Of a stretch of 64,000 nucleotides of DNA, positions 1-64,000 are shown one piece after another. Every line of letters begins with the position of its first letter. Within the stretch, counting starts at the first letter, position 1. The position numbers and the translations under genes are program-made. The notes beneath the pieces were generated by a model, which worked only from the letters and a program-made list of their open reading frames with translations, searched no databases and was not told the origin of the DNA. The stretch is from Octopus vulgaris (taxonomy: Eukaryota): contig OX597840.1 of assembly GCA_951406725.2 (NCBI GenBank), positions 36,766,001-36,830,000 of the forward strand, read 5' to 3'.

Positions 1-26316: not shown

Positions 26317-26717
26317 TGGAAGCACTCCGTCGGTTACGACGACGAGGGTTCCGGTTGATCCGATCAACGGAACAGCCTGCTCGTGAAATTAACGTGTAAG
26401 TGGCTGAGCACTCCACAGACACGTGTACCCTTAACGTAGTTCTCGGGGATATTCAGCGTGACACAGAGAGTGACAAGGCCGGCCCCTTGAAATACAGGTA
26501 CAACAGAAAAAAGAAGTAAGAGAGAGAGAGAGAGAGAGAGAGAGAAAGTTGTGGTGAAAGAGTACAGCAGGGATCACCACCATCCCCTGCCGGAGCCTCG
26601 TGGAGCTTTAGGTGTTTTCGCTCAATAAACACTCACAACGCCCGGTCTGGGAATCGAAACCGCGATCCTACGACCGCGAGTCCGCTGCCCTAACCACTGG
26701 GCCATTGCGCCTCCACA
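26317..26717 (-). mobile_element. Full-length tRNA-derived SINE, family C, with 12-bp target-site duplication
   Basis: Head (minus) GGAGGCGCAATGGCCCAGTGGTTAGGGCAGCGGACTCGCGGTCGTAGGATCGCGGTTTCGATTCCC with A and B boxes; AGTTTCCTACAT at 26305-26316 and 26718-26729. Confidence 0.92.
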
Positions 26718-27159
26718 AGTTTCCTACATAGGTACATTTAGACACACCCTGTAAATTATAAGGGATGGTAACGACTGGAACGCCTTTCATAATAGCTCAG
26801 CAAAATGAAACTCAACAAAAGGTTAAATGACAACAAAAATTATTTGGAACTTAGCTGTCGGTGATCAAGCACACGAACCACGGAACACGGATGATGGCCC
26901 CTACCCCGCCGCCTCTGTAGTCTGACTGAATCACAATTTATGCAGTCGTTCGATTTGCAATGCTTTCTTCTCTCACAAGAGTTTTGTTACCTGAAGGGTA
27001 AGTTGATTTCTCAGGAGGGGCATGGCTAGCGGGCTGAGAGAATTTTGCGAAAGTGGAAAATGAAGTTTAGCGAAAGCAAAAGCAAACTCTCTTGTGAGAA
27101 ACTGTCTCCCAACACATCTCCATTCCACAACGAAATCTCGCCTTAAGAAACTAAAGTGT

Positions 27160-27183
27160 AAACACGTGTATACATGTATACAT

Positions 27184-27216
<33 letters not shown>

Positions 27217-27470
27217 CATACGTACACATATATATATACATATATATACATACGTACACATATATATATACATATATATACATGCATATATTATACATTT
27301 ATATATACATACATACATACATATGCATATATTATACATATATATATATACATACATACATATATATGCATATATATGCATATATTATACATATATATAT
27401 ACATATATACATACATATATATGCATATATTATACATATATATGCATATGTATACATATATATGCATATG

Positions 27471-27502
<32 letters not shown>

Positions 27503-27850
27503 CATATACATATATATATATACATATACATATACATATATACATATATATATACATATATATATACATATATATATATACATATATATATATATACATA
27601 AATATACATACATGTATATATACATACATACATAAATATACATACATGCATATATACATACATACATAAATATACATACATGCATATATACATACATACA
27701 TAAATATACATACATGCATATATACATACATAAATATACATACATGCATATATACATACATACAAATACATACATACCTACATAAATATACATACATACA
27801 TATATACATACATGCATACATACATATATATACACACATATATACATACT
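27160..27850. repeat. Compound TA/TACA microsatellite
   Basis: Direct reading. Confidence 0.9.
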
Positions 27851-29047
27851 GATATGAGAGAATAAACCTCTCCAAATAAACAATGAAAAAGAAGATAAAG
27901 AAATTACTGAAACTGGCAGAAACGAATGAATAAAAGAAGGACTGATTAGTACGAAGAAGCCACTTAGGCAGCCATCAAAGACATTTAGCATATCTGCGTG
28001 TTGTTGTTGTTGTTGTTGTTGATGTTCTTCATAACGTGCGTTGTCCTCATTGTTGTTGTTGTTGGTTGTTTTTGTTTTTCAAGATAGGTTTCCAGATCAG
28101 TATTTTTCTTCAAATAAAATTTCTGTTTGGGATTTCAGTTAACTTCATTTTCTCTCTCATTACAGTGAAATGAAATATATAAAAATGCTGGAGAAGGATA
28201 ATAGGAAAGAAAGAAGGAAAGAAAAACACTAGAAACCGGCAACAATAACAACTACAACAAAAACAACAGTCTCCGAACAACAACAACAACAAGGAAGGAA
28301 GCAAACCCTACAAGCAAAAGTCTGTTTGGTGCATTGTCAGAAGGAACGGTGGCATTTCAGATGGAAATTCATTTGTCACAAAATAACATTTCAAATTCTT
28401 ATTTTTACTATGGGAATACAAGGTTTCTTTAAGCATTTAGAATTTATCTGAACGAACAAACATAGAAAACAGACACACACACACGTTTTCTTACACACAC
28501 ATTGCAAAAAACATATGACATACGAACACGCACAAGTAAAAACAGAAATCAGTGAAACTGGTATCGAGATAGTTATGTACGCAAGGAAATCTACTTGTTG
28601 TTCGATACCTATTCTTTGGTAAAAGTAAAACGGTGACGAATTGTTTGAGGATTTTATAGAATCATAACAACTTATGGAAAATGTATATTTTGGGTCTTTT
28701 GCAAAATATATTTTCTACACATTGGTGAAGTTTATACACCGACTTCGTCCTTTTCCATTCCCACAACACAAAAGGTCATTAATTAGAAGAATCTAGACAA
28801 GACAGAGTACAAAAATATTTGGTGAATTGGGTTTATGTTTTACAGTTCTTTACTAATTTTTGTATCCGTAAATGTTTGCTTATTAACTTCATTGAACGAA
28901 GGAATTAAATTCGCGCATAGTGAAAACCTAAAACCTAAAATAATTATCATTATTTTAATTAAATAAGAACCCTAATCTTTCACTCACCAAATTCTTAACA
29001 ATAAAAAATATATTCTTTAATCTTTTCAGCTGACATTTCTCATTATT

Positions 29048-29370
29048 ATACCAGGTTGAAGAAAAAGTTCGTGCGCCGTATTAAAATAATGATTTTATGC
29101 AAGAATTTATTCAAAAACAACAACAAATAATTCTTCAAAATAAAGACCATCATTTTTCTCGACCTTCTGCCAAGGATCTGCAAGCTTTCAGATTTGGTCA
29201 AAGTACCAATCCTTCGGCTTTGAATCCCAAAATTCTTGACAGGCCTTCTTCAACTTCATTGAATGACTAAAATCGGCGACCTTTCAGAAAGTGCTGCATT
29301 GATCGGAAGAGACCGGAGTCAGATGGAGCAACAACTGGGACTATAGGCTGGATACGGCAGAACTTCCACA
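29048..29370 (-). mobile_element. mariner transposon 3' relic with terminal inverted repeat
   Basis: EVLPYPAYSP / VAPSDSGLFRSMQHFLKGRRF / KLADPWQKVEKNDGLYFEE*; end TA-CCAGGTTGAAGAAAAAGTTCG; adjoined by SINE B. Confidence 0.85.
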
Positions 29371-29371
29371 T

Positions 29372-29508
29372 AAGAACTTATTTAATCGACCCTGATAGGA
29401 TGAAAGGTAAAGTCTACCTCGGCGGAATTTGAACTCAGAACATAACGGCAGACGAAATACGGCTACGCATTTCGCCCGGTGTGCTAACGTTTCTGCCATC
29501 TCACCACC
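29372..29508 (-). mobile_element. SINE family B, 3'-truncated
   Basis: GGATGAAAGGTAAAGTCTACCTCGGCGGAATTTGAACTCAGAAC...TTCTGCCATCTCACCACC. Confidence 0.85.
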
Positions 29509-29769
29509 TTCATTCCCCCATAATGTCAATAAAACCGAATGTTCTCTCCGTAAACTGGAAACTCCTCCCACTTGTACGTTTCGAATAAGATTCCCTTGCT
29601 TCGTTTTATCCAATCAGCGCCTCTTGTGCTATTACAATTACTCCAGTATATCATTAGAAAGAATTTTTTTATGTTCCATTCTTCGACTTTCGGAAACGAG
29701 AACCGCAAAGAGTCGGTTTGTTACGTTTCAACTTCCAAAACACCCACCGAAACACCTCCACACCGACAC

Positions 29770-29789
29770 CCACATACATACATATGTGC

Positions 29790-29846
<57 letters not shown>

Positions 29847-30320
29847 GGTGTGTGGATGTTTGTGTGCGTGTATATATATATATATATACAGACACACACA
29901 TATATATATACATACACATACATATATACATATATACATACATACACATATATATATACATACACATATATATATACATATATACATACATACACATATA
30001 TATATACATACACATATATATATACATATATACATACATACACATATATATATACATACACATATATATATACATATATACATACATACACATATATATA
30101 TATATATACATATATACATACATACACATATATACATACATACACATATATATATATATACATATATACATACATACACATATATACATACATACACATA
30201 TATATATATATATATACATATATACATACATACACATATATATATGTATATATGTATGTATGCATGTATCTATCTGTCTGTCTGTCTGTCTGTCTCTCTA
30301 TCTATCTATCTTTATATATA
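29770..30320. repeat. Compound TA/TACA micro/minisatellite
   Basis: Direct reading. Confidence 0.9.
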
Positions 30321-30605
30321 TGCGTGTGTGTGTATAAATGTTTTTGCTTGTGTAAGTGTGTGTGTGTATGTGTGTTCACATAGTAATGAAACATCAAAAA
30401 CACCATTATTAGCTATTTATTTGTCACGAGAGAAATCAGGAAAAAATAGCAGTTAAAAAAATGACCAAATAAAACATACACACACACATACTCACAGATA
30501 GATACACGCACACACATATTTGTTCATACATACGTACATACATACATACATACACATGTACACACACACACATATATACATATATATATACCCGCACACA
30601 TATAT

Positions 30606-30666
<61 letters not shown>

Positions 30667-31689
30667 TATATAACTGTATATATGTGAGTGTGCATGTATA
30701 TATCAGTGCATGTGTTAGTCTTTGTATGTGTTTCTATATACATGTTTCGATGTGAACGCGTGTATTACTATGATTGTATTACACAATCATACGCACACTC
30801 ACTCACACGAACACACATATAAGTATATATATATATGTGTGTGTGTGTATGTAAGACTATGTATTTACTTTTATCTCTATGTGTGTGTATAAATGGGTGT
30901 GTAGTTAGTGAGTTGTTCTTATCAATTGTTAGCGTTTTAAGAAAGGTTTACGGTTCAGGTTTTATTAGGAAATTTCTTAACATTTCATTAAAAACTAAAA
31001 ACTAAAAAACAACCACATTTTCTGCCATTATCGTAAAATAAATTATAAAGAAATGTAGAAGGATTTTCGAAAAGAATTAAGGAAAGCCACACGACAGCAA
31101 AAACAACAACAACAACCACGTCCAGTATAGCAAACAGAACAGCCAACCCCACAAACAATAGGCTGTGTGATGTATTGTCAAAAGTAAAGGTGACAATGTG
31201 AGAACATTTTTCTACAGAAATTCAGTTATCAGAAAATAACATTTCAACTTTTTGTTGTTATCGTTGGAGGGTTGGGGAACGGCTTCCAGCGTTTCAAATG
31301 TATCGGAATCAACTAATAAATATCACACAAAACGCACATATACGCGTATGTACACAATCATTCTTACACGCAGAAGTGTATAATTGTCTCATAAAGACAC
31401 AAATTAAACGAAAACGCACAGCGTATTGCATATACACACATTAACATATAATTTAAAACAAGCATATACGTATATGTGTGTGTGTGTATGTATGCGGTGG
31501 AGGCGAGATTTAGCATTAAGCAATGGCGGCTATTTTGCTGATTGGTATAGCTCTCAGGAATTTAACACAACATGGCGGTTGTAAACGACAGCAATAGTCC
31601 AGACGACTGAGAAGAAATGTCCTCTGTTGAAGAACAAATATATCCTCTTATAGAAGTCCATCAGAATTCATTTTGCCAGTGGTCTAAAC

Positions 31690-31862
31690 AGCATTATCGA
31701 GTCGCCTCGAAATGAGGAGTAGAAGCACAGCTGACAACTGATGAAGGGTCGCTTTTTATGTTACTTGACTTGTTTTCCATTCGTTTCTCTCGTTTTTTTT
31801 TGTCGCACTCAACGTTATTTTCGTATTTCATGCTTGCTTACGTTTTTCTGACGACTTGTACC
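31690..31862 (+). mobile_element. Dispersed repeat containing CAACTGATGAAGGGTC (second copy at 48300-48470, minus)
   Basis: CAGCTGACAACTGATGAAGGGTCGCTTTTTATGTTACTTG vs reverse complement of CAAGCAACATAAAGAACGACCCTTCATCAGTTGTTGGCTG. Confidence 0.65.
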
Positions 31863-31921
31863 AATATATGCATAGCTATATACATATATACGTATGTTTG
31901 TACACATGTGTGTCTATTTAT

Positions 31922-32003
<82 letters not shown>

Positions 32004-32141
32004 GTATGCATGCATGTAAAAACACGAAGACGAGATAAAAATCACCCAAAGTAGGTTTACGGCCGGGAAAATTAGATGTCCATTATGTTTCGTGCAAAAC
32101 TCTCTTCTATACAAAGAATTGACGCGCACAATCTACAAGTG

Positions 32142-32194
<53 letters not shown>

Positions 32195-32529
32195 TAAAAG
32201 TCTATCTATCTATCTATCTATCTATCTATTTGTCTATCTATCTATACAGTTTAGTATCCATTAAATTAAAATCAAGGACAAAAGCCCTCCATCCAGTGAA
32301 GGATAAATATAACAGAATGCGCACCGTAGAAAGATGCTAAACACTAAGAGTTACTTGCAGGGAAGACCCGAGTCTAAGAAGGTTTTTATAAAACTCCTAA
32401 TCTACAGGCCCTGCACACATACATTTATTTGTATGTATGCATGCGTGTGCATATGTATATATATATATATGATATTATACACACACACACATATATATAA
32501 ATGGGTAGGTAAGTAGGTAGATAAATATA

Positions 32530-32760
32530 TATTTCTTTACTACCCACAAGGGGCTAAACACAGCGGGGACAAACAAGGACAGACAAACGGATTAAGTCGA
32601 TTATATTGACCCCAGTGCGTAACTGGTACTTAATTTATCGACCACGAACGGATGAAAGGCAAAGTCAACCTCGGCGGAATTTGAACTCAGAACGTAACGG
32701 CAGACGAAATACGGCTACGCATTTCGCCCGGCGTGCTAACGTTTCTACCAGCTCGCCGCC
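32530..32760 (-). mobile_element. SINE family B, full length, young
   Basis: Highly similar to the reverse complement of 36606-36837; head GGCGGCGAGCTGG..GAGTTCAAATTCC. Confidence 0.92.
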
Positions 32761-33459
32761 TTAAAATATAGGTAGGGAGATAAATATAGGTTTACGTGAC
32801 ACATTCTCCTCCATCAAAATCAAAGGAAAAAAACAATATAAAATGAAACAAAGCGTTAAAGCCTGCTCCCGTGGAAGATTTGAAACTGAAACATCACTTT
32901 TCACGGGGGCACTCGAATGTGTGGCGTTAAATTACGAAATGAAAGAAAGAATATAAGAGAAAAACCAAAACAAAATGATAAAACTGATAACGAGCATCCA
33001 TATCAGTAGATATTAATAAATTATAACTAATTAAGCACAAAAAGTCATTAGGTAGGGAATAAATGGAGAAGTTTGGGTTAATAAGTAATTATGATGGTAA
33101 TGGCGATTTATAATGATTTTTATGATAATGATGATGATGATGGTGGTGATGATGATATGCAAAGAGATATTGATGACGATGACAATATCATGACGAAGAT
33201 GATGATGATATCGATGGTGATGGTGGCCGTCATTCAGAAAGATGATGCTATCGATAGGTGTGGTGGTGGTGGTGGTGGTGACGACGTTGAAGAGATTCTG
33301 TACGTCCATCTCCACGGATTTTCCGAAGCTTTGGTCACAGATTCTTCTTCTTATTATTATTATCATTATTATTATTATCGCTTCGGAAATAAGTAACAGT
33401 CAAGTCAATCTAATTAACCGGTACCACTACTTAAACTGCTGACGTGGAAGCAATTATTA

Positions 33460-33493
<34 letters not shown>

Positions 33494-34310
33494 ACTTAGA
33501 AGATGGAGAGAGAGAGAGCGAGAGAGATGGAGAGATGGAGAGACTGAGCGTGAGAGAATGGAACAAAAGCTAAGATGCTAGGAAGCAAACATATAAAATA
33601 ATATTCGAAACTGAGAAATTCTTGGAAATGTCACATGATTTTTGCAGAATAGTTTACGACTTAAAAGATTTTTAGCTGTCAAAAATATTTGCAGTGGCAG
33701 AACTGAACACTGAAATTCAATTATAAGCGATTGTATTACACAGCTAAATTGTCTAAAGTGTTTGTTAATATTCGGTGTTACGCAAGTAATTTGTTGCAGA
33801 AATGTGATAATGGTGCCGTGTTGAGCAGTCATACCATATTCCATGTGTTGTCAAAGACAATTTGGAATTATATAGTTTCAGTGAATAAGCTGAGTACACA
33901 CAAATTCACACACACACATACACACACACACACACACACACAATGCCAATAATGTATATGCAAGCCTGCTTATATAAATGCTTATGCCTGTTTTTCCGCA
34001 TGGAGAATGTATTTACAGGGAGAAAATATTCTGTGGAGATGATGAGCCACGATCGAAACAATTAACTCTGCGCAATATTAACACAGAAAACACTATGTGT
34101 GGATATTCATTATTGCACACATGCACACACACACACATACACACACATACACGCACACACACACATATATATGCACGTGAGCGTATTGATATACAAAAAT
34201 AGATCATATATATATATACATATATACAAAATGCACACACGCACACAAATGCGCATTCCAGCACATTTTCTTTCCCGTTATCACACTCACCCACTCCACA
34301 CACATGCGCG

Positions 34311-34343
<33 letters not shown>

Positions 34344-35461
34344 TCAAACCGTTTTCTGAGTCGAGTCTTTATACCCCGATATCTAAGTTCAAATCTTTTG
34401 ATAAAGTGAACCTTCTAAGGTCTAATTGGAGTGTTTCCTCGTTTGACAGTCACTGCCAAAATGCCGTGTGTTATCGCGGAAGAATAGGGCCGAAATACAT
34501 CATTCAACCGGAGGGCATCGACTTGGAGCAGCTTTGGTCATTGCTAAATTCATAAATATAATGAAAGATATTCCAGCCATGACCACTTCTTTTACATATA
34601 TTTTCTGCATAGATGTGACCAGAAGAGAGAGAAAGGGAGGAAAAGAGAGAGAGAGAAAGGGAGCGGGAGAGAGAGAGTGAGAGAGAAAGAGAGGGAGAGA
34701 GTGTTCAATCCCCTTTCCGTTTCGGTACTCTTGTTCCTCTGAGGAATCTGAAATGACGCGAAATGAAGTAGAATGGCCCAGGACTCAACACATAACCCAT
34801 TCGAAACCGCGATCTCATATCCATTTGCCTACATGTACACATATATATATATACTCACATACTGACTTTAGGGTTAAGTATGGTATTAGGTAGGGTATGT
34901 GTGTATGTGTGTGTGTATGTGTGTGTACGTGTGTGTGTGTGTACGCAGAACTGCCTATGTCCGTGAATTATGCGTTTGTGTTCGTTGTAAATTCATTTAC
35001 CGAAAACGGTTTCTTTCTAATAATTCCGTTCTTGCAACACCATGATGTAATCCTGTCATAACACGCATATGTATGTATTTATATATGCATGTTTATATAT
35101 AACTATTCACTCTCTCTCACCACACACACACACGCACAAACATGTGTAGAAGAATGATGGAAGACTTCCGGCAAGTCATGTCTGCAACAGAAGTACAGTT
35201 TCATTTCAGAAATCTCACTTCCGTTTCGTACCGCAGGTTGTACTATCAATGAATGATCTGTGCAGAAATGTTCTGCTTCAGGTTTCTTTGTCTTTAACGG
35301 CCTAAATATAGATGATGTACTCCAGGCTGTTGTACCCCTCTTACGTTCTATGCAAGCGAATTCTTTGTTGAGTAATTGCCAAGATATTATATATTTAAAA
35401 AGTAAACGACAGAGGTTAATAACTGAGAGATGCTATCTGCATTGTAAAGCAATTCAGAAAG

Positions 35462-35533
<72 letters not shown>

Positions 35534-36379
35534 AACACACACACACACACGCGCGTGTTTAATAAATATTATTGTAAAGTACAGAGTGAATTCACAATAA
35601 TTAAAATGCAACTTAAAATGCTTGGCTTTGTCACTCAAAGCAGATGTGGATTCCTGTCATAATTAGCTGACACGAAAAGTGTAAGAAGAAAAATATCTGT
35701 TGCATTGATACTTATTTAGAGATTCGGAGTAAATGTAATTGAACTTTTTGAATTTATCAAAGATTTTGTATATATATAAGATAAGAACATAATCATAAAA
35801 ATGGTTATATCAGTGACCTAGCACATAAAAATGACCGTGTAGGTAACATTAATTATTTTACGTATATGATTATAGAGATATATTTATAGTTAAGGATTAC
35901 TTTGAGTGGATTGTAGGTATTTGACATTTACTTCTAGCATAGGCGCATGTCATTTCAAGTAGCCCTTAACTATAATTATATACGCCATACATACACACAC
36001 ATATATATATATATGTATGTATATAGCATCCACACATACATACATATATGTATGTATGTATATAGCGTCCAATAACACTATACTTGTTCCACGTCCTCGC
36101 GTTGTTGTGTTTTCTCTTTGTGTTTTCATGTTTGTATTAACTATATATATATATATATATATATACATAAACAAGAGCACACTCACGCACACACACTCGT
36201 ATACACACATATAAAGACATAGATTACATATGTTGGATGTATGTGTGCATGTTATCAACAGCATACCTGGATACAACTCACTCATCAAGAACTCACTACT
36301 TGAATGCACCACCTGATAGGATGATCTAAATCCTGTTTCAGTCAAGTTTTGTTTATGGTCCATTCAAGTTGTGAGTTCT

Positions 36380-36880
36380 TGTTGAGTGAGTCGTATCCAG
36401 GTATGGGTGGCTGATCCGGTACTCCTTGATCTCTTTCGGGACAATGTTAAACAGTGCAGGGCCTGTTGAGGAGAAGTTGCAGTGTACCTATATGCTGTGA
36501 CCCTGAATTGGACAGGGGACGTATGGCCCGTGGTCCCAGCCTTGGATGAACCTTGAAACTAATGTTCAGGTCGTTTGGGCAATGTTGGTGGTATATTCTC
36601 CACATAGGGCGGCGAGCTGGCAGAAACGTTAGCGTGCCGGCGAAATGCTTCGTGGCATTTCGGCTGCCGTTACGTTGTGAGTTCAAATTCCGCCGAGGTC
36701 GACTTTGCCTTTCATCCTTTCGGGGTCGATAAATTAAGTACCAGTTACGCACTGGGGTCGATGTAATCGACTTAATACCTATGTCTGTCCTTGTTTGTCC
36801 CCTCTATGTTTAGCCCCTTGTGGGTAGTAAAGAAATAGGTATATTCTCCACATCGTACAAATGATGTCCCGCTCATATTC
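36380..36880 (-). mobile_element. Decayed 3' fragment of a LINE related to 19526-21077, split by a SINE
   Basis: ERDIICTMWRIYHQHCPNDLNISFKVHPRLGPRAIRP vs RERYIICMMWKIFHQHCPNDVGITFKVHPRLGPRAIRP. Confidence 0.88.
36606..36837 (+). mobile_element. SINE family B, full length, 16-bp target-site duplication
   Basis: GGTATATTCTCCACAT at 36590-36605 and 36838-36853. Confidence 0.95.
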
Positions 36881-38374
36881 TTGTATTTTGCATGGCATAC
36901 ATAACAGACATTTGGCTGTTATTTCTAGCTGGCTTATCAACCGACAAGAGGCATCCTCGTTAGATCGATCAATATTATTATATATGGATCGAAAGGTAGA
37001 TTCTGACAAATATTGATAAATAATCTATTACAGGGATAAATATAATCTTCACCATCAAAAGAGATTTCATTGTGGAAAGTAAAAAAAATAAAAACATGAT
37101 AAAGATCAAAACTGGTAAAAAAAAAAACACAAAAAAAAACGAAGGGTAAAATTCGTACAAAAAGATTTCTTTTTTTAAATATATATTTTTTATTTTAAAT
37201 TTTTGTTTCGACAATTGTTCTACTTGTCAGCGACACTGGCATGCGATCCATCAGCTCGCTGATTCTGATATTGGATTTAGCCGTTGGAAATGGTAAAAGA
37301 GAAAATGAAGAAAGAAATGTTCTTTTGATAAGAAATTTCGCTGTGCAAAAAAAAACCCCCCCAAAAAATCAAAAATGGACCAAAAAGAAACAAAAACCAC
37401 AAAAACAAAAAAGCATTCCTTTACGCATGTATTTTTTTCTTAAATTCTTTATATTTTCTTTTGTTGTTGTTGTACGTGTAATTTTTTCCTATGTCATAAC
37501 AAGCTTCAGCAAGTAATTGATCGAAAGTCTTGTAGATAAACTCTTTGTTAAGAATTCGCTTCGTCTTTATTTGATGCTTGTTTTCTGAATTTTTATGTAT
37601 TTCTGTCTTATTTTTTTTTTGTTTTCTCAGAATTGACGGACGGTGGACATTTTCGAATCAATAAGTTCGTAGATCGATGTAACTTTTACGTGAAAGAACT
37701 ACGACAATAACTACTGCTACTACTGTTGCTACTACTACTACTACTGCTACTACTACTACTACAATCGACGACACCCCAGAGTTCCAAGTCATGATATCAC
37801 GCTATGTGATGCTTTGATATTTACTGCATAATCACTGATCCAACAGGGCAGGCATTAGCGCTTGTAAAGTTGGAGTTGGTATCAGCTTACATCTATATAC
37901 ATGCATACATTGTGTACACACACATAAATATACAGTTATATATTTGTGTGTGTATGCATACATATATACACATATATATCTATCTATTGATATATCTATC
38001 TATCTTATCTAGCTGGCTAGCAATCTAATACATACATATTTATATATGTATGATGGATTCCCTACTGGTATTCTGGTAATCGACGCATAACGGTCAAAGA
38101 ATTTTTCATTTTCTTTCCCTTTGTTTTTCTTCTCAGTACAATCTTGATGAAAAGTGGTCGAAGCAAATACTTTGGACAGCTTCAAGCGGTAAAGCCTTGC
38201 GAGGAACCATTCCCGCCTCTTCGTTTCTGCTGTTAACAATAGTTTCAGCAAGTATGCCACGTGACAGGCGATCAGCAGACTCCAGTTGTTTGGCCATTGA
38301 CTCTAACAACTGCCTCCGCCTTTCGACGGTTTATGCCTTTCATCTTGCAGGGTTCCGAATAACCTCTTTCCTCA

Positions 38375-38423
<49 letters not shown>

Positions 38424-38425
<2 letters not shown>

Positions 38426-38602
38426 AGCTCCTACACGCATTTTTTTCTCTCCTTGTTTTTTTCTCTATATCTTTCTGTTGAAGAGCGTAGGCTCGAAACG
38501 TAAAAGACTTCTTTTATTTCTATTCCTGAGCGCCATACTAATACATTGTTTGTTTGTACTCCACCTGCCTTCGTCTTTTGTTTATTTTCGTAAACCTTCC
38601 CG

Positions 38603-38604
<2 letters not shown>
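38424..38604 (+). mobile_element. Short non-coding element in (TA)n carrying a hammerhead variant
   Basis: Bounded by (TA)n on both sides; partial minus-strand relative at 50445-50549. Confidence 0.75.
38470..38507 (+). ncRNA. Minimal type I hammerhead-like motif, core CUGUUGA
   Basis: TCTTT CTGTTGA A GAGC-GTAG-GCTC GAAAC GTA AAAGA. Confidence 0.7.
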
Positions 38605-38647
<43 letters not shown>

Positions 38648-38651
38648 CATA

Positions 38652-38946
38652 CACAGGGTTGCCCAAAAGTAGATTTACAGTTATCACGTAGGCACTTGAA
38701 ATTTTTTTTAAAAACATTTTATTACATTTAAATTTCTATCTTACAATCATATTGTTAATGCACATCTTAGACAGACAATTTTTAATCTCTCAGATGCTCA
38801 AAAAGTCCTCCTTCAACGCTGAAACATTCTTCAAACCTCTTCAGAACAATCTGACACACAACGCGGCACAAATTCCGATCTCCATCAATTTCAGTGAATG
38901 CTTCAGAAATGTAATCTTTTAATTCATTTGCTGTTTTTGGATTCTT
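38652..38946 (-). mobile_element. Tc1/mariner-superfamily transposon 3' relic with terminal inverted repeat
   Basis: KNPKTANELKDYISEAFTEID...VLKRFEECFSVEGGLFEHLRD*; end CAGGGTTGCCCAAAAGTAG. Confidence 0.75.
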
Positions 38947-38948
38947 GT

Positions 38949-39027
<79 letters not shown>

Positions 39028-40064
39028 TGCGTTTGTCCCTCACTACCGTGTGACAACTGGTGTTCGTGCGTATGTCCCCATAAACACACAATTAAAATTG
39101 TGTTTAATAAATATCATACTATACGTAAAGTTGCCATGGTTACTGGGAGATTGATTTTCTATTTAAAGAGCTGGGCGAACCGTTAAAAACTGCTGAGACC
39201 TATTCTTCTGACCAACAGATGAAGAGGTGGAGAGTCACGAAAGATTTTATCAGTGATGGTGCTATCCTTTAAAGCCTTTTAATAAAAGGAAGTGTTTTCA
39301 AATATTTCTCGAGATGAAGAAAAACACCTAATTCTGCGTATGTTGTAATAAGGCTTTACGGGATTAAAGGACTTCACTGATAAAATACTAATTATTTTCT
39401 ACACACCTAATTGTCGCCTCTTAATTAGTCTCTCTCTCTCTTATAAAATATGCTTGCTTACTAAAACATCGATTACTACGTCTACATCGCCTTCCTTTTA
39501 CCAGTTTTATAAATGGTAAAAGTCTGAGAAGATGTATTTCACGAGGCTTTTTGTGGCTTTTATTACAAAATATCAATACTTTGTTAACTAATCGAAAGCT
39601 ATACCACTGGTTGAACTCTATACCACACACAGAAACACACTCACACTCTCTCTCACACACACAAACACACATCATACATGCATGTTTATATATCATACAC
39701 ACATAATATATATATATATCATAGGCACAATACATGTTCTATGTGCTACTAATAGTATCTGCTGAGAACATGCCATAAAATGTATCATAATACGTCTGAC
39801 ATCTGGCACACTCATCAGGCACAGCCCACGTGGGAAAAGGAAGTAAGAGTTGAATGAGAGAAGAAAAGAGAAAATGCGGGATGAAAGTATGTAGAAAAAG
39901 TGGAAAGTTAAAAAAATCGGAGAACGAAAAAGTAATCAGGTAAAAGTAAAAGGGGGAAAGAGTTATCTCCCTTGGACCATAATTTATAAGGCTGGAAAAA
40001 TAGTGACTTAGATTTTTGGTACAAATTAATCCGATACAGGTGGAACATTATAATTCGTCAATAG

Positions 40065-41005
40065 GAACTTAGGCATTTGTTTACACCCACTGAAAATTTC
40101 AGATTTAGAATTCAGCATTGATTTAGAGATTTTATATCGAAAAAACCATAGCTTGTGTTTTATTTTATCCCTTAATATAAGATGTGAATTTTTCGATTAT
40201 TTTCCTCTTTATCGTATGTGGTATTGCGTTAGACTTCAAACTCTATGCGTGGCTAGTTAACTTAATAGTTTTGCTATGTGATTATCCTAGCAATTTTAAA
40301 ATTCTCCTTCACATAATGCAATATGGGTCTTCTTATCGATTATCATTTAGCATTGCAATAACTTCTGCCTCGTATATGGCATTTAATCATACATCGCTGG
40401 TCAAGCGGACAAGTTCCTGGGTCTCGACATTAACAGCTGGGTTTAGGCTCTTGGTGTTGACCTCGTGTAATAATATACTTCCTTTTGGGACAGCAGCTAT
40501 ATGATAATTTCCCAGAACACCTCTTGAATATTTTCCCGTACCTGTGATTTGCTGGAAAATGTTTGTCTAGGAGAGAAGGAATCTTTTATCTATGTTAGTT
40601 TTTACGTTAAAGATAAAAAAGAGGGGCGAACCAAATCCTTTTCCACGGTCTATTTTAAAGTCTATTATTGTTATTATTTTGAAGACTATTAGAAGGGTTA
40701 TATATTAATAGATCTTGAGAGCCACTAGGACTATTATTATTCTGGTAAGTATTAGACGGATTATATATTAATTTATCTTTAACACCACTATTGGCTGGAG
40801 CATTATCATATTAAGGGACTGCTTTCTTAAAATTTCTTTAGGGGAAGAGAGCTTAAGACATTCTGTTAGTAATATTAGCCATCAAGTTGTTAAATATTAC
40901 AGGAGGGCGACAAGACTGTTTATGTGTACAGGTGAGTTTCTCGTTAGACTTATGGAACGGTTTATAAGAGGAGTTTAGGTCTATGGAACCATCTAAAAAA
41001 TCAAC
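40065..41005 (-). mobile_element. Penelope-like element ORF relic (RT thumb, linker, GIY-YIG)
   Basis: In order: VDFLDGSIDLNSSYKPFHKSNEKLTCTHKQS; KRIWFAP; NVKTNIDKRF; LLDKHFPANHRYGKIF..KLSYSCCP; CPLDQRC; AIYEAEV; HIALCEGEF; LNSKSEIFSGCK; with frameshifts and stops. Confidence 0.85.
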
Positions 41006-41239
41006 TAAAACAGATTAGTCACTACTGTGAGTTTAAGGCTTACTTGACCGAAGGGAGAAATAAGTTGCTTCCCAAATTTATCAAGGGTGTAACTATCACA
41101 GCCATGGGAAAAGCCAGCAGTGAAAGAAAACCATATAAAAGGAGATTGCAACCACTGACGAGAATTGTCAGGATTGGTACGAGAGGACAGACGAATCCAG
41201 AATCTGTCAGCTCGCGGCACAACTGGACTCTGGTCACAC

Positions 41240-41890
41240 TGCATACTAGGTGGAAGCTTTTGGTTATCAGAAGGTGTGAGCAAAGTTGATACCCGATTCA
41301 AATGATAGAAACCTGGAAGTCCGTTCTGATTCGCTAGAAACGTTATGAGCTTTTTGTATCCCAATCAGGTGACAGGGTGGGGGAGGAAGCAAAGCCGATT
41401 TTATGATCCTGAAATGAAGCCTCAGTATATAGAATGGCGTCAAACAACTGCTTTAAGCCCTCAAATATTCAAGAGCCAGCGATTGGCGCAAAAAGTCATT
41501 GTGAAGATTATTTCTTTGTTTGAGGGTGTTATTTTCCTTAATATTCTGGAATGTAACTGAATCATGAACAGTGGAGCATTACAGAATCCATAACAAAAGA
41601 ATCATTGGACGAGAACTTGTAACACGATTCATATTCTACAAGTCGATGCTTGATCACACACCTCTTTGGAAACAAATCAGATAATCGGAAAATTAGAGTG
41701 GTAAATGGTTCCACATCCCATCCCGGATCTGACACCATTCGACATCCATCTGTTTGTTTCATAAAGGATAACCTCCGGCGACGGCGATGAAAACGAACTG
41801 AAACTGGCAGTGAAAAAGTGCGCGCAGTCGTACAACAAATCGGGACAAATGCATCAACAATGATGGAGAATGTGTTGAATGATAGAATTC
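41240..41890 (+). mobile_element. Decayed mariner transposase
   Basis: VTGWGRKQSRFYDPEMKPQYIEWRQ..PQIFKSQRLAQKVIVKI...EGVIFLNILE resembles mariner VTGDETW...YDPE.K.QS..W....PKKFK.Q.SAGKVM. Confidence 0.7.
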
Positions 41891-42196
41891 TGCAGAGGAA
41901 GAATTACTCTAGCAGAATGACCGACGTCAGATAATGGAAAAATTATGCCCAGTTTTGCATTATCTTACGTAAAACGCTCGTACATATTATATGTGCATTT
42001 GTGTTTGCGTTCACGCCACTGAATATTTTGGCAATATAAACCAATATAATAGGCACCATGCTTAGAAAGAAATAATTAAGTACCAGAGGCGGTGCTCCAG
42101 CATGGCCGCAGTCTAATGACGGAAACAAGCAAAAAACAGCTAAAAAAGATATACATATACAAATATGAACTCATTTGACGATCCAATACACATATG

Positions 42197-42227
<31 letters not shown>

Positions 42228-42569
42228 GCATTGCAGCCAAGAAACTAAATTTGGAACGCAGCAAAGCTGTATGAACAGCAGTTGATTGTTTCTCTTTACA
42301 CTTATAAGACGGAAACAAGCGGCCATCTCAACCTTTCTCTGCTTTTTTACAGTGTTGCGTTCGAAATTTACTTTCTTGCGTGTAAAATACCAAACACATT
42401 CGATGCTTCCAAAGTTTATTTCTTTATATATATATATGTATTGAAGAGGTCTTATGCCAACAAGTTTTGGGGTCTGACGATGCACCATAAAGCTAAACCT
42501 TTTATGGACGGGAAACCCAGAGTAATCCCATAAACCGACCTCCCCATTTTAAATATACCTATCTATCTA

Positions 42570-42649
<80 letters not shown>

Positions 42650-43393
42650 ACATATGTGTATAGATTTGTATATATGTTTAATACCCGCCCTATGTACGTT
42701 TATCTCTTCGTAAAGTTAGCTTTTGATCCCTCAAATATAATCGCTTGTCTACAATACATACTTTAATAAGACCAACCAATGAAAATGGCCAAACACGTCA
42801 AGTGGACCAAAACTTCTGTATACACAAATAATTCGATGTACCTATGCAAAATCATAACAGACTCTACACACCTCTGACAAGGCTGTGTACCGAACAATAC
42901 GTTTTGGCACGAAAACAATAAAAACAGACCATAATTGTATATATATTCACACAGATATACACTCACCTGCTTACTCACACACATATATAATATGCTATAC
43001 TGCATATTTAAAAAAAATATGTATATTAGGATTTATTTTTCTATGTGCCGCTGCTTATATCGTACATGCATATATACACATATCTATCTCAATACGTCTA
43101 TCTATCTATATCTTTGAAATCCCCCACAGACACACACAAATACACCAAATAAGTAAATTCTGTGTCCCTTTGTGCTGGAGATTATTAAAAAAAAAATATC
43201 TCGACTGAATCACATATGTTATTGTTAATCCTTCGTTTTTCTAATCCGCTTTCACTGTTTACTCTAAGACAACTGTCTGTTCTGTATTGGTGGACTTAGT
43301 ACACAGACGTGTATTTACGTATTCTCTCTTGTCTATTGTTTTCTTGTGTGTTTGTTTTTGTTGCTCGTTGTATTTCATTGTCTTTTTCATATC

Positions 43394-43426
<33 letters not shown>

Positions 43427-44375
43427 GTTGTTGTTGTTATCACTGTTGCTGCTTTTATTTTGGTAGTTTTTTTTTGTTGTTTTGGTATTTTGTTAGATTT
43501 TATCCTCGCCTACGAAACTAAAATAAATATTCGTATTTATTTCTTTTTCTGAACTAAATATTGACGTGTTGTTGTTGTTGCTATCTTGGTTGTAAGGTGA
43601 AAGGTGTTCCGCATATTTTCAATCCATCTAGTTGCCAATAGGTACCACGCTGGGGGTACTGTTTACTACAAGCTAACCGTACCTTTCTCTTTCTCTCTCT
43701 CTCTTCCTCATCCAGTCTGGGTGTGTGTGTGTGTGTGTGTGTTTGTGTGTTTGTCAGTCAGTCCCCTCTGTGTCTGTCTGTCTGCCTGCTTGTATTTCTC
43801 TGCTGATAACTATTTATGGAGACCTGTTCTGCGGTAAATAGCAGATGCGGAACGAGTCAAAAGTCAGTGAAGAAGGAGGAATGTTGCCCAAGGCAGGTTT
43901 TTCTTGGACTACGAACAGCACAGTTGGTGCCATTTGCAGTCGCCTGAACTGGTATTGAGAGTAATTGTCGCTCTGATATAATTCCATAGAACCCAGATGT
44001 AAAATAATGAGAAAGGGGAGAAGAAGGGAGGGAGGTCTGAGGAGGGACAGAATACGAGGAAGAAGAAGACGAAAAAGAAGAGGAAGGAGAAGAAGAGGAA
44101 GGAGAAGAAGAGGACGGAGAGTAGTAGCAGGAGGGCTGCAAAGACTCAAAGAATGAGACGAAGAATTTGTGTTTGCCAATACTGTGTGGTTTGGTCCATT
44201 CCCAAAAGTTGCCTTTTATTGCAATCAGATAAAGACTTCAAAACAACAGAATTCTTAAGAATTAAAGAAAATGTGTGTGTATGTGTGTATTTGTGCGTGC
44301 GTGTGTGTGTGCGAGTGTGTGTGTGTTTACGTGTGTGTGTACATGTACGCATAAATATACAAACGTGAGCATACT

Positions 44376-44409
<34 letters not shown>

Positions 44410-44473
44410 TTATACATATATTTATACATACGTATTCTTAGGCGCTCATATATACGCACGCGCGCACACAATT

Positions 44474-44507
<34 letters not shown>

Positions 44508-44822
44508 GTATGTATGTATATATGTATGTGCATGTGTGTGTGAATGTGTGTGTGTGTATTTATTCTCTTCTTAATTATTTAAATTCTTCTTCTGAGGAAG
44601 TAGATGGTTTCTAACAAAGACACAAAGCTCCCTCGTTGGAATGTTGATAAAAACAAAGTCAACTGTAAGAAATGTCTTGCATACTTTTACTCTTCCACTT
44701 ACAGATGGTACGGACTGACAAGCAGACAGACAGAAACACACACACACATGAATATATATATATAAATTTGGCTATATTTACAATACGTTTCAGGTTGAAT
44801 ATCTTCCTCTAACATGATTGTA

Positions 44823-45207
44823 TCTCTCTCTATATAAACGGCAGTTTGTCTGTGCGTGTTTCTGTGTGTCTGTTTGCTTGTACCCTCACCCTGACCACGG
44901 CTTTCAACCGATTCTGATGAAACTTGACACACACATAGCCCAATGTCATAATTCAAAACTAACGCAGCGAAAATTTTGAAAACTTCCCCCAGTTCTGAAA
45001 AAAATCGATAAATTCGACATGGGGTCGAGAATCAGAAACATGAACCACAAACTGTCTAGGGGACGCAACTCCACCTTTTTTAAATCTCAAAAAAAAATCT
45101 ACCATCATTTTTTTCCATTTTTTTGCTGTTTTTTGGCTATAACTCTCTAAAAATGATTTATAGTTATTTCCCTTACAAACCTGAGCAACGCCGGGCGATA
45201 CTGCTAG
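44823..45207 (+). mobile_element. Non-autonomous Helitron-type element
   Basis: A|TC start (TCTCTCTCTATATAAA), short GTCT/GT tract, subterminal hairpin CCTGAGCAACGCCGGG, CTAG|T end, no target-site duplication. Confidence 0.75.
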
Positions 45208-45508
45208 TGTATGTATAAATGTAGGTTTGTATGTATGTATGTATGTCTGTGTGCTTGTCCCAACACTTGATATTTGTTGTTGGCCTGTTTACGTCCCTGT
45301 AACTTAGCGGTTTTGCACTAGAGAATGACAGAATTAGGACCGGGGTCAGTTTGTTCGAATAAAACTGGTCAGAGCAGTGGCCATAGCATGAACCAAGAAA
45401 AGGATGAGAGAACATGTATGTATGTATGTATGTATGTATGTATATATGTGAGTGAGTGAGTGAGTGAGTGAGTGAGTGAGTGAGTGAGTGAGTGTGTGTG
45501 TGTGTGTG

Positions 45509-45541
<33 letters not shown>

Positions 45542-45563
45542 TCTTTTATTTGTTTCAGCACCG

Positions 45564-45594
<31 letters not shown>

Positions 45595-45814
45595 TGTATA
45601 CAAGGGGTCCTGAAAAGAATCACGAAGAGCATGGCTGGCAGCCCAACCTTCCGAGTTATTTTACAGGGCTTACAAAACCTGAAAGACAGCTGTAATAAGT
45701 GAGTGACTATGAGAGGGAATTATGTCGAATGGAATCATAATTAACTGAACCAAGCATGTATGGCTGTTCACAGACCGAACACTTCGCCGATGCTTATTTC
45801 AGTAATGGTTTTAA

Positions 45815-45947
45815 GGTGCAGGCGTGGTCGTGTGATAAGAAACTTGCTTCCCAACCACACGGTTCCGGGTTCAGTCCCACTACGTGGCACCTTGGGCAAG
45901 TGTCTTCTACTATAGCCTCGGGCCGACCAAAGCCTTGAGAAACCCAC

Positions 45948-46012
<65 letters not shown>

Positions 46013-46240
46013 ATGTATGTATATATATATGTATGTGTGTGTGTGTGTGTGTATCTGTTTATCTCTCCCCCACCGTCGCTTGACAAACATGTTGGTGTGT
46101 TTATGCCCCCATAGCTTAGCGGTTCAGCAAAAGAGTCCGATAGACCAGGCTTACAAAGAATAAGTCGGTTTGTTCGACTAATAGGCGGTGCTACAGCATG
46201 GCCGCAGTCAAATGACTAAAACGAGTAAAAGAATAAAAGA
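45815..46240 (+). mobile_element. SINE family A, full length with internal (TG)n
   Basis: GGTGCAGGCGTGG..GGTTCCGGGTTCAGTCCC..GGCGGTGCTACAGCATGGCCGCAGTCAAATGACT..TAAAAGAATAAAAGA. Confidence 0.9.
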
Positions 46241-46441
46241 ATTAGTTTAGTGTGGAGGAGAGGAACATCAGTGGAGGAACCACGGAACGAGCAGAGGAAT
46301 GGAGGCTGGAGGCTGTCGGAGCAGGAGGGGTGGGAATAGATAGTGGAACAGCGGCTTTTGCTCTTACTTTACATGTCGAACCGAAACGAACGATGCTTTG
46401 CATTCTGTTCGACCACCGAACAGTTCCGAAAATCGAGCGCT

Positions 46442-46800
46442 AGACACACACACACACATTCACACACAAACACAGACACACACACATTCACACACAAACA
46501 CAGACACACACACATTCACACACAAACATAGACACACACACATTCACACACAAACACAGACACACACATTCACACACAAACACATACACACACATTCACA
46601 CACACACACAAACACATACACACATACACACAAACACACACACACATACACACACACAAACACATACACACAAACACACACACGCACACAAACACACACA
46701 CGCACACACACGCACACACACAAACACACACACACAAACACACACACACACACAAACACATACACACATACACACACACACACAAATATATATATGTATT
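46442..46800. repeat. CA-rich minisatellite (about 28-bp unit CACATTCACACACAAACACAGACACACA) grading into (CA)n
   Basis: Direct reading. Confidence 0.85.
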
Positions 46801-48251
46801 CACACATACAAACATATGTATATACAGATATACACACACGCACATATACGTATATATACACATATATATATACATACATACATGCATGAGTGCATACATA
46901 CATTTACACAAGCACACCTACTGATACGCACACACACACACACACACAGACACACATGTATACATTCACGAACATACTCATTCATATATACACCCACACT
47001 CATATACCCCACTCAGACATAAACATATTGAAATGTACCCTGCTACCCGACCCACCCGCTTGCCTCCTGACCGAGCACCAGCACAGCCACCCGTCCAGCT
47101 ACCGAACCAAAACTATTTATTGTTTCATCTGAGTCTTTTATCTAATTCTTCCTCTGATCTTTGCAATGGCCATATTTGGTTCTTCTTTGTCTTCTGCCGA
47201 TTCTCTCTCTCTCTCACCCCTCCCCCTCTCTCTCTCGCTCTTTTCTTCTCTCTCTCTCTCTCTCTCACTTTTCTTCTCTCTCTTTATCATTTGCTGTCTT
47301 CTTCTCTTGCTCTCCTTCTCTTCCTTCTTTCCTTCATTGAAGTCTGAAGCCGAAACTGGGTGGCGAGTTGCGGTTTGAATGGAAAAAATTAATAAACAAA
47401 AACATTAAGAAAACACACATACACACACACAGCTATAACTATAATAGCAACAAAATATACCTCCATATACACATAAATATATTCAGAGAAACAAAATACA
47501 ACAAAAAGAAACATAACTAATGTAACACTCAGAGAATAACCGTAAAAGAAAAGTCAATTATACAGCGTCTAGTATTCATACATACATAGATACGTACAAG
47601 CACACAGAGACACACACACACATATGCATATATATTTTCACATAAATACACATACGTATATATATATGCATATATATATATATATGCATAAAACACGTAG
47701 ATACATGGACACTCGCACACAAATATATATATAAATTCAGCGAGATACATATACGTATATATTATACACACATACATACAAAGACACACACACACACACA
47801 AGAAATGGCAAAACTGGACACAATATATAATGTATTTATAGAGGAGAAATTAATTAAAATATAAACATATACACACACTCACACATACATATATGTACAT
47901 ACGCAGAGAACAACAAAATCGCACCTGCTTATATACACATATACACAGGGGCAGTCACTCACAAAATAATTGCTTTGTTATTAGCAGAGCCGTGACATAA
48001 GTGACACGAAGACCTCGAGTTTTGCACCAAAGCACTTATGAAAACAGATATGGGCCCTTGTAAGGACCATGAAACCCCTTGGCTTCTAATTCAATAATAA
48101 GTACGGATGTATTATATAGATTCATTATATTCTGTCATATTGTTCCAGCTGAAAGGCTGTGTACTAGCACATGCATACATACTTGCATATACACACACGA
48201 CATACATATGTGTATATATATATACGTATATGTACAGACTTACATCTACGC

Positions 48252-48293
<42 letters not shown>

Positions 48294-48299
48294 GTGGGC

Positions 48300-48470
48300 A
48301 CAGGACGACGTCATGAAACGTGTACAACAAAAGCTACGAAGTACGAATACATGGAACATGAATCATTCGTTCGAACAACGAAAGACACAAATGGAAAACA
48401 AAACAAGCAACATAAAGAACGACCCTTCATCAGTTGTTGGCTGTTTTTCTAGTCTCGTATTTCGAGCATT
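48300..48470 (-). mobile_element. Second copy of the repeat at 31690-31862
   Basis: GACCCTTCATCAGTTG shared motif with flanking similarity. Confidence 0.6.
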
Positions 48471-49094
48471 TAACAACAATATACACTTTCGATATAACAG
48501 TTGCTACCGCAAAGCAAATTATATATAATTTGGGATTTTGCGGAAAGCAAAAATAGTTAACAGAAAGAGGAGAGTGAAAAAAACACAGGTAGGGCTGCTA
48601 AGCCTAAACGTGGTTGTGGTGGCGAACGCGTAAATCAAGCTAGTACAGGAGACTAAAAAGCACACGTCTTCCTTGTTCCCGCTACAACGAAGAGAAAGAA
48701 AGATGGCCGATGGTCACGTGGGAGCCACGTGAGTAAAGGAGGAGAAGTGAGGGAGAGAGGGTGACAGAGTAATGGGATAGAATAGTGGGAGAAGAGTAGG
48801 TAAAAGAATAAAAGAGGAAAAAGGAAGAGTAAAAAGATCGTATAGAGGGCGCTTCAGAATGACGAAGATAAAGAGTGGCGTTCAATCATAAAATAAATAA
48901 TCGGATTATTACACCCACGAATAATGTTAACAAGTGGTTATTGTTATCAGAATTAGGTGAATCTAAACACAGTCAATCGATATTGTTATCTAAATCATTC
49001 TTTACTTGAAGTATCCACACACTAAGACCACCTCTGAATGTGCGAGGTATGTGGGTGTGTGAATGCATATATATATATATACATATATATATTC

Positions 49095-49474
49095 TTTTAA
49101 TCTTTCTTTTATTTGTTTCAGTCATTTGGCTGTGGTCATGCTGGAGCACCGCCTTTAGTCGAACAAATCGACACCAGATTCTTTGTCAGCCTATTATTCT
49201 ATCGGTATCTTTGCCGAACCGCTAAGTTACGGGGACGTCAACACACCAACATCGGTTGTCAAGGGATGGTTGGGGACAAACAGAGACACACAAATACACG
49301 CGCACACACATACATATATATATATACGATGGGTTTCTTTCAGTTTGCGTCTACCAAATCCACTCACAAGGCTTTGGTCGACCTGGGGCTATAGTAGAAG
49401 ACACTTGCTCAAGGTGCCACGCAGTGGGACTTCACCCGGAACCATGTGGTTGGTAAGCAAGCTACTTACCACAC
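49095..49474 (-). mobile_element. SINE family A
   Basis: Reverse-complement match to 45815-46240. Confidence 0.9.
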
Positions 49475-50204
49475 ACATATATATCTATAACGTAGAAAAA
49501 TACAGTCATATCAAATATCATGCAACGCATATTCCTGGCTTGTGAAAATTGTCTGGAAATCTATGGAAAAACGTCATATTTAGCAAATGTCAATTCGGTT
49601 ATTGTTATTTAGCAAGTGACAAAAGGATAGATTATATCAGGAGTCAAGAATTCTCCAATGCTGTCATGTTATGAAGACAAAGGGACGGCTTTATTGACCA
49701 GAGATCAGAGAACATTGGTGGAGATGTGCTTTTGGATAAACAGACGTCATCAGGGTGACAGTTGTCCAGTCTTAACTGTTAGGATGTATAGGTTCACTGA
49801 TTTGGTGCTTTCGGGGTTTTCGCCCGGGTGAGATATTCTTACTCAGTTCAGTTGACTTAAACGTGATGTAGCACCTTTCCCAAAAATAACGCCCGCTCAG
49901 GGAATCTAACTCAAAATCTCGAGATTTTGTTCGCAACACACTAAGCACAAGGCCACGTACTTTCACAAATACCACACATTGGCAAATATGCTGGCCTAGC
50001 CAAAAAGCAGTAGATCATTGGCAAAGACATAGTACCGCATTTGTTCCGGGTTTCTACGTTCTGATTTCAAATCCCATTGACAGTAACTTTGCTTTGCATC
50101 CCTCCAGGATGTGAGGTTAATGAAATAAAGTACCAGTCATTTATTGAGACTAATTTTAATCGACCAACACCCATCCTGCAATCTCTGTCCTCGTGTCAAA
50201 ATTG

Positions 50205-50235
<31 letters not shown>

Positions 50236-50444
50236 TATATAGAGAGAGCTGTGTGCAATGTGTTCAAAATCTGACTAGGGTGTTATAAAACCTACATTGC
50301 TAAAGATAAGAACTAAAATGCTCGAATGCTGCGGTTAAAGCACATAATTGTATACATATATACTGACAGGGGCTGTAATCGCCCGAATACAACGGTCGAG
50401 AATTATGTATATATATATATATATGTATGTATGTATGTATATAG

Positions 50445-50549
50445 TGAGAATTTACAAAAAACAAAAGACGAAGACGGGTGTGTAAACAGCAAACAGATGA
50501 ATTAGTTTAACGTTCGGGAAGTAAAAAAGTCTTTTACGTTTCGAGCCTA
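50445..50549 (-). mobile_element. Truncated relative of the 38424-38604 element (3' half of hammerhead only)
   Basis: AGTCTTTTACGTTTCGAGCCTA = reverse complement of TAGGCTCGAAACGTAAAAGACT. Confidence 0.7.
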
Positions 50550-50609
50550 ATATCTTTGATCTTTTACGGGTTTCAGCCAGAGGTTGAGGCCATGCTGGTG
50601 CACCGCCTA

Positions 50610-51425
50610 TACTGCATCGGGGGATTTTCCCAGTAATCCTTCTGGTGAAGTAGAGTTGCTGCACATCTTTGTGCTTCCTGCGAGCGATGTATTGCAGATA
50701 AAAAAAATGTCTAGAGGTTTTTGAAGACTTCTATGTATACACCTAGCAGATCCCTGATGTTCTGTGGTAGGGTATTAAAACCTTGTGGTCCCTTGAATCT
50801 TTATGTATATGCATGTATGTGTGCGTGTGTGAGTGCTCATGCACAGTTGAGCTGCTGTTCTAGTACCCAGTCAAAGTGCTGTGGCAGCTGTGCGAGGCAG
50901 TTCCTTCCAGGACGGAAGTCATGTTGCGTGACCGGAAACATGTTATTTTCTTCTTGCAAAGTGCTCAGTCTTTTTCTGACAATGCGTCACATGATCTTGC
51001 TGACATATGAGGCCAGAGAGATAGGCCTGTAGTTTTTAGCCACAGCTCTGCTTTCTCCTTTGTGGACAGGGCAGATTATTCCTTCTTTTAAATTTGAGGA
51101 AATGTACCGCATTCAATGGAACTCTGGGAAAGCTTTTGCAGTGGTTTTGCAAGAGATTTCTTGCATGTTTTTAACAGAATTTCTGGGAGTCCATCGAGGC
51201 ATGTTGCAGAGTTTGGGTTTATCTCATCAATGGCCGACAATGCATCCCCTTCTATAATGTCAATGTAATTGATGGTCAACCTCATGATGATGCGTATTTT
51301 CACGTTTTCTAGTGGGGACGTGAAACACTTTGGAATCGTTTATTGAGTGCTTCACTTATGCTCTTGGGGTCTGCAGTCAGTGAGCCCTTTGCATCAAACA
51401 ACGGCCCTATACTGTCTCGCACTGA
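50610..51425 (-). mobile_element. Decayed CR1-group LINE ORF2 fragment (pre-RT and RT N-terminus)
   Basis: [23 protein letters not shown]; AIDEINPNSATCLDGLPEILLKTCKKSLAKPL; PVHKGESRAVAKNYRPISLAS; QHDFRPGRNCLAQL; frameshifted. Confidence 0.85.
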
Positions 51426-51459
51426 CATATATATATATATATATATACACACACATGCG

Positions 51460-51500
<41 letters not shown>

Positions 51501-51539
51501 CACACATGCGATATATATATATATATACACACACATGCG

Positions 51540-51580
<41 letters not shown>

Positions 51581-51619
51581 CACACATGCGATATATATAT
51601 ATATATATACACACACATG

Positions 51620-51663
<44 letters not shown>

Positions 51664-51691
51664 GCGATATATATATATATATATACATGCG

Positions 51692-51722
<31 letters not shown>

Positions 51723-52063
51723 CACATATACATGCGATATATATATACATATATATACATGCGATATATATATATATATACATACATATATATATACACA
51801 TACACATATACATACATATACATATACACATACACATATACATGCGATATATATATATACATATATATACATGCGATATATATATATATACATACATATA
51901 CATATATATATATATATACATACATATACATATATATATATATACATGCGATATATATATATATATACATACATATAGATATATATATATATATACATGC
52001 GATACGTATATATGTATACATATATATACACACACACACACGATATATGTATATATATGTATA

Positions 52064-52100
<37 letters not shown>
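51426..52100. repeat. (TA)n array punctuated by a recurring ACATGCGA motif
   Basis: CATGCGA recurs more than ten times, separated by variable TA runs. Confidence 0.9.
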
Positions 52101-52109
<9 letters not shown>

Positions 52110-52625
52110 TATCTATATCTATATGTATGAAGAGATATAATGATGTCTACACCACACGCATACTGCCGCCCACTCACACGCCTGCGCCCACACACGCACA
52201 CATGTTCCTTGCGAGTTGTCGACCATAAAAGGCTGCTGATTAATATAACAAAAAGGTCAAGAAATGGCGGAATATCGGAATGTTAGAAATCAATAGCTTA
52301 GAGAGAGAGAGAGAGAGAGGGAGGGGGAGGCGAGGGTGTACATAGGGGGCGAGGGTAGAGGGAATGGGGACGAGGGGTGGAGGTGGGGGTCATGATGTTA
52401 ACGTTTGTTTGCTCGCTAGCTTGGTTGCTTGGTTATCTGTGTGTGTATGTGTGTGTCTGTGTGTCGCCGCGAGTGGCTGTAGGCTTTTGTCCCTATGTAT
52501 GCCTGTGACCGTGTGCGCGTCTCCGTAAATACATACCTACACACACACACCTATATATATATATATATATATATATGAATATATATATATATCGATAGAT
52601 AAATATACAATTCTATATGTAAGAA

Positions 52626-52657
<32 letters not shown>

Positions 52658-52882
52658 TTATAGATTTATATATGGAAGTTTATGTATATATATGTGAGTG
52701 TATATATACATACATGTATATGTGTGTGTGTGTGTGTGAGTACTTGAATGTGTGTGCCTCCATGTTCAAAGTGTGTGTGTATGTGTGTGTGTGTGTAATT
52801 AGAGTGGCAGAATGGTGGTGGAGGTATAGGGTGGGTGGTAAAAGCAACAGAACTGGAATAGACGCAAGAGAGAGGGAGAGAA

Positions 52883-52915
<33 letters not shown>

Positions 52916-53078
52916 GAGAAAGGCCACATCGATAGAGCAACAACAACAACAACAAAATCGAGGAATTTGAAAAGTCTGACCAAAAGAATGGTATTGCGTT
53001 TGGACTATTGTGATATGCTGTTTGTTCTGATTCCAGCTTAATTGTTATCTTTGCCGTTGTTCTTGCTATTGGCATCGC

Positions 53079-53109
<31 letters not shown>

Positions 53110-53484
53110 GTTATTATTGTTATTGTTATTGTTGTTGTTGTTATCATTATTGTTCTTCTTATTACAACTCTGCTGCGTTCCGTTATTATTAATATTATTA
53201 ACTATTTCATTCCGTTTGCTCAAGCTAATGGCTGGTCTGTAATTACAGCATCACAACTATTGGTGCTTATAGCTGCATGAATGAATGGGCAGTAGCGGCG
53301 ATGGTGGCGATGGTGGCATTGTTGTTGTTGTTGGTGGTGGTTTTGAACAGAAAGGCGAGGAGTGTAGAGTGAGAGAGAAAGAGAGAGAGTGTGTATGAGG
53401 GGAGAGAGAAAGAGAAATGAATTGAGATATATCTTACAGAGAGAGGAAGCGGTTCATGAATAAGTGGAGTGAAATGATTTGATA

Positions 53485-53542
<58 letters not shown>

Positions 53543-53856
53543 GTATAAATGCATATATACACACACATATATATACATATGTATATACATACATATAAAT
53601 ATTATATATATATATATATATACTTATACACACACATATATATATATATCCTTATACACACACATATATATATATCCTTATATATATATACATACGTATG
53701 CTTATATAAATATATATACACATATACTCATATACAGATATATATGAATACATACTCACATGCATGCACACATACATATATGTGCACGAAGAAAGTGAAA
53801 GAGAGAGAGTATGAAGAAATAGAAAATATAGGCTGGTTTAGGAAGTGATAATTAAA

Positions 53857-53921
<65 letters not shown>

Positions 53922-54474
53922 GCTCACACACGCGCGCGCGCGTTCCCGCAAATACACACATAAAACTTGTGCAGTGATGCAATGAAGTGAAAGCGTAAAT
54001 GAAAGACTGATAACTGAATGAATTACCGAACGAACCAATGGAGAAGCGAATGGAATAAAGGAATGATGGAATAAACGAATGATGGAATAAACGACTAACT
54101 AAATCCATAAATAAATAAATAAATAAAAAGAGTTCAAAGTTTACACTGGTGATCTCTGGTTAAATTATGAGACAATGGAATGCAGTGGCTTGCATCGGCA
54201 GATCGGAGCAGCGGCTGGAAAGTGAATTTGCTATATCAATAACTGGTCCATAGATACTTCATCTTATTGTGAAAAATTAGGCAGAAGTTTGATGGAGAAG
54301 GTTGCAGGAACGGGCAAGATGGACGACCTGAGAAGGGGCAGCTATGGAACGCCGTTGCTCTACACGTTGTAAGCATGTGGTTTGGGTCTGTTAAGTCTGG
54401 AGGACAGCATTGCTACGGAGAAGGCATTCGCAAGAACAATACAAGAATACAAGCAATGCTTAAATAGACAAATC

Positions 54475-54900
54475 TCACTCTCTTTCGCTCTCTTTCTCTC
54501 TTTCTCCCCCTCTCTCTGTCTCTCTACATCGCTCTCTCACTGTCTGTGATACAGTCTCTCTTTCTCTTACTCTCTCTTTTCTTTTACTACTTCCTCCTTT
54601 CTCTCTCTTTCTTCCCTCTCTTTGTTAATCGCTTTCTCTATCACTCTCTCAAAATCGTCTCTCTCATTCTTTGTTTCTCTTTCTGCCTTTTCTCTCTCTC
54701 CTTTTCTTTATCTTTCCTTCGTTCTTTCTTCCTTCCCTTCTCTTTATCTCTCCCTCCCCCCTTTCTTTTTCTTTTCCTCCTTTCCTCTCTCTCTCTCATT
54801 CTCCCTCTCTCTTCCCACTCTTCTTCTCTCTTCTCACTTCCCCTCTCTCCTCATTCTCCTTCTCTCTCTGACGTCTCTTCTCCTCTTTCTCTTTCTCTAT
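54475..54900. repeat. CT-rich low-complexity tract
   Basis: Direct reading. Confidence 0.85.
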
Positions 54901-55309
54901 ATCCAATCATTCAAAATAATCAACATCTAATTTTCAGAAAAAAAAAACAAGAAAAAACCTCCCCCACCCCAATGCCCCCTCCCCTCGACAACATATGCAC
55001 ATTAATTTTACAAATAAACTAATCAGAAATTCATAAAAATACCTTAAAAAAAAGCCACCAAGCTGTAAACATTCTAAATCTGGAAAGGAAAATAGATTTT
55101 AATTAAACATGGCGCTGTTGTTGTTGTTGAACCGTGGGTCAGACTGAATCCAGAAGATTTAGTTTCAAGACGCTTCTCACTCGTGAGTGTCCCGTGTACT
55201 TTCAGGAGGTGTGTCCCTGTCTTAGATTACATCATTTTATGTGTCCTTATTGGAAGACAATAGGGTTTGATTTAAGGGAGACTTGGTTTCTACTTTTAGC
55301 ATGGTGTAA

Positions 55310-55436
55310 AGCGGTGAGCTGGTAGAATCGGTAGCATGTCGGACCAGATGTTTAGCGGCATTTCATCCGTCTTGTTATTCTGAGTTAAAATTCTTCAGTG
55401 TTCGACTTTGTTTTTCATCGGTGAAATAAACTACTA
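55310..55436 (+). mobile_element. Decayed SINE family B running into the minisatellite
   Basis: GCGGTGAGCTGGTAGAATCGGTAGC...TTCTGAGTTAAAATTC...TCGACTTTG. Confidence 0.7.
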
Positions 55437-55746
55437 GTCCTGGGGTCGAAATAATCCGGTTTGTCCCTCCCCGGGGTCCTTGGGTCGAAGTACTCCGGTT
55501 TGTCACTCCCCGGGGTCCTGGGGTCGAAGTACTCTGATTTGTCCCTCCTCGGGGTCCTGGGATCGAAGTACTCCAGTTTGTCCCTCCCCTGGGTCCTGGG
55601 GTCGAAGTACTCTGATTTGTCCCTCCTCGGGGTCTTGGGATCGAAGTACTCCGGTTTGTCACTCCCCGGGGTCCTGGGGTCGCAGTACTTTGATTTGTCC
55701 CTCCTCGGGGTCCTGGGATCGAAATACTCCGGTTTGTCCCTCCCCT
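55437..55746. repeat. GC-rich 39-bp minisatellite, about 8 units
   Basis: Unit GTCCTGGGGTCGAAGTACTCCGGTTTGTCCCTCCCCGGG; 13-aa periodicity in overlapping ORFs. Confidence 0.95.
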
Positions 55747-57062
55747 CTTGGACCAAAATTCTAAACCACTCTTAGCTTCCTGAACGTGGAAGTGTTGTTC
55801 GTCCAGACTTAAAAAAAGGAATGACACAATGGACACTGTAGCCAGTAGCAAACAAAATAGACGGGATAGTCACGCCTAGAACGTCTTGGTTTGTCGATGA
55901 ATGTAGTTGACTTTTTAGTTACTTAAGGAAGGGCATTAATGACATTTAGAAATAGAAATTAATTAATATAGTGGAATGAAAAGGAAGAATAATGATTTGT
56001 GGTGGTGGTCGTGGTGGGGAACAAAGATTAACAACGTGAAACAAATGAATGGATCGATTATGCTCCTTCTTGTTCTGTTATTTGAACCTACCTGCTCACC
56101 GTTTACGTCTTTCGCTCATTGATACGTCTCTTTGTAGCCCGTAATTCTATCACCAGGTTTGATAATACCCAAAATAAAGAGAGAGAGAAAGAGACAGAGA
56201 AAGAGAGAATTCGAGAAGCAGGGTGTCGCGACTCGAGTACATGCCATGTAACTAAAGCAGTCTCGACTCTTATAACGCTGTTGGTTACTCGGTTTTCATA
56301 GCGTATCAGTGTCCGAGATCAGAACATTCTCCAAAATGGGACACCAGCAGAGCCCCCTTTTTATAGACGAGTGAATTGGAGCAATGTCAAATGAAACGTA
56401 CCCCGCGGCCCAAAAGTCGAATCCACTATTTTGCGATTGTGATTGCAACAGCCTTAACACCCTACGCCTTCCTTTCAGCACCTGATTCGCACTTTATTGA
56501 CTCAGGAAGGGTGTAAAATAAAAATGACATCGAAAAGATTTGAACGCCCAATGCCCGAACGCAAGATATTCGTTCGACGCTTTCACGAAACTTGCCATGG
56601 TAACTTATTGATATATTAGCTGAATAAGATTGGAATCAATACACGAATAATCTTGTCTTTTAAGAAGATTAAAGAGACTTATCGTTCTGTTTTTATACCC
56701 TTTCAATGTCTTATCTCTTCCACCTCTACTTTCCCCTCTCTCTCTCTTATTTTTTTCTTTCATAAAATAAGCACGCATAGTTTTTCTTTATAGTTAAAAT
56801 ATCTTTTAAAAATATACAAATGAATTTATTTGACCTTAGGAATCATTGCTTTGATGTCACCATAAAAATCAAATGAAATTTTTCTGTTCCACTCCTCCAG
56901 AATTATAGAGCTGAACCTATCAACTCTTAAAATTTTATATATTCTTAATAGACACATCCACTTACTCTAAATACTCCGCCCGCCCATTTTCAGTTTTTAT
57001 CTCTCCGCAACGTTTCTCCTTTGAGCAAGCCAGCCCTACTGCTATCACAATTTCTCTTCCAC

Positions 57063-57120
<58 letters not shown>

Positions 57121-57122
<2 letters not shown>

Positions 57123-57347
57123 GGAGTAAACACATAAATGTGAAAGGAGGTGAAAAAAAGAGTCCTCAAATACCAGTGGTAGAGTAATATGCTTTATTTA
57201 AAGCAGCAGAAAATTCAACAAAACCTGTTACTCTGAGTTTCCCGTTGCCGTTTATCGGACAATTTTTGCTAGAAAAAACTGTCCGATGAACGGCAACGGG
57301 AAACTCAGAGTAACAGGTTTTGTTGAATTTTCTGCTGCTTTAAATAA
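57121..57347. mobile_element. Foldback element in (TA)n with two divergent hammerhead motifs
   Basis: Arms 57194-57267 and 57274-57347 (2 mismatches) plus left extension starting CCGGAGTAAACAC. Confidence 0.9.
57279..57316 (+). ncRNA. Minimal type I hammerhead, core CCGAUGA
   Basis: CTGT CCGATGA A CG-GCAA-CG G GAAAC TCAGA GTA ACAG. Confidence 0.7.
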
Positions 57348-57497
57348 TATATATATATATTATATATATATCCTACCTTCCTTTTTCTTGGGAACTTAAC
57401 TTCCTTGGCCGTTGTAGAATGTATTTTGGGTATATTAAACTTGGTGGAGTCCATCCTACTGTAGTTCTGAGTATTGGAGATCTCTTTTAGAAAGAGG

Positions 57498-57568
<71 letters not shown>

Positions 57569-59693
57569 GGAATGAAAGTGAGAAGAATGGATTGAACCCC
57601 AGCACTTGTGCATCATCTATCACACTCGAAAGAACGAAGACAAATTGACCTCAGCCAAAACGAATACCACCAACATTTCAATCCGACTCCGCCAATGCCC
57701 CGCCTCACTTATATAAGTATAACGTATTTGTATATATATACGCATGCGTAGACTTTCGATATGTGTTTCTTATACATTTTACACATACTCCATCCACACA
57801 CATACACACACACATTATGTTAAAAATTATTTATATAACTTATATCTACATTGTGTGTGTGTATGATATATATACATGTATACATTGAATGCATACATAC
57901 GCAGACACAGTCACACACATCTAATGTATGTATGTATGAACGTATGTGTATGACCACTGTTTGGGAATTGTACGAAAATTTCTCCGCAATTCGTTTCCGG
58001 AGAGCCTCATTTTGGTTTTCAATAGAAATTTCTAGAAAGCTACTTTAAAATGATTTACATTGTGTATTATTTTATGTTAATCTTCAATATCTGCCTTTTA
58101 CTTTGTAGAAAACTTTCTCTTTGCTCCAGGCGATGCGCTTTCACCCATTGACATTTAACATTACGATTGTATTCACAAACTCGGAATGCAAATGTTAGTG
58201 TTTTATGCGCTCCATCGAAGATTTTAAGCAATTCCTCTTCTAAGGGAATCCTTTTGATTCCTTAGTACGGTGGTGACAACATAAACAATGTCTGAAACGA
58301 TTCCTAAAGTTGAACATTTTGGTATTTGTTGTCTTGCATTCTGCGCTACAGGAAATATATACCATTAACAGAAGCTATATAATGGAAGATTGTTATGAAG
58401 CATGAATAAAATTAGCTGTAATGGGTGGAGGTTTCATATTAAAAAGAAATGAATCCGGTGCGTGTGTTGTGGCTATGTACAGCTGGAACATATTTCGTTC
58501 CCAGTTCTTTATTTTTATCCGTTCTTTCCCTCAGGTTACAAATGAATATCTCATTACGGAAAAATACAATTTCCTCACAAAGTTAAGTAGAGACTCTCAG
58601 AGAAAACTAAACAGCTGTTTCTATAACCCACGTTAAATATCTTCGTTAAACTTTAGTGAGAAACAATTAAGAGAGAGAGTTGATGATGATGCTGCAAAGA
58701 TGGAGTCTACTTAATTTTATCTGACGAAGACAGCATCTCCCATGATTACCCTCTATTAAGTAATGTTTAATGTAATTCAGTTCAATCTTATTTTCTGCCA
58801 TGGTCGGATTGTTTAGTAACTTTCGAATGTTCCAAATATTCAGGTAGGATATATTCCCGTCCTTCAGGTAATGCGTTTTATCAGAGAAAACCCATCAAAC
58901 CCACGTGTCACTTTAGAAGTTTCCCTTCTCTTTTATGTCACAAAATGGTACTTCTAATAACTGTTCGAATTACGCTAAAATTTCGTCAGTCAATTTCTAA
59001 AAAGGTTCACAGGTTTATTTTTCCTCTCAAACATTGAAGCGATATAATACATCACGCTATGTTAAAGATTGACGAATAACCTATCCTGGTTTCGCAAAGT
59101 GCATGTTGCTATTTATATTCTTCTGTCTCAAAATGGTTCTTATTATGTCTTATATACACAAAACCATTCCTTCGAATATCGTCAATAATAAATAGCAGAA
59201 CTTGAGGAAACGACTCACCCCGTAGCTTAAGTTATTTCAGTTTAGATGGAGAAATTCATAGAACTTTCTTAGTTACTTTCAGCATTTCGATCATGCCGTC
59301 GATTTCTTTCCACAGTTAAGGTTGTTTAAAGCGTAAAACTGGATCACACAGACACTGTGACAAGTAGAATACTATCATCGATGATTAGGAAGATTAGCAT
59401 AATCTAGTTTCGAATAATATCCAAGAGGGAATGCTTTACTGCGTCTAAAGATAGACAATCAAGAGAGTGCTAGGCTTTTTGAAAAAAATTATAAGCGTCT
59501 TGAAACAAAGAAAAGAAACGACGCAGCTGATAAAAACAAGATCAATGAAATAAAACAGACGATTTGGAAGGGAACAAAAGAGTGGAAAAGATTTCACCTG
59601 GTTGAAACTTGAAAATTCACACGTCTTGCCGGTTCATGAATATATTGTACAAATCTGTTTGGGGTTATAACGTGTTTACCTTGCCATGAAAAC

Positions 59694-59781
<88 letters not shown>

Positions 59782-61056
59782 GAAAGAGAGAGACTAATCA
59801 AATCAAAATATCATAATAAATCTTCATATCGTCTCATTTTTTTTTTTTTGTAATCTACTGAATTTACCTGAAAACAGTAATGATATAATTTTTAGAAAAT
59901 GAATTAAACAACTCTTCGCTATATTTCTCTGTTTTTCTCTGTTTTTTTTTTTCTATAAAAATATTTATTTCGTGACATTTAAGAATTCATTTTGGGATTT
60001 TTTTTTTCTGTTTGTTTGTAGAATTTCGGGGAATGGAAACTTTTATGTTTTTGCACTTCATGAAACTATTGAGAAATATTTTCTCATATCGCGAAAGTTC
60101 GGTTACAGACAGGGATATGGTTCTGTGAGTGCGGTGTTTATTTGCCGATTATGTGGTTCCTAGTTCGATATCTGTACAAAGCATCATAAGCATCTTTCTA
60201 ACAAAGCCTTAGGTTATCCAATATCCTTAGTTTGGACCAAACAGATGGAAACCGGCTGGAAGCCCACCCCATATATTACACCATATTGACAAAAAAAGGG
60301 CACATAAGCTATCGTAGTCCAAGATAAACAGTGCATGAATAAAAGGCAGGATATCTTCTCTCATTCCATCGTATTCCTCTTGGCATCTCAATCGCCCAAA
60401 ATATTTCCCCTTTAAAATCAATATTCTCAAAATTACAATGTCTCTTCCATTTCCACCTCACTCCCTCTCCCACACAATTTTCTTTTTTCTTTCTTTCCTT
60501 CTTTCTTTCTTCTTTCCTTTCTTTCTCGTACATACAGTTGCTAACTTTATTTCACATCTCACTTCACATTACACTTTCATAACCAACTCTATCCTCTCCC
60601 CTTCACTCCACACATTTTTTACTCTTTAACTCTCCTTCATGCTCTCTCTTCCTCCCTCCTTCCCTCTCACCTTCTCTCTCTCTCTCTCTTTCTCTCTCAA
60701 TATACACATTACCTCCCTTCCTGATTACCTCCTCTTCGTAGTATTTTCCCATCAACCAGTGAAACACTGTTACACTTTTTTTCTTCCTTCTCTCTTCCTT
60801 TCTTCCTTTCTTTCTTTCTTCCTATCCATTCATACATTTCCCGCCTTAGATATCAATAAATAAGTAAAACAAAAATAAAAGAAGATAATTAAATAAGCGA
60901 ATAAAATACATAAATAAAGGAGCCAGGAAACAAAGGTATTTATTACCGAGTGATTTGCTCCTGCAATTTCGTATTGTCAAATGACGCACTGTATACTTAG
61001 CGAAGGATATATATTTTCTGGTGTATAATTATATGGAAACTATCTATCTATTTATG

Positions 61057-61112
<56 letters not shown>

Positions 61113-61179
61113 GCACAGTGCATTTATTTGAATACGAAGCATGGTTTTTCTTTTCAAGAGTCTTTTAAAGTTGTGCATA

Positions 61180-61225
<46 letters not shown>

Positions 61226-61490
61226 TGTCTATATACACCCTCCTCATGTATACATGCATATATCATACATACATACATGCAGACAAATATCCACACATAT
61301 CGCTGAAAGTATATGCACATGCCAATATATATGTATATATACATACATATATACATACATACGTATATACATAGATATATACATACATATATACATACAT
61401 ACACAGATATATACATACATACACAGATATATACATACATACACAGATATATACATACATACATAGATATATACATACATACATAGATAT

Positions 61491-61523
<33 letters not shown>

Positions 61524-61846
61524 TATATATTTATATATATATATATATACACACACATTCACTTCCAGGTAGGCGTCTATCCACGTGTGTGCACCAACAT
61601 ATTCACACATACATTTGTAAGTATGAATGAATGCATGTATGTACGTACGTGAGTATGTCCGTATGAGTGCAGACAAGAAGTAGGGAAGTGAGTACTCCAA
61701 ACCAAAATTAGAGTGTAATGGAAACGGAAAACATCAAGTAGCACTGCTGTGGCTATCTCGGGACAAGAAACTCGGAGTAACAACACACAGACACACACAC
61801 GCTATCACACAAATACACACATATTCACACACATAAACAAGCGTGG

Positions 61847-61886
<40 letters not shown>

Positions 61887-61918
61887 TTTATTTAAAGCAG
61901 CAGAAAATTCAACAAAAC

Positions 61919-61956
61919 CTGTTACTCTGAGTTTCCCGTTGCCGTTCATCGGACAG
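61919..61956 (-). ncRNA. Minimal type I hammerhead, core CCGAUGA
   Basis: Reverse complement of 61973-62010. Confidence 0.7.
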
Positions 61957-61972
61957 TTTTTGCTAGAAAAAA

Positions 61973-62010
61973 CTGTCCGATGAACGGCAACGGGAAACTC
62001 AGAGTAACAG
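61973..62010 (+). ncRNA. Minimal type I hammerhead, core CCGAUGA
   Basis: CTGT CCGATGA A CG-GCAA-CG G GAAAC TCAGA GTA ACAG. Confidence 0.7.
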
Positions 62011-62112
62011 GTTTTGTTGAATTTTCTGCTGCTTTAAATAAAGCATATTACTCTACCACTGATATTTGAGTACTCTTTTTTCCACCTTGTTTCACATTTA
62101 TGTGTTTACTCC

Positions 62113-62153
<41 letters not shown>

Positions 62154-62206
62154 ATAGATAAATGTAGTTAAGTTCATATATCTACATGCTCTGATATATA
62201 TATATA

Positions 62207-62480
62207 TAAAATAATATGTACAATTACTCAATAGTCAAGATAAAACTCTGAGTTTCAGATGCCGAAGTGGAAATCCACAACACCATCTCTTCGGTTATCT
62301 GGCCAAACGCTATGAAAAACCGAAGAAATGGTGTTGTGGATTTCCACTTCGGCATCTGAAACTCAGAGTTTTATCTTGACTATTGCATAATTGTCACATA
62401 TTATTTTACTGATAAATTTCCTCTAGTTACATAATATTGAGGTCTCTTTCTTTCTTTTGTTATCTTACCGTTTTTACCAA
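62207..62480. mobile_element. Different foldback element (about 90-bp arms) in (TA)n with two divergent hammerhead motifs
   Basis: Arms about 62207-62296 and 62318-62408, spacer about 21 nt. Confidence 0.88.
62238..62300 (-). ncRNA. Type I hammerhead, core CCGAAGA, extended helix II
   Basis: Minus strand: AGATAA CCGAAGA GATG..GTGGA-TT-TCCAC..CATC T GAAAC TCAGA GTT TTATCT; helix I 6 bp. Confidence 0.72.
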
Positions 62481-62527
<47 letters not shown>

Positions 62528-62820
62528 GAACAAGAGTACTACAGGAGTACGTGCATCGCTAAAGATAGAAGTCAAAAATATTTCTGTCCCGCGGAATGGT
62601 CACAAAATTAATATTAACCAGCGTTGCTTGTTCTGACGTAGCAGAGGTAAGACAATTTTGTTGTTTCCTGGAATTTTTTCCTACCATGCCTGTATTAATT
62701 TTGTGACTATTGTGTGGCACAGAAGTATTACCTTTGTGTGTGTATGTATATAAATATATATGCGTGTGTTTGTGTGTAAGCACACGACTTACACACACAC
62801 ACACACACACATATATACAC

Positions 62821-62994
62821 TCTTTTACTTATTTTAGTCATTTGACTGCGGCCATGCACCGCCTTTAGTCGGGTCTTATTCTTGGTAAGCCTGGTACCTA
62901 TAAGTCTCTTTTGCCGAATCGCTAAGTTACGGGGACATAAACACACCAGCATCGGTTGTCAAGCAATGTTGAGGGGACAAACACAGTCACACAA

Positions 62995-63045
<51 letters not shown>

Positions 63046-63216
63046 CATATATACGACGGGCTTCTTTCAGTTTCCGTCTACCAAATCCACTCGCGAAGCT
63101 TTTGTCGGCCCGAGGCTTTAGTAGAAGAATTTTACCCAAGGGGCCACGCAGTGGGACTGAACCCGGAACCATGTGGCTGGTAAGCAAGCTACTTACCACA
63201 CAGCCACTCCTGCGCC
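62821..63216 (-). mobile_element. SINE family A, full length
   Basis: Head (minus) GGCGCAGGAGTGGCTGTGTGGTAAGTAGCTTGCTTACC..GGGTTCAGTCCC; internal TA/CA tract. Confidence 0.92.
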
Positions 63217-63661
63217 TATATAATATATGTATTATTAATTTGCCTGTAAAGTTGGTATTCGCTTGCCACTAGTGAAGGCCTTTTGATAATACCAGCGTTC
63301 TCATATTTACTTATATATATATGTGTATACATATGTATATATGCATGTAGTCTCTCTCTTTTTCTGTCTCTCCCTCTCTCACACACGCTCTCCCTCACAC
63401 GTATCTCCGTACCAGAAAAATAGACGACATTGCATATTTCCCCATTAACTACCATATGTCATTTGCCATACATTTAACATTCTTTACCATTCTCTTAAAT
63501 CTGTCTCAATTTCACATACTTCAATTATTTACCTATTACCATAATTTCTTCGAAATGTTCTATTCTCCCACAAATTCTACTGAAATTCTACCAAAATAAA
63601 ACTTAACTCCGAAGAAGTTCCTCTACAATAATAATAATAATGATCATGATGATGATGATAA

Positions 63662-64000
63662 CAGAAGGGGCTACACAATCAATTCGATGCAGTCAAAACA
63701 GATGTTGCTTGAAAAATTTGAGGGATTGGCTGAAGTAAGAAACCCTAAAAAATTATAAAATAGACCAAAAGCAGAATATTGGCAGCGTAAGACGAAGCTT
63801 TGGTCAGGAGCTGATGTGTGAATCTCAGGAATGAACAAATGTCTGCGCTGTGCCGCATCTGTTATAGTGTGGACGAAACCATTGTCCATGTCATGAACGA
63901 ATGGCCTAGACTTGTCCAAAATCCACTACAAGTTGTGGCGACACGATCAGGTAGCTAAAGTGCTACATTGGTAACTGCTACAAGTGGGGGCTAGAGAGGG
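63662..64000 (+). mobile_element. R4/Dong-type retrotransposon fragment (CCHC region), runs off window
   Basis: ETIVHVMNEWPRLVQN / HYKLWRHDQVAKVLHW resembles ET..H..S.C..LA...Y..RHD.VA..LHW; preceded by TAA/TGA repeats. Confidence 0.75.

What the first reader, a model, noticed from the sequence alone, without database searches (positions are those of the whole stretch)
57121..62114. Two complementary truncated copies reconstruct a roughly 300-bp fully palindromic element
Both copies have the asymmetric centre TTTTTGCTAGAAAAAA on the same strand, so they are in the same orientation. Yet the 70-bp extension lies on the left in one (CCGGAGTAAACAC...) and on the right, reverse-complemented, in the other (...GTGTTTACTCCGG). 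The parent should be a complete palindrome with CCGG termini inserted in (TA)n. Both copies break at almost the same point in the arm. The shared centre suggests the palindrome is copied as a unit rather than re-formed at each insertion, i.e. a MITE-like foldback built from two ribozyme-bearing pLTRs.
Basis: partly seen in the sequence, partly recalled or inferred. Interest (0 to 1): 0.72.

Follow-up and report, generated by a model that had tools for sequence, protein, structure and literature searches.

The report
Two-start stubs of a Penelope retrotransposon
The two mirror-image pieces are not halves of a lost 300-base element but two of thousands of short, separate insertions of a Penelope-like jumping gene, nearly always one long arm plus one short arm, likely made when both ends of a cut TA repeat copied the element's RNA and the two copies were joined head to head.

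Summary
In detail: both copies (57121-57347, 61886-62114) share the one-mismatch centre on the same strand, and the 71-bp extension lies on opposite sides. The genome holds 1,698 such palindromes with varied centres (34 junction types in 50). 47 of 50 have one arm ending at position 81 and one at 152; none is long+long. Only 6 two-sided copies were found, and the 2 with this centre belong to another subfamily. The arms are the hammerhead-motif pLTR and 'tail' of a Hydra-clade Penelope-like element (3,361-bp unit, 711-aa ORF), whose kb-long insertions show the same long/short architecture. The shared centre is a junction hotspot found in both orientations (39:28). The copy-B type cannot come from fold-back of one cDNA, so the best model (inferred) is two target-primed cDNAs from two fixed start sites, joined end to end. 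The structure type is known; the strict long+short rule and the flip-flop centre are testable mechanistic clues. This scan reported the same kind of element before, in this genome and others.

The parts
57121..57347 (.). Copy A: head-to-head stub insertion, long arm left (152 nt), short arm right (79 nt)
57121..57191 (-). 'Tail' of copy A (element positions 82-152): the stretch between the two fixed outer termini (inferred RT start sites)
   Evidence: tail concept PMC11167929
57220..57267 (-). Hammerhead-type motif of A's long arm; carries a G-to-A change at core G8 and a stem I change, so predicted dead
   Evidence: positions 11 and 20; core numbering recalled, motif layout as in PMC4209133
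57263..57278 (+). Junction of copy A: T5-G-CTAG-A6; the long arm keeps the two native upstream bases
57274..57321 (+). Hammerhead-type motif of A's short arm (stem I, CCGAUGA, GNRA-capped short stem II, GAAA, palindromic stem III, GUA site); activity untested
   Evidence: read by eye; no Rfam hammerhead hit
61886..62114 (.). Copy B: head-to-head stub insertion, short arm left (81 nt), long arm right (152 nt)
61914..61961 (-). Hammerhead-type motif of B's short arm; untested
61957..61972 (+). Junction of copy B: same centre, but here the short arm keeps the native upstream bases
61968..62015 (+). Hammerhead-type motif of B's long arm; untested
62044..62114 (+). 'Tail' of copy B (positions 82-152), ending CCGG before (TA)n
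57069..57120 (.). (TA)n target tract left of A (further tracts at about 57348-57372, 61852-61885, 62115-62151)
62208..62480 (.). Third stub, of a second family with the same stem III word, a different centre and the same short+long architecture

Best explanation
A and B are two independent ~230-bp insertions of the pLTR end of a Hydra-clade Penelope-like retrotransposon, each with one arm ending at position 152 and one at about 81, likely made by two target-primed cDNAs that were joined head to head. Shown: family identity, the fixed termini, the long+short pairing, varied junctions, both orientations of the shared centre, and matching subfamily alleles in the two arms of a copy. Inferred: the GIY-YIG endonuclease nicks both strands of (TA)n. 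One nick primes reverse transcription at 152 and the other at 81, on the same RNA or on RNAs of one source locus. Both cDNAs run towards the RNA 5' end and are joined by their 3' ends, most often by annealing at the self-complementary CTAG. Whichever 3' end is extended (or whichever strand of the mismatched duplex is kept) decides whether the insertion looks like A or like B, and trimming both ends gives the symmetric GCTAGC centre. More weakly inferred: the pile-up of inner ends at -2 to +2 marks a transcription start at -2.
For: (1) Long+short pairing: 47 of 50 in an unselected sample (45 of 48 after removing two duplicated loci) and 67 of 71 among exact-centre copies, with 0 long+long and 0 short+short; independent choice of ends predicts about 50%. 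(2) 26 of 30 long ends chosen only by their terminus have a short partner, and none a long partner (3 of the 26 paired by coordinates read from the flank). (3) 9 of 20 large loci are complete long...junction...short insertions with junctions at unrelated positions; the other 11 have one end unresolved or solo. (4) Orientation of the centre is 39 A-type to 28 B-type (p=0.22 against 1:1), with both types inside the same haplotypes. (5) TCTAGA occurs once genome-wide, against 18 GCTAGC in the first 50 places. (6) Arms of a copy agree at subfamily sites: 63, 57, 51, 60 and 60 of 64 against 36, 38, 20, 43 and 47 expected; only 2 of 41 singleton changes lie in both arms, so later conversion is rare. 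(7) Solo short arms (3) and solo long arms (4) starting at -2 lie directly in (TA)n, so each start site primes on its own. (8) In vitro, an anole PLE cleaves and extends both strands and starts RT at two sites that bound the tail (PMC11167929, parts 1-2 of 4 read). (9) A second family gives long+short in 15 of 15 loci.
Against: No biochemistry or raw-read RNA data for this family. In PMC11167929 the start site did not differ between top and bottom strand, which does not by itself predict a strict long+short rule. 6 long+long copies exist and L018 has an arm running past 152. 17 of 50 junctions carry inserted or unparsed bases, and outside the CTAG hotspot overlaps are only 0-2 nt, so many joints are not annealing-driven. 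Inner ends also extend far upstream of -2, so -2 is no absolute wall. Crossover inversion of the centre after insertion is not strictly excluded.
Confidence: 0.75

Rival explanations
1. One reading: a ~300-bp two-sided palindrome is copied as a unit (MITE-like), and A and B are complementary truncations.
For: Shared centre in 106 copies of this subfamily; two ~300-bp two-sided copies with this centre exist (L022, L023).
Against: Centres vary. 9 pattern hits and 6 true two-sided copies against 1,698 palindromes. The short end is fixed. No long+long in samples of 50 and 71. L022 and L023 are another subfamily. The only repeated odd centres with shared flanks are local duplications.
Confidence: 0.02
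2. Intramolecular self-priming (fold-back), as proposed for PLE junction palindromes in PMC3846280: one strand folds back and is copied, and the short end is cut when the intermediate is resolved.
For: Published interpretation (PMC3846280, section 11 read). It explains identical arms within a copy and the CTAG hotspot.
Against: In B-type copies (28 of 67) the short arm carries the native upstream bases, and a short cDNA cannot template the 71-nt tail of the long arm. Centres with a single-base mismatch or no loop (L053, L063/L073 type) cannot form as a loop. Solo short arms exist. Fold-back on an antisense RNA that spans both termini is not excluded.
Confidence: 0.1
3. Insertions form with one fixed centre orientation, and the centre is later inverted by recombination or template switching between the 80-bp arms.
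For: Spacerless palindromes are recombinogenic (established knowledge, recalled); a crossover in the arms would flip the centre without altering the termini.
Against: Both orientations occur already among the four exact-centre copies 98-99% identical to the reference arm (2:2). TCTAGA, one expected half-converted product, occurs once. 39 of 41 singleton changes stay in one arm. This rival does not explain the long+short rule or the varied junctions.
Confidence: 0.08
4. Short long+short stubs are themselves transcribed and re-copied in trans as SINE-like units, preserving their centre.
For: Non-autonomous PLE derivatives are known (PMC8557442 passages; bioRxiv 10.64898/2026.07.22.740005, part 1 of 5 read); stubs vastly outnumber ORF-linked copies (113 linker matches).
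Against: Most junction types are singletons (28 of 34); the same odd centre occurs on different haplotypes (L048, L056); both orientations occur within haplotypes.
Confidence: 0.05

Closest known systems
Hydra clade of C-terminal EN+ Penelope-like elements (Craig et al. 2021, PMC8557442; e.g. Hydra-1_Obim)
   Same: Single ORF with RWK, DKT, CxCX5C linker, CxxC and CxH, C-terminal GIY-YIG-like motif, no CCHH, hammerhead motif in the pLTR, (TA)n target. By eye the ORF is colinear with the Hydra-1_Obim protein shown in the supplement passage.
   Different: A different family: the four motif words searched were absent from the supplement as held (long files may be cut). The unit is 3,361 bp against '<3 kb' as the general rule, and it has clear tandem pLTRs.
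PLE insertion unit with an inverted 5'-truncated pLTR and an optional tail (PMC3846280; PMC8557442 Fig. 2 legend)
   Same: Head-to-head inverted copy, palindrome at the junction, tail present at only one end.
   Different: The tail is 71 nt rather than 30-40. The pairing is quantified here as near-obligate long+short, and the junction mismatch occurs in both orientations, which the published fold-back reading does not predict.
Poseidon PAc in vitro mechanism (Frangieh et al. 2024, PMC11167929)
   Same: Two RT start sites bounding the tail, both target strands cut and extended, AT-rich target, predicted dimer.
   Different: Other clade; start sites lie inside the ORF there and in the 5' UTR/pLTR here; no strand-specific start site reported; joining of two cDNAs was not described in the parts read.
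L1 twin priming (recalled; no call)
   Same: Both nicks prime cDNA synthesis and give an inverted, head-to-head joint with microhomology.
   Different: In L1 the two cDNAs cover non-overlapping parts of one RNA and the second start is variable; here both starts are fixed and the two cDNAs overlap.
MITEs / foldback DNA elements
   Same: Short, non-coding, high copy, inverted repeats, TA context.
   Different: The two ends are different sequences (no terminal inverted repeats), centres vary, and the parent encodes a PLE-type RT, not a transposase.

Membership tests
Hydra-clade PLE (parent L130) | Single ORF, RT followed by C-terminal GIY-YIG EN | tested here: met
   711-aa ORF with RT-type motifs at 250, 311, 344 and VVY..YTG at 581. 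Motifs read by eye; Pfam and PDB sequence scans gave no hit; 1,074 homologues, one carrying PF01541.
Hydra-clade PLE (parent L130) | RWK motif and DKG changed to DKT | tested here: met
   RWK at 37, DKT at 113 (definition)
Hydra-clade PLE (parent L130) | CxCX5C linker; CxxC and CxH in EN; no CCHH | tested here: met
   562, 667, 695; no HxxH and no CX2-5CxxC
Hydra-clade PLE (parent L130) | Insertion into (TA)n | tested here: met
   4,979 and 4,279 end/TA junctions; flanks
Hydra-clade PLE (parent L130) | Partial tandem forming pLTRs | tested here: met
   3,361-bp unit with the pLTR repeated in L130 and others
Hydra-clade PLE (parent L130) | Placement in the Hydra clade by RT phylogeny | not tested
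   No tree built; by-eye similarity to Hydra-1_Obim only
PLE minimal type I hammerhead (PMC4209133) | Core C(U/C)GANGA...GAAA...UH with stems I and II and palindromic stem III | tested here: met
   Read by eye. Parent has CUGAUGA, A and B have CCGAUGA. Four of the five subfamily sites inside the motif fall at N7, the tetraloop N, the end of stem II and the stem I mismatch; the fifth is U4. Stem II is only 2-3 bp, shorter than the published consensus.
PLE minimal type I hammerhead (PMC4209133) | Match to a curated hammerhead model / stable monomer fold | tested here: not met
   No Rfam hammerhead hit; single arms fold no better than shuffles, z 0.70 and 0.35. Expected for dimer-dependent motifs, but no support.
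PLE minimal type I hammerhead (PMC4209133) | Self-cleavage | not testable with these tools
   No assay; whole copies fold into one long hairpin (-132 and -140 kcal/mol) predicted to mask the motif
MITE / foldback element | Terminal inverted repeats at both ends | tested here: not met
   Ends differ (81 vs 152) in 47 of 50 and 67 of 71 copies
MITE / foldback element | Uniform internal structure copied as a unit | tested here: not met
   34 junction types in 50
MITE / foldback element | Fixed target-site duplication; empty sites | tested here: inconclusive
   A TSD cannot be read inside (TA)n; contigs of other runs break at the repeats

The most novel reading that the evidence does not exclude
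Hydra-clade PLEs integrate by obligate asymmetric twin priming: a dimeric RT-endonuclease uses the two nicks of one cut (TA)n site to start cDNA at two different fixed sites of one RNA (one per strand), copies towards the capped 5' end, and closes the insertion by joining the two cDNA 3' ends. The flip-flop mismatch centre is the genomic record of that end-to-end joint and argues against the published fold-back reading of PLE palindromes.
Probability: 0.55. Interest if true: 0.6.

Novelty: new member of a known kind. Interest (0 to 1): 0.38.

Why it matters
As a locus it is ordinary: two inert retrotransposon stubs. As a data set it bears on a stated open question, how PLEs make their inverted pLTR and one-sided tail structures (PMC8557442 calls for mechanistic work; PMC11167929 leaves the later steps unvalidated). 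The long+short rule and the two orientations of a one-mismatch centre give quantitative predictions for the existing in vitro system. It also warns that such stubs can be mis-annotated as MITEs or miRNA hairpins (copy B reaches the gathering score of a plant miRNA family), and that they add thousands of long hairpins to the genome.

Tried and rejected
One search used a centre pattern with one T too many and found nothing; corrected. One search's junction positions were off by one and were redone; some junctions with indels are still misparsed, so 34 types is approximate. A ~250-bp tandem (retrozyme-like) parent suggested by L017 was rejected: its join is a private deletion, and 30 linker loci lead into the ORF instead. 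Site 16 was dropped from the arm-concordance result because the search pattern fixed it in both arms for many loci. Rfam gave no hammerhead; its miRNA hits reflect the hairpin only. Expression: no RNA holder listed on record; contigs showed no splice joint at the AG before stem I and cannot show RNA ends. Empty sites: contigs of four other runs break at the repeats, so untestable; they do show the short terminus next to TA and many different joints. Cap-templated base at -2 ends (idea from e1-10352193): 8 of 19 true -2 ends are preceded by G, 2 of them not supplied by partner or target; suggestive only, 11 of the 30 loci were a native variant and were set aside. Literature searches for a twin-priming account of PLEs listed none; the library lacks most subscription papers, so this does not show that it is unpublished. 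The PMC13282606 passages do not mention these palindromes. Position 3816 is an 11-base chance match.
Full report
Observation. Copy A spans 57121-57347 and copy B 61886-62114, each between (TA)n tracts. Both read T5-G-CTAG-A6 on the + strand: a CTAG flanked by one G/A mismatch inside otherwise near-perfect arms. Numbering outward from the C of CTAG, A has arms of 152 (left) and 79 (right), and B has 81 (left) and 152 (right). Their unique flanks do not align.

The centre with free mismatch positions occurs 158 times in the subfamily of A and B, 106 times as in A and B. Of the first 50 places, 32 are asymmetric and 18 are the symmetric GCTAGC. A pattern that fixes only the arms finds 1,698 palindromes. 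I fetched the first 50 listed. 5 have the exact centre (one more is mutated), 7 have GCTAGC, and parsing gives about 34 junction types. The centre therefore varies and is a hotspot, not an inherited marker. Two-sided copies: 9 pattern hits, of which 6 are true long+long copies in TA, with five kinds of centre.

The real rule is long+short. 47 of the 50 have one arm ending near 81 and one near 152; 3 are damaged; none is like-with-like. Two pairs are local duplications, leaving 45 of 48. Among the first 71 of the 106 exact-centre copies, 67 are long+short and 4 are other. Exact long-end/TA and short-end/TA junctions number 4,979 and 4,279; independent choice would give about half like-with-like. 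Of 30 long ends chosen by terminus only, 26 have a short partner head to head and 4 are solo or unresolved (my reading). A second family, present in the window at about 62208-62480, has 614 palindromes with varied centres and is long+short in 15 of 15 fetched loci.

Parent element. The sequence beyond position 152 (113 matches) leads into a 711-aa ORF in a 3,361-bp tandem unit. It has RWK, DKT, CxCX5C, CxxC and CxH and lacks CCHH, the features that define the Hydra clade, nearly all of whose families insert into (TA)n (PMC8557442, section 11 read in full, other passages by search). The supplement shows a colinear octopus protein, Hydra-1_Obim, of another family (passages only). The protein search gave 1,074 homologues, almost all unnamed; Pfam and PDB gave none. 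No tree was built. Of 20 large loci, 9 are complete insertions with a long end, a head-to-head junction at unrelated positions and a short end; the other 11 have one end solo, truncated or unresolved. A and B are the smallest form of the same architecture.

Ribozyme. Each arm, read outward, has a hammerhead-type layout with a palindromic stem III, as described for PLE pLTRs (PMC4209133, parts 1-2 of 4 read). This was read by eye: Rfam has no hit and single arms fold no better than shuffles. A's long arm has lost core G8. In a transcript through a whole copy the arms pair into one long hairpin. Activity is untested, and none of the termini or junction hotspots coincides with the predicted cut after position 44.

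Mechanism. An inverted 5'-truncated pLTR with a tail at one end is a known PLE structure (PMC3846280, passages and section 11; PMC8557442). In vitro an anole PLE cuts and extends both target strands and starts RT at two sites that bound the tail (PMC11167929, parts 1-2 of 4). Positions 81 and 152 fit those two sites (inference). In T5-G-CTAG-A6 the left arm keeps two native upstream bases, so its cDNA 3' end was the one extended. That arm is the long one in 39 copies and the short one in 28 (p=0.22 against 1:1), with both types inside the same haplotypes. A short cDNA folding back on itself cannot supply the 71-nt tail, so B needs two cDNAs. Solo short and solo long arms exist (3 and 4 of the 13 loci shown). 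The mirror centre TCTAGA occurs once in the genome, which argues against later repair as the source of symmetric centres. Arms of a copy share subfamily alleles far above chance (63, 57, 51, 60, 60 of 64 against 36, 38, 20, 43, 47), while 39 of 41 singleton changes are in one arm only (64 copies passed the motif classifier). Both arms thus come from one source at insertion. 13 of 33 junctions without inserted bases overlap by 4 nt or more, against 1.9% for random joins, all at the CTAG; 17 of 50 have insertions or were not parsed. Inner ends pile up at -2 to +2 but can run far upstream. A start of transcription at -2 with a cap-templated C is suggested by 8 G among 19 true -2 ends and remains weak.

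Against this reading: no experiment on this family; the published in vitro data show no strand-specific start; rare long+long copies exist; inversion after insertion by crossover is not strictly excluded; empty sites and RNA ends could not be tested.

Prior notes. I wrote down my reading before opening earlier findings. Several unreviewed reports on this and other genomes reach the same model; they are not independent support. One prompted the cap test and two named Hydra-1_Obim. Nothing was noted near this place. Three paper searches listed no twin-priming account of PLEs, within the limits of the library.

Verdict. The lasting value is a clean genomic test between fold-back and two-cDNA joining. 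Interest 0.38.

Noticed in passing
window 62208-62480: A stub of a second hammerhead-motif family 94 bp from copy B; 614 palindromes genome-wide, long+short in 15 of 15 loci, tail again about 70 nt. Its autonomous parent was not sought.
   Followed up: partly
L036:1709-1855: A third related palindrome (73% to the arm) directly beside a family-1 stub; stubs appear to cluster because each leaves (TA)n targets on both sides (also L046/L047).
   Followed up: no
L130:3080-3111: A TATA-like word about 27 nt upstream of position -2 and an initiator-like context at -2 (consensus recalled); candidate pLTR promoter.
   Followed up: partly
L130:3111-3116: An AG directly before stem I of the hammerhead motif, the position where the Drosophila virilis Penelope intron ends (PMC4209133); no spliced joint in four contig sets.
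   Followed up: partly
L130:3102-3110 and 3327-3336; L017: The bases just upstream of the pLTR are complementary to the start-codon region and could close the 5' UTR in a stem; L017 has a deletion joining these two places.
   Followed up: no
L130:3130 (run X9): One contig ends here with what looks like a template-switch adapter (recalled), i.e. a possible cDNA 5' end near position +20; a single contig, no weight.
   Followed up: no
window 63700-64000: Degenerate coding-like fragment with the peptide RHDQVAKVLHW, resembling the C-terminus of R4/Dong-type LINEs (resemblance recalled).
   Followed up: no
L075/L076 and L088: Stubs duplicated with their flanks: an inverted duplication 60 kb apart and a 1.3-kb tandem duplication.
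   Followed up: yes
window 61919-62010: Copy B reaches the Rfam gathering score of the plant miRNA family MIR395 in a small-region scan: a false positive from the hairpin.
   Followed up: yes
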